Below the pieces are notes generated by a model. It had not been told where the DNA came from. It searched no databases and saw nothing but the letters and a program-made list of their open reading frames with translations. 64,000 nucleotides of DNA from a virus (lineage: Duplodnaviria > Caudoviricetes). The translations under genes were made by a program, and so were the position numbers. This document shows positions 1-64,000 of the stretch, in pieces; positions within the stretch are counted from its first letter, which is position 1, and each line of letters opens with the position of its first letter. The DNA lies in the IMG/VR virus record IMGVR_UViG_3300028601_000023, positions 1-64,000 of that record; one strand, written 5' to 3'.

Positions 1-126
1 GCTATGGAAGACGATGAAACTACTTTATGGGTTCTTGCTGATAATACACAGATTCAAGCAACTAAAGAACAATTGAAACATGCTCTTAGACTTGCTGGTG
101 AAGAACAAACTAGGCTTTGGACATAA
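1..126 (+). CDS. Partial (5'-truncated) tail-fibre-associated protein, DUF4376-like
   Basis: Frame +1 reads ...TTLWVLADNTQIQATKEQLKHALRLAGEEQTRLWT*; W-x-LADN motif recalled from DUF4376 proteins. Confidence 0.5.
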   Translation, partial: AMEDDETTLWVLADNTQIQATKEQLKHALRLAGEEQTRLWT

Positions 127-139
127 GGAGAAATAAGAA

Positions 140-409
140 ATGAGAATGTATGATGAATATGATCTAGCAGCAAATGTACCATTTGAATTTGGTCTTGCTC
201 CTTTCAATAATAGATATCAATTTGATTTTACTGGAACGACTGGTTCTGTAAATATTGAAATTGATGCTGGCGGCGGTTATCGGATCTATGAAACTGTAGA
301 TTTAACAGTCACAACCAGATTACCTTATTCTATTGAAATTGAAGCAAAGTCTGTCCAGGTTACTCCAACAGACAATATTAAAATGACTGTTTGTGCTAAT
401 AGAATTTAA
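140..409 (+). CDS. Hypothetical protein, beta-rich, 89 aa
   Basis: ORF with AAGGAG SD; stop abuts the convergent terminase gene. Confidence 0.7.
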   Translation: MRMYDEYDLAANVPFEFGLAPFNNRYQFDFTGTTGSVNIEIDAGGGYRIYETVDLTVTTRLPYSIEIEAKSVQVTPTDNIKMTVCANRI

Positions 410-2061
410 CTTCGAAGTTCACGAAGAAATGAAAGATCTTCTTCGTCTACTTCATTGTCAACAGAGAACATAGGGAGGGGAGTCAACATTTCCATGATGC
501 TCTCCTCATATTCTTTTCGATATTCGTCAGTAAAGTTACTATCATGATGGTATCTAAAAGAACTTGTATTTGCATAGTAAGCAAGATTCACTAGACCCAT
601 AACAAGATCATCATGATAGCCTTCTTCAGCAGCATACGAGTGTCCGTCTAAAACGAAATGTTTCAATTCGGTAGACGTATCAGCATCTCTGATAATCATC
701 TTTCCAGACTCTAGCATATCTTTCAGACGTGCGCATCCAATCGGTTTTGTTTTGGATGTTGTTCTCTGTCCAAGACCAATCCTAGTTCCAATCTTTGTAG
801 AAACAATATTCTCATATCCAATATCATAGTTCAGAATATGAAGGATTACTTTTCCAACGTCATTCGATTCTACAAGAACATCAGCCATATTGTATTTGGT
901 TGCAAAGTTTACAATGATCTGTGGAAATGATAGATGAGATATTTTATTATCTTTGAACCGAGCTACTTGTTCATATGGATAGTTTGTAATGTCTATAATA
1001 GAAATAGTAGAAGCATCATCTCCAGTATCAGCACAATCTACTGTAGCAATATACTTATGTCCCCATAGAGGTTCTTTAAAGATCGCAGTCTGTTTACTCA
1101 TCTGAATAGGTTTCAAACAATCTCGGTCTATTCTAGATAGAGTGTCTGGGCGGAGAAGAGTGTGGCAACTACCCACGAAAGAATTCCCATATTCCTGGGA
1201 AAAGTCTTCTTCAGACATGTTTGCAAGCTGTTCTTCTTTCCAAGCTTCATCTCTACCAGGAACATCCCACCAATTGACTTCGATTGGAACAAATCGTGAT
1301 TTCTTTTCAACAGCCTTCATCCATGCATCATAGAAATGGTTCATTCCATTCGGAGTAGATACAGCAATAAATTTAGTCTCAGTACCAGATGAAATAGTAG
1401 GATATACAGATTTATAAAACGCGTCATATGTGTTCTTTGGAATGAACGCCATTTCGTCTAGTATAATTGTACCAAAGCTATCACCACGAATAGAATCAGA
1501 ACTTGTAGAAGCAGCAACAATACGTGATCCGTTCTCTAATGAAAAAGAACCTTTGTTCCAATCTACAATACCCTGCTGAAGCCATTTTGGTAGATTATAA
1601 TATGCTAACTGAATTCTAGCAAGCAGCATTCGAGCCGTTGCTCCTTTATTAGCCAACAATGCAACAGATTTACTTGGATTAAAAAGCAAATACCATAATA
1701 GAAAACAGATTGTGGATACGCTTTTACCCGACTGACGACTAGAAAGACAAATTACAAAGCGTTCATCGTGACATAACTTTATCAGTTTTTTCTGATAGTC
1801 ATACAGACGAATTGGAATAAGACCTCTATCTACATGAACGATCTTGATATATCTCTCAGCAAAATATACAGGATCTTTAGCGCATCTCTTATATTCTTTG
1901 ACATGCGCAGCGGTAAACTCAATTACTTCGCCTTGTCTTTTTAGAAGGGGATTTCCACGATATGCTCGCACATCTCCGTTAGAAAGAGTTTCGAGAATCT
2001 TTTTTACAAGATTCTCTTCTTTCTTTATTTCTTTTTTGAGCGCTTTGGTTTTGTTTGACAT
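406..2061 (-). CDS. gp17: Terminase large subunit (T4 gp17-like)
   Basis: Walker A SRQSGKS, Walker B IILDEMAF, VSTPNGMNHFY, nuclease HDDLVM motif. Confidence 0.97.
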   Translation of the reverse strand: MSNKTKALKKEIKKEENLVKKILETLSNGDVRAYRGNPLLKRQGEVIEFTAAHVKEYKRCAKDPVYFAERYIKIVHVDRGLIPIRLYDYQKKLIKLCHDERFVICLSSRQSGKSVSTICFLLWYLLFNPSKSVALLANKGATARMLLARIQLAYYNLPKWLQQGIVDWNKGSFSLENGSRIVAASTSSDSIRGDSFGTIILDEMAFIPKNTYDAFYKSVYPTISSGTETKFIAVSTPNGMNHFYDAWMKAVEKKSRFVPIEVNWWDVPGRDEAWKEEQLANMSEEDFSQEYGNSFVGSCHTLLRPDTLSRIDRDCLKPIQMSKQTAIFKEPLWGHKYIATVDCADTGDDASTISIIDITNYPYEQVARFKDNKISHLSFPQIIVNFATKYNMADVLVESNDVGKVILHILNYDIGYENIVSTKIGTRIGLGQRTTSKTKPIGCARLKDMLESGKMIIRDADTSTELKHFVLDGHSYAAEEGYHDDLVMGLVNLAYYANTSSFRYHHDSNFTDEYRKEYEESIMEMLTPLPMFSVDNEVDEEDLSFLRELRS

Positions 2062-2222
2062 TCTTCAGGTGTATCCAGTTCTTCAGTATTTACCGTTCCA
2101 ACATAATTGGAATAGTACATTTGGTGTTTTTCTATTAGATGTTGTTGTAATTTAGAGATGTGCATTGATTCACCACAGATCTTACAAGTACAGAAAGCAT
2201 ATGTTAAATTAATTTGAGACAA
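2025..2222 (-). CDS. Small C2H2-type zinc-finger protein
   Basis: CKIC...HLIEKH; overlaps gp16 and gp17. Confidence 0.55.
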   Translation of the reverse strand: MSQINLTYAFCTCKICGESMHISKLQQHLIEKHQMYYSNYVGTVNTEELDTPEECQTKPKRSKKK

Positions 2223-2712
2223 CTTTTTCTTCCTTTTCTGCGAGCATCAATTTCAGAAGCTCTGCAGTTGTGAGATGTATATTGTTATTTACAAAAGTGT
2301 TTCCGGTTCCACAATTTGGCTGATCTATTTGAGGAGATCCATTCAAGTCTTTGATTCTTTGATGAAGATCTACTAGACGTTCAGCTGCTGATATTGCAGT
2401 ATCGATAGCTTTTGCTGCTACTTCTGAGTCTCGGGCATTTCCATCATTGGCGTTTGTCATAGCAATCTCAACTAATTGCTGAGACCTATTTAGAAGATGC
2501 TCTATTGTCCTTCTAGCGTAATCTACATCCGAGTTGATATTTGATATTGTAATCGGTTTTGCCTCATTAGAAGGCATTACAAGAGCCCTAGGATAATCAT
2601 CGTCTAGATCATCGTCTAACGCGTCCCCAGCAAGTTCATATTCAGAAGTTGCTGGTAAATTTATAGCAGGTTGAGCTCCGAAGAGATCGTTCATTTGTTT
2701 CTTAGTACTCAT
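2209..2712 (-). CDS. gp16: Terminase small subunit (gp16-like)
   Basis: Between gp15 and gp17; D-x-DYAR helical core and NNN..TTAELLK C-terminus typical of T4-like gp16. Confidence 0.8.
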   Translation of the reverse strand: MSTKKQMNDLFGAQPAINLPATSEYELAGDALDDDLDDDYPRALVMPSNEAKPITISNINSDVDYARRTIEHLLNRSQQLVEIAMTNANDGNARDSEVAAKAIDTAISAAERLVDLHQRIKDLNGSPQIDQPNCGTGNTFVNNNIHLTTAELLKLMLAEKEEKVVSN

Positions 2713-3521
2713 TATTCATCTCCGGGAATTTTATCTTCCTCTGGAATTGTATCACCAATGGTATATGTACGGTCTTCAATTAATTCAGGATTCATGAACT
2801 CTGGATCAATTCCTTCAGATACATACTTTTCCATTAATGATGGTATAGTATCATTTATATTTACAATGGTCTTATTGATAATCTGTGCTTCTTGATCTGT
2901 TGGAACAATATTAGCATGGACGTCAAAATCCATAGACCATTCTATCATTCTGTTTGAATCAAATCCATCAGCATAAGAATCATTTTTTGTAATACCATTC
3001 AAGACTATTCGTACATCATTGACAATATTCAATAAAACAGATTCTTTCATTTTGATTGATACTTCTGGATTGAATACAGGCAAGATCTGATTGAGAATCT
3101 GTAGAGAATCATCCATACCTTTACACCATGCAGAAAGCGTGAATCCAAACTTATATGCTACAGGAGTTCTAATCTTTCGTGCTTCTGTTGTAGATGTTTT
3201 CAATCCAGACTGAACATGAAATAGAGCAGCGTTGGTGCTTTCTTCAGCTGATCTTGCAAGCGAGTTTAATTCAAATGACAATCTTGGAAGCAATCGACCG
3301 ACTTCGATAGATCCGTCTGGAAGTCTCATAGTCTGTTCGATCCATAAGGCATATTGCTGTTTTGCAGACCACGCCAACGGAACCTTTCTACGAGAAGCAG
3401 CAATATTACCAGTCTTATCATATAGACGTATAGTCAGATCTTGAAATAAAGATCCAAATATGATTGCGATATTTCTGATACTGGACGCATAAGCATCTTT
3501 TGGAATTAGTATATTAGCCAT
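2712..3521 (-). CDS. gp15: Tail sheath stabiliser / tail completion protein (gp15-like)
   Basis: FGSLFQDL, KVPLAW, LPRLSFE, QILPVFNP motifs; synteny 13-14-15-16-17. Confidence 0.9.
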   Translation of the reverse strand: MANILIPKDAYASSIRNIAIIFGSLFQDLTIRLYDKTGNIAASRRKVPLAWSAKQQYALWIEQTMRLPDGSIEVGRLLPRLSFELNSLARSAEESTNAALFHVQSGLKTSTTEARKIRTPVAYKFGFTLSAWCKGMDDSLQILNQILPVFNPEVSIKMKESVLLNIVNDVRIVLNGITKNDSYADGFDSNRMIEWSMDFDVHANIVPTDQEAQIINKTIVNINDTIPSLMEKYVSEGIDPEFMNPELIEDRTYTIGDTIPEEDKIPGDE

Positions 3522-4206
3522 TAGTAAAATCCTTTGTCAAACTGTTTTCCCAGAGGTTAGGTTCTTTTATAACTGATTCATTTGCTTCGTCGATGATATC
3601 AGTATTGTCCATAAACGGCATATCCAAAGTATCATGGTAGTTATTAATGATATCAATATTTTCAACACCTGTATCAAACACTTCTGTTCCCTGATCGTAA
3701 ACTTGACAAGTAAGAGCATAAAGACTGTATGCTCCCAATGCAAAGCTCGGTAGTTTGTCTTCTACATATTTGATTTCTAAAATATTACCTGGAATACTGA
3801 AAGCAATTAGATCCCCAGGAATTGGATATTTTCTACCTTCAACTCCAAGTTTTGCAAACTCTTCTACGATTCGTTCAAACGAAACATGAAGGACAATTGT
3901 ATCAGCCATATTGTATCCAAACTGAGCAATAGAATCATGGCCCTGCATTAGAGAAGTATCAGATGGATACATTTCAATCGGAAACGTATGAGAGAATGTT
4001 GTTCCAATTGTCTCACCAAAGACTTCATCTACTGTATTGTTTGTTCTAACAATATAAGTAGTAGAAACACCAAACATCTGAATATGTTCTTTCTGTAAAG
4101 ACTTCATCACATTCTGTTCATTAGTATTATCATAGTTCTCACCATTGATACTTAGATATGGATTTAAACCAGCTCTCGAATTTAAAAAGTATGGATTGAG
4201 TGCCAT
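3514..4206 (-). CDS. gp14: Neck protein (gp14-like)
   Basis: LNPYF, EQNVM...IQMFG, PxPGDLI, EIKYVE motifs. Confidence 0.9.
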   Translation of the reverse strand: MALNPYFLNSRAGLNPYLSINGENYDNTNEQNVMKSLQKEHIQMFGVSTTYIVRTNNTVDEVFGETIGTTFSHTFPIEMYPSDTSLMQGHDSIAQFGYNMADTIVLHVSFERIVEEFAKLGVEGRKYPIPGDLIAFSIPGNILEIKYVEDKLPSFALGAYSLYALTCQVYDQGTEVFDTGVENIDIINNYHDTLDMPFMDNTDIIDEANESVIKEPNLWENSLTKDFTNG

Positions 4207-4208
4207 GA

Positions 4209-4961
4209 TTAACCCCAGAACATCTGTGGAGGATATTCATTTTCTTTTTTATGTTTCTCTTCTAACCGTTCTTTTTCAGACGTATACTTTGAAAGGATTG
4301 CATCACCATTCAATGTAATTCCACCGACTGATGGAATATTGCCGAACTTAGAAATGTTCTGTCCCCATTGCTGCCCAATTAGAGCTGTACAATATTCCTT
4401 CAAGAACGCGGAGTCCCAGATAGAAGATTCTGTTTCAGGATCAATCATTTTATATCCATGAATTCCAACAACATTGCCAGGTGTAATTGTTTTGTAAGGA
4501 AAGATCTTCCGTTCACGATTCCGGTATGCAAATGGAACTTCAGTTTGTAAAACAGATCTAACAGCCGAAATATACTGCATAGTGATTTCATAATATACAA
4601 GATTAGCGTTACCAGCTCCAAATTGCCAATAGCCGTTCCAGAACTGATATTCGGGATCATCTAGACCGTCTAATGCTGGTGTAGAATTAATTCCTCGAGG
4701 CTTCATCAGTTCAAGAACATCAATAACTTCCAACGGCATGCTTAGATATCCATTAGTAACGTCTGTTTCTGTACAAGTATATAACCACCAAAACTCTTGA
4801 ACCGATTCAGAGTTATTCTCTAAATAAAATTGTAGCGCATCAGTCACTCTATCAGCAATTTGGGTATCATCTACCTCAATGTTGATAACTGGTGCTCCAA
4901 GTTTTCTTAAACAGTATAGAATAAAATCATTATACGTTGAAATTCTATTGTAGTTCGGCAT
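4209..4961 (-). CDS. gp13: Neck protein / head-tail adaptor (gp13-like)
   Basis: LRKLGAPVINIEV, QQWGQN.SKF, GGITLNG motifs. Confidence 0.93.
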   Translation of the reverse strand: MPNYNRISTYNDFILYCLRKLGAPVINIEVDDTQIADRVTDALQFYLENNSESVQEFWWLYTCTETDVTNGYLSMPLEVIDVLELMKPRGINSTPALDGLDDPEYQFWNGYWQFGAGNANLVYYEITMQYISAVRSVLQTEVPFAYRNRERKIFPYKTITPGNVVGIHGYKMIDPETESSIWDSAFLKEYCTALIGQQWGQNISKFGNIPSVGGITLNGDAILSKYTSEKERLEEKHKKENEYPPQMFWG

Positions 4962-4969
4962 TTCTTCTC

Positions 4970-5461
4970 CTATTGCGGCATGGTATTCAAAATCTGTTTT
5001 ATTAATCCGGGTAGCATATCACTCAACTGCGATTTGATAATATACCATGCTATTGTTGAAACAAAAGTAATTACTGTTATGACTATTGGAATGATCTTTG
5101 CATAGTCTAACCAAGACGTCTTTTTTGGTTCAGCGGGTTTACACGTTGGACACATCATAGATCGTATATCACAACTTTTTTGAATCTCTGCTAACTGTTT
5201 CTTTATGCTATCTATGATTTCTAAAATATCATCTATGTCAGAAGTAGAACTGTTTACTTGATGCTGCATTGATATTAGCAGTTCTACGTTTTCTCTAAGC
5301 TTGTCAAGATTCTTTGTTAATATATCAATAATAGCTGTATGCGTGGTTGTGGTAGCAGATAGTTCCTTTATGGATTGTGCCATCAGCGGCAGTTGTTCTT
5401 TGAGTGATTGCAAAGTGCTATTGATAGCAGCAACCTTCTCAGCTATATTATATTCGGTCAC
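4970..5461 (-). CDS. Coiled-coil protein with one C-terminal TM helix; possible holin/lysis accessory
   Basis: Heptad coiled coil, CPTC, hydrophobic IIPIVITVITFVSTIAWYII; next to spanins. Confidence 0.45.
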   Translation of the reverse strand: MTEYNIAEKVAAINSTLQSLKEQLPLMAQSIKELSATTTTHTAIIDILTKNLDKLRENVELLISMQHQVNSSTSDIDDILEIIDSIKKQLAEIQKSCDIRSMMCPTCKPAEPKKTSWLDYAKIIPIVITVITFVSTIAWYIIKSQLSDMLPGLIKQILNTMPQ

Positions 5462-5473
5462 GACAGTAATTCC

Positions 5474-5767
5474 TTAATTTTTATTTTGGAATGGCTGCAA
5501 GCTTTCTTCTAATACTTCAGTGTATTTTTTATAGATCAAAATAGTTCTATAATATGCTTCAGCCACTTCTGCTGGTGTAGCATTCTCAGTCAAATAATTG
5601 ATCGGAAAATCAGGCTTTTCTACTTTATCAATTTCAGGCTTTATCATTATTGGAACTTCTATATAGACTGGGCGGTCTACGTATCTGTCAACATATTTAG
5701 TGCATCCTGAAATAAATAAACATAGAACAAGTATTAGCGCAAATTGTGTGCATTTGATCTTAGCCAT
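5474..5767 (-). CDS. o-spanin (Rz1-like outer-membrane lipoprotein)
   Basis: Signal peptide with lipobox ISG-C, Pro-rich mature part, overlaps the upstream i-spanin in another frame. Confidence 0.8.
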   Translation of the reverse strand: MAKIKCTQFALILVLCLFISGCTKYVDRYVDRPVYIEVPIMIKPEIDKVEKPDFPINYLTENATPAEVAEAYYRTILIYKKYTEVLEESLQPFQNKN

Positions 5768-6165
5768 TTAATTGCATCCTCTGAAGATTTAACTGATTCT
5801 GGTACCAACTTCTTTGTTGTATTTATTAATGCTTTGAGTTCGTTGTTCTTTTCAGCAAGTGAAGAATTCAACTTTTCTATTTCAGATTTGAATTCTTCAG
5901 AGTCTTTATTGAACTCTTGAATCATTTTGTTCTGCTCATCTATTGCGATTCTTAGAGATTGTGCATTGGTCATTTCAACAAAATATTCTTTCTGGAGCTG
6001 TTCATAGCGTTCTTGCTGTACTAACATTTGCTTCTCAAACGAAGATTCTTTATATTTTATAGTTCCAAACAGTCCAAGACACAACACAACAAGAGCAGCG
6101 ATAACAATTCGTTCTTTTGTCATGAATGATAAAATTATAGACCACATATAGTTCTCCTTAAACAC
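5734..6165 (-). CDS. i-spanin (Rz-like inner-membrane protein)
   Basis: N-terminal TM helix then long coiled coil; probable start is ATG at 6147 (MWSII) after GGAG. Confidence 0.8.
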   Translation of the reverse strand: MFKENYMWSIILSFMTKERIVIAALVVLCLGLFGTIKYKESSFEKQMLVQQERYEQLQKEYFVEMTNAQSLRIAIDEQNKMIQEFNKDSEEFKSEIEKLNSSLAEKNNELKALINTTKKLVPESVKSSEDAIKWLRSNAHNLR

Positions 6166-6166
6166 T

Positions 6167-6174
6167 CTATTTAT
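6167..6174 (-). promoter_or_regulatory. Late promoter (GATAAATA) for the leftward spanin-neck-terminase operon
   Basis: TATTTATC on + strand; the same variant precedes gp18, gp22 and gp3. Confidence 0.65.
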
Positions 6175-6224
6175 CCAATATATGATTTATAGTCTTCCGC
6201 AAAGAAAACTCTTGTTGCTTTAGC

Positions 6225-6653
6225 TCAAGAGATGAATTTGCGTTTGTTTTGTGGTAATCCACCTTGAGATTCAATATATTTCGCAACAGTTTCTCTAGAG
6301 CAGTCTCCTACAGAACATACAAAATACGACTTGCTCCAAAACATCTTTTCTTTCCAAAATTGATATTCTAATATTTCTCCGTGCATCCTCCATATATGAA
6401 ACACACTATAGGACTTCAACTGTCTAGCGATGTTCGAAACTGATTCTGTTGGTATATAATCAATCATCATATGAACATGATCCCGATCTACTTCTATATG
6501 AGTAATATCAAACTTATCACTTTTGTCTGAACATTCCAACAACAATTTTTTCATATCTTCACCGAATTTGATGAGTAATTTCTTCCTATATTTCACCACA
6601 AAAATCAAATGAATTGATAAGTGGTGTACTGAATTACTAGATTTCTTCAACAT
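6225..6653 (-). CDS. tnpA: IS200/IS605 Y1 (HUH) transposase
   Basis: HLIFVVKYRK, HUH motif DHVHM, FWSKSYFV, catalytic Tyr in AKYIESQ. Confidence 0.96.
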   Translation of the reverse strand: MLKKSSNSVHHLSIHLIFVVKYRKKLLIKFGEDMKKLLLECSDKSDKFDITHIEVDRDHVHMMIDYIPTESVSNIARQLKSYSVFHIWRMHGEILEYQFWKEKMFWSKSYFVCSVGDCSRETVAKYIESQGGLPQNKRKFIS

Positions 6654-6699
6654 TATATAAATTCCTTATTTGATTTTGTGAGAGTGAAATTTCAAAACA

Positions 6700-6707
6700 T
6701 ATAAATA
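6700..6707 (+). promoter_or_regulatory. T4-type late promoter directly before tnpB (likely leaderless mRNA)
   Basis: TATAAATA-GATAT-ATG, no SD. Confidence 0.65.
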
Positions 6708-6712
6708 GATAT

Positions 6713-7858
6713 ATGATTAGATATATTTCATATAAGTTTAGAATAAAACCTACCAAAACGCAAGAATCCTTGTTTATAGAACATTGTGGTGCGTCCCGTT
6801 TTATTTATAATAAACTCCTTGAACAACAAATTTCCTTATATGAAAATGAGAAGAAATTTATGTTCGGTATGGCATTATCTAATGCGGTAAAACCAATAAA
6901 AGAAAATAATGATTGGTTGAAGAAAGTAAACAGTCAATCACTTCAACAATCTGCACTAAATTTGGGTAAAGCTTTTAGTAATAAATTCAAACATAAAACT
7001 GGTGGTTTTCCTAAATTCAAATCAAGAAAGAGTTCTAAACAAGCTTTCTCTGTACCACAACATTTTAATATCCGTGGCAACAAAGTTAAATTGCCGAAGA
7101 TTGGTTGGATAAAAATAGTCAATCATAGAAAACTATCAGGCAAAGCTAAATCTTTGGTAATTTCCCTCGATGTGGATCAATGGTTCGTTTCTATCTTATG
7201 TGAACAAGATGTACCGGTACCTACCATAGATTACAAATCAGTAGTCGGTATTGATCTTGGTATAAAAACCTTTGCTATCACTAGTGATGGTGAAGTCTTC
7301 GAACTACCAAAACTAGAACAAGAAACAACGAAACTAAAGAAACTTCAAAGATCATTTACTAGAAAACAAAAAGGATCAAATAACAGAAATAAAGCTAGAA
7401 TAAAGGTTGCAAAACAATATAGAAAAATCTCAAGAATAAAAGATGATCTAATAAACAACTATGTTAGCTCGATAGCCAAGAGTTACGATGTTGTTTCAAT
7501 GGAAAATCTAAACATTCAAGGAATGAAGAAAAATCATTGTTTGGCACCATCTATTCAACAGCTTCCATGGTTCTCATTCAAAATGAAACTAAAACATAAA
7601 GTCAAAGAACTAGTTGAAGTTGGTAGGTTCTATCCTTCAAGTAAAACTTGTTCTGCGTGCGGTTTCGTCAAGAAAGATTTGTCTCTTAGTGAGAGAACCT
7701 ACCATTGCGAAAACTGTGGTCTGTCGATTGATAGAGACTTGAACGCAGCCATAAATATCAAAGACGCGGCAACGGCGTTGTTTGCTTGTGGAGGAACACG
7801 GGTTCCGGTGAAGCAAGAATCAGGTCTCATTGGAGACCTCAAGCTAGAAAGTCTTTAG
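6713..7858 (+). CDS. tnpB: RNA-guided endonuclease TnpB, apparently catalytically intact
   Basis: HTH N-terminus, RuvC-I GIDLG, RuvC-II MENL, zinc finger CSAC/CENC, RuvC-III DRDLNAA. Confidence 0.97.
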   Translation: MIRYISYKFRIKPTKTQESLFIEHCGASRFIYNKLLEQQISLYENEKKFMFGMALSNAVKPIKENNDWLKKVNSQSLQQSALNLGKAFSNKFKHKTGGFPKFKSRKSSKQAFSVPQHFNIRGNKVKLPKIGWIKIVNHRKLSGKAKSLVISLDVDQWFVSILCEQDVPVPTIDYKSVVGIDLGIKTFAITSDGEVFELPKLEQETTKLKKLQRSFTRKQKGSNNRNKARIKVAKQYRKISRIKDDLINNYVSSIAKSYDVVSMENLNIQGMKKNHCLAPSIQQLPWFSFKMKLKHKVKELVEVGRFYPSSKTCSACGFVKKDLSLSERTYHCENCGLSIDRDLNAAINIKDAATALFACGGTRVPVKQESGLIGDLKLESL

Positions 7859-7896
7859 ACTTCTAGTTGGGTTGACTCAGGTATAAATATACAAAA
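7740..7896 (+). ncRNA. Predicted TnpB omegaRNA (scaffold to about 7876; guide TCAGGTATAAATATAC...)
   Basis: omegaRNA normally overlaps the tnpB 3' end and right end; hairpins AGGTCTC/GAGACCT and CTAGAA..TTCTAG; 5' limit is a guess. Confidence 0.6.
7882..7889 (+). promoter_or_regulatory. Late promoter TATAAATA for the baseplate operon
   Basis: Exact T4 late consensus 20 nt before the ATG at 7910. Confidence 0.75.
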
Positions 7897-7909
7897 ACCA
7901 GGCGGGATT

Positions 7910-8788
7910 ATGAATACTACTCCAAAATATGCTATACCAATATCTCCAAAGATATCTTCGTTGTTTTCAGACACTACCGCTGTTGCATATACTAAGTTGA
8001 CCGCAATGACTATTCTTGGTGCCGGAGCTTCTGCATCTACTACAATCAATGGCTCGTGGCAGCTTCCATTGCCGACTGCACTTGATTATAACAGTGACTA
8101 TAATTGGTCAGCTGAAGAACTCGGTCATATTGCAAGCAAACTTATGACAGCTCTAAAAACATCTTATGATTCTGCTACATCAGCATATTCTGCTTCTGCT
8201 GCAGAGGGCAAGGGATTAGTCCGCAGGATGATCGATACTAATGCAGCTATGATAGACGGCTTTATGGATGGAGCTCAGGGTGTCGGTGATATGATGCTAA
8301 ATGATATTGCACGAAAGGCTATGTCTGGCATTTCACAACTGTTGACAGGTGGTGGTGCTCTAGCTAAAGAATATTATAAGCGTCAAGGAAAGACTTATAA
8401 TCCTAATGAACAATTGTACTTTGATGGAGTTTCACTTAGAGAATTCTCGCTTCCGTTTGAGATCACTCCTTTATCTGAATCAGAATCATCTAAATTTTCA
8501 TCTATGATTTATGATCTTCGTCAAGCAGCTGCTCCAAGATATGATTCAGACAAATATTATTTCACATATCCAGACTTCTTTACCGTTGGAATATATGTCG
8601 GCGGAACATTGATTGTCGAGCGTGGACCGTGCGCGATTACATCTCTGAATGTTAACATGGCCCCAGAAGGATCGATAATGTGGAGATCCGACAATAGACC
8701 AGTATCATATTCATTAGATCTTACATTCAAAGAAACTACTGTTGCTACGAAAGAATATGAAGCAAAGACCCGGCTTCTTGGTGTTTAG
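7910..8788 (+). CDS. gp48: Baseplate tail-tube cap (gp48-like)
   Basis: NPNEQLYFDGVSLREFSLPFEITP motif; precedes gp53. Confidence 0.75.
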   Translation: MNTTPKYAIPISPKISSLFSDTTAVAYTKLTAMTILGAGASASTTINGSWQLPLPTALDYNSDYNWSAEELGHIASKLMTALKTSYDSATSAYSASAAEGKGLVRRMIDTNAAMIDGFMDGAQGVGDMMLNDIARKAMSGISQLLTGGGALAKEYYKRQGKTYNPNEQLYFDGVSLREFSLPFEITPLSESESSKFSSMIYDLRQAAAPRYDSDKYYFTYPDFFTVGIYVGGTLIVERGPCAITSLNVNMAPEGSIMWRSDNRPVSYSLDLTFKETTVATKEYEAKTRLLGV

Positions 8789-8796
8789 GAGAAATC

Positions 8797-9273
8797 ATGC
8801 TATCACTATTTGACAAAATTGTTTTCGATGGAACTACTATTACAGATATTTCTCAAAAATTTGTAATTACTAATATTGCTACTTACAATACAAGAAACAT
8901 TTTCTTTGATCATATTATTAACGGATGGAAAGCTCCTGAAGAACTTGCATACGACTTCTATGGATCCTGTGATGATGTTTGGTTGGTCCTTGGAATTAAT
9001 AAAGTCTGCAATCCGGTAACTGATTGGTTATTGAAAGACGCAGAAGTACGGAAATTAGCAATCAAGAAATATGGATCTGCTAATTTAGGTAATACACATC
9101 ATTGGGAGAAAGATGGTATTATATATCGTAATGCCATCACCGGTGGAACTGCAATAACAAATCTTGATTATGAAAATGATCGCAATGAAGCAAAAAGAAA
9201 AGTAAAAATTATTTATCCTGAATTGGTTAGTACTATAAAGACCGAGATTAAAAACTATTTCAACAGAGCGTAA
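8797..9273 (+). CDS. gp53: Baseplate wedge subunit (gp53-like)
   Basis: PEELAYDFYG...WLVL..N...NP..DW motif. Confidence 0.85.
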   Translation: MLSLFDKIVFDGTTITDISQKFVITNIATYNTRNIFFDHIINGWKAPEELAYDFYGSCDDVWLVLGINKVCNPVTDWLLKDAEVRKLAIKKYGSANLGNTHHWEKDGIIYRNAITGGTAITNLDYENDRNEAKRKVKIIYPELVSTIKTEIKNYFNRA

Positions 9274-9274
9274 C

Positions 9275-10624
9275 ATGGATTTTATTAGAAATAAATCACA
9301 TTCATTATCAGTACTAAAGATTAAAAGTATTGCTGAAGGGAAAGAAGAATCAGAATTTGATCTTCGGTATATCTTTGACGAACTAAACGTGTTTCACGAC
9401 ATTGATAACATTGTCACGTCAGGATATGTCACGATTAAAGAACAGGGGAATCTTATAGTATCTTGTCCAATTCAAGGAAAAGAAATTATAGAAATTAAAT
9501 TCAAGTCTGATTTTGAATCTGAAGAAGGCGAAGATCCTTGGGTCAAACGAGAATACCATCGAGTCTTCTTTGTATATGCTGTAGACGGGCTTCAAGAGTC
9601 TGGAGATAAACGGTCATACACAATTCGGTTCACTGATGCTCTAGGGATGATAAACAGTGATATGAGGCTGTCTATCAAATATGATGATAAAGCAGAAAAC
9701 ATTATAGAGAAGATTGGGAACGAAATCATCAATAAGAAAGAGCTCTATAATAAGTGGATTAAGAATACATATAACGGAACTCGAGATGTTTTAATGCTCC
9801 AGAAGGATGTAGAATCTGAACACAACATTATCTTTACTGTTCCAAACTGGAAACCTCTGAAGTTAATTAACTATATTACTAAGAAAGCCGTTTCAATCGA
9901 CCAACCTAATACTGAGAAGTTTGCTGATTGTTTATTCTTTCAGAGTGTGACTGGATTCTATAAATTTACATCATACAAACACATGATGACCGAGACTAAT
10001 AAAGACAAGAAGCGGAAGTTTGTTCGATACCCTGCTAATATTACTCAGGCTATTACTGACAAATATGTAGTAGAGAATTTCTCGTTTACTGATTTGTTTA
10101 ATAGCCAGATTCAGAAAGGTGGGATGTTTGGACATACTACTTTCACTGTAGACCTTGGGAATAAAGAATATATCAGTTCTCCAGTTCCTTATGAGGATGT
10201 TTTTGAAGCAATCAAATCTTATTACGGATCTAATCAGATTCTAAAAGAATACGCATCAGTTGAAATGTCTCCAGATAGTTCTCATGGCATTCATGTTTTC
10301 AATATCAATACAGATAATGCAAATGATTCTAACAGATTAGACTTTGTATATCCTGCAGTCGTAAAGGGTATTCCAATGGAAGCTCACATGAGATCTTTGA
10401 AGATATTTGTTGAAATGAATGGAGCTTCCGACTTGGATATTGGAACTGCTGTAGATCTAGACTTTAAACCTCATCCAAATGCTGAAAAACATGGTGGAGA
10501 TATTTCACAGTTTATCAATGGAACATGGGTAATCGGAAAGATCCGGCATACTATTACTCCAACAGCATTTAAGACGTTTGTTGAATGCTTTACTCCGTGC
10601 ATAAATAAACAGGGGAATTCATAA
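9275..10624 (+). CDS. Baseplate hub protein (gp27/VgrG-N-like)
   Basis: Between gp53 and gp5; PIQGKE, PNWKP, GTWVIGKIRH motifs. Confidence 0.6.
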   Translation: MDFIRNKSHSLSVLKIKSIAEGKEESEFDLRYIFDELNVFHDIDNIVTSGYVTIKEQGNLIVSCPIQGKEIIEIKFKSDFESEEGEDPWVKREYHRVFFVYAVDGLQESGDKRSYTIRFTDALGMINSDMRLSIKYDDKAENIIEKIGNEIINKKELYNKWIKNTYNGTRDVLMLQKDVESEHNIIFTVPNWKPLKLINYITKKAVSIDQPNTEKFADCLFFQSVTGFYKFTSYKHMMTETNKDKKRKFVRYPANITQAITDKYVVENFSFTDLFNSQIQKGGMFGHTTFTVDLGNKEYISSPVPYEDVFEAIKSYYGSNQILKEYASVEMSPDSSHGIHVFNINTDNANDSNRLDFVYPAVVKGIPMEAHMRSLKIFVEMNGASDLDIGTAVDLDFKPHPNAEKHGGDISQFINGTWVIGKIRHTITPTAFKTFVECFTPCINKQGNS

Positions 10625-11556
10625 TGCTAGGACAAGTACAATATTGGATGGGAGTAGTTGAAGAAATCGACGATCGCCCTCTACGTAGAGGTAGAATCAA
10701 AGTTAGAATCTTCGGTATCCACACAGATCAAACTGAACGAGACGATACTACAGGAAAAGGAATACCAACAGAAGATCTTCCATGGGCACAATGTGTAATG
10801 CCATTAACATATGGCGGTATTTCTACCAATGGAACAGTATCTCCTCCACAGGTTCTAAAAGGAGCGTGGGTCTTTGGTGTTACGTTAGACGGCGATGCTT
10901 ATAATACGCTTTTAGTTCTTGGAGTTCTTCCAGTCAAAGCAATGTCGAATGTTGCAACCAATCCTTTTGAATCTGCAGCTAATGCTATTACAAATATGGT
11001 AAAGTCTTTTCCGAAAGCTAACTTAGAATTTTTACCGTCTGATACCTGTAAAGACAAGTTTATGAAGTCTATTGAAGATATTGAATCTGGGTCTACTGGG
11101 AATAATTCGGTAGCATCATCCGCTGGCTGCTATGGTGTTATGCAGTTGAAAGCTCAATATGCAACAGATCATTTTAGAATGGCTATGAAAAATGAAGATC
11201 TGCGTAAACAGATAGAAGCTTCTACAGGTGTTTCAATGTCTCATGAACAGATCGCATCTAAGCTGAAATCCGATATTACGTTCAACCGAATTCTTGGAGA
11301 AGGAGTTTATACATATCATCTGAATACATATGACGATCCGGTCATTGCAGCTCTAGCATATAACCAAGGCGGCGGAGCATGTAATAAGTATCTGAAAAAG
11401 TATGGTGATCCACGAGACGGGCAGATCACCTATGATGAACTTGCAAACAAAATGATTGCAGACGGTAGAACAGAAGGCGGTCATTATATCAAGAAGTTCT
11501 TAGCAAGAATGGGCAAAGGTTCTGATCCTTGTCTAACAAATTTTAAGAGGTCTTAA
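10624..11556 (+). CDS. gp5 N-terminal OB-fold fused to an SLT-type lytic transglycosylase
   Basis: WMGVVE..D.P..GRIKVRIFGIH..LPWA (gp5 OB); IES, GVMQL, ALAYNQG (SLT motifs). Confidence 0.85.
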   Translation: MLGQVQYWMGVVEEIDDRPLRRGRIKVRIFGIHTDQTERDDTTGKGIPTEDLPWAQCVMPLTYGGISTNGTVSPPQVLKGAWVFGVTLDGDAYNTLLVLGVLPVKAMSNVATNPFESAANAITNMVKSFPKANLEFLPSDTCKDKFMKSIEDIESGSTGNNSVASSAGCYGVMQLKAQYATDHFRMAMKNEDLRKQIEASTGVSMSHEQIASKLKSDITFNRILGEGVYTYHLNTYDDPVIAALAYNQGGGACNKYLKKYGDPRDGQITYDELANKMIADGRTEGGHYIKKFLARMGKGSDPCLTNFKRS

Positions 11557-13004
11557 TGAGTACTGAAATAGAACAATATGAAATAGAACAAGTTAACGAT
11601 TATTTTGAGAATGGGTTCGAGTTTGGTGACTGGACTCCTATTATAGAAAAACATACTTCTCAGATGGCTACTGAAATTCAGCTGAATACTTCTCTTATAG
11701 ACTATCTTCAGAGTCCAGAAGCAGTATACATAGATGCAGATCTCAGAGCCTCTTCGATTGCAACTGCTCTAAGTAATATAGAATCGATCAAATCATCTTA
11801 TGATTCATTGGGTGGAGTCATAACCAACTTCAAGTCTTTTGGATACGGAGTTGATGACGCGTCTATTAGTTCTATTACAGCGATGCAACACCAAGCAAAT
11901 GAATTGCTTCGAAATTTTACCAGTCTGCAAGCTCATGTTGATGCCATTGTTGGAATGATCTCAAGCCCATTATTGCAAGTTTCAAATATTGCTAACTTGA
12001 TGAAATTGAAAGTAAATACTATTTCTGACTTGGTTGCTGAAATCTCTGGCATAAACATTATGAACGCTTTTGATGTTCTTCCAACAGAGATTGGAAATAA
12101 ACTGCTTCAAACGGACTACATTGTCGATGCATTTACTGCTCCAAAACGTATAGCAAATATGGTTGGAAATATTTCATCAACTATTCCAGCAATTACTGTG
12201 GATACTAATATGAATGCTATCAGAACAGTATTCAAACAGATGAGTACTGTTCTGAATACTGCTGCTTCTGCTGATGGATTATTGTCTACTGCTACAAGAG
12301 CGATGAACACTTTTGTTGATAATGTAAAGCGCGGAAATTATTATGGTGTTATTAGTAAGTCATCAGGGGCTCTTAGATTCATTGAACGACCAACTGAATA
12401 TGCTGCACAATATCCATTCAACCAAGCCCATACAACGTCATCTGGGCATTTAATAGAGATAGACGACACTGAAGGAGCAGAGCGTTTACAGATTAAACAT
12501 AAAATAGGATCCGGTGTAGAGGTTCTACCAGATGGTGCTATCATCGCAAAGTCAAAGAATGATATGCAGATCGTCATCGACAAGAACGGAGAAATCTACA
12601 TCAAGGGTAATTGTAATATTACTGTGAACGGAAACACCTCTCTATATGGAAAGGGGGTCATTGCTGTAGACTCAGACACAAGCGTTTCTGTTACTGCTCC
12701 AGAAGCTCTAGTAATGACAGAAGGACCAACAACAGTCTCAGCAATTGATGTCAATATTTTGTCATCTGGAGTAACAACTCTGTCATCTGGACAATCAACA
12801 TGTGTAGCATCAAGGGGTCCTGTAACTATAGCATCAGACACAAGTATTTTATTAGACGCGCCATCCATTGATATTGGAAAAGGACGAACAAAATCTTTAA
12901 AGCTGCTTTCTATCGGATCTATAAGTTCTTTGTCTACTGGTGATACATCAATAAAATCTGGAAGTTTGATAGACGGGAAAGCTCCTCTGATCAAGCTAAA
13001 TTAA
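11556..13004 (+). CDS. gp5 C-terminal spike protein (helical region + beta-helix)
   Basis: YPFNQAHTTSSGHLIEIDDTEGAERL motif, beta repeats, C-terminal APLIKLN. Confidence 0.8.
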   Translation: MSTEIEQYEIEQVNDYFENGFEFGDWTPIIEKHTSQMATEIQLNTSLIDYLQSPEAVYIDADLRASSIATALSNIESIKSSYDSLGGVITNFKSFGYGVDDASISSITAMQHQANELLRNFTSLQAHVDAIVGMISSPLLQVSNIANLMKLKVNTISDLVAEISGINIMNAFDVLPTEIGNKLLQTDYIVDAFTAPKRIANMVGNISSTIPAITVDTNMNAIRTVFKQMSTVLNTAASADGLLSTATRAMNTFVDNVKRGNYYGVISKSSGALRFIERPTEYAAQYPFNQAHTTSSGHLIEIDDTEGAERLQIKHKIGSGVEVLPDGAIIAKSKNDMQIVIDKNGEIYIKGNCNITVNGNTSLYGKGVIAVDSDTSVSVTAPEALVMTEGPTTVSAIDVNILSSGVTTLSSGQSTCVASRGPVTIASDTSILLDAPSIDIGKGRTKSLKLLSIGSISSLSTGDTSIKSGSLIDGKAPLIKLN

Positions 13005-13036
13005 AAAACATAAATTTAGTTACTATCAATATGATT

Positions 13037-13044
13037 GATAAATA
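13037..13044 (+). promoter_or_regulatory. Late promoter (GATAAATA) for gp18-19
   Basis: Variant late box in the intergenic gap; AAGGAG SD downstream. Confidence 0.65.
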
Positions 13045-13106
13045 AAACTGAAACCTAAACCCAATTTTGTAACGATTTTAGGAAATAATAAAGGAGAATT
13101 TATAAT

Positions 13107-14687
13107 ATGGCCATTTCTGGAAGCCCAAGCATTGTAATTAAAGAAGAAGATCGCAGTACGTACGTATTGCCCGCTTCTACTACTGTTGGTGCTCTCGTTG
13201 GTGATTTTGAATGGGGTCCTGCTTTTGAAGCACAGACTGTATCAAACGAGGGCAATCTTGTAAAAATTTTCGGCAAGCCTGTCGACCGCAACTATAAAGA
13301 TTGGTTTGTAGCTGCTAACTTTTTGACTTATTCTGGTGCTCTGCGTGTAGTACGTGTAGTTGATGAAGAATCTAAGAACGCTTCTGATGTACTAGCTGAA
13401 GCAGTACAGATCAAAAACGACTCCCATTTCACTTCTGTGTATGGCACTCTTTCTGGTGTTGGTAAAACTGCTAAGATTTTTGCTCGTTGTCCTGGTACTT
13501 TCGGCAACACTCTTAAGGTAGTGATTTCTGATAAAGTTGGTTTAGAAACCGAAGGTAATATTTTGATGCCATATGTTTCAAAGACTCTAAATGATAATGA
13601 TGTTGCCCTCGGCGTATTCATTAATAACGAGCTCGTAGAATTTGGTATGTATTCCTTTGATCCAAATTCTAAAGATATGTCAGGGTATCCAAACTATATC
13701 ATCACAGCTGTCAATCGGACTTCTAAATATGTGTATTTGATTGAAAGCACACTTATTTCATATACTGAATCTGTTCGTAATGCAATCAATATTAATACGA
13801 CTCTAGTTGGTGGAACATCTGTTGCTCTTACTGATGCTGAATATACTCTTGGATGGAACCTTTTCAAGAATGCCGACATTGAAGAAGTATCCCTTCTATT
13901 GCAGGGTGGAGCTTCTGCTACTATTGGTGGGTATATGATTACATCCGTTGCTGATTTCCGGAAAGATTGCGTAGCGTGTGTGTCCCCAATGCTGACTGAT
14001 GTTGTGAATGCTGCTGATCCTATTACGTCCATGAAAGCAACATATGTATCTTACGCTGCTTCTTCATATCGTTTTGGTGATGGCAACTACAAATACCAGT
14101 TCGACGCTTACAATGATACATACCGCTGGGTTCCTTGTAATGGTGATACTGCTGGCCTGATGGCTCTAACCGACGTAGAAGAAAGACCTTGGTTCTCCCC
14201 TGCTGGTAAAACTATTCGGAACTGTGTAAAGCTTGCGTTCTACCCTGACAAAGCACAGCGTGATGAAATGTATGTTGCTAATATCAATCCGATTACTGCT
14301 TTTAAAGAAGAAGGGCATGTTCTTTATGGTGACTGGACTGGTGTAGATAACTCTGCATTCAACTTCATCAATGTTCGTAGATGTTTTATCTACATGGAAA
14401 AGTCTATTGCAACTGCTGCTCGCAAGATCATGTGGAAACAGAATGATGCTATTACTCAGACTCAGTTTGTACAGTTTGTAGAACCTTTCTTACGTGATGT
14501 ACAGGGTGGTCGTGGTATTTCTGAATATAAAATCTTTGCTGACAGTTCTGTAAATACTCCAGACATCATGGATCAAGGACTGTTTGTTGCAAAGATCGCA
14601 GTTAAACCTATTCGTTCCATTCGTTGGATTGAATTGACATTTATTGCTTCTCGTTCTGACGTATCCTTCGAAGAGCTAGTAGCTTAA
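13107..14687 (+). CDS. gp18: Tail sheath protein
   Basis: SP..V.KE.D, GDFEWGP, YKYQFDAYND.YRWVP, WFSPAG, INVRR motifs. Confidence 0.97.
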   Translation: MAISGSPSIVIKEEDRSTYVLPASTTVGALVGDFEWGPAFEAQTVSNEGNLVKIFGKPVDRNYKDWFVAANFLTYSGALRVVRVVDEESKNASDVLAEAVQIKNDSHFTSVYGTLSGVGKTAKIFARCPGTFGNTLKVVISDKVGLETEGNILMPYVSKTLNDNDVALGVFINNELVEFGMYSFDPNSKDMSGYPNYIITAVNRTSKYVYLIESTLISYTESVRNAININTTLVGGTSVALTDAEYTLGWNLFKNADIEEVSLLLQGGASATIGGYMITSVADFRKDCVACVSPMLTDVVNAADPITSMKATYVSYAASSYRFGDGNYKYQFDAYNDTYRWVPCNGDTAGLMALTDVEERPWFSPAGKTIRNCVKLAFYPDKAQRDEMYVANINPITAFKEEGHVLYGDWTGVDNSAFNFINVRRCFIYMEKSIATAARKIMWKQNDAITQTQFVQFVEPFLRDVQGGRGISEYKIFADSSVNTPDIMDQGLFVAKIAVKPIRSIRWIELTFIASRSDVSFEELVA

Positions 14688-14705
14688 TATAGGAGTTAAT
14701 GAATA

Positions 14706-15218
14706 ATGAATATTAATGGATTTAAAGCAACTGTACAGAGTATCGCCAGACCTACACTATTTGATGTAATGATCTCTGGACCAGCTGTACAGACTATGGA
14801 TATGGAATTGCTTCAGTTCACATGTAAGGCTGCGTCTCTACCAGCCAGCACATTTGGTAAAATTGAGGTACCGTTTTATGGAAGAAAGGTAAACATGCCC
14901 GGAGATCGTTTATTCCAGGAATGGCAGACCACTGTAATTTTGGATGCTGACTTTACAATTTATAAGCAGCTAATGAACTGGCATCAGAAAATGTCAGATG
15001 CAGCTGGGAACGTTTCTCTAACTGCAAACGTCAACGCCTTCAAGTGTGATGCTATTATCAAATCTTATGATACAGCAGGCAACCCTGGAATTACTGGTCA
15101 ATTGACTGGATGTTGGCCCGGAGAAATTCAGCAGCTTGATCTTGCATGGGATCAAAATGATTCTACTCTAGATCTAATTGTATCATGGAACTTCGACTAC
15201 TGGACTGTAATAGCGTAA
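14706..15218 (+). CDS. gp19: Tail tube protein
   Basis: ARPTLF, CKAASLPAS, VPFYGRK..PGDR, FDYW motifs. Confidence 0.95.
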   Translation: MNINGFKATVQSIARPTLFDVMISGPAVQTMDMELLQFTCKAASLPASTFGKIEVPFYGRKVNMPGDRLFQEWQTTVILDADFTIYKQLMNWHQKMSDAAGNVSLTANVNAFKCDAIIKSYDTAGNPGITGQLTGCWPGEIQQLDLAWDQNDSTLDLIVSWNFDYWTVIA

Positions 15219-15226
15219 TCTTGTTA

Positions 15227-15265
15227 TATAAATAGATTTGAGGGGGTTCTTGACTCCCTCAAATC
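15227..15265 (+). promoter_or_regulatory. Late promoter TATAAATA followed by a strong hairpin, upstream of portal
   Basis: TATAAATA then GATTTGAGGG...CCCTCAAATC. Confidence 0.7.
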
Positions 15266-15278
15266 ATTAAAGGACTAT

Positions 15279-16757
15279 TTGATGTTAACTATAACTAACA
15301 AGAAAACTTATGCAGGGCGAGAAGTGACGCTCCGAGATTTCTCAGAACCATTGCAAGATGTCAAGGAAACAACATCTTATGGCGAGAGAATGTTGTTTAC
15401 TATCGACTTAGATCCTACTCCTCAAGTTTTTGAATTGGCTAAGTACGAAAATGAAATGATTCGTATTTGGCGTAATATGGCTAAAAACCCATATATAGAT
15501 TTCGCTGTTGATGATATTGTGAATGAAATGATTTCACATCTGTCTGATGATGTCTATCCAATTGATCTTGATCTTGACAACACAAAATTTTCTCAGGCAA
15601 TCCGAGACAAGATTCATGAAGAATGGACTACTATTCTAAAGCTTTTAGAATTCAACAAAAAGTCATATTCCATTTTACGAGATTGGTATATTGACGGTAA
15701 AGCTCTTTTCTATGTCAAACCGGATAAAGGTAAAAAGGGGTTGTGTGATATTGTTCAGTTGGATCCAACTCGTATTAAGAAAGTTGTCAAAGAAGATAAG
15801 TCTGTCACATACGTCTATCAGGACATTGATCTAACAAACACCCTTTTAGAAATCCCAGAAGAATATATCATTGAAATTGTTTCTGGTATCATGGATGAAA
15901 AGCATCAGATCTGGGTGTCATATTTGAATAAAGCGTATGTTGCATTGAATCAGCTTTCATCTGTTGAAGATGCTCTTGTTATCTATCGTCTATCTAGAGC
16001 TCCTGAACGACGGGTTTTCTATATTGACGTTGGTGAATTGCCAAAGGCTAAAGCAGAAGCATATATGAAAGAGTTGATCCGAAACTACCGGAACAAAATG
16101 GAATACGATCCAAATACTGGTAGAATCAAAGAACAAACTCGTCATTCTTCTATTCTAGATGATATCTGGCTTCCACGCAGAGATGGAAATCGTGGTACTG
16201 AAGTATCTACTTTACAAGGTGGAACTAATCTCAATAACCTTGATGATGTTCAGATCTTCATGCAGAAGTTATTCCGTGCACTGAATATTCCTTTTTCTCG
16301 TTTTGCTGATAATCAATCAGCACAGAATATCATTGGAAGGTCTACTGAGATAACAAGAGATGAAGTAAAATATTCAAAATTTGTTATTCGTCTAAGACAT
16401 CAGTTCAACAGTTTGTTCTATGTTCTTCTGAGACATCAACTACATTTGAAGAATATTGTTAGATCAGATGAACTAAATGAAGAGCGTGAGTCTATTATAT
16501 TCAAATGGAACTCAGATTCATTGTTCTCAGAATTCCGCAAATTAGATGTTCTGACTGAGCGTTCTAATCTGATCGAAAAATATATGCCTCATGTTGGAAA
16601 GCTTGTTTCTTTGAAATGGATTAAGTCTGAACTGATGGGTATGACTGATGATGATATTGCCGAGATGGAAAAAGAAATGGAAAAAGAAAAGCCGATGCTA
16701 GATGCAATGGCTAAAGACGAATTAGAACAATCTGGAGGAAACAATTTTGGACAATAA
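15279..16757 (+). CDS. gp20: Portal vertex protein
   Basis: WYIDG, EDALVIYRLSRAPERRVFYIDVG, WLPRRDG.RGTEV.TL.GG. Confidence 0.98.
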   Translation: MMLTITNKKTYAGREVTLRDFSEPLQDVKETTSYGERMLFTIDLDPTPQVFELAKYENEMIRIWRNMAKNPYIDFAVDDIVNEMISHLSDDVYPIDLDLDNTKFSQAIRDKIHEEWTTILKLLEFNKKSYSILRDWYIDGKALFYVKPDKGKKGLCDIVQLDPTRIKKVVKEDKSVTYVYQDIDLTNTLLEIPEEYIIEIVSGIMDEKHQIWVSYLNKAYVALNQLSSVEDALVIYRLSRAPERRVFYIDVGELPKAKAEAYMKELIRNYRNKMEYDPNTGRIKEQTRHSSILDDIWLPRRDGNRGTEVSTLQGGTNLNNLDDVQIFMQKLFRALNIPFSRFADNQSAQNIIGRSTEITRDEVKYSKFVIRLRHQFNSLFYVLLRHQLHLKNIVRSDELNEERESIIFKWNSDSLFSEFRKLDVLTERSNLIEKYMPHVGKLVSLKWIKSELMGMTDDDIAEMEKEMEKEKPMLDAMAKDELEQSGGNNFGQ

Positions 16758-16758
16758 T

Positions 16759-16908
16759 GTGAAAGAATTTTTAGATAAAAGAATTGATACCAATTATACA
16801 TTAGATCGAGTTAGTATTGAACCAGAACGATTCGTGCAAGCTGCTTCAACTGCTCTAATGGATTATGTATATGAGATTGCACAGACCAATTTAGAAAATG
16901 GTGAATAA
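16759..16908 (+). CDS. Small 49-aa ORF at the gp67/68 position (GTG start; not in the ORF track)
   Basis: Open frame VKEFLDKRIDT...LENGE* fills the gap between portal and protease. Confidence 0.5.
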   Translation: MKEFLDKRIDTNYTLDRVSIEPERFVQAASTALMDYVYEIAQTNLENGE

Positions 16909-16909
16909 G

Positions 16910-17563
16910 ATGAAACTGATATCAGAAAATTTTGATTGTCAAGTACAGATCACAGAAGCTGTAGATGAGAATCAGAATAAGACGGTATACCTGGAAGGGA
17001 TTTTTGCTCAAGCTGAAAAGAGAAATCGCAATAACAGAGTATACCCAAAACGAATTCTTGAAAATGCTGTAAAAGTATATAATGAAGAATTTGTTAGAAC
17101 ACACAGAGCTCTCGGTGAACTTCTACATCCGTCTGAGCCAACAGTAAATCCTGAAAGAGCGTGTATCTTAATTGAATCTCTTTCATGGTCTGGAAACGAT
17201 GTTATTGGAAAAGCAAAAATATTGACTACGCCTATTGGTAATACAGTACGAGCTCTAATCAAAGATGGCGTTCAACTTGGTGTTTCAACCAGAGGTCTTG
17301 GCTCAGTTCGCACTCTTGCTGATAATACTTCTCAGGTAGAAGACGATTTCACGATCAAGGCTATTGATGTAGTTCATAATCCTTCTGGGATTGATTGTTT
17401 TGTGAATGGAATTATGGAAGGCGTAGACTGGTACTACGATAACGGATTACTAAAGGCTAAGGAAATTGAAGCAATAGAAGAGAACATAAGGAAGAATGAT
17501 ATCAAAGCTATTCAAGAAGATTTCAGTAACTTTATGAATCGAATTCTATCTTTACTAAATTAA
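16910..17563 (+). CDS. gp21: Prohead core protease
   Basis: LEGIFAQAE.RNRN.RVYP, ALGEL.HP, GVSTRGLGS, DVV.NPS; start at MKLISE. Confidence 0.96.
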   Translation: MKLISENFDCQVQITEAVDENQNKTVYLEGIFAQAEKRNRNNRVYPKRILENAVKVYNEEFVRTHRALGELLHPSEPTVNPERACILIESLSWSGNDVIGKAKILTTPIGNTVRALIKDGVQLGVSTRGLGSVRTLADNTSQVEDDFTIKAIDVVHNPSGIDCFVNGIMEGVDWYYDNGLLKAKEIEAIEENIRKNDIKAIQEDFSNFMNRILSLLN

Positions 17564-17605
17564 CTTTGATAAATAAAAATATAACGATTACGGGAGTTTT
17601 ATAAA

Positions 17606-19309
17606 ATGCCTAAACACAAAGATTTTGTTTTGGAAAACGTTGATCCTGCTATCACTGATAGTGTAGTTGACAATGTTTCTGAGCTATTAGATATTGTACT
17701 TGAATCAGTAGTAAAGAAAATTGTTGCTAACGAATCTATTGATGCAGTATCATTTCGTAAGTCTGATGAAGGGAAACTAGCATTTCAGAAATATGCTAAA
17801 TCTAATGGTCTAACCGAATCTGAGGACGAAGATTTCACCTCAGTACTAACCGCAGAAGAAGTTGCTGCAATCGATGAACTAATTGACTCCTATATTGCTG
17901 ACCTTTCTGAAGCAGTAAAAGATGACGATGAGATCGATCCTGAAACCGGCGAGAAGAGCGACGATGACGATGACCTTGATGAACTTCAGGTCAAACATAT
18001 GTCTGCTAAAGAAAAGCTAGATTCAAAAATGTATCGGAAATCTGCTGCCGGTAAAAAAGCAATCAAGAAATTTGTAAAGAAATCTCAGAAAGCATCATAC
18101 AAAGCTGATCCTAAACTTTCCCGCACCATGCAGAAAGTTGCTAAGCTTCGTAGAGAAGACGAACAGGAAGACGAGACTATGGGTCTGTCTGAAGAAGAAC
18201 TCGCCGCTCTTGATGCGTTTATTGTTGACATCATGGAATCCGCTGAGGAAATCAAAGAAGCATGCAAAAAAGAATCTGAAGAAGATCCTGAATCTGACAA
18301 CGATGAAGAAGATCCAGAATACGAATCCGACGACGAAGGTGGTGATGCTGACGACGATGAAGTAGATGAAGTTGCTGTAAAGCACATGACCGCGAAAGAA
18401 AAGCTTAAGGCTAAAATGTATCGTAAGTCATCTGCTGGCAAGAAATCTTTGAAGAAGTACGCCAAAAAGGTTTCCCGTGCAGGCTATAAGGTAGACAAAG
18501 CTCTATCTCGTAAAATGTCAAAGGTTGCAAAACTTCGCCGTGAGTCTATCGAAGAACAGTTGACTGAAGCAATGAAAGACATTGAAGTTTTTGGAACTCT
18601 TAATGAGTCTGAATCTGCTACTATCAAAACTTTGTTTACTGAATCAGTTGTCAAGTTCCTTGATGAATCTGAGACCAAAATTGTTAGCGCACTAACTGAA
18701 GAGTTCGAAGGATATGTTTCTAGTGAAATCATTCCTTCTATTGTAGATACATTCGACACTGCGTATGTTCCTGAGATTGTCGAGTCCTTGAACAAAAACG
18801 TAGAAAAGTATCTACAATTTGTTGCTGAAGATATTGCCTCTACACTATCTGAGAAGAATCTCATTGTAAAATCTGAAAAGAGTTTGCAGTTGGAAGACTT
18901 TACATCAGAACTACTTGGAATGATCAAAACAAAGCTTCAGATCATTCCTGAGCAGGAAGATGCAATGCTTGTTCTGAAATCACGTGTTGATCAGTTGAAG
19001 GATCAGCTTGATGAATCTATTGTTGAAAAGGTTAAATTGAAGAATGCTCTTGATGAATCTAAGAAAGAGCAGTTCCTTCTTTCCGGAATTCTTTCTGATC
19101 TGTCTGAAGCAAAGAAAGAGAAGTTCTTAGAATATGTACATGATGAATTGTTTGAAATGGACTATTCTGACTTTACTGAGAAAGTAAAAACTGAACTCAA
19201 AGCTGCTTCTACAGTTGTTGATACAAAGATTGAAGAAGATACCAAAACAATCGAAAAACCGATTGTAGATAATATGGATCTTGCTTCTCGGGCTCGTCGT
19301 CTAGGTTAA
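17606..19309 (+). CDS. gp22: Prohead scaffold (gp22-like) with a long acidic/basic repeat extension
   Basis: Between gp21 and gp23; helical C-terminal half; two 56-aa basic repeats; GATAAATA promoter at 17568. Confidence 0.8.
   Translation: MPKHKDFVLENVDPAITDSVVDNVSELLDIVLESVVKKIVANESIDAVSFRKSDEGKLAFQKYAKSNGLTESEDEDFTSVLTAEEVAAIDELIDSYIADLSEAVKDDDEIDPETGEKSDDDDDLDELQVKHMSAKEKLDSKMYRKSAAGKKAIKKFVKKSQKASYKADPKLSRTMQKVAKLRREDEQEDETMGLSEEELAALDAFIVDIMESAEEIKEACKKESEEDPESDNDEEDPEYESDDEGGDADDDEVDEVAVKHMTAKEKLKAKMYRKSSAGKKSLKKYAKKVSRAGYKVDKALSRKMSKVAKLRRESIEEQLTEAMKDIEVFGTLNESESATIKTLFTESVVKFLDESETKIVSALTEEFEGYVSSEIIPSIVDTFDTAYVPEIVESLNKNVEKYLQFVAEDIASTLSEKNLIVKSEKSLQLEDFTSELLGMIKTKLQIIPEQEDAMLVLKSRVDQLKDQLDESIVEKVKLKNALDESKKEQFLLSGILSDLSEAKKEKFLEYVHDELFEMDYSDFTEKVKTELKAASTVVDTKIEEDTKTIEKPIVDNMDLASRARRLG
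17990..18544 (+). repeat. Intragenic duplication of a 56-codon module (17990-18157 and 18377-18544)
   Basis: VKHM(S/T)AKEKL..KMYRKS.AGKK..KK..KK...A.YK.D..LSR.M.KVAKLRRE occurs twice. Confidence 0.9.
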
Positions 19310-19355
19310 ATCGGAGGGGTTTCTAACCCCTCATCAAATTACTATTTTAACATTG

Positions 19356-19363
19356 TATAAATA
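19356..19363 (+). promoter_or_regulatory. Late promoter TATAAATA for gp23
   Basis: Exact consensus; AGGAG SD before the ATG at 19421. Confidence 0.8.
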
Positions 19364-19420
19364 AAATAAATTTAAAAAATAAGTTTACTGACTTATCTAA
19401 TTATTAGGAGACTATATAAA

Positions 19421-20701
19421 ATGGCCGAAATGCTAACTGAAGAATTCCGCAATAAGTGGAAGAACATTGTTGAAGAGGAATATGCTGGGCTTCCTCCTGT
19501 TAAAGATCCAACCATCAAGAATGCGATTTATTCCGCAATTCACAATACTGAAAAAGATCTACAGGAAGCAACTGTAACTGGTGACATCGCTCAGTACACA
19601 CCTGTATTGATTTCTTTGATTCGTAGAACCCTACCAACTCTTGTTGGTCCTGAACTTGTAGGTTTGCAGCCAATGTCTGTTCCTACTGGTCGTATTTTCG
19701 TACAGCACGTTTATGGTGGTGGATCTGAGATTTGGAAAGAAGGTGCTGTAGGTACTTCTACCGCTGCTGGTGCTGCTCCAAATGCTTCTCTATCCGGTCC
19801 TTATACTACTGCTAACGGCGAACAGCTTGGCGTTAAAGGCACTGGCGTGGCTACTGATGAAGCTGGAACTGGTACCATAACTTTACAGACTCCTGGTGTG
19901 CCATGGCCTGAAATGCAGTTTAGTATTTCTGCTGTTGATGTATCCGTGAAGACACGTGCTTTGAAGGGTAAGTTGACAACTGAAATCATCTCCGATCTTA
20001 AGGCTGTGCACGGTCTTGATGCTGAGCAGGAAATTGCTAACATCCTACAGACTGAAATCACTGCTGAAATCGACCGCGAGATTGTAACTCGTATCTACAC
20101 AGAAGCTAAGACTGGTGCTGGTAACTGTTCTGTAGCTGGTACTTTCGACTTCTCCGTTGATGCTGATGGACGTTGGTCAATGGAAAAGGTTATGGGTCTA
20201 TTGATTCAGATTGAACGTGAAGCAACTTGGATTGCTCAGGAAACTCGTCGTGGTCGTGGTAACTTTATTCTTACTTCCCCTGAATTGGCTGCTTATCTTT
20301 CTATGGCCAATTTGATCAGTGTTGATATTAAGAATACTGGTTTTGATCAGCCTATCAACCCAGTTGGTGTGTCTTACTACGGTATGCTAACCAATCGCTT
20401 CAAGGTATATGTTGATCCTTATCTAACTTCTACTGTTGATTCTGGTAAGATCAAGCATCAGATGGTTGTAGGTTACAAGGGCGCTAACGTTTATGACGCT
20501 GGTTTGTTCTATTGTCCTTATATTCCTCTACAGTTCTTCAAGGCTACTGGTGAAGAAGATTTTGGGCTACGTCTCGGTGTGAAAAGCAGATATGGTTTAG
20601 TAAGCAATCCCTACTACATGGCAACTGGTACTACCGCCGCTACCGCCGCTACCAACTCTTACTTCCGGAAATTCTCAGTAATTACCGACAAATACGCGTA
20701 A
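19421..20701 (+). CDS. gp23: Major capsid protein
   Basis: LISLIRR, GLQPM..PTG, DLKAVHGLDAE, EI.AEIDRE, DAGLFYCPY.PL, SRYG...NP. Confidence 0.98.
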   Translation: MAEMLTEEFRNKWKNIVEEEYAGLPPVKDPTIKNAIYSAIHNTEKDLQEATVTGDIAQYTPVLISLIRRTLPTLVGPELVGLQPMSVPTGRIFVQHVYGGGSEIWKEGAVGTSTAAGAAPNASLSGPYTTANGEQLGVKGTGVATDEAGTGTITLQTPGVPWPEMQFSISAVDVSVKTRALKGKLTTEIISDLKAVHGLDAEQEIANILQTEITAEIDREIVTRIYTEAKTGAGNCSVAGTFDFSVDADGRWSMEKVMGLLIQIEREATWIAQETRRGRGNFILTSPELAAYLSMANLISVDIKNTGFDQPINPVGVSYYGMLTNRFKVYVDPYLTSTVDSGKIKHQMVVGYKGANVYDAGLFYCPYIPLQFFKATGEEDFGLRLGVKSRYGLVSNPYYMATGTTAATAATNSYFRKFSVITDKYA

Positions 20702-20730
20702 GTTTAATTCAAGTTTAACTCTCTTTAATG

Positions 20731-20757
20731 AAGGGCCTTCGGGCCCTTTTTTATTTT
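20731..20757 (+). terminator. Intrinsic terminator with C(UUCG)G tetraloop
   Basis: AAGGGCC-TTCG-GGCCCTT then T run. Confidence 0.9.
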
Positions 20758-20800
20758 CTAATTCTATCAGTAAGCAATCCATTTTACACAAATCTCAATG

Positions 20801-20808
20801 TATAAATA
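20801..20808 (+). promoter_or_regulatory. Late promoter directly before the GIY-YIG endonuclease (likely leaderless)
   Basis: TATAAATA-GATAC-ATG. Confidence 0.7.
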
Positions 20809-20813
20809 GATAC

Positions 20814-21935
20814 ATGAAAAACAAATCCAAATTCTCGAGGCGTCTATTAGACTTTTGGGCACATAAGCTTGAAACGTGTAAATTCCACTATTTCTACATT
20901 ATTACAAACACTAAAAACAACAAAATTTATTGTGGTATTCATTCGACCAACGCTCTAGATGACAACTATATCGGTTCTGGATCTGATTTATTAAAGGAAT
21001 ATCAGAAATACGGCACCGAACACTTTGTCAAGAAGATTATCTGTAGATTCGAAACTAGGCGTCAAGCAAGTGAATTTGAAAAGTTTGTAGTCAACAAAAC
21101 ATTTATTCTATCTCCATATACATATAATAAACGCATTGGCGGAGATAATGGTGGAATCTTGAATCATACAGAAGAAACGCTTAAAAAGATTTCAGATGCA
21201 TCTAAATTAAATATCACTGATTCATTCGCTCGTTATAGTAAAAATAAATGTAGAGTCTTTAATCCTGAATCTGGCCGAAGAAAAATTGTTGACAAAGAAG
21301 AGCTAGAGTTGTATCTTAAACAAGGATTCGTTAGAGGAACCGGAATTAAAAACAAAACGTCTCTAAATAAAAAGATAGTTACAAATACTTCTACAAATGA
21401 ATCTATATTCGTTAATGCAAATAAAGTAGATGAATACACCAACGGAGGATATGTTGTGGGAAATAACGGAAAAGGATCAGACAAGCGCTCTATAGCACAA
21501 ACTGGGTTGAAAGTACTATATAACAAAGAGCTAGACAAACACACAAAGGTAAAACCGGAATTAGTTGATGAATATCTTGAAAACGGGTGGGTTCTTGGAA
21601 TGTCTGAAGAACTAACAAAAGCAAAAGGAACCATTGCACTTGATACAGTTTGGATCACCAATATTTCTACTAATGAATGTATCAAAATTAAGTTAGTAGA
21701 TCTGCAAAGCTATCTTGACAACGGATGGATCAAAAAGAGAACAATGCAATTTTCAGAAGAAGGTTTGAAGAAGTGTGGAGATTCTTCCAGAGGATTGGTC
21801 TTTGTTCATTTACCTTCAACACAAGAATGCAAAAGAGTTCAACCAGAAGAAGTTGATGCGTTGCTTTCAGAAGGGTGGATTAAAGGGCGTCCATTCAAAA
21901 AGAGAAATAGAAAAAAGAAATCGGATTTACTATAA
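20814..21935 (+). CDS. Free-standing GIY-YIG (Seg-like) homing endonuclease
   Basis: YFYIITN..N.KIYCG.H...YIGSG, YNKRIGG; five C-terminal repeats ending GW/GF/GY. Confidence 0.88.
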   Translation: MKNKSKFSRRLLDFWAHKLETCKFHYFYIITNTKNNKIYCGIHSTNALDDNYIGSGSDLLKEYQKYGTEHFVKKIICRFETRRQASEFEKFVVNKTFILSPYTYNKRIGGDNGGILNHTEETLKKISDASKLNITDSFARYSKNKCRVFNPESGRRKIVDKEELELYLKQGFVRGTGIKNKTSLNKKIVTNTSTNESIFVNANKVDEYTNGGYVVGNNGKGSDKRSIAQTGLKVLYNKELDKHTKVKPELVDEYLENGWVLGMSEELTKAKGTIALDTVWITNISTNECIKIKLVDLQSYLDNGWIKKRTMQFSEEGLKKCGDSSRGLVFVHLPSTQECKRVQPEEVDALLSEGWIKGRPFKKRNRKKKSDLL

Positions 21936-21943
21936 TGACTTTG

Positions 21944-22031
21944 TATAAATAAAATCGTATTCCACAAGATACTGATGATGATTCGTTCGTCATCCGGAAA
22001 ACCACCAGATTGCCTCCTCTGGTGGTTTTTT
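21944..22031 (+). ncRNA. Candidate late small RNA (promoter, three hairpins, terminator)
   Basis: TATAAATA at 21944, no ORF, 12-bp terminator stem with loop TTGCCTCC; gp3 has its own GATAAATA at 22044. Confidence 0.55.
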
Positions 22032-22067
22032 GTTTTCTAAGTTGATAAATATGGTTGAGGAGTATAT

Positions 22068-22589
22068 ATGTCAATATTACAACAAATAGATCTATCAAAA
22101 GCCGGTTCTAATAATTTCATTATGGTAACTGATCGTTTGCCCAATATGATGTATTTTGTTCAGAACGCTTCTATGCCATCTCTGACAGCTAATCAAACAA
22201 TTCTTCCATTTCCAACAAAAGCAACTTTCAGTGTGCCATCTCCAAATTTGGAATACGAAGAACTGACTCTTGTTATGCTAATGGATGAAAAGTTTAAATC
22301 ATATTTCTCAATCGTAGAATGGATGCAATATAATACCAAGGTTAAGAATTTTGCTGAAGCTTTTTCTGATCTGAACTTGTTGCTTTTAGACAATGCAAAG
22401 AATCCAATTCTATCTGTCAAATTCATAGATGCTATGCCAGCTACAATTTCAAACTTTGAAATGGGATCTGATGATTCACATTCATTTACGTTCTATGCTA
22501 CATTCAAATATCATTACTTTACTTGTACATATTTCGATGGAACTGGATCTTTCTGGACTCCGAACATTCCGGAACCAGTGGTGCCATAG
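22068..22589 (+). CDS. gp3: Tail tube terminator / completion protein (gp3-like)
   Basis: YFVQ.A.MP, LEYE.L....MDE....Y..I.EWM, F.DA.P motifs; precedes uvsY/uvsW. Confidence 0.8.
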   Translation: MSILQQIDLSKAGSNNFIMVTDRLPNMMYFVQNASMPSLTANQTILPFPTKATFSVPSPNLEYEELTLVMLMDEKFKSYFSIVEWMQYNTKVKNFAEAFSDLNLLLLDNAKNPILSVKFIDAMPATISNFEMGSDDSHSFTFYATFKYHYFTCTYFDGTGSFWTPNIPEPVVP

Positions 22590-22591
22590 AG

Positions 22592-22620
22592 TTGACAAAG
22601 TAAGATTTCTTTAATATAGT
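22592..22620 (+). promoter_or_regulatory. sigma70-type promoter
   Basis: TTGACA-17-TATAGT. Confidence 0.75.
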
Positions 22621-22641
22621 TTGATTTTATCGGAGGCTAAA

Positions 22642-23058
22642 ATGAAAACTGTAACTGAACCGAAAACCATATCCAAATATGAATCGGAAGCTATTTCTGA
22701 TCTCAATTTCGATATTTCAAAATTTCAAGACTATACTACTTCTATTGGATCTAAAAAGGTCAAATGGGGAAGGTATCTATACGATGAAGAGAAGTTGCTC
22801 AATACAGCTGATCATAAACTTCGTGAAGCATATCTTGAACGTTATAACCATTATAGATTCAACCATGAAACAATTATAGAACCAAAGAACTTGGATATCT
22901 ATATCAAAGCAGATGTTCTTTATACAGAAAAAGAAACAGCTGTACAATTACAAAAATTAAAAGTAAATTTCATTAAAGAAGTTTTATCTACTCTGGAAGG
23001 ACAGTCTTTTATTGTCAATTCAGTACTAAAACATTTCTTGTGGGAACATGGAGAATAA
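22642..23058 (+). CDS. uvsY: Recombination mediator UvsY
   Basis: Size, helical content, Y..YR...E....DIYIKAD motif, synteny; start reassigned to the ATG after GGAGG. Confidence 0.75.
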   Translation: MKTVTEPKTISKYESEAISDLNFDISKFQDYTTSIGSKKVKWGRYLYDEEKLLNTADHKLREAYLERYNHYRFNHETIIEPKNLDIYIKADVLYTEKETAVQLQKLKVNFIKEVLSTLEGQSFIVNSVLKHFLWEHGE

Positions 23059-23059
23059 T

Positions 23060-23242
23060 ATGCCGATTTATGAATATAAGTGTGAGAAATGCGGAAAAGA
23101 ATACGAAGAGATTATGGATACAGAAGAGATGTTTGTCTGTCCGCATTGTGGATATGTCTGCAAGCGATTGATTTCTCTTGGAACATTTGTTCTAAAAGGA
23201 AGAGGATGGGCTGCAGACGGGTATTCTAAGGGATCTCGCTGA
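23060..23242 (+). CDS. FmdB-family zinc-ribbon protein
   Basis: MPIYEYKCEKCG...CPHCG...F.LKG.GW..DGY. Confidence 0.85.
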   Translation: MPIYEYKCEKCGKEYEEIMDTEEMFVCPHCGYVCKRLISLGTFVLKGRGWAADGYSKGSR

Positions 23243-24771
23243 TGATAGTTTTAGGCAAACATGATTCAGCATATGGAAGCATTCAGACGGACGACTATGG
23301 ACTTCTGATGGACGTCTGGGAGCATTTTACTTTCTATAAGCCCGGTTACCGATATATGAAGGCGTTCAAAGAACGTCGGTGGGATGGTAAAGTAAAGCTG
23401 ATCAATATTTCAGAACGTTTATTTCCACTCGGTCTAGCAACTGCAATCAAAAAATATTTCGACGGTCTGAAAGTAAAATGCACTATGACAGATGAGTTGA
23501 AAGATGCTTTTCATGATCAGATTAGTGTAGAAGAGATGACTGAATTCTTTAAGAGATTCAAATTCTATTCTAAAGGAAACGAAATCTTTCCACGAGTTGA
23601 TCAGTTATATGCGGTTCATCGGTCATTAAAATACAAAAGGTCTGTAAATATTTGTCCAACTTCTTTTGGTAAGAGTCTTTCAATTTTCATGCAAGCTCTA
23701 TGGCATATTGCTCATGGTAGAAAGATCATTATTGTTGTTCCTACCGTTGCTCTTGTCCAGCAGTTTGAAAATGATATTAAAGATTATTGTACTGTAGATG
23801 GAAAGACTCTGAATTACTATCCGAACATCCATAAGATATATGGTGGACAAGATAAGAACTTTATGCCTGATACTGATATAGTAATTAGTACTTGGCAGTC
23901 TATCTATGATATCGGATCTAAATTCATCAACAAATTTGATGTAATTGTTCTTGATGAATGTCATAAAGGTCAAGGAGAATGTATTCAGAAAGTTTTCAAT
24001 AATGCAACTGAAGTAGAATATAGAACTGGATGGACAGGAACTCTTTCTGATACTACTTTGAATCTATTGACAGCTGAAGGTCTAATGGGTCCGATAGAAG
24101 AGATCGTAGATACTAAAACGCTGATGGAGAAGGGAGTAGTAGCAGATCTCAATATTGTTTGTACGCGTATTAGATATCCTATAGAACTATCAAAGAAGGT
24201 TCTTGGATTGGATTATCAGAACGAGATCAAATTCTTAGAAAAGTATAAACCTCGCACAGTTCTCATAAGTAAAATTGCTGCGTCTATGGATCAGACAGGT
24301 TTAATGCTTTATAGACATATCTCACACGGCGAATTACTTAGGGATACGATCAGAAAGATGTGCCCAGATAGAAATGTTTATTTTATTCATGGCGGACATT
24401 TTCAAAGAAACGATACAATGTATAAGTCTATTGAAATATTGAAACCTTTTATGGAAGCAGATGAAAATGGTATAGTAATAGCAAACTATCAGATCTTTTC
24501 TACCGGTTTGTCTATCAAGAATCTACGATGGTTGATGTTTGCTGCTCCGTCCAAATCATATGTGAATGTTCTACAGTCGATTGGACGAGTGCTTCGAGTG
24601 AAGGAAGGGAAAACTAAAGCTGTTTTAATTGATATTATTGACGATCTATCAGTTAAGAAACGCGTTCATACTAAAATGAACTATGCAATGAAACATTTTC
24701 AAGAGCGGTTTGAAATCTACACTTCAAAACGTTTTACTTATCAGATGAAAACTATAAATCTTGGAGAATAG
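23242..24771 (+). CDS. uvsW: UvsW DNA/RNA helicase
   Basis: WDGK, PTSFGKS, DECH, QSIGRVLR. Confidence 0.95.
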   Translation: MIVLGKHDSAYGSIQTDDYGLLMDVWEHFTFYKPGYRYMKAFKERRWDGKVKLINISERLFPLGLATAIKKYFDGLKVKCTMTDELKDAFHDQISVEEMTEFFKRFKFYSKGNEIFPRVDQLYAVHRSLKYKRSVNICPTSFGKSLSIFMQALWHIAHGRKIIIVVPTVALVQQFENDIKDYCTVDGKTLNYYPNIHKIYGGQDKNFMPDTDIVISTWQSIYDIGSKFINKFDVIVLDECHKGQGECIQKVFNNATEVEYRTGWTGTLSDTTLNLLTAEGLMGPIEEIVDTKTLMEKGVVADLNIVCTRIRYPIELSKKVLGLDYQNEIKFLEKYKPRTVLISKIAASMDQTGLMLYRHISHGELLRDTIRKMCPDRNVYFIHGGHFQRNDTMYKSIEILKPFMEADENGIVIANYQIFSTGLSIKNLRWLMFAAPSKSYVNVLQSIGRVLRVKEGKTKAVLIDIIDDLSVKKRVHTKMNYAMKHFQERFEIYTSKRFTYQMKTINLGE

Positions 24772-24775
24772 TCTA

Positions 24776-24804
24776 TTGACATTCATAAAAGAAAAGGTTA
24801 TATT
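24776..24804 (+). promoter_or_regulatory. sigma70-type promoter
   Basis: TTGACA-17-TATATT. Confidence 0.75.
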
Positions 24805-24833
24805 GGATTAAATAACTTGCTTAAGGTGGTATC

Positions 24834-25319
24834 ATGTCAAAACGTCCGCAATACTGTAACAATAAGGAATTTTATGAAAGGCTCACATCATGGTTAGATG
24901 AAACCAAAGATCAAGAATCTCCAAAAATCCCAGATGATATTGCTCTGACTATCATGCGTATCTGTGAGAACCTTGGACGATCTGGACGGTTTAAAAACTA
25001 TACATGGCTTGACGATATGATTGCTGATGCCATTTATTGTTGTATCAAAGGTCTTAGAAATTTCAACCCAGAAAAAAGTTCTAATCCTTTTTCTTTCTAT
25101 ACTGCTTTTGCATGGAATGCATTCATTAAACGTATCAATACTGAAAAGTCACGATTAGCTGCTCTTCAGGATTACAAAGAAAATCTAACTGATCTGTACT
25201 ATACGGATCGAAATGATGACTTTTCATATATTGATACTAATGCTCATAATGCAAATATGGAATATTTAAAAGAGAAAAAGAAAAAAATCAAAAAAGATCT
25301 GATGGAAGAATTCTTATAA
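24834..25319 (+). CDS. gp55: Late-transcription sigma factor
   Basis: Y.NNKEF, F.NYTW.DDMI.DA, NFNPEKSSNPFSF.T...NAFI.RI..EK. Confidence 0.93.
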   Translation: MSKRPQYCNNKEFYERLTSWLDETKDQESPKIPDDIALTIMRICENLGRSGRFKNYTWLDDMIADAIYCCIKGLRNFNPEKSSNPFSFYTAFAWNAFIKRINTEKSRLAALQDYKENLTDLYYTDRNDDFSYIDTNAHNANMEYLKEKKKKIKKDLMEEFL

Positions 25320-26392
25320 TGAAAATTTTGTTCCTAGGAGATCTGCATATAGGAGCAAGGAATTCTTCTAAGTTGTTTATGGATTATTTCCATAAGTATT
25401 ATACAGAAGAATTGTTTCCATATATTCTTACTAATAAAGTAGATCTCGTTATTCAGTTGGGTGATACGCTTGATAAGAGAAAGTCTATTGATTTTCTCGT
25501 TTCAAGGTTCTTAGAAAATGTCTTCTACAAATTCTTCGAAGACAATCAGATTCCGATCTACTCCGTTCTAGGCAATCATGACATTTACTATAGACAGACA
25601 ACAGAGGTCTCTGGACTATCAGTATATGAGGATCTGTTTAAGATGGTTCATATTATTTCGGAACCATCTATACTTGAATTTTCTAATATCTATATCAGAC
25701 TGATTCCTTGGTTGTGTGATTCTAATAGAGCAGAAATTGAAAAGGCTCTAGTAGAAGATTCTAAAATCAAAAACAAATATAAGATTCTGGCTGGTCATTT
25801 GGAACTTGCTGGATTTCCGATTCATAAAGGTATCAATTCAGAATCTGGATCTATTGAAGTAAGTTCATTGTCTCAGTATGACAAGGTTTATTCTGGTCAT
25901 TATCATTCCCCATCAGACAAAGGAAATATTTCTTATATCGGAGTTCCATATCAATTGACATGGTCTGATCATGGGGATGAAAAGAAAACTGTATGTCTTG
26001 ATACTGAGACTATGGAATATGAAGTGATTCCAACACAATTGAAGATGTTCCACAAGTTCTTCTATACTAATGAATTATCAAAACTGATAGATTACTCATC
26101 TATTAGAAAATCATACATAAAGATTATTCTGAATGACAAAGATATTTCTAATGCTAGGTTTGATATATTCCTTTCAGAACTAGAAGAGAAAGCAGAGCCG
26201 ATCTCAATTCAAATTATCGACAATCGAGAAGTAGAAACAAATTCAGAGTCTTTTGATATTGAAGTAGATGATCCAATTACTATTTTAATAAAAACGCTTG
26301 AGTCTACAATAGAAGACAAAGAGATATTGGACCTTGCTAAATCTCTATCATTTGAAATTTACAATACTACATTGGCTACAACAGAGGCATAG
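25319..26392 (+). CDS. gp47: Recombination nuclease subunit (Mre11/SbcD-like)
   Basis: GDLHIG, LGD..D, GNHD, GHLEL.GF, SGHYH. Confidence 0.95.
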   Translation: MKILFLGDLHIGARNSSKLFMDYFHKYYTEELFPYILTNKVDLVIQLGDTLDKRKSIDFLVSRFLENVFYKFFEDNQIPIYSVLGNHDIYYRQTTEVSGLSVYEDLFKMVHIISEPSILEFSNIYIRLIPWLCDSNRAEIEKALVEDSKIKNKYKILAGHLELAGFPIHKGINSESGSIEVSSLSQYDKVYSGHYHSPSDKGNISYIGVPYQLTWSDHGDEKKTVCLDTETMEYEVIPTQLKMFHKFFYTNELSKLIDYSSIRKSYIKIILNDKDISNARFDIFLSELEEKAEPISIQIIDNREVETNSESFDIEVDDPITILIKTLESTIEDKEILDLAKSLSFEIYNTTLATTEA

Positions 26393-28126
26393 ATGATCGT
26401 ATTTAAAAAAGTAATAATGAAAAATTTCTATTCTGTTGGTAATAAAGCAGTAGAAATAGATCTTGATAAACACAAAATTACTATAGTATCGGGGAAAAAT
26501 GGTGCTGGCAAATCTGCAATAATTTTGGATTCTATATTCTTTTGTTTGTATGGTAAATCATTCCGCAGAGTAAATCTTGGTAATATGATCAATTCTATAA
26601 ACAATAAGAAGATGGAACTTGAATTATATTTCCAAAATGGTCCTAATACATATATGATTCGTAGAGGGTTAAGACCAAACTATTTTGAGATCTATATCAA
26701 TGGAATACTGAAACCTCTGCCAGCAAATCTAAAAGACTATCAAACGTTCCTTACAACCAATATTCTCAAAATGGATGAGAAGACTTTCAAACAGCTGGTT
26801 ATCATTGGATCTACCTCATATATTCCGTTTATGAGGCTATCACTTGGTGAACGCAGAATAGTAATAGACGATTTACTACGCCTTGATCTATTTTCATCTA
26901 TGCTCTGGAACGCAAAGCAATTGAATTCATCTGCAGAAGCTGATTACAACTCAACATCTAATTCTATTGATAATCTAAAGACCAAAGTAAAATACAAGAA
27001 ACAATCTTCTGAAGATGTAGTCTCTAATCTAAAGTCTAATATTACTGATATAGAAAGCTCAATTGAAAGTCTAAAAGAAAAGACTGTTGACCTTCAGACA
27101 AAGAAAGAATCTTGTTTAGATGAATTTCAGACTGATGTTATAACTAATCTACAGAAAACAATCAAATCTCTTTCAAAGTCTATTCCTGAATTACAGATTC
27201 TTAAATCAAAAAAGCAATCATCTATTGACGCAAATAGATCAATTATAGATTTCTTTGAAGCTCACGACATTTGTCCGACATGCACACAACAGATCTCAGA
27301 TGATAAAAAATCTGAGCAGGTTAGTACCGCAAAACAAAAGGAAGAAAAGTATCTATCAGAATTAGTTCTTTTCAATGACAAGATCGATGAACTATCCAAA
27401 CAAAAAGAATCTCAGATGGAAGAGCTCAAAACTTTTAGATCTAAGTATACTGAAATTGAAGCTATAAACAATCAGATCAAGTCGATCAATGATCAGATCA
27501 AATTGTTAGACAAGCAACACGGATCATTGCTATCTAAATTAGAAACAGCCCTGAATACAACTGAAGAAAATATTACCGAAATTCTCAACGAGATCTCATC
27601 ATATGAAGATATCTTGAATCAGTCGAACAAAAAACTAACAGCTATCAAATCTGTTATTGCTCTATTGAAAGATGACGGTGTTAAAAGTATTATCATCAAG
27701 AACTATATTCCGATCATCAATGCTCTGGTCAAAAAATATCTTGATGTCATCGGCTTCAATGTTGGGTTTGAATTCAATGAGCAGTTCTCAGAGATCATTA
27801 GATCTCGTGGAAGGGATATCTTTGAGTACGACAACTTTTCAGAAGGAGAGAAGATCCGATTAGATCATGCTATCCTTTTTGCTTTTAGAGAGTTGTCAAG
27901 ACTGCGTAGTAGTATTCATACCAACCTATTGATCTTTGATGAATCTGATAAAGGAACATTGGATACTGATGGATTCACTGCTATCAAGGATATCATATCA
28001 ACCTGTACAGACGAGAACATTATTCTCATTTCTCATTCACCAGAAAACTTTATGGACATCGCTGACAGATCGATCAATGTGAACAGGAAAAACAACTTCT
28101 CCGTGCTCGAAATATCGGAACATTAA
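26393..28126 (+). CDS. gp46: Recombination ATPase subunit (Rad50/SbcC-like)
   Basis: GKNGAGKS, CPTC zinc hook, FSEGEK signature, LIFDE, ISH. Confidence 0.96.
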   Translation: MIVFKKVIMKNFYSVGNKAVEIDLDKHKITIVSGKNGAGKSAIILDSIFFCLYGKSFRRVNLGNMINSINNKKMELELYFQNGPNTYMIRRGLRPNYFEIYINGILKPLPANLKDYQTFLTTNILKMDEKTFKQLVIIGSTSYIPFMRLSLGERRIVIDDLLRLDLFSSMLWNAKQLNSSAEADYNSTSNSIDNLKTKVKYKKQSSEDVVSNLKSNITDIESSIESLKEKTVDLQTKKESCLDEFQTDVITNLQKTIKSLSKSIPELQILKSKKQSSIDANRSIIDFFEAHDICPTCTQQISDDKKSEQVSTAKQKEEKYLSELVLFNDKIDELSKQKESQMEELKTFRSKYTEIEAINNQIKSINDQIKLLDKQHGSLLSKLETALNTTEENITEILNEISSYEDILNQSNKKLTAIKSVIALLKDDGVKSIIIKNYIPIINALVKKYLDVIGFNVGFEFNEQFSEIIRSRGRDIFEYDNFSEGEKIRLDHAILFAFRELSRLRSSIHTNLLIFDESDKGTLDTDGFTAIKDIISTCTDENIILISHSPENFMDIADRSINVNRKNNFSVLEISEH

Positions 28127-28164
28127 AGACTTTCAAGCGCCGCAACGAAACAGTCAATAATATC

Positions 28165-28186
28165 GGGACCTTACGGTCCCTTTTTT
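28165..28186 (+). terminator. Intrinsic terminator after gp46
   Basis: GGGACC-TTAC-GGTCCC-TTTTTT. Confidence 0.88.
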
Positions 28187-28364
28187 AATTTTCTGCCAAT
28201 TTTGTTGGTAAATATACAGCAATTTTCGTCAATTTCGGGAATAGTCAATTAATTCAACAGGTTAGATGAAATATAGACACACTCTAAGTGGTTGATTTAA
28301 TTCAACAAAAAAAGATACCGTTATTTTCCACAACATTTTTCGTAAATCACAAAAGTGAACCGTT

Positions 28365-28578
28365 TAAAGTAGACAGCTGAAGGATTTATACTAACTTATA
28401 CTGAAATTTCAATATAACTCGGTATAACTTTCCACCAAGGTTTCTACTGTAAGTTTCAACTAACAAGAGCGAAGCTAAATCTTTCCACTGAGGGAACCGA
28501 AGTGGATGTCCCGAAGGGACAAACTCTGATGAGATTTTATTAGATCACCAGAGTGAATACCTAAAGTAGACAGCTGAA
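28365..28578 (+). repeat. 17-bp exact direct repeat TAAAGTAGACAGCTGAA (28365-28381, 28562-28578)
   Basis: Read directly; both copies preceded by AGTGAA. Confidence 0.9.
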
Positions 28579-28793
28579 AGGTTTAGCTAAGTTTAGCAGT
28601 CTTAGAATTATTTAGACGAGATAGAAAGTATATCTATCAGTCCATCTATCAATTAGAATATCCTTAAGGCGATATTTAGATTTATTCTAATTGATCATTC
28701 TCCGGTTCCCTCCGAATGATACCGTCACTAGTTCCTAGTGACAATGGTTTTAATGGTTCCTTTAAAATTCTATTCTAAATACCTCTATTATTC

Positions 28794-29180
28794 ATGTTTT
28801 ATAGCTCCAAACTATATTTGTTTGGGACTAAGTATTTAAAATTATTGAAAATGACATTTTGATGGTTTATCTAGAGATATATCATGAAATTCTATCATCA
28901 GTCCAAAAAACTTTGGAGAGTGTATGATACTCCGTTAAATGACATTCTATCCATCTAAGTAATCAACTAAATTGACTAATTTCTTCTATTGCCTCTAATT
29001 GTTCCCTAGCGGGAAATGGCCTCGGTTCCCTTCGGCCAAAGTTTTAATGGTTTCTATAAATATTTCTATGGAATTCTATTGATCATTCCTATAAAATTTT
29101 ATATTCTGATTCTATCAATTCCATATTATATCTATGTTTTATAGCTCCAAACTATATTTGTTTGGGACTAAGTATTTAAA
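28794..29180 (+). repeat. 47-bp exact direct repeat (28794-28840, 29134-29180) within a larger imperfect repeat
   Basis: ATGTTTTATAGCTCCAAACTATATTTGTTTGGGACTAAGTATTTAAA twice, with internal CCAAAC/GTTTGG hairpin. Confidence 0.95.
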
Positions 29181-29213
29181 TTTATTCAAATTCACATAAA
29201 ATCAAATATTTAG

Positions 29214-29242
29214 TTGACAGATCAGCCAAACGAGAATATATT
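29214..29242 (+). promoter_or_regulatory. sigma70-type early promoter
   Basis: TTGACA-17-TATATT. Confidence 0.8.
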
Positions 29243-29273
29243 CTTATCTCAATCAACAAACCACGGAGTTTAA

Positions 29274-31499
29274 ATGTCTGACACTTTCCGCATCTACTCA
29301 AATTTGCTCGCTCAGGAAGGAATCGACCTGAAGTATTCAGCAAAGGTTGCAACCGCCAGCTTCGACTTCGACACACGGAAGATTACACTTCCAGCATTTG
29401 AATATCTTGACACCACTTCAAACCAGATGATGACGGCTCACGAAGCGGGACATGCTCTTTATTCGCTTTATACTTTGGATCAAGTCAAATCTCACAATAG
29501 AAAATATGGATCTTTGTTCAACATTCTGGAAGACTGTTATATTGAAAAGGAAATCAAGAAATCTTTTCCTGGACTCCGTCAAATTTTTATAGATGCTTAT
29601 ACTTCGCTGTTTGATAATGAATTCTTCGGCAAGATCCCAACAGATGTCAGTGCTGCTGATATGAAATTGGTTGATAGGATCAATGTTCATTTCAAACTTG
29701 GTCATATGATTAATGTTGAATTCCTTCCAGAAGAAAAGAAATATATCTCTCAGATCTATATGCTTTCTTCCAATGAAGACGTAGTCAATTTATGCAAAGA
29801 CTTGAAAGAGTTCATCAAGGAATCTCGAAAGGAAGAAGAAAAAAACCCCGAAGAGAAACCGGCACAAAATCCTCAGAAACAAGAAGACCAAGAAGCTTCT
29901 CAGGGATCCTCTTCGGAGATTGGAGAAGACGAGAATGAAGAAACGGATTCAGATAATTCTGAAGGTGATGAAAGCGACGAAGAAAATGATTCTAATGGTG
30001 ATGAGACTTCTGATTCTGATGACGATAATTCAGATGAAGACTCGGATAATGAATCTGCTGAATCTGCTGAATCATCAACTGGTAATGAAGAATCCGATGA
30101 TCTTGATGATGATCTTGGTGATGATCTTATTTCTGATACTGATAACGCTGTAAAAGATAAGTTTGATAATCTGAAGACTTTCAGTTCTTCAGAAATCGAG
30201 ATCTTCAAGGTTGCTAATTGCAGTCAATATGAACATCTCTGTGGATCTCTGCTTGATTTTATTCCCATGTTCAAAACATTTCTTGCTCGTAAAGAAACCA
30301 AATTCAAATCATTTTTAGCTAGTCATGCAAATAGAGTAAAAACAATTTCTAATGCTGCGGGTGCCGCTGATTCGTATTTCAAAATGAAACTGACTGCAAA
30401 GAATTTGTCTCAATCAAAAATGAGAAAGACCGGCCGCATTGATTCTCGTACATTAGTTCATTACAAGACTCGAGATGATATCTTTAAAAAGATGATGGTA
30501 CTTCCTGAACAACAAAACCACGGAGTCATTATTCTTTTAGATGCATCTGGTAGTATTCAACCGAGTTTTTCAAATATCATTACACAGACCGCTATACTTG
30601 GGGAATTTTGCAAAAGAAATTCTATCCCATTTGAAATATTTCTTTTTGGTGCAAGAGCAGCAGGCCGGGATTCAAAGCCAGTACACAAGATTGCTGATAG
30701 TTTAAATTTTGATCTTCGAACATTTCTTTTGTTTGATGTTACTGAAAATAGAAATAAACTGAAATATAAATATCGTACCGAAATACCAATGTGGTATTTT
30801 GGTGAAACTCCAATGGACGCAGCGTGTGTTGTTGCAGAAGAACGTATTGCTGCATTTAAATCTGCTGGAATTGAAAAAACTCATCTCTTTTTGATTACAG
30901 ACGGCGACAGTATTGGAAGCAACGTTATTCTTGATACAGATAATGGGATTTTGCATTCATATTTGGTCGGCCGTGGTATGGAGGGTAATTGTGATCCATC
31001 CAGGCTGATCTATAAAAATCAAAGCATTGATATTTCTAAATACATTGGAGAACTCTCAGATTTTTCCAATGAAATAGCAAGATCGCCGTTCTATATTGAA
31101 AAGTTTCTTTACTATATCAAAAAGAAACACCAAACAAAAGTAACTTTGTGCTATTGTGGAAACCAAGATATCCCACAAACCAACTACAAGATCGGTAGAA
31201 TGAAAGGTAAGCATTACGCGTATCATGGAATGAATGTATTAGATAACAGTTTAGTGTGTTCAAATAAAGATCTTACAAAGATGAAACAGAATAATGAAAT
31301 CGGATACGCAAAAGTTGATCTTCCTTGGATGAACAATGTTATCTATTTTACAGACTCTGCCTTCAAAACTGGATCCAGTAATAATCTTCCAAAGTTTTCG
31401 ATTACAGACGATGATCACCTGAAGGCTATATCCGAACACAATAAACTGAGATCTGCTCTGTCTTTATTCATCAAAGAACTTGTCATGGAACTTGCATAA
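29274..31499 (+). CDS. Zincin-like (HExxH) + acidic linker + vWA/MIDAS protein (CobT-like)
   Basis: HEAGH, FNILED..IE, D/E/S-rich linker, MIDAS LLDASGS, ETP, LITDG. Confidence 0.85.
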   Translation: MSDTFRIYSNLLAQEGIDLKYSAKVATASFDFDTRKITLPAFEYLDTTSNQMMTAHEAGHALYSLYTLDQVKSHNRKYGSLFNILEDCYIEKEIKKSFPGLRQIFIDAYTSLFDNEFFGKIPTDVSAADMKLVDRINVHFKLGHMINVEFLPEEKKYISQIYMLSSNEDVVNLCKDLKEFIKESRKEEEKNPEEKPAQNPQKQEDQEASQGSSSEIGEDENEETDSDNSEGDESDEENDSNGDETSDSDDDNSDEDSDNESAESAESSTGNEESDDLDDDLGDDLISDTDNAVKDKFDNLKTFSSSEIEIFKVANCSQYEHLCGSLLDFIPMFKTFLARKETKFKSFLASHANRVKTISNAAGAADSYFKMKLTAKNLSQSKMRKTGRIDSRTLVHYKTRDDIFKKMMVLPEQQNHGVIILLDASGSIQPSFSNIITQTAILGEFCKRNSIPFEIFLFGARAAGRDSKPVHKIADSLNFDLRTFLLFDVTENRNKLKYKYRTEIPMWYFGETPMDAACVVAEERIAAFKSAGIEKTHLFLITDGDSIGSNVILDTDNGILHSYLVGRGMEGNCDPSRLIYKNQSIDISKYIGELSDFSNEIARSPFYIEKFLYYIKKKHQTKVTLCYCGNQDIPQTNYKIGRMKGKHYAYHGMNVLDNSLVCSNKDLTKMKQNNEIGYAKVDLPWMNNVIYFTDSAFKTGSSNNLPKFSITDDDHLKAISEHNKLRSALSLFIKELVMELA

Positions 31500-31505
31500 A
31501 ACTTG

Positions 31506-31534
31506 TTGACACATCCACCTCATTTAGTTATTGT
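31506..31534 (+). promoter_or_regulatory. sigma70-type early promoter
   Basis: TTGACA-17-TATTGT. Confidence 0.75.
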
Positions 31535-31570
31535 TCTTCTATCATCAACAAAACCGAGGAGTTTCTCAAA

Positions 31571-32761
31571 ATGGCAAGAATCAATACTGACAAGATCGTT
31601 GCTTTCGCTATCGCAGCAAAAGATTATGTAACCTATCCTCTTCTGACGTTAGCAGAAATCACCGAGATTAGAAAGTGTTGCACTGTTCCTGGGCAGATCT
31701 GGGAATTTAAGGATACATCTTTCAAACCACATCGGTTCAATGTCGAAGCAATGGTCTCTAAGTATGTCGGGGAAACATCGCAAACACTTGCTCCAGTTGA
31801 AAAACCTTCTGATGATATTGTTGAAATGTATGTAGTTGAACCTCCAAAAGAATTTACCAAACCTATTCAAATTGTAGATCAAGATATGCAACTGTATATT
31901 CCTCAAGTAGATCCTGTTTTTATTCCTCATGGCGAGAACTATGATATTATTGATAACGTAATTTCTTCCCATGAATTCTTCCCAACATATATCTTCGGAG
32001 TTTCTGGAGTTGGTAAGACTTCATCGATCTCCCATTCATGTGCAATTAACAAACGACCTTTCTTCAGAGTCCAGATTACTAAAGAAACTGTGGATGAAGA
32101 TCTCATTGGTGGCATGAAACTTGAAAACGGTAATACTGTTTGGCAAGACGGCCCTGTAATGATTGCATACAAATGTGGTGGAGTATTGCTTCTTGATGAA
32201 TGTGATTTGAATAATGCTCTGATGATTTTGCAACCGATCCTTGAATGCAAGCCGTTCTATATCAAGCAGACTGGGGAGCTTGTACACCCCAAAGCAGGAT
32301 TCACTGTATTTGCTACGGGTAACTCCAAAGGAACTGGAGAGGATTCACGATTCATTGGAACAACTGTTCTGAATAGTGCATTCCGTGAAAGATTTGCTTT
32401 GATGCTTGAACAGGATCTTCCGCCGATCAATATTGAAAAACGGATCATCACTAAACTGATGAAAGACTGGAAGTTCTCGATTGAAAAGAATCTTTTGAAT
32501 TCTTTCCTTAAATGGATCGATCTTTCAAGGAAGTCTTATGCTGACGGTAACATCGAAGATTATATTTCAACCCGTAGAGTGCAGCATATACTCCGTGCAT
32601 ATAAAATTACATCTGACTTCCGCAAGGCCTTAGATATGTCCCTGACGCTTTATGATAATGTTTCTAAGGAAGCACTAATGTTGCTTTGGGATTCGGTTTA
32701 TTCTGCTCAACCGGATACTGATGATCAGCCAGAAAAAGAAGATGATCGCCATCCTTTCTAA
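31571..32761 (+). CDS. cobS: MoxR/CobS-family AAA+ ATPase
   Basis: GVSGVGKT, EDLIGG, DGPV, LLLDE, ATGNSKG.G, AFRERF. Confidence 0.9.
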   Translation: MARINTDKIVAFAIAAKDYVTYPLLTLAEITEIRKCCTVPGQIWEFKDTSFKPHRFNVEAMVSKYVGETSQTLAPVEKPSDDIVEMYVVEPPKEFTKPIQIVDQDMQLYIPQVDPVFIPHGENYDIIDNVISSHEFFPTYIFGVSGVGKTSSISHSCAINKRPFFRVQITKETVDEDLIGGMKLENGNTVWQDGPVMIAYKCGGVLLLDECDLNNALMILQPILECKPFYIKQTGELVHPKAGFTVFATGNSKGTGEDSRFIGTTVLNSAFRERFALMLEQDLPPINIEKRIITKLMKDWKFSIEKNLLNSFLKWIDLSRKSYADGNIEDYISTRRVQHILRAYKITSDFRKALDMSLTLYDNVSKEALMLLWDSVYSAQPDTDDQPEKEDDRHPF

Positions 32762-32765
32762 ATAG

Positions 32766-32794
32766 TTGACAAACCCACAAAGTCTGTATATACT
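32766..32794 (+). promoter_or_regulatory. sigma70-type promoter
   Basis: TTGACA-17-TATACT. Confidence 0.8.
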
Positions 32795-32823
32795 AATTTT
32801 TAACAAACAATAAGGAGTTCTAA

Positions 32824-33498
32824 ATGAAAATCTGTCCTGAAACACTTACACTTTTGAAACATTTTTCTACTATCAATTCTGGGATCTCGATTGATCCAGG
32901 CAATCGGATCTTCTCGAAGTCTGAACTTGGCACCATGATTGCTGTAGCAACTGTAACTGAAACATTTGATAAACAGTTCGTTACAAGCTATCTTGCTAAT
33001 TTCTTAGCAGCCGCTTCTCTGTATGACAATCCAGAATTCAGTTTCGAGTCGACCCACGTTTGTATTGAATCTGATGATGGTTCCCAGAAGACGAAGTTCT
33101 TTTACGGTAATCCAGATCTTGTCAATCAGAAGAACAAGCTTCCAAAGCCGCAGCCTGAAGTTGCTTTTAGTTTCACTCTGAATCGTGAAGCATATGCAAA
33201 AGTATTGAAAGCAGCAGCTACCCTTTCTGCTCCAGACATTTGCTTCAAGGCCTCTGATGGAAAGATCATGATCTCTGCTTTTGATCGGAAGATTTCTACA
33301 AGCTCTTCATTTGAATTGCATGTAGCTGATTGTGATCCTGAACTCGATTATTCATTTTGCTTCAAGAAGCAGTATCTCAACCTGATGAATTCTTTTACAT
33401 ACGAATGTTCAATCTCTACTACATGTCTTGCAGAATTCACGGCTGTTGATTCTCCTTTCTCCGAACTTCGTTTCTTTACCGTCGCTGAACAAGTCTAA
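32824..33498 (+). CDS. gp45: Sliding clamp
   Basis: T..LLKHFSTINSGI N-terminus; synteny 45-44-62. Confidence 0.9.
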   Translation: MKICPETLTLLKHFSTINSGISIDPGNRIFSKSELGTMIAVATVTETFDKQFVTSYLANFLAAASLYDNPEFSFESTHVCIESDDGSQKTKFFYGNPDLVNQKNKLPKPQPEVAFSFTLNREAYAKVLKAAATLSAPDICFKASDGKIMISAFDRKISTSSSFELHVADCDPELDYSFCFKKQYLNLMNSFTYECSISTTCLAEFTAVDSPFSELRFFTVAEQV

Positions 33499-33501
33499 TA
33501 T

Positions 33502-33518
33502 GGGGCTTCGGCCCCTTT
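33502..33518 (+). terminator. UUCG hairpin / weak terminator after gp45
   Basis: GGGGC-TTCG-GCCCC-TTT. Confidence 0.7.
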
Positions 33519-33530
33519 CTAGGAGAAACA

Positions 33531-34478
33531 ATGTCTGATATATTGAATTCGACCTGGGTGGAGAAATACAGACCTCATTCTATTGACGACTGTATCCTTC
33601 CATCTAGAATTAAAAATGCTTTTAAGTCATCGGTTGAATCGGGGAAGATTCAGAATCTATTGTTGACAGGATGTCAAGGTGCAGGTAAGACCTCTATTGC
33701 ACTAGCATTAGTTGATGACTTAGAAGCAGACTATTTGTTTATTGATGCAAGTACTGATGGCGGAAAGCAAATGATTCAAGATTCAATTGTTCCATTTGCT
33801 TCTACAATATCAATGTCAAATGCAGCAGTACCAAAGATTATCATACTTGATGAAGCAGACGGTTTGACTTCTGCTGCTCAGCTTTCATTGCGTCCGACTA
33901 TCGAAAGGTATGCTGCTACAACACGATTCATCTTTACTGGTAATTATCCAGCCAAGTTTATCAAAGCTATCAAATCTCGGTGTGCTCATTTTGATTTTAA
34001 TATCAGAAAAGAAGATAAGCCTGAGATGCTCTCCCAGTTTCATAAACGATGCTGTATGATTCTTGAAGATAATTCTATACAGTACGACAAAAAAATCCTT
34101 GCTTTCTTTATCAATAAGTTCTTTCCAGACTATAGAAAAGTTATCAATGAACTGCAGTCGTATGCTGCGTCTGTTGGTGTAATTGATGAGGGTATTCTTA
34201 GTATTGGAGATGATGAGATTGCTGCAGTACTATATCCGCTGATTCTCAACCGAAAGTTTGAAGATGCGCGGAAATGGATTCAAGAGACCGCTAATTCTCC
34301 CGAAGATATATATGCATCTCTGTTTTCCAATATGAAAGATCATGTTGAACCAAAGATGATGCCGGCCTTTATTGTTATTCTTGCAGACTATCAGCATAAA
34401 TCTGCTATGGTTGCAAATCAGAATCTCAATACACTTGCGTGTCTTGTTGAGATGATGGGTGCTGTAAATGGCGCGTAA
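33531..34478 (+). CDS. gp44: Clamp loader ATPase subunit
   Basis: WVEKYRP..IDDCILP, G.QGAGKT, ILDEAD, SRC, FPDYRK..NELQ. Confidence 0.96.
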   Translation: MSDILNSTWVEKYRPHSIDDCILPSRIKNAFKSSVESGKIQNLLLTGCQGAGKTSIALALVDDLEADYLFIDASTDGGKQMIQDSIVPFASTISMSNAAVPKIIILDEADGLTSAAQLSLRPTIERYAATTRFIFTGNYPAKFIKAIKSRCAHFDFNIRKEDKPEMLSQFHKRCCMILEDNSIQYDKKILAFFINKFFPDYRKVINELQSYAASVGVIDEGILSIGDDEIAAVLYPLILNRKFEDARKWIQETANSPEDIYASLFSNMKDHVEPKMMPAFIVILADYQHKSAMVANQNLNTLACLVEMMGAVNGA

Positions 34479-34998
34479 GAAGAAAGAAGAATACGATGAG
34501 TTAGTTCCACATTCTCAGGTAGTAGAAATAGTGCCTGAGAATGAATCTACAGATCGTAAGGCTATAGGGCTGTTTGATATTATCAACGACATATCAAGTC
34601 ATTCTAATGTCATCTCAGAGCTTATAGAAACGGAAGGATTCCCTAAAGAATATTCAGCGTTCATGATAACCAAAGCATTCGGCAATTTTTATGATACTAT
34701 ACTTCTAGCTAATGAAATGAATTTGCGTCACTGGATTCCTAACGAAGCTCATTATCATTTTCTTTATAATTCTGTTTATCCTCGGAAGAGATTTTCCAAA
34801 TGGTATAAACAGACTTCTGATGAAAACTTCTCTCACATCGCAAAGGTATTAAATATTTCAGAACGCGTACTGCGACTGATTTACAAAAACATTCCCAAGG
34901 AGTCTATTGATGCTATACTTGAATACAAAGACGGACAAGTCGAAACCAAAAAATCGGCCTCTATCAAAACAACCAAAAAGAAAAGCAAACGCTCTTAA
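34468..34998 (+). CDS. gp62: Clamp loader small subunit
   Basis: LFD.IN.I, YSAFMI.K, ANEMN, RKRFSKW. Confidence 0.88.
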   Translation: MARKKKEEYDELVPHSQVVEIVPENESTDRKAIGLFDIINDISSHSNVISELIETEGFPKEYSAFMITKAFGNFYDTILLANEMNLRHWIPNEAHYHFLYNSVYPRKRFSKWYKQTSDENFSHIAKVLNISERVLRLIYKNIPKESIDAILEYKDGQVETKKSASIKTTKKKSKRS

Positions 34999-35743
34999 TG
35001 ATTCAAAAAATATCAAGTTCAACGAAAAAATAGTCGAAAAACCAAATGGAGAACAGATCACACTGTGGAGTTATTTTGTAACTACCAATATGGTACAACT
35101 GCAGGATGATTATCCACCGTTCCCTTCTACATGTGTAGATCTATATTTGTATAATGAAATTCAAGATGTAGAACTATATACTGAAGTATTTCATCTATTG
35201 CGGAATCTTGAAAAACCAGATGAACTGCATATTTACATTAACTCTCCCGGTGGTTCTGTAAATACTACAGCATCTTTCCTTGCTGTTATCAGTGAACTAC
35301 CATGCATTATTGTAACACATATCGACGGTGTTGCTGCATCTGCTGCATTCATCCTTGCTCTGACCGGTGACTATATTGAAATTGGACCTTACTCTTCTTT
35401 AATGGCTCACAACTTCTCTCTTTCTACATTCCATACTGATGGAGCTAATCTGTCTAAGTACTTGGATTCTATGAAAGCTACATATCGTGAGATGTTGTTT
35501 GAATATGGTACTAAGATTCTATCTGAAGAAGAGATCAAAGGAATTCTTGATCATGGCCACGAATTACATCTAACAGCACAAGAAGCAAAGACCAGATTCG
35601 AAGCTTATATTGACCGGAAGAAAAAAGAAGCTGAAGCAAAAACAAAGGTTAAGCGTAAAACTATCAAAAAGAAGCTCTGTTCAACTGATCTACCACCAGA
35701 ACAAGAAGATGCTCTTGTCAATGATCTTGTTGAAGCAGACTAA
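34907..35743 (+). CDS. ClpP-family serine protease (start uncertain)
   Basis: YINSPGG, catalytic Ser in GVAASAA, His in LMAHN. Confidence 0.85.
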   Translation: MMLYLNTKTDKSKPKNRPLSKQPKRKANALNDSKNIKFNEKIVEKPNGEQITLWSYFVTTNMVQLQDDYPPFPSTCVDLYLYNEIQDVELYTEVFHLLRNLEKPDELHIYINSPGGSVNTTASFLAVISELPCIIVTHIDGVAASAAFILALTGDYIEIGPYSSLMAHNFSLSTFHTDGANLSKYLDSMKATYREMLFEYGTKILSEEEIKGILDHGHELHLTAQEAKTRFEAYIDRKKKEAEAKTKVKRKTIKKKLCSTDLPPEQEDALVNDLVEAD

Positions 35744-35772
35744 TTGACAGACCATCAGTTTTAGTATAGGAT
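35744..35772 (+). promoter_or_regulatory. sigma70-type promoter for DNA polymerase
   Basis: TTGACA-17-TAGGAT. Confidence 0.65.
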
Positions 35773-35814
35773 CTATTTTTAATGGGTCCTAATTTATTTT
35801 AACACGGAGGAAGA

Positions 35815-38526
35815 GTGCAGTATCTAAATGTATACAGGGGCAGACGCGGTTTATGTGTACGGGAGCATGATGGAAAAAAAGAGATTCGTAAAAGGTTAAC
35901 ATTCAAACCTTCTCTCTATGCTCGATGTTCTGATGGATCAGCAGATTTTATGGATTTTTATGGCGGTCCTGTCCAGAAGATAACCTTTGATTCTATGTAT
36001 GAGATGAAGAACCATGTTAAGAATTATGGCGATATGCCTGGGGAACTGTGGGGTAATACTAATCCAGTCTATCAGTATATCTATGAGACATATAAAGACG
36101 AGCCGAATCCAAATAACGTCAATATAGCTTTCCTTGACATCGAAGTACTATCAAAACAATTGATAAATGGAGAATGGGTTGATGGCGGATTTCCTGTTGC
36201 ATCAGAAGCAAAGTTCCCAGTCAATGCTATCTGTCAATATAACTCAAATAAAAAACGATTTGTAGTATATACAACTGCTCTATGGAATGTCAGTGAGTCT
36301 ATTCTGAAGTATAAAGATCTTGTTGATTATGTGTATTGTAAATCAGAAGAAGAGCTGATCGAAAAATGGTTATATGCATGGGAATCTGATACACCAGCTA
36401 TTCTAACTGGATGGAATGTTCTAAGTTTCGACGTTACATATATGATCAATAGAATAAAGATTGTTCTTGGTGAAGACGAAACAAAGCGTTTATCTCCTTG
36501 GGGTGTTATTGATTCTAGAGAAACAAAGAATAATTTTGGACAATCTGAGATCTCTTATTCTATCGCCGGTGTCGCTATTCTAGACTATATTGATCTCTAC
36601 AAGAAATATCGTTATAAACCTCGTGAGAAATACACACTTTCCTTTATTGCTAAATGTGAACTGAAGGAAGATGAATACAAGTTGGAATATGAAGGATCGT
36701 TGAATAATCTTTATTATGACAATCCGACATATTTTGTTGACTACAACATCAATGACGTATTCTTGATCACAAAGTTTGAAGAGACATTACAGTTTGTACA
36801 GATTGCAGTATTCCTAGCATACTTTGCTGGCATTAACATTGAAGATTCATTTAGTCCAATTAGAATATGGGATACTCTGATCTATCGAGAATGTGAGAAC
36901 CGTGGTATTGCTATTCCAATGGATAAAATGTCAGAAGCAGTTGAATATGAAGGCGCTTTTGTCATGGATCCTATTCCTGGACTAAAGAAATGTATTGTCA
37001 GTTTCGACTTGACATCGCTGTATCCATCCATTATGAGACAATGGGCTATTGGTAAAGACAAGCATATATCTGGATCTGCTCATATTGATCTGATGAACGG
37101 ACTAATAGAAGTACTACAAAATGAACAAAATTCAAATGCTTCTCGACAAATTCTTACAGACATTCAACAAAAAGGTGGTTTTGGAGAATATTATATTGAA
37201 AATGATATTCCAGAATGTATGACTGAATATCTTGAAAAGAATAAAGTGACCATGACTGTCAATAATCAGTTCTTTTCTATCGAAGGTGAATCTGTTTTTG
37301 CTTACTTGATTAACAAACTCTTCAAGGAACGAAAAGAAAACAAGAAAATGTCACAAGATTTTAAAAATCTTGCTAAAAATGAATCGGATTCAGTATTAAA
37401 AAAAGAATACCTATTAAAGGCCGAAATCTTTAACGTATTACAGCTAGTGAAAAAAATCGCCCTGAATTCCTGTTATGGGGCTATCGGATCTAGATTCTTT
37501 AGATACTATACTCCTGCAATGGCCGAAGCTATTACTCTATCAGGACAGATGATCATTAAGAAGTCTTCTCATAAGATTAATGATTATGTAAATAAATTGT
37601 TGAAAAATACTAATAATTTCAATTATTTAGTGTATAGTGATACGGATTCGTCATATTTTGAATTATTCGACATTTTGGAAAAGTACTGTCCAAAAGACTA
37701 TACAGCTGATCAGAAAACAGATTTTATGGATGCAGTCTGTAAACGTATTGAATCTCAGTGCCTCGCTCCTTTATATGAAAAGATGCATAAAGAATTGAAT
37801 TGTCATCCAGATAACAAAGCTCTGCATATGGACCGAGAAGTCATTGCTGTTGGAGCAGACAAAACTGGAACATGTGGATTCTGGACCGGTAAGAAACGAT
37901 ATGCTCTATTAGTAAATGACATGGAAGACTATAGATATCCAGAACCAAAGATGAAGGTCATGGGTCTAGCATCTATTCAGTCATCTACTCCAGAGATTTG
38001 TAGAAAAGATCTATCAGTTTCAGAAAAGATGCTGATTACTGAAGGAGTAGAAGCTGTTAGAACATATATTGAAGAAGTCTATACTCGGTTTATGTCTAAA
38101 TCCCCTGAAGAAATAGCTCTACCAAAATCTGTTTCAGACGTATCAAAATATGTAGACCCTCAAACTGGTCTACCGTGGGTTGGTGAATGGTATGATCATA
38201 AAAATCAGAAGACACGGAACGGCGGTGTTCCAATTCAGAGTTCTGCTGCAGTCAACTACAATTTTCTGATAAATAAATTTGGTCTATCAAAAAAATATCA
38301 GAAAATACTTGATGGAGACAAGATCAAATTCATTCACTTATATGACAATCCATATAGATTCAAAGTGATTGGATTCAACGATGTTCTTCCAGAGGAATTC
38401 GGACTGCACAAATATATCAACTATGAGGCCCACTATGAAAAGGCTTTTCTGTCTCCTCTACGTGATATTCTAACAGCTTGTAGTCTCCAACTCGAAAAAA
38501 CAGTCTCCATTGATGATTTCTTCTAG
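35815..38526 (+). CDS. gp43: Family B DNA polymerase
   Basis: Exo DIE, GWN...FD, YNINDV; pol SFDLTSLYPS, K..LNS.YG, YSDTDS, KKRY. Confidence 0.98.
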   Translation: MQYLNVYRGRRGLCVREHDGKKEIRKRLTFKPSLYARCSDGSADFMDFYGGPVQKITFDSMYEMKNHVKNYGDMPGELWGNTNPVYQYIYETYKDEPNPNNVNIAFLDIEVLSKQLINGEWVDGGFPVASEAKFPVNAICQYNSNKKRFVVYTTALWNVSESILKYKDLVDYVYCKSEEELIEKWLYAWESDTPAILTGWNVLSFDVTYMINRIKIVLGEDETKRLSPWGVIDSRETKNNFGQSEISYSIAGVAILDYIDLYKKYRYKPREKYTLSFIAKCELKEDEYKLEYEGSLNNLYYDNPTYFVDYNINDVFLITKFEETLQFVQIAVFLAYFAGINIEDSFSPIRIWDTLIYRECENRGIAIPMDKMSEAVEYEGAFVMDPIPGLKKCIVSFDLTSLYPSIMRQWAIGKDKHISGSAHIDLMNGLIEVLQNEQNSNASRQILTDIQQKGGFGEYYIENDIPECMTEYLEKNKVTMTVNNQFFSIEGESVFAYLINKLFKERKENKKMSQDFKNLAKNESDSVLKKEYLLKAEIFNVLQLVKKIALNSCYGAIGSRFFRYYTPAMAEAITLSGQMIIKKSSHKINDYVNKLLKNTNNFNYLVYSDTDSSYFELFDILEKYCPKDYTADQKTDFMDAVCKRIESQCLAPLYEKMHKELNCHPDNKALHMDREVIAVGADKTGTCGFWTGKKRYALLVNDMEDYRYPEPKMKVMGLASIQSSTPEICRKDLSVSEKMLITEGVEAVRTYIEEVYTRFMSKSPEEIALPKSVSDVSKYVDPQTGLPWVGEWYDHKNQKTRNGGVPIQSSAAVNYNFLINKFGLSKKYQKILDGDKIKFIHLYDNPYRFKVIGFNDVLPEEFGLHKYINYEAHYEKAFLSPLRDILTACSLQLEKTVSIDDFF

Positions 38527-38534
38527 GAGAATTC

Positions 38535-38726
38535 ATGAACGAGCTTTGTCCGTGCTATTTGTGCAGGTATCTAAATCGAGACGTAAAGGGTTTATATGCT
38601 TGCACAAAAGATCCGCTAAACATTAGATATGCAAGAAGAGATTACTATTATGAACTATTGTCAGAATGTCCTCTAGGATTTATGTATTTTATTCAACCAG
38701 ATAGCAGAATTGCATTTACTCGTTGA
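38535..38726 (+). CDS. Small Cys-rich hypothetical protein
   Basis: AGGAG SD; CPCYLC...C...CP. Confidence 0.6.
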   Translation: MNELCPCYLCRYLNRDVKGLYACTKDPLNIRYARRDYYYELLSECPLGFMYFIQPDSRIAFTR

Positions 38727-38774
38727 CATATCTAATTTTACTTGATATTGTCTGATATTGATTTGGAGGCAAAT

Positions 38775-39449
38775 ATGATATTAGTCTGTGGAGATCTTCA
38801 TGGAAGATGGAGAATGCTAAATGCTCTAATCAACAAAAAACAACCAACTATCATTTTGCAATGTGGAGATTTCGGAATCTTCGAAAAGTTCAACTGTTTT
38901 GTAGAAGACATAAACACACAAAACACAAAGATCTATTTCTGTGATGGAAACCATGAGAACTTTGACATTCTAGACGATCTTCGGAACAAACATGGAAACG
39001 TTCCGATTGAATATGTTAAAAATATATTCTACTGTCCTCGTGGGTCTGTTCTAGAACTACCTGATAAACGTAAAGTATTGTTTATGGGAGGAGCTGATTC
39101 TATTGATAAGAATTATAGAACTATTGGAGTAGATTGGTTCAAACAGGAAATCATCTCTCAATCAGATATAGATGGCCTTCCAGAAACAGATATCGATATT
39201 GTTATATCTCATACATGTCCGCTTTCTGTCCTTGGATATCTTAATGATGCATGGGTCCGAGACATTAGACAAAGAGATCCGTCTGTAGTTGCTTTGGATA
39301 TTGTCTATGAGAAATACAGACCGAAAGAATGGTACTTTGGACATTGGCACGTTTATAAGAAATTTAAACATGAGCAAACAGTTTTTACTGCTCTGTCTCA
39401 TAATAGATCAGAACAACAATGGTGGGTAACTTTACAGGAGGATATTTAA
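38775..39449 (+). CDS. Calcineurin-like metallophosphoesterase
   Basis: GDLHG, CGDFG, DGNHE, SHTCP, FGHWH; start after GGAGG and promoter TTGACA-17-TATTGT (38723). Confidence 0.9.
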   Translation: MILVCGDLHGRWRMLNALINKKQPTIILQCGDFGIFEKFNCFVEDINTQNTKIYFCDGNHENFDILDDLRNKHGNVPIEYVKNIFYCPRGSVLELPDKRKVLFMGGADSIDKNYRTIGVDWFKQEIISQSDIDGLPETDIDIVISHTCPLSVLGYLNDAWVRDIRQRDPSVVALDIVYEKYRPKEWYFGHWHVYKKFKHEQTVFTALSHNRSEQQWWVTLQEDI

Positions 39450-40360
39450 TGTCTAAATTAATGGAAAGGATTTTGAAGAACAGTACTACTAAACATGCCG
39501 CTATGCTTTATGATTCTGTTATGTTTAAGGATAAAGATATTATCTCAACTGATATTCCGGTTATAAATATTGCATTTTCCGGTGAATTAGATGGTGGGAT
39601 CATTTCTGGTTTAACACTTCTTGCTGGTCCGTCTAAAGTTTTCAAATCTATGCTTGCGCTTGTTTGTGTAAAAGCATTTCTTGATAAGTATAAAGATGCA
39701 GTTTGTATTTTTTATGATTCAGAGGGTGGCATTACTCCTGATTATCTTTGTTCGTTGGGAATCGATCCAACGCGAGTAGTGCATATTCCGATTGAACATA
39801 TAGAAATGCTTAAGTTTGATATTGTAAAACAGCTTCAAGAAGTAGATAGAAAGGATAAAGTTATTATTGTTATAGATTCTATAGGAAATACTGCAAGTCT
39901 AAAAGAACTTGAAGATGCTATCAATGAAAAGTCTGTTGCAGAAATGCAGAGAGCAAAAAGCATTAAAGGTCTGTTTAGAATGGTAACACCTTCTTTAGTA
40001 ACCAAGGATATTCCCTGCATTGCTATATGTCATACATACCAAGAGATGGGGCTGTATCCCAAACAAATAATTTCAGGGGGATGTCTGCTTCCAGGAACCA
40101 AAGTTATTTTGGCAGATGGATCAACAAAAAATATAGAAGAAGTCGTTATTGGCGATCAAGTAAAAACTTCTTCTGGTATCTCTGATGTTTACGCTATATG
40201 GAATCCAGACACATTGGAAGATGGTTCTCCTGAATGTTATGAAATAGAACTAGAAGATGGATATATCATTAGATGTTCTGAGAATCACAAGTTCTTGGTC
40301 AATGGAGAATGGAGAGTGGCAAAAGACCTAACCAGCGGAATGGATTTAGATACGATTTAA
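39449..40360 (+). CDS. uvsX: UvsX/RecA recombinase N-half (211 aa) fused to split-intein N-fragment (92 aa)
   Basis: Walker A GPSKVFKS, YDSE.GI, IDSIGN.AS; after ISGG, intein block A CLLPGTKV and block B CSENHKF, then stop. Confidence 0.93.
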   Translation: MSKLMERILKNSTTKHAAMLYDSVMFKDKDIISTDIPVINIAFSGELDGGIISGLTLLAGPSKVFKSMLALVCVKAFLDKYKDAVCIFYDSEGGITPDYLCSLGIDPTRVVHIPIEHIEMLKFDIVKQLQEVDRKDKVIIVIDSIGNTASLKELEDAINEKSVAEMQRAKSIKGLFRMVTPSLVTKDIPCIAICHTYQEMGLYPKQIISGGCLLPGTKVILADGSTKNIEEVVIGDQVKTSSGISDVYAIWNPDTLEDGSPECYEIELEDGYIIRCSENHKFLVNGEWRVAKDLTSGMDLDTI

Positions 40361-40367
40361 TTCTTTG

Positions 40368-40422
40368 TCTCCTCTCATCATGTCTTTGATAAATAATATC
40401 GAAATAACATGATGAGAGGAGA
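40368..40422 (+). promoter_or_regulatory. 16-bp perfect hairpin covering the endonuclease RBS, late promoter GATAAATA (40388) in the loop
   Basis: TCTCCTCTCATCATGT / ACATGATGAGAGGAGA; ATG at 40428. Confidence 0.85.
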
Positions 40423-40427
40423 TTTTA

Positions 40428-41737
40428 ATGAGACAAAGGTTTAATGAAGAACTGCAACAATACTTATGGTCTAAATACCCATTTGAATTTAAATTTTCGC
40501 CGTCAAAAGAACATACGTTTTGGACATTATATAAACAAAAAGAAGATTTTCGTCCTGAAGTAGACAAAAGCTTATCACACATGGCAACGCTTTCAAATTA
40601 TCCATTCTTTTGGTATAATCTTGGATGTAGTATAGACGACGCATTTAAATATTCTGCAACTAAAGGATATAAAGTATGTCAGTGGTGCGAGAAAATTTAT
40701 CATCTTGATACGAGATATAAGTCATGCTGCTCTGAAGAATGTTATAAACAGAATAGATTAAGAGGAAATGCACGATTAAGCGAGTCAAAACTAAAATATA
40801 ATAGCAGAGATCCAAAACAATATGCGATTAGACATAATATTTCAGTTGAAGAGGCGGCAGCAATAGTAGATGATTTTGTTAATGGCGGATCTGTTAGAAG
40901 AAAAGAATATTGGACTAAACGTGGATATACTGAAGAAGAAGCTATTCTAAAAGTATCAGAAGTTCAATCTAGGTGTTCTGCTCGATGTATAGTTACTGGG
41001 AAGAAAGAGGATATTCTCCTGAGGAAGCGAAGACCAAAGTATCAGAAATTCAAAGAGAAGCATGTATGCACTATCACGATAATGCTTCTAAAGAAGTTCA
41101 CCAGCAAAATAGTTCTTGGTGTGTTGATTTTTGGGTCAAACGTGGACATACTATATCTGAAAGCAAACGTATAATATCAACACGAGCCAAAGCATATTCA
41201 AAAGTGCAATTGTTAAAATATACAGAACAAGAAAGAAGAGAGTATAATCCAATGTGTTTAGATTATTGGATCAAGAAACATGGAAGAAAGTTAGCAAAAA
41301 TAAAATATGCTGAATATAAAACAACCGTTTCCAATTTAACTTTTCGGTCAAAAGTTGCTGATTGCTTTTTCTCTGAGTTATCTTCATATTTTAAATCAGA
41401 CACACAATTATACAGTGAAAGAGAAATGTGTTTATTATTACCAAATGGAAATTATATAAAACCCGACTATATAAATGTTGAAAGAAATATATGTGTAGAA
41501 TTTTTTGGTGACTATTGGCATGCAAATCCAAAGAAATATAAAGCAACTGATGTTATTTCTTATCCAAATAAAACAAAACGTTTAGCAAAGGATATTTGGA
41601 CGGCTGATGCAATACGAATTGACAACTTGACTAGAATGGGATATAATGTTTTAATTGTGTGGGAACAAGATTATTATAAAAATTCAAAAGAATTGATAGA
41701 AAAGACTGTACAGGAGATAAAAAATGAAAATATCTAA
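40428..41737 (+). pseudogene. Vsr-like (Hef/EDxHD-type) free-standing endonuclease, frameshifted near 40992
   Basis: Two overlapping ORFs share YW..RGY..EEA..KVSE.Q repeats; C-terminal PDY...CVEFFGDYWHANP and IVWEQD nuclease motifs. Confidence 0.75.
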
Positions 41738-42272
41738 TATTAAACCAATCGGCAAGCATGATGTATATGATATTGCTGTAACAGATGATGAACATTATAT
41801 TCTTGAAAATGGTGTAATATCACATAATAGTGGCCTTATCTATTCTGCAAATCAAGCATTTATTATTGGAAAATCACAAGTTAAAGAAGGAACTGATATT
41901 GTCGGGTACAACTTTACAATCAATGTTGAGAAATCTAGATTTGTAAGAGAAAAATCTAAATTACCTTTTACTGTAACATATGAAAATGGTATTATGAAAT
42001 ACTCTGGTTTACTTGACATTGCATTGGAATCTGGACATTGTATCAAGCCTTCCAATGGGTGGTATTGTCGTGTTATAGATGGTGTTACAGAAGATAAAAA
42101 ATATAGATTGAAAGATACTCATACTGCTCAATTCTGGGATCAGATTTTGAATTCTGAATCCTTTAAAGAATATATTAAAGCACGGTATCAGCTCGGCGCT
42201 GTAAAAATGGTAAGTGAAGCCGATCAAATTGTAGAGAACATTGAAGACGAGAAAGAATATGCTCTCAACTGA
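41724..42272 (+). CDS. uvsX: Split-intein C-fragment (35 aa) fused to UvsX C-half (147 aa)
   Basis: Own AGGAG SD and ATG; block F VYDIAV, block G SHN|S; then GLIYSAN..FIIGK, VEKSRFVREKSK. Confidence 0.93.
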   Translation: MKISNIKPIGKHDVYDIAVTDDEHYILENGVISHNSGLIYSANQAFIIGKSQVKEGTDIVGYNFTINVEKSRFVREKSKLPFTVTYENGIMKYSGLLDIALESGHCIKPSNGWYCRVIDGVTEDKKYRLKDTHTAQFWDQILNSESFKEYIKARYQLGAVKMVSEADQIVENIEDEKEYALN

Positions 42273-42516
42273 TGAATTTATAGTAACAATATTAGATAAA
42301 GAATATCTGATAAAGGGTCTTTCCTTGGGAGGAGACCCTTCCATTGACAAAAAATTGACTATGGAATATTCTGTATCTTCTGATTTACCTCTAACAGACG
42401 ATGACCATGAGCTCGTCAAAAGTTTTCTATCCGCACTTGTTAAGGAGAGCATGAATGGAGTTAACGGAAAAGATTGTCTTAAAGAACTTAATCCTCAACC
42501 CGAACTATTTTCTTAA
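42259..42516 (+). CDS. Hypothetical protein at the T4 gp40 position
   Basis: Between uvsX and gp41; contains promoter TTGACA-17-TATTCT (42344); start uncertain. Confidence 0.45.
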   Translation: MLSTDEFIVTILDKEYLIKGLSLGGDPSIDKKLTMEYSVSSDLPLTDDDHELVKSFLSALVKESMNGVNGKDCLKELNPQPELFS

Positions 42517-43831
42517 AGTATATCCGTTCATTGAAGAATCGTTATTTTCAGAAAGAATTACACAGAAATTATTCAAAGCAATATCAGCATATAATAACAA
42601 GTATAATAGACAAGCAAATCTTCCAGTAATAAATGTATTCATTGAATCTATCAAAGGTGTCTCAGATACAGAATATAAAGCTCTAAAAGAACTTGAACAA
42701 TATTTCCATGCAAATGAAACCTTTGCAGATGATTGGTTGTTTGATGAAACAGAATCTTGGATTCAGAAGCGGAAGTACTATGAATCATTAATTGGTGCAG
42801 CAGAGAAGTTTGAGAAAGGAGAGCTTGATACTACTCTTACTGATAAGATTGATGCTGCCCTTTCTATTACCTTTGATAATAACATTGGTATGGAATTCTC
42901 AGAGGCTGAAGACAGATGGGAATCTTATATATCAGAAGAATCACATATTCCGTTTTTGCTTGATGAATTCAATGCTATTACTAACGGCGGCGTTTGTCCA
43001 AAAACATTGAACTGTTTGTTGTCATCTGATACTGGTGGATTCAAATCTGGCACGCTTTGTCATCTAACTGCAGATTATATCAGAACTGGAAAAAATGTTC
43101 TCTATATTACATTGGAAATGGCAGAGGATAAAATTCTTGAACGAATTGACGCCAATATGCTTGATGTTGAAATTGATAATCTTGTCGGACTTGGAAAAGA
43201 TACTTTTATTCGAAGTATTGATGAATGCAACAAGCGAATTCAAGGAAGATTAGTAGTTAAACAATTTCCTACTACTGTTGCTCATGTAGGACATATTCGT
43301 TATCTGTTGAAAGAACTAAAACTGAAAAGAAATTTCATTCCAGATATTATATGTGTAGACTATTTGAATCTAATGGCTTCTATTAGACTTAAGGCATCTG
43401 ATTCTGGGAATTCATATGGTTATATAAAAGCTATTTCAGAAGAGCTTCGTGGCCTTGCAATTGAGCATGATAATGCTATTTGGACTGCAACTCAGTCAAA
43501 TAGAGGCGGTGCAGAGAACGAAAACTTATCTATTACAGATGTATCAGAATCTTATGGTTTAACATATGGCATGGATCTATTTATCGGTATCATTACTACA
43601 GAAGAATTTGATGCTCAGAATAAGATACTATATAAACAGTTGAAGAATCGTTATGCTGATAAAAACAAAATGAATAAGTTTTTTCTTGGTGTAAATAAGG
43701 CTAAGATGACTCTATATTCACAGATGCAGCGTGGTATATCACCTGACAATAAACAAGAAAAACTTGAAGACGAACAGAACGCAATGATGTTCAAAGGTAA
43801 AAAGAACAAGTTTGATAATTTCAACTTTTAG
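42455..43831 (+). CDS. gp41: Replicative DnaB-like helicase
   Basis: NVLYITLEMAE, VKQFPT, VDYLNL, WTATQSNR, SESYGL, QLKNRY. Confidence 0.95.
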   Translation: MELTEKIVLKNLILNPNYFLKVYPFIEESLFSERITQKLFKAISAYNNKYNRQANLPVINVFIESIKGVSDTEYKALKELEQYFHANETFADDWLFDETESWIQKRKYYESLIGAAEKFEKGELDTTLTDKIDAALSITFDNNIGMEFSEAEDRWESYISEESHIPFLLDEFNAITNGGVCPKTLNCLLSSDTGGFKSGTLCHLTADYIRTGKNVLYITLEMAEDKILERIDANMLDVEIDNLVGLGKDTFIRSIDECNKRIQGRLVVKQFPTTVAHVGHIRYLLKELKLKRNFIPDIICVDYLNLMASIRLKASDSGNSYGYIKAISEELRGLAIEHDNAIWTATQSNRGGAENENLSITDVSESYGLTYGMDLFIGIITTEEFDAQNKILYKQLKNRYADKNKMNKFFLGVNKAKMTLYSQMQRGISPDNKQEKLEDEQNAMMFKGKKNKFDNFNF

Positions 43832-43840
43832 AGGAGTTCA

Positions 43841-44386
43841 ATGAAAAGTCATCCACTAGTAGTAAACCTTTATGGCGGTCCAGGAACTGGTAAATCGACG
43901 GCCGCCGCTATGATCTATTCTAAACTGAAAATGCAACACCTTGAAGTAGAACTTGTTACTGAGTTTGCTAAAGATCTAACTTATGAAGAAAGATTTCATG
44001 ATCTTGGAAATCAGATCTATGTTTTCGGCGAACAATATCGTAGAATGGATCGTCTATTCGGATCTGTAGATATTATCATTACTGATTCTCCATTATTACT
44101 TTCGTGTATCTATTCAAAGAATCCTCTATATAAGAACTATCTTGATGTTATGATCAGGCGCGTCTCAGAATATGTAGACCGATATGCTATCAATGTTTTA
44201 CTACAACGAGAATCTGACTATAAAGAATCCGGCCGCAAAGAGTCTATGACAGAAGCAGAAGAGATTCATATGATCATTGAAAATATGCTAAAGGGAGAAG
44301 AAATCGACTATATTACTGTTCTAAGCAATCCAGATCATATTGATAGACTTGCTCAGTATATTCTCGATAAAATAAATAGATCATGA
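43841..44386 (+). CDS. P-loop kinase, AAA_28/NadR-kinase-like
   Basis: NLYGGPGTGKST, VTEFAKDL, ITDSPLL. Confidence 0.75.
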   Translation: MKSHPLVVNLYGGPGTGKSTAAAMIYSKLKMQHLEVELVTEFAKDLTYEERFHDLGNQIYVFGEQYRRMDRLFGSVDIIITDSPLLLSCIYSKNPLYKNYLDVMIRRVSEYVDRYAINVLLQRESDYKESGRKESMTEAEEIHMIIENMLKGEEIDYITVLSNPDHIDRLAQYILDKINRS

Positions 44387-45138
44387 AAACATTTATAGAA
44401 TATATTGCCGAAGCTAAAAAGTTCGCTCGTGCAAAAGATCAAGATTTCACAAATGATCCTCAGCTTGTATTGTCCTTTGTAGAATCAGATGAAAAGACTT
44501 ATAAACAGTCATTGGAAAGAAGCCATGATTCTGCTAGTCATGGAATAAAACATTTTGGTGAGTTCGATCCTGAAACTATGCGAGCAATTCTAACTCAGGT
44601 CAAGTCAACAATTCAACAGTTTCTAAAAGATAATCCAGATCACTTCTGTGGGCTTCTCAAAAAACTATCGGGATTTATTACAACTGATCCTAAAGAAGCC
44701 TTTAAACGTGCTAATCTACATATTCTAGCTAACACTCTTGATCTAATCAATGACAAATATATACTTAGAAATAAAATGATTGACATTGAAAAGGATCTGG
44801 TTAAGTATATTCGTATGATTGAGAAAAACTATCTGAGGATTATCAATGACAAACTGAAATCTTCCGTCTCATTAGATAAAGTTTCTGATGATCAGATGCG
44901 TGATGAACTTTTCAAAGCAAAAAGAGTTTCATTTCAAGCATGGCAAGGAACGATTGCTGTTGATATTCTTTTAGACTTTACTGATAATTCAATGATCATT
45001 AGTACACCAGATTATATTAGAACTATGTATCAGTTCGATAGACCGGCGTCTACAAAAGAAGGAACGATTAAGAATTTTTTGTCGAAAGGAATTAAACCCG
45101 AGAACAAACAACTAAATGCTATAATGCAAGGGATCTAA
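44383..45138 (+). CDS. Putative internal head protein with capsid-targeting-like N-terminus
   Basis: MKTFIEYIAE; preceded by late-like AATAAATA-GATC-ATG. Confidence 0.55.
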   Translation: MKTFIEYIAEAKKFARAKDQDFTNDPQLVLSFVESDEKTYKQSLERSHDSASHGIKHFGEFDPETMRAILTQVKSTIQQFLKDNPDHFCGLLKKLSGFITTDPKEAFKRANLHILANTLDLINDKYILRNKMIDIEKDLVKYIRMIEKNYLRIINDKLKSSVSLDKVSDDQMRDELFKAKRVSFQAWQGTIAVDILLDFTDNSMIISTPDYIRTMYQFDRPASTKEGTIKNFLSKGIKPENKQLNAIMQGI

Positions 45139-46221
45139 ATGCAAAACATCCATTCGTCTCATATTGAAGATTTAGTCATAGATGGAGTCGATGGTCTTTT
45201 TAAAATAATGGATGGCCTCGACATGACCCAAACCTTTTGTCGAGGCCATGGATATGAGAATTCTATCTCTTTAAAGATAGATGGTTCTGTATCTATTGTT
45301 GCTGGATGGCTGAATGGAAAGTTCTTTGTAGGCTCCAAGTCTGTTTTCAATAAGAAGCCAAAGATTAATTTCTCTGAAATTGACATTCAAACAAATCACA
45401 ACGGAGAACTTTCCAAGATTCTTGTGCTCTGTTTAGAACTTCTTCGTCCAGTTATTCCAAAAGGAAAGATATATCAAGGCGATCTTCTATTCTATCCTGA
45501 AAAACCTGCAACCAGTTTCGGATCTCATTGTATTTTTCACTGTAATAAAATAATCTATACAGTTCCAAGCAATAGTAATCTTCTTTATGCTACTATTGGA
45601 ATTGCTTTTCACACTGAATATGATTCTAATTTCAATTTGTATTCATATGTCGTTCATCCAGAAGTTCTGAATTATTCTGACAACGTATATGTGTTGAGTA
45701 CATTATTCAAGTCTCCTAAAGTGTACGTTCCATATAGTGAAGTGTTTTTGGATGATTTTATTCATCGACTTGGACGAACTCCGTTTCATCCTGAAATCAA
45801 ACCTCTTTTCTTGATGTATCAGAATTCTTTCTATAGAGAAGATATTTATCATCCAACGGACCCATTTGAGAAGGCGTTTTATTTTGAAGAATGGATTGCT
45901 AAAAGAAAAGAAACCGATAAGAAGAAATATGATTGGTTTGCTATCATGACTTCAATCAATCATACTCCTATTGTAGAAGCATTTTCAGTTGCCAATTATG
46001 TAACTGATGTAAAGATAAGATGTATAGAAGCTCTTAATTCTGTTCAAAATATAAAATGTAGCTTTTATCGAAAATCAAAAGCTGATATTAATGATGCCAT
46101 AGAATCAACCAATCATGAAGGATATGTCATTACTATGGGCAAAGCTATGGGCACTAAACTTGTAAATCGGAATATATTTTCAAGAGCTAACTTCTCAGAC
46201 GATATTATCAGAGGATGGTAA
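45139..46221 (+). CDS. DUF6267-like ligase-fold nucleotidyltransferase
   Basis: H..HIEDL, motif I KIDGS, YQGDLLF, EGYV, KLVNR..FSRANF. Confidence 0.75.
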   Translation: MQNIHSSHIEDLVIDGVDGLFKIMDGLDMTQTFCRGHGYENSISLKIDGSVSIVAGWLNGKFFVGSKSVFNKKPKINFSEIDIQTNHNGELSKILVLCLELLRPVIPKGKIYQGDLLFYPEKPATSFGSHCIFHCNKIIYTVPSNSNLLYATIGIAFHTEYDSNFNLYSYVVHPEVLNYSDNVYVLSTLFKSPKVYVPYSEVFLDDFIHRLGRTPFHPEIKPLFLMYQNSFYREDIYHPTDPFEKAFYFEEWIAKRKETDKKKYDWFAIMTSINHTPIVEAFSVANYVTDVKIRCIEALNSVQNIKCSFYRKSKADINDAIESTNHEGYVITMGKAMGTKLVNRNIFSRANFSDDIIRGW

Positions 46222-46222
46222 T

Positions 46223-46744
46223 ATGAATATCTTAACTTTTGCTATGTGTAGAATGCAGCCTCCTACAAGAGGTCATATGAATATCATTGATGCTTTGCAG
46301 TATTCTCCAGGTGATCAGATCCTTTTTCTATCACAGAAACAAGACTCCAAAGACAATCCGCTATCGTTTGAAGTCCGAAAAGAATTTCTTCGGCATAAGT
46401 ATTTCAATTTGAATATTTTGCCAGCTGCTAATCTTTTTGGATGTTTAGAATTTCTGAAAGGTGAATATGATATTGTTAATATAGTCTGTGGATCTGATCG
46501 GTATGTTGAGTATCATAAGTTCAAGAAATATGAATCAGACCTCGGTTATTTTATAAATATAATACAATGCGAGTCTGATAGTCGAGATAAAGTTTCTGGA
46601 ACTATGCTCAGAAATGCAGTGATAAATAATGAAAAGGATCAATTTATTAAACTTTGTATGTTTGATAATTATAGATCAGAGCAGCTATACGATTTGATGA
46701 GAGGACTATTGTGTGATTCATCCTTTAGAGATAAATGTAAATAA
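46223..46744 (+). CDS. HIGH-family cytidylyl/adenylyltransferase-like protein
   Basis: RMQPPTRGH, NPLSF, VCGSDR, SGT.LR. Confidence 0.8.
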   Translation: MNILTFAMCRMQPPTRGHMNIIDALQYSPGDQILFLSQKQDSKDNPLSFEVRKEFLRHKYFNLNILPAANLFGCLEFLKGEYDIVNIVCGSDRYVEYHKFKKYESDLGYFINIIQCESDSRDKVSGTMLRNAVINNEKDQFIKLCMFDNYRSEQLYDLMRGLLCDSSFRDKCK

Positions 46745-47774
46745 AGCATTTGTTGTTGACGTCGAAAATATTGTTTCATGGGGTGCAGGGGTTTCCTACC
46801 CCTCATCCCTCGCCCTCCTCTACGACGCCGACAAAGCACCCACACGCGAACTGACCAGCAAGGGGCACAAGTTCAACTCCTCCATCCTCTCCCCACAGTA
46901 CCAGCGTAACGCGGCCGGCTCGTACACTGACGTAGGTGCGAAACCTGCGGTGGATGTGTTTGACGGCGAGAAGTGGTTGCGGAGTTGTGGCGCTATCACA
47001 AACCTTTTCTCGGGCGATACATCTATCGCCCGATCTGCCTCGCTCACAAGCGGCGCAGTTTACGCACTGCAAGTTTTCGGTACTGGTGCGGTATCATGTT
47101 CCTACGGCACTGCTACGGTTGCAACCCCGCTGACATTCACGGCCACGGAAACTGAGTCTGTCACATTCACCCCTACGGGCGCAACGTATTGGATGCTCAC
47201 CAGCACAGCCTACCCCGTGCCGTACGTCCCGCCGGGCGTCACCCAACCCGCAAGCAACGCCACGACCACGAACGGCTGTTGGTTCATACTGTCCGATGGG
47301 TCGCCGATGTGGAAGGCGCTGACGGGCGAACCCCTCACACTGGCAACGCGGGTCAGGATGGGCGTGGGGAGTGCAGATTTGCCGAATAATTCTAATCTGT
47401 CGATTGTGTCCTGTGCAGGTGTCGACAGCATATCCACTGCAAGGATTGATTCAGTTGGCAACGCTGTGGTGCATCGATCATATGACGGGGCAACGAATAT
47501 AAATCGAACAGCATCTTGGCCCCGCAACTCCATCATCGACCGTGTCACCCAAGTCAACACCGCAGGCACACACTTCCGCATCGGCTACATGATCGAAGGC
47601 ACGAACACAACAATTCAGTGGAGTTCGTGGCAAGTCTATGACGGCAGCTTCAATCCGAGCACTCTCTACCACCTCATGCTCGGCTACAACAACCCATATC
47701 CAATGTGGTTCAACAAAATAGCAGTGTGGAACAAACAGGTTGATGATGCGGCGATATTGGAGGCTTTGAACTAA
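46713..47774 (+). CDS. Putative virion spike/fibre protein with ConA/LamG-like C-terminus, mostly GC-rich imported DNA
   Basis: Thr/Ser/Gly-rich beta protein, G..TNL and ..VWNK..DD..I motifs; abrupt GC shift after about codon 23. Confidence 0.55.
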   Translation: MIHPLEINVNKAFVVDVENIVSWGAGVSYPSSLALLYDADKAPTRELTSKGHKFNSSILSPQYQRNAAGSYTDVGAKPAVDVFDGEKWLRSCGAITNLFSGDTSIARSASLTSGAVYALQVFGTGAVSCSYGTATVATPLTFTATETESVTFTPTGATYWMLTSTAYPVPYVPPGVTQPASNATTTNGCWFILSDGSPMWKALTGEPLTLATRVRMGVGSADLPNNSNLSIVSCAGVDSISTARIDSVGNAVVHRSYDGATNINRTASWPRNSIIDRVTQVNTAGTHFRIGYMIEGTNTTIQWSSWQVYDGSFNPSTLYHLMLGYNNPYPMWFNKIAVWNKQVDDAAILEALN

Positions 47775-47820
47775 TGAGACACACACATCCTACTTCGGAG
47801 CCTACTACCACTGTCCTTGG

Positions 47821-47982
47821 ATGACTCCTCGTCAGATTCTCATCCTTGAAGAGTTATGTAAGAAATATAAAGATGAGATGGAAGATTCTATTGACAAAGA
47901 AGCATTTTTAGATTTCAAAAAACAAATAGATGCTGAAGCTGAAATTAAACGGAAAATATTTTCTAAGGATATAATACAATGA
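47821..47982 (+). CDS. Hypothetical 53-aa protein (not in the ORF track)
   Basis: MTPRQILILEELCKKY...; stop overlaps the next ATG. Confidence 0.5.
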   Translation: MTPRQILILEELCKKYKDEMEDSIDKEAFLDFKKQIDAEAEIKRKIFSKDIIQ

Positions 47983-48194
47983 AAACTTATACTGAATTTT
48001 TAAATGAGGGCGTAGATCCTGAAGTAAAGAAATTGAAAAAAGGGCAGACTATCAAATACTATGTTAAGTCTGGTACTTCTCATTTGTTTACTGGAACAAT
48101 TATGAAAGTCGGATCAAATTTCTTTATTATCAAAATGCTTCCGACTGGTGACACTACTCATATTCTAAAATCTGACTTGGAGCTTGACAAATGA
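47979..48194 (+). CDS. Putative internal head protein
   Basis: MKTYTEFLNE N-terminus. Confidence 0.55.
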   Translation: MKTYTEFLNEGVDPEVKKLKKGQTIKYYVKSGTSHLFTGTIMKVGSNFFIIKMLPTGDTTHILKSDLELDK

Positions 48195-48577
48195 AATCAT
48201 TTAAAGAAATTCTAGAGAACGAATTCCCAAAAGGATATGGTGCAGAATCTTTACATCAACTTCCATATGACGTTCAACGAAAGGTTCCACACGGTCATCA
48301 TTTAATTGCTGTAATGCAACAGAAGACTGCTAAAACATTTCAATTGATTCTTGATCCCGAACCAGATGTCATTTCTGAATTCGGTAAAGGAGTATATCGT
48401 TTCTATTCTCCTTCACTTGATGCAAAGACTCTGATCAAGATTAATCTGTCTAATGGATTCTGTCAGTTTATTGATATGGACCTCTACAAAGATGAACATA
48501 AGATCCGATGGAAGTCAGCATTCAAACCTCTCTGGCTTGATATCTATAATATGCAACTGATGAAAAAATATCAGTAA
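48191..48577 (+). CDS. Putative internal head protein
   Basis: MKSFKEILE N-terminus. Confidence 0.5.
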   Translation: MKSFKEILENEFPKGYGAESLHQLPYDVQRKVPHGHHLIAVMQQKTAKTFQLILDPEPDVISEFGKGVYRFYSPSLDAKTLIKINLSNGFCQFIDMDLYKDEHKIRWKSAFKPLWLDIYNMQLMKKYQ

Positions 48578-48594
48578 AGCATTCTAACATTCTG

Positions 48595-48627
48595 AAAGGA
48601 TCTGGTTGACATCGATCAGATCCTTTT
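48595..48627 (+). terminator. Hairpin/terminator with a TTGACA box in its loop
   Basis: AAAGGATCTG...CAGATCCTTT(T). Confidence 0.55.
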
Positions 48628-48651
48628 GTATTTGTAATTCTTGAATAACAA

Positions 48652-50481
48652 ATGGAGGCAACCTTGAGTTCAGAATTTAAAGTCCTATCCGATCGAGCGC
48701 ATATCTTACTGAGACCGTCAATGTATATAGGCTCAGTCTCTCCAGAACTAGTCAATAGATATATAGACGGCAAACATGTTCAAGTTTCAATCGTTCAAGG
48801 TCTATCAAAAATCATTAATGAATTGATAGATAATTCTATTGATGAATTCCTCAGATCTGGCAAGAAATTTGCAAACAAAATTTCTATCACAGCAAATTCA
48901 AAATCATTCAGAATAGAAGACAACGGCAGAGGCATTCCAGTAGAGAAATATGAAAATACTTGGAAACCAGAACTTTGTTGGACAGCATGCAGAGCTGGAA
49001 CGTCTTTCTCTGATGATCGTGTTGGTGCTGGTGCAAACGGCCTTGGATCTGTTGCTGCAAATATCTTCTCTAAGAAATTCCTTGGAGAGACAGCTGACGG
49101 TCAGAGAGTTTGTACTGTTCTCTGTCAAGACAATGCCGAAAAGGTCAATACATCTGTCAGTATAAAGAAAACAAACAAGACTGGAACGTCTGTTTATATT
49201 GAACCAGACTTTCAACGATTCTCTTGTACAGAATTCTCTGAAGATCAAATCACGTTGATCCGAGAAAGACTCCTTGGGATTGCTTCTATCTATCCAGAAA
49301 TCTCCTTTACTTTCAATGGTGAATCAATCCGTTGTAGAAAACCAAAAGATTATTTGACTATCTTTGGTGAAACATTTATTGCTCATGAAGATCAGAATTT
49401 CTTTATCGGAATCTTTCCGACATCGACTGATGAATATTGTCAGAAATCAATGCTGGACGGTCTAGAGTTTTTCAACGGTGGATCTCATGAAGAATATGTT
49501 TCAAGGTCTCTATCAAATGAACTAAAAGTTCTGATTAAGAAAAAACATAAGCTTGAGATGAGTCCTGCTGAAATCAAGCGTGGACTATTCTTGGTCATCA
49601 ATGGAAAACATTTTCAGAACATGAAATTTGATTCTCAGACTAAAGAGCGTCTGACCAACACGGAATCAGAAGTCAAAAAGTATTTCGGTGAGATTCCATT
49701 CGAGAAACTTGCTAAACAGATTCTTGCCACTGATGATATTATTTTGCCGATCATTGAAACAAAATTAGCAAAGCAAGCTGCAATCGATGCTCGTGCTGTT
49801 ACAATGGCACAAAAGAAATTGTCTGCAAATAAAGTAGACAAACATTTGAAAGCTCTGTCAAGAAATCCAGATGAACGTATTTTGTTTCTTTGTGAAGGTG
49901 ATTCTGCTGCTGGTGCTTTGAAAGTTGTCCGTGATATTCAGAAACATGGAGGATTCCCTTTACGAGGAGTTCCAATGAATTGTTATGGATCAACTCATAA
50001 GCAGATACTAGAGAACAAAGAATTCAAAAACATCATGGCTATTCTAGGATTGCAATTCAATAAATCTAAAATAGAAACACTTGACAATCTAGAATATGGC
50101 ACTGTTGGAATCATGACTGATGCCGATGTAGACGGCTCTCACATCCTAACTCTCTTAGTAAATTTCTTTTACAATTGGCCGGAGCTCTTTGCTAACGGTA
50201 TTATCAAATATGTACGTACACCGCGTTGGATATGTACAAAAAATAAAGATGTTCAGTATTTTTATACAGATGAAGATTTTGAACAGAAGAGAAACTCTCT
50301 GAAAGGATATGAAATCCGCTATATCAAAGGCCTTGGATCTCTTAGAACACATGAATATACATTTGCTATTAATAATCAATCTATGTGGCAGACTATTACC
50401 ATAGACGATGTCTCAGCAATCAGAACAATGTTCGCTGGAGATGCTGTTTCAGAAAGAAAAGAAATTCTAAAAAACGGTTGA
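48652..50481 (+). CDS. gp39: Type II topoisomerase ATPase/TOPRIM subunit (contiguous gp39+60)
   Basis: RPSMYIGS, ELIDNSIDE, DNGRGIP, CEGDSA, PLRG, DADVDG.HI, YIKGLG; possible TTG start at 48664. Confidence 0.96.
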   Translation: MEATLSSEFKVLSDRAHILLRPSMYIGSVSPELVNRYIDGKHVQVSIVQGLSKIINELIDNSIDEFLRSGKKFANKISITANSKSFRIEDNGRGIPVEKYENTWKPELCWTACRAGTSFSDDRVGAGANGLGSVAANIFSKKFLGETADGQRVCTVLCQDNAEKVNTSVSIKKTNKTGTSVYIEPDFQRFSCTEFSEDQITLIRERLLGIASIYPEISFTFNGESIRCRKPKDYLTIFGETFIAHEDQNFFIGIFPTSTDEYCQKSMLDGLEFFNGGSHEEYVSRSLSNELKVLIKKKHKLEMSPAEIKRGLFLVINGKHFQNMKFDSQTKERLTNTESEVKKYFGEIPFEKLAKQILATDDIILPIIETKLAKQAAIDARAVTMAQKKLSANKVDKHLKALSRNPDERILFLCEGDSAAGALKVVRDIQKHGGFPLRGVPMNCYGSTHKQILENKEFKNIMAILGLQFNKSKIETLDNLEYGTVGIMTDADVDGSHILTLLVNFFYNWPELFANGIIKYVRTPRWICTKNKDVQYFYTDEDFEQKRNSLKGYEIRYIKGLGSLRTHEYTFAINNQSMWQTITIDDVSAIRTMFAGDAVSERKEILKNG

Positions 50482-50533
50482 TCTTTCCAGATCTATTCAA
50501 TATAATAAGAAATCAAGACAAAGAGGAGTACAA

Positions 50534-51850
50534 ATGTCAGATTTGAAAGTTTCTGAGATGATGCATACGAAATGGAAAGAGCATGCCTTATATGTAATTG
50601 AAAATCGAGCTATCCCATCCTTTGCTGATGGGTTCAAACCAGTCCAAAGATTTTTATTCTATCAAGGAATGAAACTCTGTAAAAATGAATTTGATAAAGT
50701 TGCTGGGGTCGGTAGTTCTGTTGCACGTATTGGATACCATCATGGCGAGAATTCTGCTGTCTCTGCTCTGACTGCGATGGGAGCTGACTGGAACAATAAC
50801 CTTCAGATTTTTCTTGGTGATGGTAACTTTGGATCTAAACTTGATCACGCAGCGGCTGCTGGTAGATACATCAGAGTCAAGATGAACCCAGTAATGAATC
50901 ATATTTTCCTTGATACTGAACTGTCTCCCGAACACGAAGACAAAGAACATATTCCGCCGAAACATTATCTTCCGATTATTCCAATGGCCCTAGTCAACGG
51001 AGTCAAAGGGATTGCTACAGGATATTCAGTCGACATTCCTCCGATGGATCCCGTTACTATTGTAGATGCAATGATTGATATGTGCAGGGGGAAAAATCCC
51101 AGAGAGATTAAACCGAAATATTATGATTTTACTGGATCAGTCAAAAGAGAGTCTGATTCATTTATTATAGAAGGGAAATACGAACAACGATCTCCAACCA
51201 AAATCACTATCACTGAACTTCCTAGAGGATTTGAATCTGATTCATATGAGTCTGTTCTAGACAAACTGCAAGAAAAGAATTTTATTGTTGATTACGTAAA
51301 TGAGTCTAACAAGGATTTCTTCAAGTTTGAAGTCACACTAAAACGAACAGTCAAATGGTCTCATGAAGAAATCATCAAGCATTTTAAATTGCGGACATCT
51401 CATACGTGGAATATCAATACGATTTCTCCAGACGGTAAACTCCAAGAATGGGATTCGACAACTGCTTTTACTGATCTGATGATAGCGTTCTATCAGTTTA
51501 GACTACCGTTTGTTGCTACTAGAATAAAGAATAAGATCTCTTTTCTGGAACACGATATTGCTGCAAAGGAAGCGTTCCTAAAGTTTTGTGCTGACGTTAT
51601 TGCTAATAAATTCTCGTTTAAGATTTCTGAGGAAGATTTTATTGACATTCTAAAAAATAAGTATAAAATGCCAGATTCACACATCCAACCAACAATGAAT
51701 CGACCAATTCGATCGTTTACCCAGAAACATGTTCTAGACATCGAGAATGCCCTGAGAGGACAGAAAGACGAGTTATCATATTATCTATCAACTACCCCTG
51801 AAAAAGAGTACGAGAAGGACCTACAGAACCTCAAGAAATATATCAAATAG
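50534..51850 (+). CDS. gp52: Type II topoisomerase breakage-reunion subunit
   Basis: RAIP..DGFKPVQR, YHHGENS, GNFGS, AAGRY, NG..GIATG; promoter TTGATC-17-TATAAT at 50478. Confidence 0.96.
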   Translation: MSDLKVSEMMHTKWKEHALYVIENRAIPSFADGFKPVQRFLFYQGMKLCKNEFDKVAGVGSSVARIGYHHGENSAVSALTAMGADWNNNLQIFLGDGNFGSKLDHAAAAGRYIRVKMNPVMNHIFLDTELSPEHEDKEHIPPKHYLPIIPMALVNGVKGIATGYSVDIPPMDPVTIVDAMIDMCRGKNPREIKPKYYDFTGSVKRESDSFIIEGKYEQRSPTKITITELPRGFESDSYESVLDKLQEKNFIVDYVNESNKDFFKFEVTLKRTVKWSHEEIIKHFKLRTSHTWNINTISPDGKLQEWDSTTAFTDLMIAFYQFRLPFVATRIKNKISFLEHDIAAKEAFLKFCADVIANKFSFKISEEDFIDILKNKYKMPDSHIQPTMNRPIRSFTQKHVLDIENALRGQKDELSYYLSTTPEKEYEKDLQNLKKYIK

Positions 51851-52025
51851 GAGAATTCATGAAGATTGCTTATATTTGTCATAAATGTGGAACCGCTCAT
51901 TATATTGTTACAGACGTTGAGGCTGAAGGCGAGCTATATATTTGTATTGATAAGTTTACTTGTAAGGGAAAAGAACTAAGAAAATTCGGAAAGAAAAAAA
52001 CTTTCAAAAAAACTTTCTAAAATAG

Positions 52026-52054
52026 TTGACAGTCTATCAAGAATTGAATATTCT
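52026..52054 (+). promoter_or_regulatory. sigma70-type early promoter
   Basis: TTGACA-17-TATTCT with an A-tract upstream. Confidence 0.8.
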
Positions 52055-52092
52055 AAACTCAATTGAACATAACAACAACCTTGGAGTTGAAA

Positions 52093-52590
52093 ATGAACAC
52101 GAACGAAATGATCATGAACAAGCTGGAAGAAATCCTGAAGCCCATTGATGAAAAGATCCTTGAAGATTCCAAGAGATGGATTCTGGAACGTCGAGATGCA
52201 GTACGAGCTTTCACGGCAACCGACGATGCAAAGGCTCTTCGTAGAAGTAACCTTAACCGCTACTATCAAAACATTTGGGATATTGCTGGTGGAAAGGGTT
52301 GGTACAATGTGATCGATGGAAGAAGCGAAGCCGATATTCTCAAGATCATGGAAAAGAATTGTGAAATGACTGCCGAGAAGAGAAACCTTTCCATAGTCAA
52401 GAAGCTTCAGAAGGTAGAAGTAAATGAAGTTCTTGAAGAAAAGTGGAGTCAAACTTCTGATGGATTCAACGGATTCTACTCAATCAACACTGACAAGGGA
52501 AACAAGATTATCGAAATTGACACAATACTTGCCGGTGGCTACAACATCCAGAGACTTCATGTTCGTGTACTTGTAAAGATTCGCAAGTAA
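52093..52590 (+). CDS. Conserved phage hypothetical protein (TI.AGGYNIQRLH motif)
   Basis: Own promoter, GGAG SD and downstream hairpin. Confidence 0.75.
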   Translation: MNTNEMIMNKLEEILKPIDEKILEDSKRWILERRDAVRAFTATDDAKALRRSNLNRYYQNIWDIAGGKGWYNVIDGRSEADILKIMEKNCEMTAEKRNLSIVKKLQKVEVNEVLEEKWSQTSDGFNGFYSINTDKGNKIIEIDTILAGGYNIQRLHVRVLVKIRK

Positions 52591-52591
52591 C

Positions 52592-52613
52592 TGAGAGGGC
52601 TTACGCCCTCTCA
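52592..52613. terminator. 9-bp GC-rich hairpin after the 52093 gene
   Basis: TGAGAGGGC-TTAC-GCCCTCTCA; no U tract on the + strand. Confidence 0.55.
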
Positions 52614-52627
52614 TAAAAGGATAAGAA

Positions 52628-52804
52628 ATGATTATCAAATGTTGTTGCTGCGCAAGACAGATCACCCACCATAATACAAGCAATGAATATGAATGTCCTT
52701 TGCCAGCTACATATATGGGTCCTACTGTTGGGTATTGTTGTGCTGAATGTTCGAAGGATTTAGATTCAGAAGGAATGTTTCCAGAAGAGAGAGGACTGTA
52801 CTAG
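52628..52804 (+). CDS. 58-aa Cys-rich protein (not in the ORF track)
   Basis: MIIKCCCCAR...CP...YCCAEC; AAGGA SD. Confidence 0.55.
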   Translation: MIIKCCCCARQITHHNTSNEYECPLPATYMGPTVGYCCAECSKDLDSEGMFPEERGLY

Positions 52805-52962
52805 TGTTAACAGAAGGCTCTACTAGATCTAACATAAAATATAATATATTATCTCGAAGACCGACTTCTCCTCCACCAGCACCTAAAGCAAAGAATTCTA
52901 TTGACATCAAAGATGAATCTGAATATTCTAATCTTAACATAAACAAAATCACAGAGATTAAA

Positions 52963-54282
52963 GTGCACAAAGGAATTACACAGAAGATCATCGAAGCAGG
53001 GTTTGAATGTTATTATGTCGGCGGGTGTGTCCGTGATGAGATCATGGGTATTATTCCCGATGATTATGACATTACAACAAACGCCAAACCAGAAGAGATT
53101 TTTGAAATCTTCAAAGATTCTCATAAGGTAGTCTATTGTGGTGAAGCTTTCAAGGTTGTCCGTGTTGGAGACATTGAAGTTGCTACCTACAGAAAAGATC
53201 ATTACTTTGGCGATTCTGATAAGAACTGCGTAATTGAATACGCCAATTCTATTGAAGAGGATTTGAGCCGCAGAGATTTAACAGTGAATGCCATAGCCAA
53301 GTGCGCTAATACTGGAAAGATCGTTGATCCATTTAATGGAATGTTTGATATAAAGATCAGAGTCATTAGATTTGTTGGTGATCCATTTGAACGCATCAAG
53401 GAAGATCCAAATAGAATGATTCGTGTTGCGAGATTTGCTGCTAAAATGGATGCTATCCTAGCTTTTGAAACAGAAAGGGCAATTAGAAATTCTAATCACT
53501 TGTTTCAATATATTGCTAAGGAGAGAATATCAAAAGAGATTCTTAAGGCGATGAAGGCTAAGAAAGCCTCTTGGTTTTTCACAGTACTTTTGGATTGTGG
53601 ACTTCTAAAAGATATTTTTCCCACACTTGATAGATGCGTTTATCATGATGGTGGCCCCCATCATAAGGAAGATTTGTTTCAACACCAGATGATTGCTGGG
53701 GACTATATGTCGACTCGATGTGCAGTTATGAAACTTGCAGCGTATATCCATGATATTGGTAAAGTAAAAGCATATGATCCAACTGAAAGAACATTTATCG
53801 GTCATGAGTTTATCGGTGAAAAAGTTGCAAGAAAAGAACTAAAAGAACTGCGATTTTCCAATGATCTCATTGACCGAATATGTTCACTGATCAAACTTCA
53901 TATGAGAAACAACTATGGTTCTGAGAAAAGTGTTAGAAAGCTTATCAGAGAGTTCCAAGAACATCATATTGATTACCGATCACATACTCGCTTGAAGCTC
54001 TCAGACCGTGCTGGAAACCTTTCTAAGCCAAACTTCGCGTTCTCTGAGATCAAAGCTATTCTATTGAAATACGAAGAACTGTTTACGGCTGATCAGAATT
54101 CGGTATTCTCTATTCGAGATCTGGCTGTAAACGGTAAAGATATAATGGATCGGTTTGCTATGAATCCTGGAAAGAAGGTTGGTGAATTTCTATCATGTGC
54201 TCTTGAAGCTGTATTAGATAAGAAGGTGAACAATGAAAAAGAACCTCTATTGAGATATCTTTCAGCCACTTTATTTTATTGA
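52963..54282 (+). CDS. cca: CCA-adding tRNA nucleotidyltransferase with HD domain
   Basis: VGGCVRD, DYD, EDLSRRDLTVNA, EDPNRM.R..RF, IHDIGK, F.GHE; GTG start chosen after promoter TTGACA-17-TATTCT (52901). Confidence 0.92.
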   Translation: MHKGITQKIIEAGFECYYVGGCVRDEIMGIIPDDYDITTNAKPEEIFEIFKDSHKVVYCGEAFKVVRVGDIEVATYRKDHYFGDSDKNCVIEYANSIEEDLSRRDLTVNAIAKCANTGKIVDPFNGMFDIKIRVIRFVGDPFERIKEDPNRMIRVARFAAKMDAILAFETERAIRNSNHLFQYIAKERISKEILKAMKAKKASWFFTVLLDCGLLKDIFPTLDRCVYHDGGPHHKEDLFQHQMIAGDYMSTRCAVMKLAAYIHDIGKVKAYDPTERTFIGHEFIGEKVARKELKELRFSNDLIDRICSLIKLHMRNNYGSEKSVRKLIREFQEHHIDYRSHTRLKLSDRAGNLSKPNFAFSEIKAILLKYEELFTADQNSVFSIRDLAVNGKDIMDRFAMNPGKKVGEFLSCALEAVLDKKVNNEKEPLLRYLSATLFY

Positions 54283-54343
54283 CATCTCTAAAAAAGATGG
54301 ATATTTCTGATTTTAACAAACACACTTTAGCAAGGAGAATTTA

Positions 54344-55012
54344 ATGATGATTAAAGGTAAGTGCCCCGTCTGTGGAACTGAAGGAACAACATACGATGGT
54401 TTTGGCTTTAGTTGTGGAAACAAGGAATGCCCTATCAGCTTGATTACTCTGTCATATCAGGATTGGCTGACATACTGCGACAGAGCAAAGGAACTTGTGG
54501 ATGCAGCATTCGCTCGTATGGATAAAACCGTATCAGGTGTAGAAGAAGTTCGAGAGGATCTTGATCCGCGGATGAGCTCAATCCTTTATCCTGTTGCCGA
54601 TTATTTCAAGAATGATCAATATATGTATTCCAGGAACTATTATTGGAATCGTGATCATGAAGAGATGATGCTTGATCCTTTCGGCGGGGCTGTGGTGTTG
54701 TATAACATTGATCCAGATACTTTGACAGTTTCTTACACTTATTACAAGAACACTCCAGCAGCGCGGTTTGTTAAAAGTATTCTTCGTGATACGGTGAAAA
54801 AACGCAACGAGCAGTGGAATGTTTATTCTGAAGTTTCTTTGATTGAAATTGAAAATCTAATGGATGAAGTAGATTATGATTATCTTGCTGAAGCTGCAGA
54901 AAACGGAGACAGCTATAAAGAACACCTTGGCGAAATGTTCTTGATCTTTCGAATTGCGTTTGCTCGGTATATCAAGAAGAAGCACGGAATTAAGTCTTCC
55001 TACCGAGTCTAA
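54344..55012 (+). CDS. Hypothetical protein with N-terminal zinc ribbon
   Basis: CPVCG...CGNKEC; AAGGAG SD; TTGACA at 54279. Confidence 0.75.
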   Translation: MMIKGKCPVCGTEGTTYDGFGFSCGNKECPISLITLSYQDWLTYCDRAKELVDAAFARMDKTVSGVEEVREDLDPRMSSILYPVADYFKNDQYMYSRNYYWNRDHEEMMLDPFGGAVVLYNIDPDTLTVSYTYYKNTPAARFVKSILRDTVKKRNEQWNVYSEVSLIEIENLMDEVDYDYLAEAAENGDSYKEHLGEMFLIFRIAFARYIKKKHGIKSSYRV

Positions 55013-55398
55013 ATTTTAGGAAGTAGGTTTTGTAGGTCTGAGTCTATACGAAGTCTTATGAGATCTACTTCCGGAATTTCTGATGGACATCGGTAAATAA
55101 ACTGCAGATATGTTTTGACTTCGGAATGAACATCTTCAGAACAGATAAAAAACAACAACCTGGCTAATGAATTTCCTTCAAAGACGTTAGCCAGTTTTAT
55201 GATTAGGTTTAGAATCGTTTGATGATAGATCGGTGGAGTATTTTCAGATGGGTATTTTTGTATTAGAATACATTTAGATACTAAAGAAAACTTTCGCAGA
55301 TCAGAAAAGAAATCGTTCCATGTTCCTTTCCCTTTATTATAATGGCGAATTGCATATAACATATATGTAGATTTATTTAAAGGCTCGTTCCAAATCAT
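55009..55398 (-). CDS. Conserved T4-like phage protein (DUF7207-like)
   Basis: LN...Y.LYAI.HY...F..DL.KF...ILN.II.L.NVF..LLFF; GGAG SD; late-like AATAAATA upstream. Confidence 0.7.
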   Translation of the reverse strand: MIWNEPLNKSTYMLYAIRHYNKGKGTWNDFFSDLRKFSLVSKCILIQKYPSENTPPIYHQTILNLIIKLANVFEGNSLARLLFFICSEDVHSEVKTYLQFIYRCPSEIPEVDLIRLRIDSDLQNLLPKI

Positions 55399-55416
55399 TT
55401 GCACTCCGAGGTTATT

Positions 55417-55680
55417 ATGGATCCTATTGAAGTTATTTATTCAGCGTATCAGATGAAGATGATGGTCTGCTGGATCTTTCTAGCAGCGTTCCTTACATCA
55501 GCTATTATCTGTATTAATATTATACATAAATCTGAGCGTTGTACGTCTGATGCAGTTGGATTTGCTTTGATCATTGGTGCTATCGGTTGTTTATTAACAG
55601 TAGTAACAATGATGGGTATGAATCCCTCTCAAGATCTTATTCGAGTTATTGCAGTTATGAACGCTACAATTTGTCAATAA
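55417..55680 (+). CDS. Membrane protein with two TM helices
   Basis: Two hydrophobic segments; GAGG SD. Confidence 0.65.
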   Translation: MDPIEVIYSAYQMKMMVCWIFLAAFLTSAIICINIIHKSERCTSDAVGFALIIGAIGCLLTVVTMMGMNPSQDLIRVIAVMNATICQ

Positions 55681-55681
55681 G

Positions 55682-56668
55682 ATGGCTGATCTCGTATTAC
55701 AACAGAAATATATATCGTTGCTTGGAGCTCAATTAGACGGCTTCAAGCAACGCAAACCAAATTGCTGGTGGTTCCGTTGTCCAATCTGTGGAGACTCTGA
55801 GACCGACAAAAAGAAGCGCCGAGGCTATATATATTTAAAGAACGGAGAATATTGGTACTATTGCCATAATTGTGGGCAAGGCCAAAAGTTTGAACGATTG
55901 CTTTATGCTACAAACGGAGATCTATATTCCGATTATAGAAAAGAGAATCTGATTGCACGGTTGGTATTCTCAGATAAGAAAGCTCCAGAAGAAATCAAAA
56001 CCAAGCAATGGATCTTCAAACAAAAACCAATCGCGTCTATTGCTGATCTTCCAGAATCTCATCAGGCGTATAAGTATCTTGTTTCTAGATGTATACCTAA
56101 AGAGAATTACAGTAAGGTCAAATGGGTTGATGATTATCCGACTCTAGTTCGTACAACTATTCCAGAGAAATATGATGATACCAAGATGCATCGGTCTGGG
56201 ATCTTGTTTGAACTATTCAATAAGGATTCTGATCTTGTAGGCTATCAACTGCGGTCTATAGATCCGTCTGTTAAAAAACAATATCGTTTTTGTAATGCGT
56301 CTATCGGAGAAGAACGCGGATTCTTTGGTAGTCTTGATTTGTCTCAGCCACATTTTGTTGTTGAGGGATGTATGGATGCTTTGAGTATTCCAAATGCTAT
56401 GGCTGTAATTACGTCAGACCTTTCTGCTGCTAATGTTCCAACAGCTATCTATTTCAATGACCAGGAACCGCGAAACTCTCAGATCGTCAAACAGATTGAA
56501 AAGGAAATCTCTTTGGGCTATTCGGTTGTTCTATTGCCTGATGAATATATTGGAATGGACGCAAATGATCTTCTCAAAAGATTTGGAGATTCGACTAAAG
56601 AATTCTTGCTGAATCACGTCTATTCTGGTCTAAAAGCAAAAATCAAACTCGCAGGGTGGAGAAAATGA
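55682..56668 (+). CDS. gp61: DNA primase
   Basis: FRCPICGDS.....RGY, CHNCG, VVEG.MDA, DQEPRN, DANDL. Confidence 0.95.
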   Translation: MADLVLQQKYISLLGAQLDGFKQRKPNCWWFRCPICGDSETDKKKRRGYIYLKNGEYWYYCHNCGQGQKFERLLYATNGDLYSDYRKENLIARLVFSDKKAPEEIKTKQWIFKQKPIASIADLPESHQAYKYLVSRCIPKENYSKVKWVDDYPTLVRTTIPEKYDDTKMHRSGILFELFNKDSDLVGYQLRSIDPSVKKQYRFCNASIGEERGFFGSLDLSQPHFVVEGCMDALSIPNAMAVITSDLSAANVPTAIYFNDQEPRNSQIVKQIEKEISLGYSVVLLPDEYIGMDANDLLKRFGDSTKEFLLNHVYSGLKAKIKLAGWRK

Positions 56669-56916
56669 AATTGTTGACAGTTCTTCTATTATTGATTAGT
56701 ATTTTTTTAAGTATGAATTGTTTTGCTTTTCCGTTTGATTATATCGTAACAGGATCCGGAGACGGCAAAGAAGTCACTGGATATCTTACTGAAAATGAGA
56801 ATGGAACTATTCGAGGATCAGTTGACAGTTCATATGTTGAATGTTCATGGGTTGGATATGGAATTTTGGAATGTCAATCAGTGGAAAACTTTTATGAAAT
56901 GGAAGTGACAGAATGA
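56665..56916 (+). CDS. Secreted/periplasmic hypothetical protein
   Basis: Signal peptide MKLLTVLLLLISIFLSMNCFA. Confidence 0.65.
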   Translation: MKLLTVLLLLISIFLSMNCFAFPFDYIVTGSGDGKEVTGYLTENENGTIRGSVDSSYVECSWVGYGILECQSVENFYEMEVTE

Positions 56917-57950
56917 AAGAAAAAATCTTAGAAACCATTCAGAATAATATGCCAGACGGCTATGATCTCCTGTATGCTGCTATTACAGGATCAAGGCTTT
57001 ACGGAACTCATAACGAAAATTCTGATACTGATGTAAAGTTTATCTTCAAACCTTCGTTAGATGATTGTATCCTCGGTATTGCTTCTAGAAACCTGAATAT
57101 GAATACATCTAATGATAAAGAAGCAAATTCTAAAGATGACATAGATATTCAAGGATGGTCTATCCAGTTCTTTTTAGATCTTCTGCGTAAAGGTGATACT
57201 AACGCTATTGATGTTCTGTATTCAATAAGCAATACTGATTGTGTTGTATATTATCCAGAGAAAAGAGGTGCTACATATCAGTATTCTATGATCATGGAAG
57301 ATCTGTTTAGTAATCCTCTTGCTTATTTTGATCTGACTAATATGAGAGGATTGCTTGGGTATGTCGTGTCAATGTCAGATAAGTACGGGCTTAAGGGAAG
57401 TCGATATTCTAAGTTGCTTGAAGTCTCTAAAGTCACAGATGAAGAAGTCGACAAAATGTTATTCAAGGATTTGGATCCAATTCGTCTAGATGATATCTAC
57501 GAAAAGATCCTTGAGAAATGCGGAGACAATACTTTCTGCAAATACGAAGTTTGCCAAGATAAAAGAAAAGCTATTCGTCTTGGTGGAAAAGTTCATTTAT
57601 TAGATATCTCCATTCATGAATTCATGAGAAGGCTTGATTCAGAACTTAGTAGATACGGTGAACGAACTAAGAAAGCCCTTGATGGATCTGATTGGAAGGC
57701 TCTTTCCCACGCTTATAGAGGAATCGTCCAGATAGCTGAATTGCTTGATACTTATAATCTGATTTTTCCACTACAGAGAGCCAATGTTCTAAAAGAAATC
57801 AAAGAAGGAAAACTGTCTATGGAAAATGTGAATCAGATGATAAGTTCTGGTTTACAAATTGTAGAAGATGAATTAAAAAATACTAAACGGACAAAAAAGG
57901 TAGACCACAATTTGATTAACAAAACAATTTTAGACCTGTACGGAGTTTAG
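56913..57950 (+). CDS. DNA polymerase beta-superfamily nucleotidyltransferase (NrdC.11/YcgL-like)
   Basis: GSRLYGT...SDTD, DWKALSHA.R, IK.GK. Confidence 0.85.
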   Translation: MKEKILETIQNNMPDGYDLLYAAITGSRLYGTHNENSDTDVKFIFKPSLDDCILGIASRNLNMNTSNDKEANSKDDIDIQGWSIQFFLDLLRKGDTNAIDVLYSISNTDCVVYYPEKRGATYQYSMIMEDLFSNPLAYFDLTNMRGLLGYVVSMSDKYGLKGSRYSKLLEVSKVTDEEVDKMLFKDLDPIRLDDIYEKILEKCGDNTFCKYEVCQDKRKAIRLGGKVHLLDISIHEFMRRLDSELSRYGERTKKALDGSDWKALSHAYRGIVQIAELLDTYNLIFPLQRANVLKEIKEGKLSMENVNQMISSGLQIVEDELKNTKRTKKVDHNLINKTILDLYGV

Positions 57951-57953
57951 AAG

Positions 57954-58199
57954 ATGAGCAATGAAAACTATACGGATCTTTATAAAAGCAAGATATCTCA
58001 TGAACTTGCCTTGGAAATCCTAGAAGAGATTGCTAAGTCAATCGGAACTTCGTTATATAGTATGACAGGTATGAGCGAATATGATCATCTTGGTGTTGAA
58101 TTTGGTTTGGGTAATTTGGTGAACAACATCAGAAGAATCAACTCAGATGCAAAAGAATATTATGAACTCCGGAAAATTCTAAAGAAGGCTGTATCATAA
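57954..58199 (+). CDS. Hypothetical protein
   Basis: Tightly packed ORF with GGAG SD. Confidence 0.65.
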   Translation: MSNENYTDLYKSKISHELALEILEEIAKSIGTSLYSMTGMSEYDHLGVEFGLGNLVNNIRRINSDAKEYYELRKILKKAVS

Positions 58200-58456
58200 T
58201 GCAAAAGGTATATTGTATGGGATGTGAGTATTTTGATATGAACCGTTCTACATCTCTTACTCCGTGTGATTATATTAAAAAGAAATGTGTTGTGGATACT
58301 CCTATAGCTCAAGAATACAGATTTGAAAAGGCTTTTCCATATATTGATAATGCAGACAACAATTGTTTTTATTATACTCCAAGGCAACCAAAGAAGAAAG
58401 AACCAACACATATCCTTGGTAAAGTATGCAAATTTTTACAAACATATTTCGGATAG
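58199..58456 (+). CDS. Cys-containing hypothetical protein
   Basis: YCMGCEYF...C...N.DNNC.YY. Confidence 0.65.
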   Translation: MQKVYCMGCEYFDMNRSTSLTPCDYIKKKCVVDTPIAQEYRFEKAFPYIDNADNNCFYYTPRQPKKKEPTHILGKVCKFLQTYFG

Positions 58457-58466
58457 GAGTCTATAA

Positions 58467-58850
58467 ATGAAAATTAGAACCGGCTTTGTTTCCAACAGTT
58501 CCTCAAGCAGTTTCATCTGCCAGATCTGTAATGATGAACGAGAAGGGTGGGACTGGAACAACCACTGTGGAGATAAGCTGACATGTGTTAATGGTCATTG
58601 TTTCTGTCAGAGCCATATAGATAATGATTCACCGACATATAACACAGTTGAGCGCTATCGGAAAAACGATGAACCGATTCCAGCTATTCTTTGTCCGATT
58701 TGTTCTGTCGTAGCAACAGAAGCTCTAAAGTTTAAGAATGTCTTATTTTATCTATTGAAGAAATACGATCTAAAATATGTTGACATTGTGGATGAGATGG
58801 GTATATTGTTCAAAACGAACGAAGAACTTGACCGATATCTGAGGAGCTGA
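58467..58850 (+). CDS. MKIRTGFVSNSSSSSF-motif protein with RING-like zinc ligands (paralog 1)
   Basis: CQIC...C.NGH.FC..H...CPIC. Confidence 0.8.
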   Translation: MKIRTGFVSNSSSSSFICQICNDEREGWDWNNHCGDKLTCVNGHCFCQSHIDNDSPTYNTVERYRKNDEPIPAILCPICSVVATEALKFKNVLFYLLKKYDLKYVDIVDEMGILFKTNEELDRYLRS

Positions 58851-58945
58851 TATGAATACTGAAATAATAGACAGTATTATTTCTATTACTGAGAAATATA
58901 TGCAAAAACTAAAAGAAGAAATCGAAACTCTATAGGAGAATAAGA

Positions 58946-59329
58946 ATGAAAATTAGAACGGGATTTGTAAGTAATTCTAGTAGTTCCAGTTTTATTTGTG
59001 ATTATTGTGGAGACGTTGAGTCTGGTTATGATCTGTCTATGGAAGACGTAGAACACGCTCAATTTACTTGTGGTCATGAAGTTTGTCTGTCTCATATTCC
59101 AAATTCGATAAGAGAATCTGATGAATGGGAAGAAGCCTGGAGTGAAGAAGGTGGGTGGGATATGCCAGAAAAATGGTGCCCAATCTGTAACTTTGAAGTC
59201 ATTGATGATGCAACGGTTCTAGCTTTTATTTGTAAAGTATGTGATTTTGACCGAAACACAATTAAAAATGAAATTCGTGATAGGTTTAATAATATGAAAG
59301 AACTTCGTGAATTCCTTGGTGAAAAATGA
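58946..59329 (+). CDS. MKIRTGFVSNSSSSSF-motif protein with RING-like zinc ligands (paralog 2)
   Basis: CDYC...CGHEVCLSH...CPIC. Confidence 0.8.
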   Translation: MKIRTGFVSNSSSSSFICDYCGDVESGYDLSMEDVEHAQFTCGHEVCLSHIPNSIRESDEWEEAWSEEGGWDMPEKWCPICNFEVIDDATVLAFICKVCDFDRNTIKNEIRDRFNNMKELREFLGEK

Positions 59330-59468
59330 TATCCTGTACAGGATGCAAGTTTCTAATCTGGCGCAATAGAATTCCATATTGTCAGAATCAACTATCTAAC
59401 TATTATATGGTCCCGCTATTGAAGTACGAAGATCTTGTCGGACCAGGCTGTCGTTACAAGGAATAAGA

Positions 59469-60179
59469 ATGATTACACCATATGCTGATCATAAAGTCAT
59501 GAGAGATATGCTGAAATATTCTATTGACGATAAATCTCAAAATTGGGATACAATCTCAAACGGCATGTTAGATGTGGTTGCAAATCATGATCTGACTGCT
59601 GGTGATGTAGATTGGAAAGAGCTCATGGAAAACACTCTATACAAAAATATAACAAACAATGCGTGGATAACTTCGATTACTCCACCGTTTGATCCACCAC
59701 TTCAAGACTATCCAATATACACAAATTCAGAATCTTCATACAAAAAAGATTTTGAGATGAAGTTCTTAGTCAAAAAAGGTATTCCGATTCGAGTTCTATC
59801 TCTACAGATGAGTTCTGATCCGAAAGAAGAAATAAAGATTGAAGAAGATTCTATCTTCGACAGCAAAACAAATAAAGACAACCTTCTTCACTTAACAGAT
59901 GCTCTTTATATGTCCCCAGATACAAAGTATGGTCATTTTCGAGCAGTTCTAGACAATAGTCATTCAGAAATTGGATCACTGTTTCTCAGTTCTTTTGTTG
60001 CTGGCATCAATCACAAACTGAAGAATATTTGGAAGAGTTCTTTGTCTGTTCCGTTTATGCTGAATTATATAATTAAACGCGGTGAGATCGTTTTTGTTAG
60101 AACGTATCTGACAACTAAACACTTTATGTTCGTCAACTGTGCTAATGTAGAAATTGTTTTAGATGTTCCGGCATACTAA
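59469..60179 (+). CDS. Hypothetical protein
   Basis: 236-aa ORF with AAGGA SD. Confidence 0.7.
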   Translation: MITPYADHKVMRDMLKYSIDDKSQNWDTISNGMLDVVANHDLTAGDVDWKELMENTLYKNITNNAWITSITPPFDPPLQDYPIYTNSESSYKKDFEMKFLVKKGIPIRVLSLQMSSDPKEEIKIEEDSIFDSKTNKDNLLHLTDALYMSPDTKYGHFRAVLDNSHSEIGSLFLSSFVAGINHKLKNIWKSSLSVPFMLNYIIKRGEIVFVRTYLTTKHFMFVNCANVEIVLDVPAY

Positions 60180-60187
60180 AATTCTTG

Positions 60188-60216
60188 TTGACAGAACTCC
60201 AAGGTTTAGTTATTCT
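60188..60216 (+). promoter_or_regulatory. sigma70-type early promoter
   Basis: TTGACA-17-TATTCT. Confidence 0.8.
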
Positions 60217-60419
60217 AAACTTAATTGATCGGAAACAACTACCTCGGAGTTCCAGATGAGAAAAAATACTTACAAAAACGAGAATGAATTTGCTAAAATT
60301 GTTGCTCAGTCGATTGGAACGGTTCTTGCAGCTGGGTCCATTCTATTTTCAATGTGGTTTATCGTTTGTGTATTAGCATCTTTCAATAATCTGTTTTAAT
60401 TAACTAAAGGAGATCTCTC

Positions 60420-61040
60420 ATGTATTCACGTAGACTGACTAATGAAATTCGAGACATTACTAGAAACAATTGTTATAAGCATCTAGATGATGAGCGAGCA
60501 AAGAATCCTCTACAGATTGAACTCAATGAAAAAACTGATATTCTTGTAGAACGGTTCTTGAAACTTGTATATGAGCATTCAATGCCAGAAGAAGATTTTA
60601 AAGTCATCATGAAATATAAGAACCAATCAGAAGCATTGAGATTCTGGTTGAGAAAAAACACAGACGACACCAATAACGTCTTCTACGAGTTTTCTGCATG
60701 GGGAAAAACTATAATGATAGTAGCAATTCGAGTACCTCGGTTCGTATATTATGATTCTGCTGAAAAGATTATTAATATGACATATAAATCATTTGATAAA
60801 AAGTTTATTGCTGATATCTATGAACTCGCTTATATCCTGAAATGCGAGGAAGAGAAAGCAAAAGCCTCTATCAAAACTATTCTGCAGCGATTTAGTACTA
60901 CTGGAAAACTTGTAGAAGCATATCCTGAAATGGAAAAGTTTATTCCAGCACAATTCAAAACAAAAGAACCTAGATCAGATTCAAAAGGTCCAGCTGACCG
61001 TCTAGATCTTGATATTGATCTCCCTTCATTGTTGAACTGA
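60420..61040 (+). CDS. Hypothetical protein, possibly Nmad5-like
   Basis: C-terminal TTGKLVEAYPE resembles the T..L...WPE motif; weak. Confidence 0.45.
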   Translation: MYSRRLTNEIRDITRNNCYKHLDDERAKNPLQIELNEKTDILVERFLKLVYEHSMPEEDFKVIMKYKNQSEALRFWLRKNTDDTNNVFYEFSAWGKTIMIVAIRVPRFVYYDSAEKIINMTYKSFDKKFIADIYELAYILKCEEEKAKASIKTILQRFSTTGKLVEAYPEMEKFIPAQFKTKEPRSDSKGPADRLDLDIDLPSLLN

Positions 61041-61041
61041 T

Positions 61042-61347
61042 ATGTATAATATAACCGAGAAATGTGTGGTTTGTGGATCGCCTAATATAAAGATATTTCA
61101 AACAGAATATGGAACATCTATTCTATGTGAACGTTGCCATACAATTCTCGGCTATGATTGGATGATTCAGTTGCGGAACAAACTGGAACAGCTACAAGAA
61201 TACAAACGACAAGAGCAAGAGACACTTCAAAGATCTTTTATTGAACATCAAAAGAAACAATCTTTACAGCGTCGACTTCCAGATTCTATTGCACCAGACA
61301 GGAGAAAATCTGAACGACGAACTCCCGTTTATATCCTTCCATCATGA
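61042..61347 (+). CDS. Zinc-ribbon / coiled-coil hypothetical protein
   Basis: CVVCG...CERC. Confidence 0.65.
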   Translation: MYNITEKCVVCGSPNIKIFQTEYGTSILCERCHTILGYDWMIQLRNKLEQLQEYKRQEQETLQRSFIEHQKKQSLQRRLPDSIAPDRRKSERRTPVYILPS

Positions 61348-61352
61348 ATGAG

Positions 61353-61381
61353 TTGACAAGCATATCTTAAATAGTTATTCT
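61353..61381 (+). promoter_or_regulatory. sigma70-type early promoter
   Basis: TTGACA-17-TATTCT. Confidence 0.8.
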
Positions 61382-61417
61382 AATCATATCTTTTAAAACA
61401 AACCACGGAGTTTTGGA

Positions 61418-61879
61418 ATGGCCGATATTTTTAGATTCGAAGTTTTTGATAGAACTATTGGTAGACATAAAGGTGTATATTCTTACGACTATCTTTGGCG
61501 ATTAGAAGAACATGAGCATTCAACAGGAAGACCCGGGCCAATTTCTGATAAAGGACTAAATAAAAAATGGAATCCGTTCAAGAGAAAGAATTTTGTTGAT
61601 GACTATGATCTATTCTTTGGATTTGATACTATTGAGAAAATGATCAGATGGTTCTCTAATCGGGACGAACTTCAGATGATCTTTGGTCTTCAAGAAAGAG
61701 AAGGATACTTGAGAGGTTGTTTTTGTATCTATGAAGATATTGAGAAATTCTTTTCTTCCAGGTATCAAGCAGCATTCATCAAACCCAATTATGAACCAAA
61801 AAGAATCTATACTTTTGAAGAATATAATACTTTTTTAAAAACTGGAGATAGAAATGCCTGTTGTAGAATTCCTTGCTAG
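61418..61879 (+). CDS. Conserved phage hypothetical protein
   Basis: FRFE..G.Y, P.P..D, FGF.T......WF motifs; own promoter and SD. Confidence 0.7.
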   Translation: MADIFRFEVFDRTIGRHKGVYSYDYLWRLEEHEHSTGRPGPISDKGLNKKWNPFKRKNFVDDYDLFFGFDTIEKMIRWFSNRDELQMIFGLQEREGYLRGCFCIYEDIEKFFSSRYQAAFIKPNYEPKRIYTFEEYNTFLKTGDRNACCRIPC

Positions 61880-63011
61880 ATTTTCGGATAAAATGGAAGG
61901 TCTTGCAAAACTTGAAGAACTTTATGGAATCAAAGCCCGTGTCTATGATAATTTCTTTCTCTTGAACTATTCTCAAATCGACTCTCCGAAGATGGATCCA
62001 ATTGTTACTGAATGTCGAGGACTCATTCTTGACTGGGATCTTCATGTTCTACGCAGACCTTTTGATCGATTCTTTAACTATGGAGAAGCTGATACTGATA
62101 AGACTTTTGATTTCAATGGATCTATCTGTTATGAAAAAGTTGATGGATCTATTGTTCCAATTTGGTATAATGGATTTGATGGAGAATGGCGAGCAGGAAC
62201 TCGTGGAACCGCCTTTGCTGAAACAGAATGTGCATCTGGTAGATTATTTTCTGATCTGATCTTAGATACACTTGAATGTACTCCGCATTATTTGTTGGCG
62301 CGTGCTGAGAAATCATTACAGACTTCTTTGAATAATTATACTTTCATTTTTGAGTTGTGTACTCCAGAGAACAGAGTAGTTACAAGATATCCGGAATCTT
62401 TTATGGCTCTACTTGCTATTAGAAACAATGTGTCTGGAAGTTATAAGTCTCAGGGGTCTGTTGCATTTTTCAATAATCTGTTTGGACATATTCAGATGAC
62501 CGCTGGTGTTCCTATTTCTATTCGTCTGCCAAAGACATATGATATCTATGATATTGATTCGGCTAGGTTTTCAATGAAAGATCTTGACACTCTTGAAGAA
62601 GGATATGTATTCTATAATCCGAAGACTCAAGAACGAGTAAAAGTAAAGAACCCTTCTTATGTTGCTATCCATCATATTCGAGATAACGGCAACGTAAATC
62701 CGAGAAGGATCTGTGATCTCGTCTTTCTGAATGAGACTGATGAATATCTTCAGTACTTTCCAGAAGATTTCAAATTCTTTTCTCCTTGGATTGATGCTTA
62801 CAACAAATTTCATGAGACAGCTATCGAGATCTACGAAAAGAATAAGCATATAGAATCTCAGAAGGAATTTGCTCTACAAGTAAAAGATCTTCCATATTCT
62901 GGTCTATTATTTGGTATGAGACAAGGAAAAAGTTTTTCAGAGTGCATAAATCGGTTGCATTCCGATAAGAAAGTAGATATACTAAATTCATTCAAAGGAA
63001 ATGGAGAATAA
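61854..63011 (+). CDS. rnlA: RNA ligase 1 (T4 RnlA-like)
   Basis: ECRGLI, RPFDRFFNYGE, EKVDGS, FEL..PENRVV..Y, EGYV, KVKN..Y. Confidence 0.92.
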   Translation: MPVVEFLARFSDKMEGLAKLEELYGIKARVYDNFFLLNYSQIDSPKMDPIVTECRGLILDWDLHVLRRPFDRFFNYGEADTDKTFDFNGSICYEKVDGSIVPIWYNGFDGEWRAGTRGTAFAETECASGRLFSDLILDTLECTPHYLLARAEKSLQTSLNNYTFIFELCTPENRVVTRYPESFMALLAIRNNVSGSYKSQGSVAFFNNLFGHIQMTAGVPISIRLPKTYDIYDIDSARFSMKDLDTLEEGYVFYNPKTQERVKVKNPSYVAIHHIRDNGNVNPRRICDLVFLNETDEYLQYFPEDFKFFSPWIDAYNKFHETAIEIYEKNKHIESQKEFALQVKDLPYSGLLFGMRQGKSFSECINRLHSDKKVDILNSFKGNGE

Positions 63012-63164
63012 ATGAATAAAGAAATGATAGAACTTGTAGAAGAATTGAAAAGAGTATTTGAAGAGCAGAACAAAAGAATTCAGGATCTTGAGCAGATAGT
63101 TGTTCATCAGCAGGGGCAGTTGGATTTTCTAGAACGTAAATCTCATAAGGATACGGTACATTAG
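63012..63164 (+). CDS. 50-aa coiled-coil protein (not in the ORF track)
   Basis: GGAG SD; MNKEMIELVEELKRVFEEQ... Confidence 0.55.
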   Translation: MNKEMIELVEELKRVFEEQNKRIQDLEQIVVHQQGQLDFLERKSHKDTVH

Positions 63165-63287
63165 AATGACTGATGACATTATAATTGTAATTATTGCTTT
63201 CTTGGCTGGTGTTGCTGTGCACTTTAAAAAATATGATCAAGCTGTTTTTACTATACTTTTGTTTTTTTCTATTTTGGCGAAAATGTC

Positions 63288-63566
63288 ATGAAAATTCAGA
63301 TCTCTCCTTCTGGCGAGCTTGAGATCTTTCGGTCTCACGGATTCAAAACACAAAAATGTATCTTTACTGAAGCAAAATCCTGTGGAGACAGGTGCCCACA
63401 TTTCAGTGAACCTGTGGAAGTTTACAATGCTTCTGGAACAAAATCTATGTGTATTACTATATGTAATGGAAAGGACTTATTCTCAAAACTAGATGATTTC
63501 CAAGATCTTAGAACTAAACAGATATCTGAATACGATTATAACATTAAACTCCCAATAGAGGAATAG
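63288..63566 (+). CDS. Hypothetical protein
   Basis: C.F...CGDRCPHF motif. Confidence 0.65.
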   Translation: MKIQISPSGELEIFRSHGFKTQKCIFTEAKSCGDRCPHFSEPVEVYNASGTKSMCITICNGKDLFSKLDDFQDLRTKQISEYDYNIKLPIEE

Positions 63567-63569
63567 AGC

Positions 63570-64000
63570 ATGCAAGTAAACAAAATCCCCACTGGCTATC
63601 TCTGTGTCAACGAATATTCTAAAGGTCAGTTGGAATTTCTTTCGATTGGTGACTATGGAAAGTCAAAGAATATTAAAGCAGATTTTCTCGGATATTCTCG
63701 AGATCTCAATGGAGTTCCAAATGGCAGCATTGCTCCTCTCCAAGAGAAATGGGTGATCACACTGTCTACTCAGTATGGATGTTCTATGAAATGCAAATTC
63801 TGTGACTGCCCGTCTATTCCATTCAAAGGCAATGCTACTGTTGACGATCTGAAGAATCAACTTGTAGATGCTATTAATTTGTTCCCTGAAGTAAAGTATA
63901 CAGACCGGCTTAATATCCACCTAGCACGCTGTGGGGAACCGGTTGCCAACTTTCTTAAGGTTTTCAACTTTTGCAACTGGCTTGCTGATAAAAGAGCATT
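63570..64000 (+). CDS. RlmN/Cfr-family radical SAM enzyme, 3'-truncated by the window (not in the ORF track)
   Basis: Manual translation gives TLSTQYGCSMKCKFCD (CxxxCxxC) and LARCGEP (cf. MGMGEP). Confidence 0.85.
   Translation, partial: MQVNKIPTGYLCVNEYSKGQLEFLSIGDYGKSKNIKADFLGYSRDLNGVPNGSIAPLQEKWVITLSTQYGCSMKCKFCDCPSIPFKGNATVDDLKNQLVDAINLFPEVKYTDRLNIHLARCGEPVANFLKVFNFCNWLADKRA

What the first reader, a model, noticed from the sequence alone, without database searches (positions are those of the whole stretch)
6167..7896. IS inserted between divergent late promoters; predicted guide covers a late promoter
Seen: a leftward late box (6167-6174) lies just left of the candidate TAM TTTAT, and a rightward TATAAATA (7882) lies 5 nt after the inferred right end (...GTTGAC, 7876). 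The reconstructed empty site is ...ATGATTTAT|TCAGGTATAAATATAC..., so the guide includes the baseplate-operon promoter. Inference: the site disrupts no gene, and escape mutations in the target would tend to damage an essential promoter, much as homing endonucleases target conserved sites. Element ends are inferred from family architecture.
Basis: partly seen in the sequence, partly recalled or inferred. Interest (0 to 1): 0.7.

Follow-up and report, generated by a model that had tools for sequence, protein, structure and literature searches.

The report
IS605 element targeting phage late promoters
Related phages show the empty site, the same element at three other late-promoter sites and a genome inversion it caused, so it is an active member of a well-known family that appears to spread like a homing element.

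Summary
Confirmed. Window 6191-7876 is a 1686 bp IS200/IS605-type element with tnpA on the minus strand and tnpB on the plus strand. It lies directly 3' of TTTAT (6186-6190) and ends in GTTGAC (7876). The only difference is one extra TTTA unit in the left flank. The 16 nt after the right end (7877-7892), which is the predicted guide, contain the baseplate late box (7882-7889).

New findings:
- The same IS (0-5 differences in 1686 bp) occurs at four sites in related phages. Every site is TATTTAT|N, the complement of the late-promoter core, cut between box positions 1 and 2.
- The phage backbones differ by 5-8% right up to the IS ends, so the element spread recently into one site in diverged genomes. 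That is a homing-like pattern.
- Two inverted copies recombined in one lineage, inverting a genome segment and leaving a roughly 60 nt right-end remnant.
- The right-end RNA scaffold shows strong covariation.

Cleavage, the omegaRNA 3' end and promoter activity were not measured. The family is known. The targeting of late promoters and the natural evidence for homing among lytic phages are the interesting parts.

The parts
5734..6147 (-). Left-flank gene (137 aa, no known family), first gene of the leftward neck-module operon. It is intact, with ATG at 6147 and an RBS at about 6154-6159.
   Evidence: the same 137 aa gene is called in L002 and L003
6168..6175 (-). Proximal leftward late-type box GATAAATA (7/8), 20 nt before the ATG.
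   Evidence: GATAAATA lies within 60 nt upstream of a gene in 5 of 20 occurrences against a background of 0.038
6184..6191 (-). Junction box. The complement of the TAM plus the first IS base reads TATAAATC here. It reads TATAAATA in L002 and the L025-type copies, and AATAAATA in the empty site L003.
6186..6190 (+). TAM / TnpA target TTTAT, directly 5' of the left end
   Evidence: TTTAT precedes LE in 6 of 6 independent elements. Meers et al. validated TTTAT as the TAM of ISGst2 TnpB2.
6191..7876 (+). Whole IS200/IS605-type element, 1686 bp, with no target duplication and no terminal inverted repeats
6209..6231 (+). LE subterminal imperfect hairpin (bulged stem, TTTA loop), starting 18 nt inside the left end
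   Evidence: relatives L012, L014, L019 and L021 have the same architecture
6225..6653 (-). tnpA, Y1 HUH transposase (142 aa), with the HUH motif and catalytic Tyr conserved
6700..6707 (+). Perfect TATAAATA box 5 nt before the tnpB ATG. A possible late promoter that would give a leaderless tnpB mRNA.
   Evidence: L014 has the same spacing with CATAAATA. Not tested.
6713..7858 (+). tnpB (381 aa), with the RuvC D/E/D residues and the zinc-finger cysteines conserved against ISDra2 TnpB
7764..7876 (+). Predicted omegaRNA scaffold (five to six helices) overlapping the 3' end of tnpB
   Evidence: 31 pairs, 17 with compensatory changes, 93% paired against 32-48% in slid controls
7844..7866 (+). RE subterminal imperfect hairpin (bulge, TTTA loop), followed by a 10 nt tail ending in GTTGAC
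7877..7892 (+). Predicted 16 nt guide, which equals the target in the empty site. It is identical in every backbone examined.
   Evidence: The guide length is taken from ISDra2 and ISGst (established knowledge). No RNA ends were measured.
7882..7889 (+). Rightward late box TATAAATA of the baseplate operon, at guide positions 6-13
   Evidence: a perfect box is also present in the syntenic gap of the distant relative L004
7910..8788 (+). Baseplate tail-tube-cap (gp48-like) gene, first gene of the rightward baseplate operon, intact

Best explanation
Window 6191-7876 is an intact, recently active IS605-type insertion sequence in a T4-like phage. It has divergent tnpA and tnpB genes.

Shown:
- The ends are exact and the insertion is seamless, 3' of TTTAT.
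- Both proteins keep their catalytic residues.
- The right end encodes a conserved structured RNA.
- In related phages the same IS sits at four different sites, always TATTTAT|N. That is the complement of the late-promoter core ATAAATA, cut between box positions 1 and 2. The first IS base then restores the consensus T.
- Empty alleles exist for sites 1 to 4.
- The IS is 99.7-100% identical in phage backbones that are only 92-95% identical.

Inferred:
- TnpA inserts at TTTAT in single-stranded phage DNA.
- Insertions survive at the upstream edge of late promoters because T4-type late promoters need only the -10-like box. Neither the gene nor the promoter is damaged.
- tnpB transcripts are processed into an omegaRNA whose 16 nt guide is the DNA just past the right end (7877-7892), which here covers the baseplate late box.
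- During co-infection, TnpB-omegaRNA cuts IS-free genomes at TTTAT plus this target. Recombinational repair then copies the IS in (homing).
- Both the TAM and the target lie in promoter sequence, so escape mutations are costly.
For: - **Ends and empty site:**, and the run X2 joint.
- **Family features:** (Y1_Tnp; OrfB_IS605 plus TNB; D/E/D, zinc finger, HUH and Tyr).
- **Terminal hairpins and TAM:** shared by six independent elements.
- **omegaRNA scaffold covariation:**. The fold of 7727-7892 has z = -3.65.
- **Site 2:** L007, with the empty allele in the window's own genome at 86167|86168.
- **Site 3:** run X3's right flank matches the genome 30/30 at 77880.
- **Site 4:** the RE junction in L024, L025 and L028 maps to 121976.
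- **Site statistics:** all four sites are TATTTAT|N. Only 56 of 731 TTTAT sites have that context (p about 3e-5), or 18 of 106 intergenic ones (p about 8e-4).
- **Late-box signal:** strand bias, intergenic enrichment and a degenerate position 1.
- **IS against backbone identity:**
- **Target conservation:** the target and about 60 nt after it are invariant in all backbones.
- **Both alleles in one sample:** L003 is empty and L032 is occupied, both from the same JGI sample.
- **Literature:** TTTAT is a validated TnpB TAM, and homing into co-infecting phages has been predicted but not observed.
Against: - There are no RNA data. The runs labelled RNA-Seq are probably DNA and are held only as contigs, so the omegaRNA and its 3' end are predictions.
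- No cleavage or promoter assay was done.
- Everything rests on metagenomic contigs, although several independent assemblies agree.
- Ordinary homologous recombination between co-infecting phages could also move the IS between backbones without TnpB.
- Flank differences begin within about 30-45 nt of the left end, so no long co-conversion tract is visible.
- The TATTTAT context could be an intrinsic 7 nt specificity rather than the result of selection. Relatives L012, L019 and L021 do lack the TA.
- L002's copy has a divergent last third (82 of 576 differences), which shows extra recombination that the simple model does not explain.
- Presence of the late sigma factor gp55 was not verified here.
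Confidence: 0.8

Rival explanations
1. A passive passenger. The IS transposes by TnpA alone and survives only in the few harmless intergenic TTTAT sites. Its presence at one site in diverged backbones comes from ordinary homologous recombination among co-infecting T4-like phages. TnpB only restores the copy after excision from the same genome (restorative homing) or does nothing.
For: T4-like backbones here are visibly mosaic: identity ranges from 82 to 99% along 13 kb. No long co-conversion tracts flank the IS. Recombination inside the IS is evident in L002 and in the inversion. Intergenic sites are rare, with the genome 91% coding.
Against: The IS is 20-40 times less diverged than the DNA immediately outside both ends, in three backbones. 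Neutral recombination would usually carry flanking markers along. Restricting the test to intergenic TTTAT sites still gives p about 8e-4 for four of four in TATTTAT. TnpB keeps all its catalytic residues and the omegaRNA scaffold is under structural selection.
Confidence: 0.3
2. A domesticated weapon. The phage keeps TnpB-omegaRNA mainly to cut the essential baseplate promoter region of IS-free competitor phages, giving marker exclusion or competitor killing as described for T4 Seg/Mob endonucleases. The benefit goes to the phage rather than to the IS.
For: The target is invariant among competitors. There is a possible late-promoter drive of tnpB. The concept is described for free-standing homing endonucleases in the review.
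Against: tnpA is intact and the element is still transposing to new sites with different guides, which is typical of a selfish IS. IS-free relatives coexist in the same sample.
Confidence: 0.12
3. An ancient vertical insertion. The IS entered site 1 once, before the backbones diverged, and has simply been conserved since.
For: The junction is the same in the window, L002 and the L025-type genomes. L002's last third is about as diverged as the backbone, or more so.
Against: There are 0-7 differences in the first 1110 bp, including synonymous and non-coding positions, against about 8% in the flanks. Copies at sites 2 and 3 are equally identical. Empty alleles sit in closely related backbones.
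Confidence: 0.05

Closest known systems
ISGst2 of Geobacillus stearothermophilus (IS605 group; TnpB2)
   Same: TnpA plus TnpB, the TAM and target TTTAT, a guide formed by the DNA flanking the right end, and TnpB shown to cut the vacant donor site and promote retention by recombination (Meers et al.).
   Different: ISGst2 is chromosomal and bacterial. The element here lives in a lytic T4-like phage, its sites are embedded in late-promoter boxes, and its gene order is divergent. Sequence relatedness to ISGst2 was not measured here.
ISDra2 (Deinococcus radiodurans) TnpA and TnpB, solved structures 2XM3 and 8EXA/8H1J
   Same: Best or near-best solved homologues of both proteins: TnpB at E = 4e-57 over residues 1-358, TnpA at E = 2e-14. 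The catalytic residues align. The scaffold-plus-16-nt-guide logic of the omegaRNA is the same.
   Different: The ISDra2 TAM is TTGAT, the hosts differ, and here tnpA and tnpB are divergent.
IS605 / IS606 / IS608 of Helicobacter pylori
   Same: Seamless insertion 3' of a short A/T-rich motif, and subterminal imperfect hairpins about 19 nt from LE and about 10 nt from RE. Here the distances are 18 and 10 nt. The divergent orfA/orfB order matches IS605. These comparisons come from my own knowledge of the family, not from a test here.
   Different: No sequence comparison was run, and those elements are bacterial and chromosomal.
ISCaje1-4 in T4-like Campylobacter phages CP220 and CPt10
   Same: IS200/IS605 elements in T4-like virulent phages, sitting at different locations in 96% identical genomes (Timms et al. 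2010). There is weak DNA similarity within tnpB.
   Different: Most are TnpB-only. No empty-site, TAM, promoter or homing analysis was reported, and the similarity to this IS is only about 67% over 200 nt.
Free-standing homing endonucleases of T4 (Seg, Mob) and intron-encoded I-TevI
   Same: Works alike. A nuclease gene placed between conserved phage genes would cut the allele that lacks it in a co-infecting relative and be copied in by recombination (review).
   Different: Target recognition would be RNA-guided (TnpB-omegaRNA plus TAM), and the element also has its own transposase. It is not a member of any homing-endonuclease protein family.

Membership tests
IS200/IS605 insertion sequences (IS605 group) | Y1 HUH transposase TnpA | tested here: met
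   PF01797 at E = 3e-29. The HUH motif and catalytic Tyr align to ISDra2 TnpA.
IS200/IS605 insertion sequences (IS605 group) | TnpB with a RuvC D/E/D triad and a zinc finger | tested here: met
   PF12323, PF01385 and PF07282 all match. The alignment to ISDra2 TnpB keeps the D, E and D motifs and the two CxxC pairs.
IS200/IS605 insertion sequences (IS605 group) | No terminal inverted repeats and no target-site duplication; seamless insertion | tested here: met
   The empty site equals left flank plus right flank with no extra or missing base at sites 1 and 2.
IS200/IS605 insertion sequences (IS605 group) | Insertion 3' of a fixed short motif (TAM) at the left end | tested here: met
   TTTAT precedes LE in 6 of 6 independent elements, and at the empty alleles of sites 3 and 4 in the genome.
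IS200/IS605 insertion sequences (IS605 group) | Subterminal imperfect hairpins at both ends | tested here: met
   LE hairpin at 6209-6231 and RE hairpin at 7844-7866, both bulged with a TTTA loop. They are conserved in architecture with compensatory changes in relatives.
TnpB-omegaRNA (OMEGA) RNA-guided nucleases | Structured RNA scaffold overlapping the tnpB 3' end and the right end | tested here: met
   31 pairs, 17 of them compensatory, covariation score 0.60 against at most 0.16 in slid controls, 0 of 500 shuffles as high.
TnpB-omegaRNA (OMEGA) RNA-guided nucleases | The omegaRNA extends about 16 nt beyond the right end to form the guide | not testable with these tools
   Only contigs were available. 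The runs labelled RNA-Seq are probably DNA.
TnpB-omegaRNA (OMEGA) RNA-guided nucleases | TAM-dependent, guide-dependent DNA cleavage | not testable with these tools
   Needs a bench assay.
T4-type late promoter | TATAAATA-like box 10-60 nt upstream of late genes, strand-matched and enriched in intergenic DNA | tested here: met
   21 of 23 boxes are on the main coding strand, 13 of 23 are intergenic, and 10 of 23 lie within 60 nt upstream of a start against a background of 0.038. Boxes occur on both strands of the syntenic gap in L004.
T4-type late promoter | The phage encodes the late sigma gp55 and co-activator gp33; transcripts start about 6 nt after the box | not tested
   An earlier unchecked note mentions gp33. 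I did not search for gp55, and no RNA ends are available.

The most novel reading that the evidence does not exclude
This is a phage-adapted IS605 lineage whose TAM is the complement of the T4-type late-promoter core. It integrates at the upstream edge of late promoters without harming them, and it expresses tnpB from its own late box as a leaderless mRNA. It uses TnpB-omegaRNA to home between co-infecting lytic phages. If so, it would be the first natural case of RNA-guided 'non-restorative' transposon homing in viruses. It has also already reshaped genome architecture through an IS-mediated inversion.
Probability: 0.4. Interest if true: 0.8.

Novelty: new member of a known kind. Interest (0 to 1): 0.62.

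Why it matters
TnpB is known to bias transposon inheritance in bacteria. Homing into co-infecting phage genomes has been proposed only in theory (review PMC13565253). This phage population offers a ready natural test system:
- Occupied and empty alleles occur in the same sample.
- The same IS sits at four defined sites with four predicted guides.
- The TAM is locked inside an essential promoter core.
- The backbones carry enough markers to read co-conversion tracts.

It also shows that an IS can rearrange a T4-like genome by inversion without loss of function, because late promoters are self-contained. It further suggests that promoter-edge sites act as safe harbours in densely coded viral genomes.

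Tried and rejected
- **Phage collection:** megablast of 5000-9300 found nothing, and distant blastn gave only about 200 nt tnpB matches to Lak and Campylobacter phages.
- **Single-protein locus searches in viral contigs:** none found for TnpB or for the baseplate gene.
- **Exact-pattern scans** for the RE, the empty site, the LE hairpin and the right flank in viral, metagenome and genome contigs: all empty.
- **Rfam:** only sub-threshold hits (RAGATH-27 at 26.8 bits against a cut-off of 76).
- **Cellular genomes:** the best TnpB relatives are only 34-38% identical, so there is no host clue.
- **An alternative left boundary I considered:** TAM at 6170-6174 with LE starting at 6175. The empty site rejected it.
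- **My first reading of run X8's contig graph:** a full IS at site 1 plus a solo RE at site 4. This was wrong. Long contigs show the full IS joined to the site-4 flank and the RE remnant joined to the baseplate flank.
- **RNA evidence:** runs X3-X6 are labelled RNA-Seq but look like DNA and are contigs only. Nothing can be said about the ends, strand or level of any RNA.
- **A fuzzy whole-genome search for partial IS ends** timed out.

Full report
**What is there.** The window is the first 64 kb of a 141 kb viral record. It carries T4-type neck, baseplate and sheath genes: gp13, gp14, gp15, gp53, gp5 and gp18 homologues. Between the leftward neck module and the rightward baseplate module lie two ORFs. 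One, at 6225-6653 on the minus strand, is a Y1 HUH transposase (PF01797, E = 3e-29). The other, at 6713-7858 on the plus strand, is a TnpB (PF12323, PF01385 and PF07282; phrog_506 at E = 5e-114). TnpB aligns to ISDra2 TnpB over residues 1-358 with the RuvC D, E and D motifs and both CxxC pairs intact. TnpA aligns to ISDra2 TnpA with the HUH motif and catalytic Tyr intact.

An identical baseplate protein is encoded on a 4 kb JGI contig (L003). There, only 80 bp separate it from the left-flank gene. L003 reads as left flank ending in TTTAT followed directly by the right flank that starts at window 7877. A second phage (L002, TnpB 93% identical) has the IS at the same place, with the same 1686 bp length. 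No base is shared between the IS termini and the flanks, so the boundaries 6191 and 7876 are unambiguous and there is no target duplication. In run X2, a 28 kb contig joins 6190 to 7881 with seven letters between, which reproduces L003's junction. L002, L003 and several other contigs have two TTTA units before the junction, and the window has one.

**Family anatomy.** The left end has 18 nt and then a bulged hairpin with a TTTA loop (6209-6231). The right end has a similar hairpin (7844-7866), followed by 10 nt ending in GTTGAC. Elements whose TnpB is 53-62% identical (L012, L014, L019, L021) share this layout, and TTTAT precedes the left end in six of six independent elements. TTTAT is an experimentally validated TAM for ISGst2 TnpB2. 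Seven right-end regions give a consensus structure of 31 pairs, 17 of them with compensatory changes. In that structure 93% of cells are paired against 32-48% when partners are slid, the covariation score is 0.60 against at most 0.16, and none of 500 shuffles reaches it. This is the expected omegaRNA scaffold (7764-7876 at least). The guide would be 7877-7892, with the baseplate late box at guide positions 6-13. The RNA itself was not observed.

**Late promoters.** The genome has 23 perfect TATAAATA boxes. Of these, 21 are on the strand that carries 178 of about 200 genes, and 13 are intergenic although 91% of the genome is coding. Position 1 is degenerate. AATAAATA, TATAAATA and GATAAATA lie within 60 nt upstream of a same-strand start in 50%, 43% and 25% of their occurrences, against a background of 3.8%. 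Other one-mismatch variants are at or below 17%. The syntenic gap in a distant relative (L004) has perfect boxes on both strands.

**The new rule: the TAM sits inside the box.** The complement of the core ATAAATA is TATTTAT, which ends in the TAM.
- **Site 1:** the empty allele reads A|ATAAATA on the minus strand. After insertion the first IS base makes it T|ATAAATA in L002 and the L025-type genomes. In the window the missing TTTA unit degrades it to TATAAATC.
- **Site 2:** contig L007 carries the same IS (5 differences in 1686 bp) at a different site. The window's own genome has that site empty at 86167|86168, inside a perfect box 27 nt upstream of a gene.
- **Site 3:** in run X3 the right end continues into a flank that matches the genome 30/30 at 77880, again T|ATAAATA, 27 nt upstream of a gene.
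- **Site 4:** several long contigs join the right end to DNA homologous to the genome at 121976, again inside a perfect box.

Only 56 of 731 TTTAT sites in the IS-free genome have the TATTTAT context, so four of four gives p of about 3e-5. Restricting to intergenic sites (18 of 106) gives about 8e-4. Relatives L012, L019 and L021 lack the TA, so I read the bias as survival at harmless promoter-edge positions rather than enzyme specificity. That is an inference.

**Evidence for recent horizontal spread.** Window-type copies at sites 1, 2 and the L025-type locus differ by 0-5 bases in 1686 bp. The neck-module DNA directly outside the left end is only 92-95% identical among the same contigs. Along 13 kb of window against L002, the only long stretch near 100% identity is 6201-7200, inside the IS. 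So the IS entered the same junction in at least three diverged backbones after they diverged. The TAM, the 16 nt target and the following ~60 nt are identical in every backbone. Empty (L003) and occupied (L032) alleles come from the same JGI sample. This is what TnpB-driven homing during co-infection would produce, but plain homologous recombination cannot be excluded. L002's copy has 82 differences confined to its last 576 bp, including compensatory changes in two omegaRNA stems, so recombination with a second IS variant has also occurred.

**An IS-mediated inversion.** On a 121 kb and a 61 kb contig, and on several shorter ones, the full IS keeps the site-1 left flank but its right end abuts the site-4 flank. 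A right-end remnant corresponding to IS 7816-7876, whose first 5 nt (AGAAT) are shared with the phage DNA it abuts, links the other side of site 4 (the 613 aa gene module) to the baseplate promoter. This is the product of recombination between an IS at site 1 and an inverted IS at site 4, followed by a deletion that removed most of one copy. The two junctions lie 28 kb apart on the 121 kb contig. The window's arrangement, which L003 and L004 share, is the ancestral one.

**Comparison and verdict.** Every testable defining feature of an IS605-group element with a TnpB-omegaRNA module is met. IS200/IS605 elements at variable places in T4-like Campylobacter phages are on record. The element is therefore a new member of a known kind. 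Three things are not on record in the papers I could search: the embedding of the TAM in late-promoter boxes, the natural population signature of homing among lytic phages, which a 2026 review treats as theoretical, and the inversion. No close relative was found in reference cellular genomes.

Noticed in passing
L025:1378-3063 and L035:2507-2567 (same 120.8 kb contig); G000 positions 7876/121976 and 7816/122008: There is a large inversion relative to the window's genome, with breakpoints at two inverted IS copies. One copy was later reduced to a right-end remnant of about 60 nt by a deletion at an AGAAT microhomology. The same arrangement is seen in at least five independent assemblies.
   Followed up: yes
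window 7316-7876 versus L002:6604-7164: L002's IS is a mosaic. The first 1110 bp are nearly identical to the window's copy (7 differences), but the last 576 bp have 82 differences, including compensatory changes in two predicted omegaRNA stems. The source of this second allele was not found.
   Followed up: partly
window 6700-6715; L014:3488-3503; L023:2484-2503; L021 about 38 nt before the tnpB start: A late-type box lies exactly 5 nt before the tnpB ATG in the window-type IS and in the 60%-identical L014 element, within a shared motif ATAAATAGAT(A/G)TATG. This would place a T4-type late transcription start on the ATG and give a leaderless mRNA. There is no Shine-Dalgarno sequence. Two more relatives have perfect boxes upstream of tnpB.
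   Followed up: partly
window 6184-6190 and homologous positions in L002, L003, L024-L032: The number of TTTA units next to the left end varies. The window has one, most contigs have two, and the run X3 contig at site 3 may have three. The window's loss of one unit spoils the junction box but keeps the TAM.
   Followed up: partly
G000 28182-28846, 84474-84858, 121472-121972: A dispersed non-coding repeat (74-82% identity) lies upstream of several late boxes, including sites 2 and 4.
   Followed up: no
L023:1-976 and L023:2501-3688: Two TnpB-only genes sit 1.5 kb apart on one 7 kb contig. Their right ends finish in GTAGTTCA rather than GTTGAC, and there is no tnpA.
   Followed up: no
L017:446-1237 and 3501-4760: A TnpB-only relative (57% identical) on a 146 kb viral contig lies near a gene with a faint NUMOD3 (homing-endonuclease DNA-binding) hit and glycosyltransferases.
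   Followed up: no
L007:4143-4625 (minus strand): At site 2 the called dCMP-deaminase ORF runs 22 nt into the right end of the IS. The insertion may therefore alter the last few codons of that gene, or the ORF call may simply extend past the original stop.
   Followed up: no

What the first reader, a model, noticed from the sequence alone, without database searches (positions are those of the whole stretch)
6700..7858. IS605 TnpB apparently wired to the phage late programme like a homing endonuclease
Seen: tnpB has no SD and is preceded by TATAAATA-GATAT-ATG. The free-standing GIY-YIG endonuclease at 20814 is preceded by TATAAATA-GATAC-ATG, matching at 15 of 16 nt; the portal promoter also reads TATAAATAGAT. 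All three RuvC acidic residues and the zinc finger are present. Established: TATAAATA is the gp55-dependent late promoter, T4 homing endonucleases are late-expressed, and TnpB cuts IS-free alleles to drive homing. Inference: this IS has adapted to the phage and makes leaderless late TnpB, acting as an RNA-guided homing nuclease against IS-free co-infecting relatives. Caveat: the motif is AT-rich, so chance is not excluded.
Basis: partly seen in the sequence, partly recalled or inferred. Interest (0 to 1): 0.85.

Follow-up and report, generated by a model that had tools for sequence, protein, structure and literature searches.

The report
Late-promoter TnpB transposon in T4-like phage
A jumping gene living in a T4-like phage has its RNA-guided DNA cutter (TnpB) placed exactly behind the phage's late-gene switch; distant phage-borne relatives keep this layout and bacterial relatives lack it, so the element seems adapted to make its nuclease only late in infection, when it could copy itself into co-infecting phages.

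Summary
The window is part of a 141-kb uncultured T4-like phage that encodes gp55 and gp45 homologues. It carries an intact 1686-bp IS605-type element at 6191-7876, with tnpA on the minus strand and tnpB on the plus strand. The tnpB ATG (6713) has no Shine-Dalgarno sequence and lies exactly 5 nt after TATAAATA. In T4 that box occupies -13 to -6, so the predicted start is the A of the ATG.

All seven distinct lineages of the closest TnpB clade (54-61% identity, on phage contigs) keep the box, six of them at the same 5-nt spacing, although the rest of the spacer has diverged. A second clade (about 40% identity) in phage contigs shows the same layout. None of 74 bacterial or archaeal relatives has the box, and no cellular genome holds a close copy.

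An IS-free allele in a related phage gives the exact ends, a TTTAT target-adjacent motif, and a predicted guide that covers the neighbour's late promoter. A GIY-YIG endonuclease gene has the same layout, conserved in relatives.

Late leaderless expression and homing are well-supported inferences, not shown. Earlier notes from this scan report similar layouts on other phage DNA. I rate it a new variant of known kinds.

The parts
6186..6190 (+). TTTAT, the target-adjacent motif directly 5' of the left end
   Evidence: Comparison of the empty site (L181) and the occupied site (L003). The same TTTAT lies 18-20 nt before the left-end hairpin in L006, L089 and L091.
6191..7876 (+). Complete IS605-type element, 1686 bp
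   Evidence: The ends come from the IS-free allele in L181 and L182. There is a single copy in the 141-kb genome.
6209..6231 (+). Left-end subterminal hairpin (CTCTTG...CAAGAG, with a CTTTAG loop)
   Evidence: Read from the sequence. Hairpins with CTTTAG loops occur at both ends in relatives L006, L089 and L091.
6225..6653 (-). tnpA, a Y1 (HUH) transposase of 142 aa, with HVH at residues 59-61 and a Tyr at 110
   Evidence: Pfam Y1_Tnp, E = 3e-29; motifs read.
6700..6707 (+). TATAAATA late-promoter box; the predicted start is at 6713
   Evidence: The T4 box spans -13 to -6 (PMC2988020). Conserved in relatives.
6713..7858 (+). tnpB, a 381-aa RNA-guided nuclease with an intact RuvC triad and zinc finger, and no SD
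   Evidence: dN/dS = 0.13 against the copy in L003.
6802..6809 (-). Antisense TATAAATA inside tnpB, facing tnpA; a possible late promoter for tnpA
   Evidence: In L006, L004, L089 and L189 an antisense box lies instead in tnpB codons 3-5. Its function is inferred only.
7700..7876 (+). Presumed guide-RNA (omega RNA) scaffold: the 3' end of tnpB plus the right end, with hairpins at 7823-7838 and 7844-7866
   Evidence: RNA fold -54.5 kcal/mol, z = -2.2. One compensatory C-G to T-A change in hairpin 7823-7838 against L003. The right end finishes in GTTGAC, as in relatives. No Rfam family reaches threshold.
7877..7892 (+). Flank that would be read as the guide (TCAGGTATAAATATAC); it covers the late box of the next gene
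   Evidence: In the IS-free allele, TTTAT is joined directly to this sequence.
7882..7889 (+). Late box of the baseplate tail-tube-cap gene (7910-8788), left intact by the insertion
6168..6175 (-). GATAAATA box for the leftward operon (ORF 5734-6165), left intact
20801..21935 (+). Free-standing GIY-YIG endonuclease gene with TATAAATA-GATAC-ATG (ATG at 20814)
   Evidence: The box, the spacer and the first 11 codons are identical in relatives whose proteins are 72-96% identical.
24834..25319 (+). gp55 homologue (late sigma factor)
   Evidence: 39% identity to T4 gp55, E = 6e-20.
32824..33498 (+). gp45 homologue (sliding clamp, activator of late transcription)
40368..40422 (+). A 16-bp hairpin hiding the SD of ORF 40428, with GATAAATA in the loop: classic I-TevI-type late gating in the same phage

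Best explanation
This is an intact IS200/IS605-family element of the IS605 layout (divergent tnpA and tnpB). It belongs to a lineage that lives in T4-like phages.

Its tnpB gene is transcribed by host RNA polymerase carrying the phage late factor gp55, from a TATAAATA box placed so that the transcript begins at, or within a base or two of, the A of the start codon. The mRNA therefore has no leader. Only RNA started at this late promoter has a 5'-terminal AUG that ribosomes can use without an SD. Read-through RNA from elsewhere carries the AUG internally and stays silent. TnpB would thus be made late only, when many replicating phage genomes are present.

The same transcript runs through the right end and supplies the guide RNA. 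The TnpB-guide complex should then cut IS-free alleles (TTTAT followed by TCAGGTATAAATATAC), either after TnpA excision or in co-infecting relatives. Recombinational repair from an IS-bearing genome copies the element back.

Shown here: the anatomy, the conservation, the restriction to phages, and the IS-free allele. Inferred: late timing, leaderless translation, cleavage and homing.
For: 1. Anatomy. The box at 6700-6707 is followed by 5 nt and then the ATG, with no SD. T4 late boxes occupy -13 to -6 (PMC2988020), so +1 falls at 6713.

2. The phage has the late-transcription machinery and uses the box.
- gp55 and gp45 homologues are encoded.
- 13 of 23 TATAAATA copies lie in the 8.7% of the genome that is intergenic, before virion genes.
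- A classic hairpin with a late box in its loop gates another endonuclease-like ORF.

3. Conservation. All seven distinct lineages of the nearest clade (54-61% aa identity) keep [T/C]ATAAATA, six of them with a 5-nt spacer. The loci are window/L003, L189, L089, L091, L006, L004 and L093. The box is the only fully conserved block of the spacer. L004 has lost tnpA but keeps the box.

4. A second TnpB clade shows NATAAATA-N5-ATG in all three members (L102, L164 and the second gene of L089; 100/99 support, about 40% identity). L102 and L089 are T4-like contigs.

5. Absence elsewhere.
- The sister clade lacks the box (0 of 5 loci; four of these were placed in the tree).
- 0 of 74 cellular loci have it, and the closest cellular relative is only 43% identical.
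- In about 100 kb of related phage loci, the only ORFs with this layout are tnpB, the GIY-YIG gene and one gp25-like gene.

6. The tnpB protein is under purifying selection (dN/dS 0.13), and its catalytic residues are intact.

7. IS-free alleles with a perfect TTTAT plus target exist in close relatives (L181, L182).
Against: - There are no RNA data, so neither the start site nor the timing is shown.
- T4 itself has no gene with this layout, so leaderless late mRNAs have no experimental precedent in T4.
- The host is unknown, and so is its capacity to translate leaderless mRNA.
- One clade member has a 9-nt spacer (L093).
- Two clade members sit on short contigs that are phage-like but not proven T4-like.
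- The T4-like Campylobacter phage CP220 has a tnpB without such a box.
- Divergence between the window and L003 copies (5.3%) is close to that of their flanks (7-9%). That fits long residence as well as recent homing.
Confidence: 0.6

Rival explanations
1. The box is an ordinary host sigma-70-type -10 element (TATAAA or TAAATA) that gives a leaderless tnpB mRNA at any time. The likeness to the T4 late consensus would then be a by-product of AT-rich -10 sequences.
For: TATAAATA contains near-consensus -10 hexamers. Leaderless genes typically have a -10 element about 7 nt before the ATG. L089 and L189 have TG just before the box.
Against: - All 8 positions are conserved, including -13 (T or C) and -6 (A), which a sigma-70 -10 element does not need.
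- There is no conserved -35 and no consistent extended -10.
- The motif is absent from all 74 cellular relatives and from the sister clade.
- The same octamer marks virion genes in this phage.
Confidence: 0.12
2. The late promoter is real, but TnpB mainly serves retention within one phage lineage, re-inserting the element after TnpA excision among sister genomes of one burst. Spread into co-infecting IS-free phages would be minor.
For: - This is the role shown for bacterial IS605-family TnpB (PMC10055086, abstract).
- tnpA is intact.
- Divergence of the IS is similar to that of its flanks, as expected for vertical descent.
Against: - L003 (IS present) has flanks closer to IS-free L181 (93-97%) than to the IS-bearing window (91-93%), so presence of the IS does not track the flank phylogeny.
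- L004 keeps tnpB and the box without tnpA, so excision cannot be the only selective reason.
- A 906-bp near-identical tract within otherwise diverged copies shows recent exchange between phages.
Confidence: 0.25
3. The conserved A/T-rich octamer is not a promoter. It would be a translation signal (an S1-binding enhancer for SD-less initiation) or a binding site for an element protein, on an mRNA started further upstream.
For: A/U-rich leaders can promote SD-independent initiation (general knowledge). No transcript data exclude an upstream start.
Against: - An enhancer would not need an exact octamer identical to the late consensus at a fixed 5-nt distance.
- The spacer between tnpA and tnpB is only 33-59 nt, which leaves little room for another promoter.
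- The same octamer and spacing also precede an unrelated GIY-YIG gene.
Confidence: 0.05
4. Chance match in AT-rich DNA.
For: The genome has 36% G+C. Shuffles give about 6 TATAAATA per window, and 5 of 100 shuffles reach 11.
Against: Exact box and spacing recur in six further lineages and in a second clade, while the rest of the spacer has diverged. It is absent from controls with similar G+C.
Confidence: 0.01

Closest known systems
IS200/IS605-family elements with TnpB as an RNA-guided homing nuclease (ISDra2, IS608 and Geobacillus elements; PDB 8EXA, 8H1J; PMC10055086)
   Same: - Y1 TnpA plus a RuvC/zinc-finger TnpB.
- Subterminal hairpins at both ends.
- Insertion 3' of a short motif (here TTTAT).
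- The guide is predicted to be read from the right-end flank.
- The excised or empty site is the predicted target.
   Different: - This element is resident in lytic T4-like phages, and no close cellular copy was found among 185,579 species genomes.
- tnpB lacks an SD and sits exactly behind a phage late-promoter box, which cellular relatives lack.
- The predicted competitors are co-infecting phage genomes rather than sister chromosomes.
[quoted passage not shown]
   Same: A selfish nuclease gene is translated only from a transcript that starts at a late promoter placed immediately upstream. Read-through early or middle RNA is untranslatable.
   Different: In T4 the gate is a hairpin that hides the SD. 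Here there is neither SD nor hairpin, and the proposed gate is the need for a 5'-terminal AUG. The nuclease is guided by RNA, not by protein-DNA recognition. The classic hairpin version also occurs in this phage, at 40368-40422.
ISCaje1-4 of the T4-like Campylobacter phages CP220 and CPt10 (PMC2853527)
   Same: IS200/IS605 elements, some with tnpB only, carried by T4-like myoviruses, with an A/T-rich target (ATTTT).
   Different: No regulatory link to the phage programme was described. The CP220 tnpB I examined has GGTATAATATG before the start, not a late box at 5-nt spacing.
T4 late promoters read by gp55, gp33 and gp45 (PMC2988020)
   Same: The same octamer, no -35 element, an A/T-rich stretch downstream, and gp55 and gp45 homologues encoded in the phage.
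   Different: T4 late genes have leaders with an SD. In T4, ATAAATA-N5-ATG occurs twice and at no annotated gene start.

Membership tests
IS200/IS605 family (IS605-type layout) | Y1 HUH transposase TnpA | tested here: met
   Pfam Y1_Tnp, E = 3e-29. The HVH motif and the Tyr are present.
IS200/IS605 family (IS605-type layout) | Subterminal hairpins at both ends, no terminal inverted repeats, insertion 3' of a short specific motif without a target duplication | tested here: met
   Hairpins at 6209-6231 and 7844-7866. Comparing the empty and occupied sites shows insertion after TTTAT with no duplication.
IS200/IS605 family (IS605-type layout) | Transposition activity (single-strand peel and paste) | not testable with these tools
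   The only evidence is indirect: the same family sits at different sites in different phages and a precise IS-free allele exists.
TnpB / OMEGA RNA-guided nucleases | RuvC D-E-D triad and CxxC...CxxC zinc finger in a TnpB fold | tested here: met
   D181, E264, D342 and C313/316/332/335. E = 4e-57 to ISDra2 TnpB structures.
TnpB / OMEGA RNA-guided nucleases | Structured guide RNA overlapping the 3' end of tnpB and the right end, with the guide taken from the flank | tested here: inconclusive
   A stable multi-hairpin fold (z = -2.2), one compensatory change and a conserved GTTGA[CT] end. No Rfam family matches, and there is no RNA evidence.
TnpB / OMEGA RNA-guided nucleases | TAM-dependent cleavage of the empty site | not testable with these tools
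   The predicted TAM (TTTAT) and target are present in L181 and L182. Cleavage was not assayed.
gp55-dependent T4-type late promoter | TATAAATA octamer at -13 to -6 with no -35 element | tested here: met
   Exact octamer at 6700-6707. No conserved upstream element.
gp55-dependent T4-type late promoter | The phage encodes gp55 and the gp45 clamp, and uses the box before late genes | tested here: met
   The box lies 16-62 nt before the portal, capsid, sheath, tube and baseplate genes and is enriched in intergenic DNA. gp33 was not searched for.
gp55-dependent T4-type late promoter | Late, replication-coupled initiation about 6 nt downstream of the box | not testable with these tools
   No transcript data.
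Leaderless mRNA | The transcript 5' end coincides with the start codon and there is no SD | tested here: inconclusive
   The geometry and the lack of an SD fit, and both are conserved. The 5' end has not been mapped.
Homing endonuclease gene (functional class) | Cleaves the allele that lacks it and is copied in by repair, giving biased inheritance in mixed infection | not testable with these tools
   Alleles with and without the IS coexist among phages whose flanks are more than 90% identical. Inheritance bias was not measured.

The most novel reading that the evidence does not exclude
T4-like phages harbour at least two lineages of IS605-type elements that are fully integrated into the gp55 late programme. 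In this reading:
- tnpB is expressed as a leaderless late mRNA, so that translation is gated to the late period simply by the need for a 5'-terminal AUG.
- tnpA is driven by a second late box on the opposite strand. In several members this box is written into tnpB codons 3-5 (Tyr-Leu-Tyr), and its predicted start falls on the same base pair.
- The TTTAT target motif is the complement of the late-box core, so the elements home to late promoters and rebuild them on insertion.

These would be RNA-guided homing elements specialised for phage-against-phage competition. Leaderless late mRNAs would also be a normal, overlooked feature of some T4-like phages: the GIY-YIG, gp4-like, gp25-like and internal-protein-like genes show the same layout.
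Probability: 0.35. Interest if true: 0.8.

Novelty: new variant of a known kind. Interest (0 to 1): 0.7.

Why it matters
TnpB is the ancestor of Cas12, and its natural role as a homing nuclease has been shown only in bacteria. Spread between co-infecting phages has so far been raised only as a theoretical possibility (PMC13565253).

A phage-restricted lineage whose nuclease gene is conserved behind the late switch would be the first clear case of an RNA-guided selfish nuclease tuned to a viral infection programme. It would parallel the protein-guided homing endonucleases of T4.

It also gives a simple, testable rule for late-only translation without any RNA structure, namely a leaderless start. 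It points to leaderless late mRNAs in T4-like phages, which are not known from T4 itself. In practice it shows that gene callers mis-place the starts of such genes, as they did for three tnpB and four GIY-YIG relatives here.

Tried and rejected
- Megablast of the region against GenBank phages gave no match.
- Peptide-pattern scans of IMG/VR with TnpB and with the neighbouring baseplate protein found no close relatives.
- The Rfam scan gave only a sub-threshold RAGATH-27 match (26.8 bits against a gathering score of 76.1), which I treat as noise.
- T4 was scanned for the same layout as a precedent. It has two sites, and neither is a gene start.
- Campylobacter phage CP220 was checked as an independent T4-like case and has no late-type box. 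Its late promoter is unknown, so this is uninformative rather than contrary.
- I considered whether the box could be coding sequence of an N-terminal extension, as gene callers implied for L004, L089 and L091. I rejected this because the conserved N-terminus starts at the ATG after the box in all members.
- I considered the antisense TATAAATA at 6802-6809 as a conserved tnpA promoter. It is not conserved at that position; relatives have one elsewhere.
- Literature searches found no paper that links TnpB to a T4-type late promoter, and none that describes leaderless late mRNAs in T4-like phages.

Full report
**What the window is.** The window is the first 64 kb of a 141-kb IMG/VR virus record with 36% G+C. 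The record has T4-type portal, prohead protease, major head, sheath, tube, neck and baseplate genes. Its major head protein is 53% identical to that of Desulfovibrio phage 7757 and about 40% identical to those of cyanomyoviruses. It encodes a gp55 homologue at 24834-25319 (39% identical to T4 gp55, E = 6e-20). It also encodes a gp45 clamp homologue at 32824-33498. The T4-type late transcription apparatus is therefore plausibly present. I did not search for gp33.

**The observation.**
- tnpA (Y1 transposase, 6225-6653, minus strand) and tnpB (6713-7858, plus strand) are divergent.
- The tnpB ATG is preceded by TATAAATA-GATAT and has no purine-rich SD.
- The GIY-YIG ORF at 20814 is preceded by TATAAATA-GATAC, a 15/16 match.
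- The portal promoter reads TATAAATAGAT.
- TnpB has the RuvC triad (D181, E264, D342) and the four zinc-finger cysteines. It matches ISDra2 TnpB structures at E = 4e-57.

The T4 review places the octamer at -13 to -6 ('A(-13) in place of T at nine sites', PMC2988020). Five bases after the box are therefore -5 to -1, and the A of the ATG is +1. The leaderless geometry is exact.

**Is TATAAATA a promoter in this phage?** Ten of the 11 copies in the window are on the strand of the late genes. In the whole genome, 13 of 23 copies lie in the 8.7% that is intergenic, whereas control A/T-rich octamers that do not overlap the box are 0-26% intergenic. Copies of NATAAATA lie 16-62 nt before the baseplate, sheath, portal, capsid and tube genes, each of which has a normal SD. 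At 40368-40422 a perfect 16-bp hairpin hides the SD of an ORF that sits between two uvsX halves bearing intein fragments, and GATAAATA lies in its loop. This is the I-TevI scheme of T4 (PMC2988022). It only makes sense if the box starts transcription a few bases downstream.

**Comparative test.** The closest TnpB proteins in a 5.8-billion-protein collection are one at 93% identity and then a group at 54-62%. I retrieved the DNA for these.
- L003 (93%) is the same element at the same site in a related phage.
- The others are L006, L004, L089, L091, L093 and L189. They sit at unrelated sites on contigs with T4 UvsX, DnaB, gp13 or Y07E genes, or on short phage-like contigs.

All of them carry [T/C]ATAAATA just before the true start. 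Six lineages have a 5-nt spacer (GATAT, AGTAT, ACTGT, ATAAT, GATGT, GATGT) and one has 9 nt. In three of them the gene caller had extended the ORF upstream through the box, which hid the pattern. Among five divergent members the box is the only fully conserved block of the spacer. A weaker TCC block is the SD of tnpA on the other strand. L004 has lost tnpA but keeps the box.

A maximum-likelihood tree groups these members (support 90/87). It places next to them a 100/100-supported clade whose four placed members with DNA in hand lack the box; a fifth locus of that group (L012) also lacks it. A second, distant clade shows NATAAATA-N5-ATG in all three members. It consists of L102, L164 and the second tnpB of L089, at about 40% identity to the query, with 100/99 support. 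L102 carries a T4-type prohead protease and L089 is T4-like.

Among about 115 other distinct viral and metagenomic loci, only L102, L164 and L115 show the layout. Among 74 distinct loci from 185,579 bacterial and archaeal species genomes, none does, and the best cellular match is only 43% identical.

**The element and its target.** A close relative (L181) has the same gene order with no IS. There the sequence reads TTTAT joined directly to TCAGGTATAAATATAC. This fixes the element at 6191-7876 (1686 bp), inserted 3' of TTTAT without a duplication. The left hairpin is at 6209-6231 and the right hairpin at 7844-7866.

Relatives share CTTTAG-loop hairpins at both ends, a TTTAT 18-20 nt before the left hairpin, and a GTTGA[CT] terminus. 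The 3' 177 nt fold into a row of hairpins (z = -2.2), and one stem shows a compensatory change against L003. By analogy with characterised TnpB systems, the guide would be the flank, which here covers the late box of the tail-tube-cap gene.

The insertion lies between two divergent late promoters and breaks neither. In L003 the left junction even reads as a perfect TATAAATA on the minus strand.

**Selection and history.** Against L003, tnpB has dN/dS = 0.13 (dS = 0.27), so the protein is maintained. The two copies are a mosaic. From 6166 to 7071 there are only 3 mismatches in 906 nt, then about 7.5% divergence, and the flanks differ by 7-9%. The flanks of L003 are closer to the IS-free L181 than to the window. 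This shows recombination between related phages at this locus. It does not by itself prove homing.

**The GIY-YIG gene.** In relatives whose proteins are 72-96% identical, the box, the spacer, the ATG and the first 11 codons are identical, while sequence further upstream varies. Gene callers had chosen a downstream TTG or ATG. The layout is therefore kept there too.

Genome-wide, the same layout precedes a gp4-like gene (121175, minus strand) and a gp25-like gene (125959). With 4-nt spacing it precedes an ORF at 44383. It is thus not exclusive to selfish genes. In about 100 kb of related loci, however, it marks only tnpB, the GIY-YIG gene and gp25. T4 itself has no gene with this layout.

**Mechanism proposed.** Late in infection, gp55-RNA polymerase starts at the A of the AUG. 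Only this RNA is translatable, because read-through RNA has neither an SD nor a 5'-terminal AUG. The transcript continues into the right end and yields the guide RNA; TnpB is known to process its own mRNA (PMC10278001, abstract). The complex then cuts TTTAT-plus-target alleles, and recombination restores or spreads the element. The anatomy, conservation and target allele are shown here. The timing, translation and cutting are inferred.

**Comparison and novelty.** Three things are already known:
- IS200/IS605 elements occur in T4-like phages (PMC2853527).
- TnpB homing has been shown in bacteria (PMC10055086).
- Homing between co-infecting phages has been suggested in theory (PMC13565253).

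I found no paper that describes a conserved late promoter before tnpB, or leaderless late mRNAs in T4-like phages. Earlier notes of this scan report similar layouts in other phage genomes. They were leads only and were not used as evidence. I rate this a new variant of known kinds, with about 0.6 confidence in the late leaderless reading and about 0.5 in inter-phage homing.

Noticed in passing
window 6166-7071 against L003: The two copies of the element are a mosaic. The left end, tnpA, the spacer and the first 360 nt of tnpB differ at only 3 of 906 positions. The rest of tnpB differs by about 7.5% and the flanks by 7-9%. This indicates a recent recombination tract that starts near the left junction.
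   Followed up: partly
L176 and L178 (relatives); window 7816-7876 and genome position 122008: Some close relatives keep only the last 61 nt of the element in front of the tail-tube-cap gene. This remnant is joined to an inverted block that lies at 122-127 kb in this genome. A large rearrangement therefore has one breakpoint inside the IS.
   Followed up: partly
L006 6007-6014, L004 6046-6053, L089 616-623, L189 497-504; window 6802-6809 (minus strand): In four relatives, tnpB codons 3-5 (Tyr-Leu-Tyr, TAT TTA TA) spell TATAAATA on the opposite strand. Its predicted start falls on the tnpB ATG and points at tnpA, 33-47 nt away. The window lacks this but has an antisense box 97 nt into tnpB. This may be a pair of facing late promoters that cannot both be occupied.
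   Followed up: partly
window 6180-6191 (minus strand); L003 left junction: The TTTAT target is the complement of the late-box core. After insertion, the first base of the left end plus the target reads TATAAATA in L003 (TATAAATC in the window) on the minus strand, so the outward-facing promoter is rebuilt.
   Followed up: partly
genome 121175 (minus), genome 125959 (plus), window 44383: A gp4-like head-completion gene (AATAAATA-TATAC-ATG), a gp25-like baseplate gene (GATAAATA-GAATT-ATG) and an ORF at 44383 (AATAAATA-GATC-ATG) also lack an evident SD and sit at leaderless distance from a late-type box.
   Followed up: partly
window 39419-42272: uvsX is split. The N-terminal half ends in Hint/intein fragments, an ORF of 248 aa with no Pfam family follows behind an SD-hiding hairpin with a late box in its loop, and the C-terminal UvsX domain comes next. 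This resembles the 'fractured gene' arrangement with split inteins (title of PMC2677866).
   Followed up: partly
L183, L184, L186 and L004, L089, L091: Automatic gene calls mis-place the starts of genes with this layout. The GIY-YIG genes were started 11 codons too late, and three tnpB genes 11-25 codons too early.
   Followed up: yes
L004 5985-6036; L091 5601-5924: One relative has lost tnpA and retains only a trace of its first codons. Another has a truncated 107-aa tnpA. Both keep tnpB and the box, which suggests decay towards tnpB-only elements.
   Followed up: no
window 21944-22043: A perfect TATAAATA with no ORF behind it lies 100 nt before a second box (GATAAATA, 22044) that serves the tail-tube gene. 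Another first-stage note (e1-5756012) proposes a small late RNA here. I did not examine it.
   Followed up: no

What the first reader, a model, noticed from the sequence alone, without database searches (positions are those of the whole stretch)
21944..22031. Candidate late small RNA exposing an anti-Shine-Dalgarno loop
Seen: a perfect late promoter and a strong terminator enclose only about 75 nt with no ORF, while the next gene has its own late box (22044). The RNA can form three hairpins (GTAT/ATAC; GATGATGA/TCGTCATC; a 12-bp terminator stem). The terminator loop UUGCCUCC is the exact complement of GGAGGCAA, found in the ribosome-binding regions of the phosphoesterase (38765-38772) and topoisomerase (48654-48661) genes; uvsY has GGAGGC. 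Established: C-rich loops of bacterial sRNAs pair with SD sequences. Inference: a trans-acting late sRNA that dampens early or host translation while leaderless late mRNAs are immune.
Basis: partly seen in the sequence, partly recalled or inferred. Interest (0 to 1): 0.72.

Follow-up and report, generated by a model that had tools for sequence, protein, structure and literature searches.

The report
Late promoter-to-terminator small RNA unit
Between a homing-endonuclease gene and a tail gene of an uncultured T4-like phage lies a strong late promoter followed 80 bases later by a strong stop signal, so a roughly 76-base RNA without a protein is probably made late in infection. That it silences ribosome-binding sites is plausible but unshown.

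Summary
TATAAATA (21944-21951), a marginal hairpin, a stable hairpin and a strong intrinsic terminator (21995-22032, loop UUGCCUCC) lie between the seg stop (21935) and gp3's own promoter (GATAAATA, 22044). No conserved ORF is inside.

New support:
- The promoter carries the upstream box TTACTAT-N10 that this phage otherwise uses for the sheath, scaffold and capsid genes.
- The only relative found keeps the unit: no change in 21936-22003, two compensatory pair changes in the terminator stem, and 7 of 8 loop bases kept.

- Structural late genes are not leaderless; they use AGGAG-type Shine-Dalgarno sites. Only seg and TnpB are leaderless.
- Loop complementarity does not separate structural from other genes (p 0.31).
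- GGAGGCAA sites are near chance level.
- The terminator sits where any T4-like phage puts the terminator ahead of gp3's promoter.

A different pairing turned up: the RNA's open 5' end matches 12 nt of the leader of an unknown 613-aa gene, but shuffled RNAs reach this 5.6% of the time.

Verdict: probably a real small late RNA, of the kind that shares its terminator with the upstream gene. Its function is unproven. This scan has noted similar late anti-SD units in other phage genomes. Only two sequences exist and there are no expression data.

The parts
20814..21935 (+). GIY-YIG seg-like homing endonuclease gene. Its 3' UTR is the unit. It is probably expressed as a leaderless late mRNA from TATAAATA at 20801-20808.
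   Evidence: PHROG homing endonuclease, E 4.7e-30. TATAAATA plus 5 nt plus ATG.
21927..21933 (+). Upstream promoter box TTACTAT, 10 nt before TATAAATA, overlapping the last seg codons and the stop.
   Evidence: The same box and spacing precede the capsid gene (19339). Near-identical forms precede the sheath (13020) and scaffold (17552) genes. Four exact-spacing cases against 0.012 expected.
21944..21951 (+). T4-type late promoter TATAAATA (P2); predicted start at G21957.
   Evidence: A gp55 late sigma gene lies at 24834-25319. The promoter is invariant in the relative.
21957..21972 (+). 5' segment of the RNA: weak hairpin 1 (GUAUU-CCACAA-GAUAC), effectively open. Nt 3-14 of the RNA (21959-21970) are the candidate 5' seed.
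   Evidence: -0.7 kcal/mol, not better than shuffles. 12-nt perfect complement to G000 122207-122218.
21974..21994 (+). Hairpin 2: 8-bp stem with loop UUCGU.
   Evidence: -9.5 kcal/mol, z -3.6. Invariant in the relative.
21995..22036 (+). Intrinsic terminator T2: 8-bp G+C-rich core extended to 15 bp, with a U-run. It also ends the seg transcript.
   Evidence: Two compensatory base-pair changes in the relative, A-U to G-C and C-G to A-U.
22010..22017 (+). 8-nt terminator loop UUGCCUCC (anti-Shine-Dalgarno-like).
   Evidence: The only 8-nt loop among the genome's plus-strand terminators, which otherwise have 3-6 nt. The relative has CUGCCUCC.
22044..22051 (+). GATAAATA (P3): gp3's own late promoter. 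Predicted start at G22057, the first base of the SD GAGGAG.
   Evidence: NATAAATA is the late motif of marine T4-like phages (PMC2984593). GATAAATA also precedes gp3 in Sf-CH8 and in the Nitratidesulfovibrio phage.
22068..22589 (+). gp3-like tail completion / tube terminator gene, downstream of the unit.
   Evidence: PHROG tail tube family. tblastn hits annotated as tail completion and sheath stabilizer.

Best explanation
This is a small late transcription unit nested in the 3' untranslated region of the seg homing-endonuclease gene.

A late promoter of the same extended class that drives the sheath, scaffold and capsid genes (TTACTAT-N10-TATAAATA) starts transcription at about G21957. A strong intrinsic terminator stops it at about 22031. 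The product is an RNA of about 76 nt with an open 5' end, one stable hairpin, and a terminator hairpin whose unusually large loop reads UUGCCUCC.

The same terminator ends the seg mRNA and shields gp3 and uvsY from late read-through. The layout is therefore that of an sRNA made from an internal promoter that shares its terminator with the upstream gene.

The RNA most likely acts by base pairing near ribosome-binding sites. It would do so through the CCUCC loop (GGAGG-type sites, found here almost only on replication and nucleotide-metabolism genes), through its open 5' end, or both.

Shown: the sequence features, the predicted fold, the promoter class, and conservation in one relative. Inferred: transcription, termination, and any trans action.
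For: - The promoter is not a stray TATAAATA. It shares a 29-nt context with the gp23 promoter and the TTACTAW box with the sheath, scaffold and capsid promoters (4 observed against 0.012 expected).
- gp55 is present.
- gp3 has its own GATAAATA, as in distant relatives, so P2 is not needed for gp3.
- The terminator is the strongest in the region.
- Its 8-nt loop is atypical. The other terminators of this genome have 3-6 nt loops, and T4 terminators typically have 4-nt loops (PMC2988022).
- In the relative, 21936-22003 has 0 changes in 68 nt, against 9 substitutions plus a 17-nt indel in the neighbouring MCP-seg spacer (p 0.014). The preceding 85 nt of seg differ at 29 sites.
- Two compensatory pairs keep the stem, and 7 of 8 loop bases are kept.
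- Neither short ORF behaves as coding.
- There are experimental precedents for start-then-stop units giving phage sRNAs: StxS (PMC7547250) and the 201phi2-1 sRNAs, one of them upstream of a tail gene (PMC11512511).
- A terminator-loop C-rich motif binds a Shine-Dalgarno region in LhrC (PMC4132741).
Against: - Only two sequences exist, 92% identical overall, so the covariation test has no power (122 of 500 shuffles reach the observed value). A recombination boundary could mimic conservation.
- There are no expression data.
- There is no Rfam match, and no second copy or homologue with the covariance model.
- There is only one CCUCC, whereas known SD-occluding sRNAs usually carry several C-rich motifs.
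- Target statistics are weak.
- The A-tract before the stem can pair with the U-tail, which does not look like an Hfq-type 3' end (my knowledge).
- The terminator is needed at this position anyway.
Confidence: 0.4

Rival explanations
1. The hairpin is only a terminator and insulator. It ends the seg and late read-through transcripts ahead of gp3's promoter. P2 is a promoter displaced or copied during insertion of the seg cassette. The short RNA is a functionless by-product, and the CCUCC loop is chance.
For: Distant T4-like phages have the order terminator, NATAAATA, next gene in this gap. T4 segD, also next to gene 23, is flanked by terminators, and promoters for downstream genes are often embedded at endonuclease gene ends (PMC2988022). 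P2 resembles the gp23 promoter over 29 nt. Target statistics are at chance level.
Against: A by-product does not explain the invariant, stable hairpin 2, the complete conservation of 21936-22003 next to a fast-evolving seg gene and spacer, or the oversized 8-nt loop. gp3 has its own promoter, so a displaced promoter has no gene to serve.
Confidence: 0.3
2. The unit is a leader with an attenuator for gp3. P2 is a second, strong promoter for gp3 (and uvsY). The terminator lets only a fraction of transcripts through, as in the promoter-proximal terminators of lambdoid late operons.
For: The unit lies directly upstream of a tail gene needed in few copies. Another late promoter of this genome (125609) is followed at +1 by a terminator-like hairpin and then the SD of a PAAR gene, with no second promoter. 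The portal promoter (15227) is also followed by a hairpin at +1.
Against: gp3 has its own conserved GATAAATA 16 nt before its start. The terminator has a perfect U-run and a -20 kcal/mol stem, so read-through should be low. No alternative anti-terminator fold appears in the 129-nt fold. Complementarity between CCUCCUC and gp3's GAGGAG is only 6 nt.
Confidence: 0.15
3. The unit is not transcribed: the promoter is silent in vivo, or the features are leftovers of a deleted small late gene (promoter and terminator kept, coding part lost).
For: The gp23-gp3 gap gains and loses small genes in related phages. TATAAATA also occurs inside genes in this window.
Against: The extended promoter box and the conservation pattern argue against decay. 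Hairpin 2 is better than shuffles.
Confidence: 0.1
4. A short protein is encoded: the 21-aa frame 21975-22040 on the + strand, or the 67-aa frame 21895-22098 on the - strand.
For: Both frames are open in the window, and the 67-aa frame is also open in the relative.
Against: There is no SD before the 21-aa frame. All codon changes in the relative are non-synonymous in both frames (P to T, W to C, W to R; and T to D, N to S, V to S), as read. The - strand GTG behind the GGAGG is lost in the relative.
Confidence: 0.03

Closest known systems
LhrC sRNAs of Listeria (Rfam RF00616), and the UCCC-loop sRNAs RNAIII, RsaE and SprD of S. aureus
   Same: These are short, multi-hairpin RNAs in which a C-rich motif exposed in a loop, including the terminator loop in LhrC, pairs with the G-rich Shine-Dalgarno region of target mRNAs (PMC4132741).
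   Different: LhrC carries the motif three times; this RNA has one CCUCC. There is no sequence or covariance-model similarity. This RNA is phage-encoded and driven by a late promoter. No target is validated.
StxS / lambda 6S-type RNA: a late promoter followed at once by a terminator
   Same: A phage late promoter is terminated a short distance downstream. The resulting short RNA, 74 nt after processing, acts in trans and binds a ribosome-binding site (PMC7547250).
   Different: StxS is a by-product of Q antitermination that feeds the downstream late operon in a temperate phage. Here the downstream gene has its own promoter, no antiterminator is known, and the phage is a lytic T4-like type.
Short start-to-stop transcription units (sRNAs) mapped in giant phages 201phi2-1 and phiKZ
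   Same: Experimentally mapped units in which a termination site follows a start site closely. One is conserved upstream of a tail protein gene (PMC11512511).
   Different: Different phage group and promoters, and no sequence relation. Those RNAs were detected, whereas this one is only predicted.
sRNAs made from an internal promoter at the end of the upstream gene and sharing its terminator (DapZ and MicL type; from my own knowledge)
   Same: The promoter overlaps the end of the upstream coding region. The sRNA is co-linear with that gene's 3' UTR and uses the same terminator.
   Different: Those are Hfq-dependent enterobacterial sRNAs with a free U-tail. Here the U-tail can pair with an upstream A-tract, and the host is unknown.
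PeSL regulatory cassettes of T4-type phages
   Same: A small promoter-plus-stem-loop-terminator module in a variable region next to a non-essential mobile gene (PMC2839356).
   Different: PeSLs use sigma70-like early promoters and occur as many similar copies that recombine. This unit has a late promoter and is single-copy.

Membership tests
Intrinsic (Rho-independent) terminator | G+C-rich stem directly followed by a U-run | tested here: met
   8-bp core with 5 G-C pairs, extended to 15 bp, then UUUUUUGUUUU; -20.4 kcal/mol, z -6.0.
Intrinsic (Rho-independent) terminator | Short loop (T4 terminators typically have 4 nt) | tested here: not met
   The loop is 8 nt. The other plus-strand terminators of this genome have 3-6 nt. 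The T4 norm is from PMC2988022.
T4-type late promoter | TATAAATA about 6 nt before the start, in a phage that encodes gp55 | tested here: met
   Perfect box at 21944-21951. gp55 family, E 3.9e-37. The extended box is shared with the structural gene promoters. Activity itself was not testable.
SD-occluding C-rich-loop sRNAs (LhrC, RsaE, RNAIII, CcsR type) | C-rich anti-SD motif in an accessible loop | tested here: met
   CCUCC lies in the unpaired 8-nt loop in the MFE and centroid folds of both sequences.
SD-occluding C-rich-loop sRNAs (LhrC, RsaE, RNAIII, CcsR type) | Motif repeated in two or more exposed sites | tested here: not met
   There is a single CCUCC. The other loops are CCACAA and UUCGU.
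SD-occluding C-rich-loop sRNAs (LhrC, RsaE, RNAIII, CcsR type) | Complementarity to target ribosome-binding sites beyond chance | tested here: inconclusive
   GGAGGCAA occurs 3 times against 0.85 expected, own strand included. Structural versus other genes, p 0.31. C after GGAGG has conditional p 0.067.
SD-occluding C-rich-loop sRNAs (LhrC, RsaE, RNAIII, CcsR type) | Discrete stable transcript | not testable with these tools
   No RNA data are available for this uncultured phage.
Any Rfam family | Covariance-model match at the gathering score | tested here: not met
   The best overlapping hit is Phe_leader at 18.4 bits against a gathering score of 55, E 9.2.
sRNA from an internal promoter sharing the upstream gene's terminator | Promoter at or inside the 3' end of the upstream gene, with a shared terminator | tested here: met
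   The box TTACTAT overlaps the seg stop, TATAAATA lies 9 nt after it, and T2 is the first terminator after seg.
PeSL cassette | Sigma70-like early promoter plus stem-loop, in many similar copies | tested here: not met
   The promoter is a late one. The unit is unique in the genome by BLAST and by covariance model.
T4-type RBS-sequestering hairpin with a late promoter in the loop (I-TevI type) | A long stem pairing an upstream arm with the SD of the downstream gene | tested here: not met
   Only CUCCUC/GAGGAG (6 nt) could pair. The 129-nt fold keeps the terminator hairpin and does not pair it with gp3's SD.

The most novel reading that the evidence does not exclude
An abundant late phage sRNA, made from a capsid-class promoter, acts in two ways. 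Its terminator loop copies the ribosome's anti-Shine-Dalgarno sequence and turns down the GGAGG-led replication and nucleotide-metabolism genes late in infection, which would be a base-pairing counterpart of what T4 achieves with the RegB nuclease. Its open 5' end clamps the first 12 nt of the mRNA of an unknown 613-aa gene, and the thymidylate-synthase-like gene next to that one carries the best loop match (AGGAGGCAA).
Probability: 0.15. Interest if true: 0.7.

Novelty: new member of a known kind. Interest (0 to 1): 0.4.

Why it matters
Almost nothing is known about regulatory RNAs of T4-like phages of environmental bacteria. If this RNA is made, it would be a compact, testable case of a lytic phage using a base-pairing RNA to re-allocate translation late in infection. 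It would also add to a pattern that this scan has noted in several unrelated phage genomes: a late promoter, an exposed CCUCC, then a terminator. If it is only a terminator with a stray promoter, it shows how homing-endonuclease cassettes are insulated in the variable gap between the capsid gene and gp3.

Tried and rejected
- Rfam search at permissive thresholds found nothing. ARAGORN found no tRNA or tmRNA.
- Relatives were sought by gp3, capsid and seg proteins and by three DNA patterns. The collections were viral contigs (8 of 8 scans used), metagenome contigs (2 of 2), genome contigs (2 of 2) and GenBank phages. Only one contig, IMGVR_UViG_3300002702_000024, carries the unit.
- The 53 hits to the hairpin-2 pattern were coding-sequence chance matches.
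- A contig with the same terminator stem but loop AUUAAUUU (L004) matches only the terminator part of the covariance model, in another context, so I treated it as a generic terminator.
The roughly ten other Logan/ENA contigs that encode near-identical gp3 therefore could not be fetched.
- Rejected: a minus-strand gene using the loop's GGAGG as its SD, because the GTG is lost in the relative.
- Rejected: a leader peptide, because there is no SD and the changes are non-synonymous.
- Rejected: cis sequestration of gp3's SD, because only 6 nt can pair.
- Rejected: co-evolution of GGAGGC sites with the loop, because the excess is mostly explained by avoidance of U and G after GGAGG.
- A genome-wide count of CCUCC 'in loops' with loose hairpin rules does not discriminate, since about 30% of any C-rich 5-mer passes.

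Full report
**Context.** The window is the first 64 kb of a 141-kb IMG/VR record, 36% G+C, estimated about 80% complete. The gene order is major capsid protein (19421-20701), GIY-YIG seg-like endonuclease (20814-21935), gp3-like tail completion protein (22068-22589), UvsY, a zinc-ribbon ORF, UvsW and gp55. Apart from the inserted seg gene, this is the order of marine T4-like phages. The nearest gp3 outside a tight cluster of near-identical sequences is only 42% identical, so the lineage is isolated.

**Anatomy.**
- The capsid gene is followed by its own terminator (20730-20749). TATAAATA at 20801-20808 then abuts the seg ATG with a 5-nt gap, which predicts a leaderless mRNA.
- The seg stop codon is at 21933-21935.
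- The box TTACTAT (21927-21933) lies 10 nt before TATAAATA (21944-21951). By the T4 rule the start is G21957.
- Next come a weak hairpin (21957-21972), a stable 8-bp hairpin (21974-21994) and a terminator. The terminator has an 8-bp G+C-rich core, extends to 15 bp (21995-22032), has the loop UUGCCUCC (22010-22017), and is followed by a U-run.
- Eighteen bases later GATAAATA (22044-22051) predicts a start at the first G of the SD GAGGAG (22057-22062), ahead of the gp3 ATG (22068).

**Is the structure real?**
- The 81-nt stretch folds at -33 kcal/mol, z -6.3.
- Taken separately, the terminator gives -20.4 (z -6.0) and hairpin 2 gives -9.5 (z -3.6). Hairpin 1 gives only -0.7, no better than shuffles. 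The 5' 16 nt should therefore be treated as open.
- The relative folds the same way.
- Rfam gives nothing near a gathering score, and there is no tRNA.

**Is the promoter real?**
- TATAAATA alone occurs 11 times in the window against about 6 expected, so a bare match means little.
- This copy, however, shares 25 of 29 bases with the capsid gene promoter.
- It belongs to a class TTACTAW-N9-11-[T/G]ATAAATA found before the sheath (13020), scaffold (17552) and capsid (19339) genes, before thyX (77863), and inside a non-coding repeat (121959).
- With exact spacing there are four cases against 0.012 expected.
- gp55 is encoded nearby.
- The promoter therefore resembles those of the most highly expressed late genes.

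**Does gp3 need it?**
- In distant T4-like phages the gap after the capsid gene reads terminator, NATAAATA, next gene.
- GATAAATA precedes gp3 itself in Synechococcus phage Sf-CH8 and in a Nitratidesulfovibrio phage.
- NATAAATA is the published late motif of cyanomyoviruses (PMC2984593).
- So the box at 22044 is gp3's own promoter. The terminator occupies the canonical place of the upstream unit's terminator, and P2 has no gene to serve.
- The gap is a variable hot spot. It holds one to three small genes or a halogenase in cyanophages.

**Comparative evidence.**
- Only one relative carries the unit: IMGVR_UViG_3300002702_000024, 92% identical over 7.1 kb.
- The seg genes are 64-89% identical. 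The 85 nt before 21891 differ at 29 sites, whereas 21891-22003 differ at one (p 2e-11).
- Positions 21936-22003 have no change in 68 nt. The capsid-seg spacer has 9 substitutions and a 17-nt indel in 112 nt (p 0.014).
- In the terminator, four of the five changes form two compensatory pairs (A-U to G-C, C-G to A-U). The fifth changes the first loop base, leaving GCCUCC intact.
- With two sequences the formal covariation test has no power, and a recombination boundary could produce the same pattern. I count this as moderate support for constraint on the promoter, hairpin 2 and the stem, and weak support for the loop.
- A covariance model of the two sequences finds no further copy in the genome or in five other T4-like records, apart from a generic terminator.

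**Coding potential.**
- A 21-aa plus-strand frame and a 67-aa minus-strand frame cross the unit.
- In the relative every altered codon is a non-conservative replacement in both frames.
- The minus-strand GTG that follows the GGAGG is lost.
- Neither frame is credible.

**The anti-SD idea.**
- The loop is complementary to GGAGGCAA at the phosphoesterase and topoisomerase starts.
- Genome-wide, 22 genes have GGAGG before their start. Nearly all are replication or nucleotide-metabolism genes: DNA polymerase, UvsX, UvsY, topoisomerase, ThyX, dUTPase, two exonucleases and a thymidylate-synthase-like enzyme. Only a PAAR protein and a baseplate hub protein are structural.
- Structural genes use AGGAG, GGGAG, AGAGG or GAGGAG.
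  1. The longest loop match does not differ between the structural block and the other genes of the window (p 0.31).
  2. The excess of C after GGAGG (11 of 22) mostly reflects avoidance of U and G at that position (p 5e-6); given A or C, the excess has p 0.067.
  3. One 7-nt match lies behind a strong-class promoter (thyX, 77907).
- The claim that late mRNAs are leaderless holds only for seg and TnpB.

**Another possible seed.**
- Nt 3-14 of the RNA (21959-21970, the weak hairpin 1) are perfectly complementary to G000 122207-122218. These are bases +2 to +13 of the mRNA of an unknown 613-aa gene, ending one base before its SD.
- This is the best structure-aware cofolding partner among 180 start regions, at -10.1 kcal/mol.
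- However, 5.6% of dinucleotide shuffles of the RNA reach a 12-nt match in some start region.
- The next gene in that operon (124125, thymidylate-synthase family) carries the longest plus-strand loop match, AGGAGGCAA. An 11-nt match (GAGGAGGCAAT) lies on the minus strand at 137524.
- The second-best partner is the zinc-ribbon ORF at 23048 (UCUUGUGGGAA). CTTGTGG lies in start regions 2 times out of 10 against 0.45 expected.
- These are leads, not findings.

**Weighing.**
- The sequence predicts that a short RNA is made in quantity late in infection. The promoter class, gp3's separate promoter, the conserved hairpin 2 and the oversized loop all favour a selected RNA over a by-product.
- The position of the terminator, the single CCUCC, the chance-level target statistics and the two-sequence sample keep the function open.
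- My estimates are 0.4 for a functional base-pairing small RNA, 0.3 for a terminator with a functionless promoter, 0.15 for an attenuated gp3 leader, 0.1 for no transcription, and 0.03 for a peptide.

**Known relatives in kind.**
- The architecture matches sRNAs made from an internal promoter that share the upstream gene's terminator.
- The proposed mechanism matches the C-rich-loop sRNAs, including the terminator loop of LhrC.
- Phage precedents for start-then-stop RNAs are StxS and the 201phi2-1/phiKZ sRNAs, one of them upstream of a tail gene.
- It is not a PeSL cassette, and it is not an RBS-sequestering hairpin of the I-TevI type.
- Earlier notes of this scan describe similar late-promoter units with exposed CCUCC in other phage genomes, some of them T4-like. 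They are unverified and share no sequence with this one.

**Limits.**
- No accessibility-aware interaction program was available.

Noticed in passing
window 28150-29250; G000 84440-85200 and 121230-122200: Three non-coding regions of about 0.8-1 kb share long identical blocks. Two begin with the same terminator (GGGACCTTACGGTCCC), and each holds a TATAAATA. A hairpin ATCATTC-[UCCGGUUCCCUCC]-GAAUGAU shows CCCUCC in a 13-nt loop on the plus strand at 28694, 121733 and 121893. They are candidate origins or a non-coding RNA cluster.
   Followed up: partly
window 13020, 17552, 19339, 21927; G000 77863, 121959: An extended late promoter class, TTACTAW-N9-11-[T/G]ATAAATA, precedes the sheath, scaffold and capsid genes, thyX and one non-coding region. 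The upstream box lies at about -30, where T4 late promoters have no known element.
   Followed up: partly
window 6700-6715 and 20801-20816: Two mobile-element genes (TnpB and seg) have TATAAATA exactly 5 nt before the ATG. This predicts leaderless late mRNAs starting at the A of the start codon.
   Followed up: partly
window 21444-21458: Inside seg, GGAGG followed 7 nt later by an in-frame GTG could give a 159-aa C-terminal (DNA-binding) fragment of the endonuclease.
   Followed up: no
G000 125609-125668: A late promoter is followed at +1 by a 9-bp terminator-like hairpin and a U-run. The SD of a PAAR-motif gene comes next, with no second promoter in between.
   Followed up: no
G000 122171-125054: Overlapping sigma70-like TTGACA and TATAAATA boxes lie before an unknown 613-aa protein with no Pfam or PHROG hit. 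It is followed by a thymidylate-synthase-family gene. This may be a DNA-modification operon.
   Followed up: partly
window and G000, 22 gene starts with GGAGG: The base after a GGAGG Shine-Dalgarno site is A or C in 21 of 22 genes, never G and once T (p about 5e-6). The strongest possible pairing with the 16S tail therefore seems to be avoided.
   Followed up: yes
window 19800-21900 versus L005: Between the two related phages the seg gene (64-89% identity) and part of the capsid gene (76% around 19800-20000) are far more diverged than the rest of the structural block (95-100%).
   Followed up: partly
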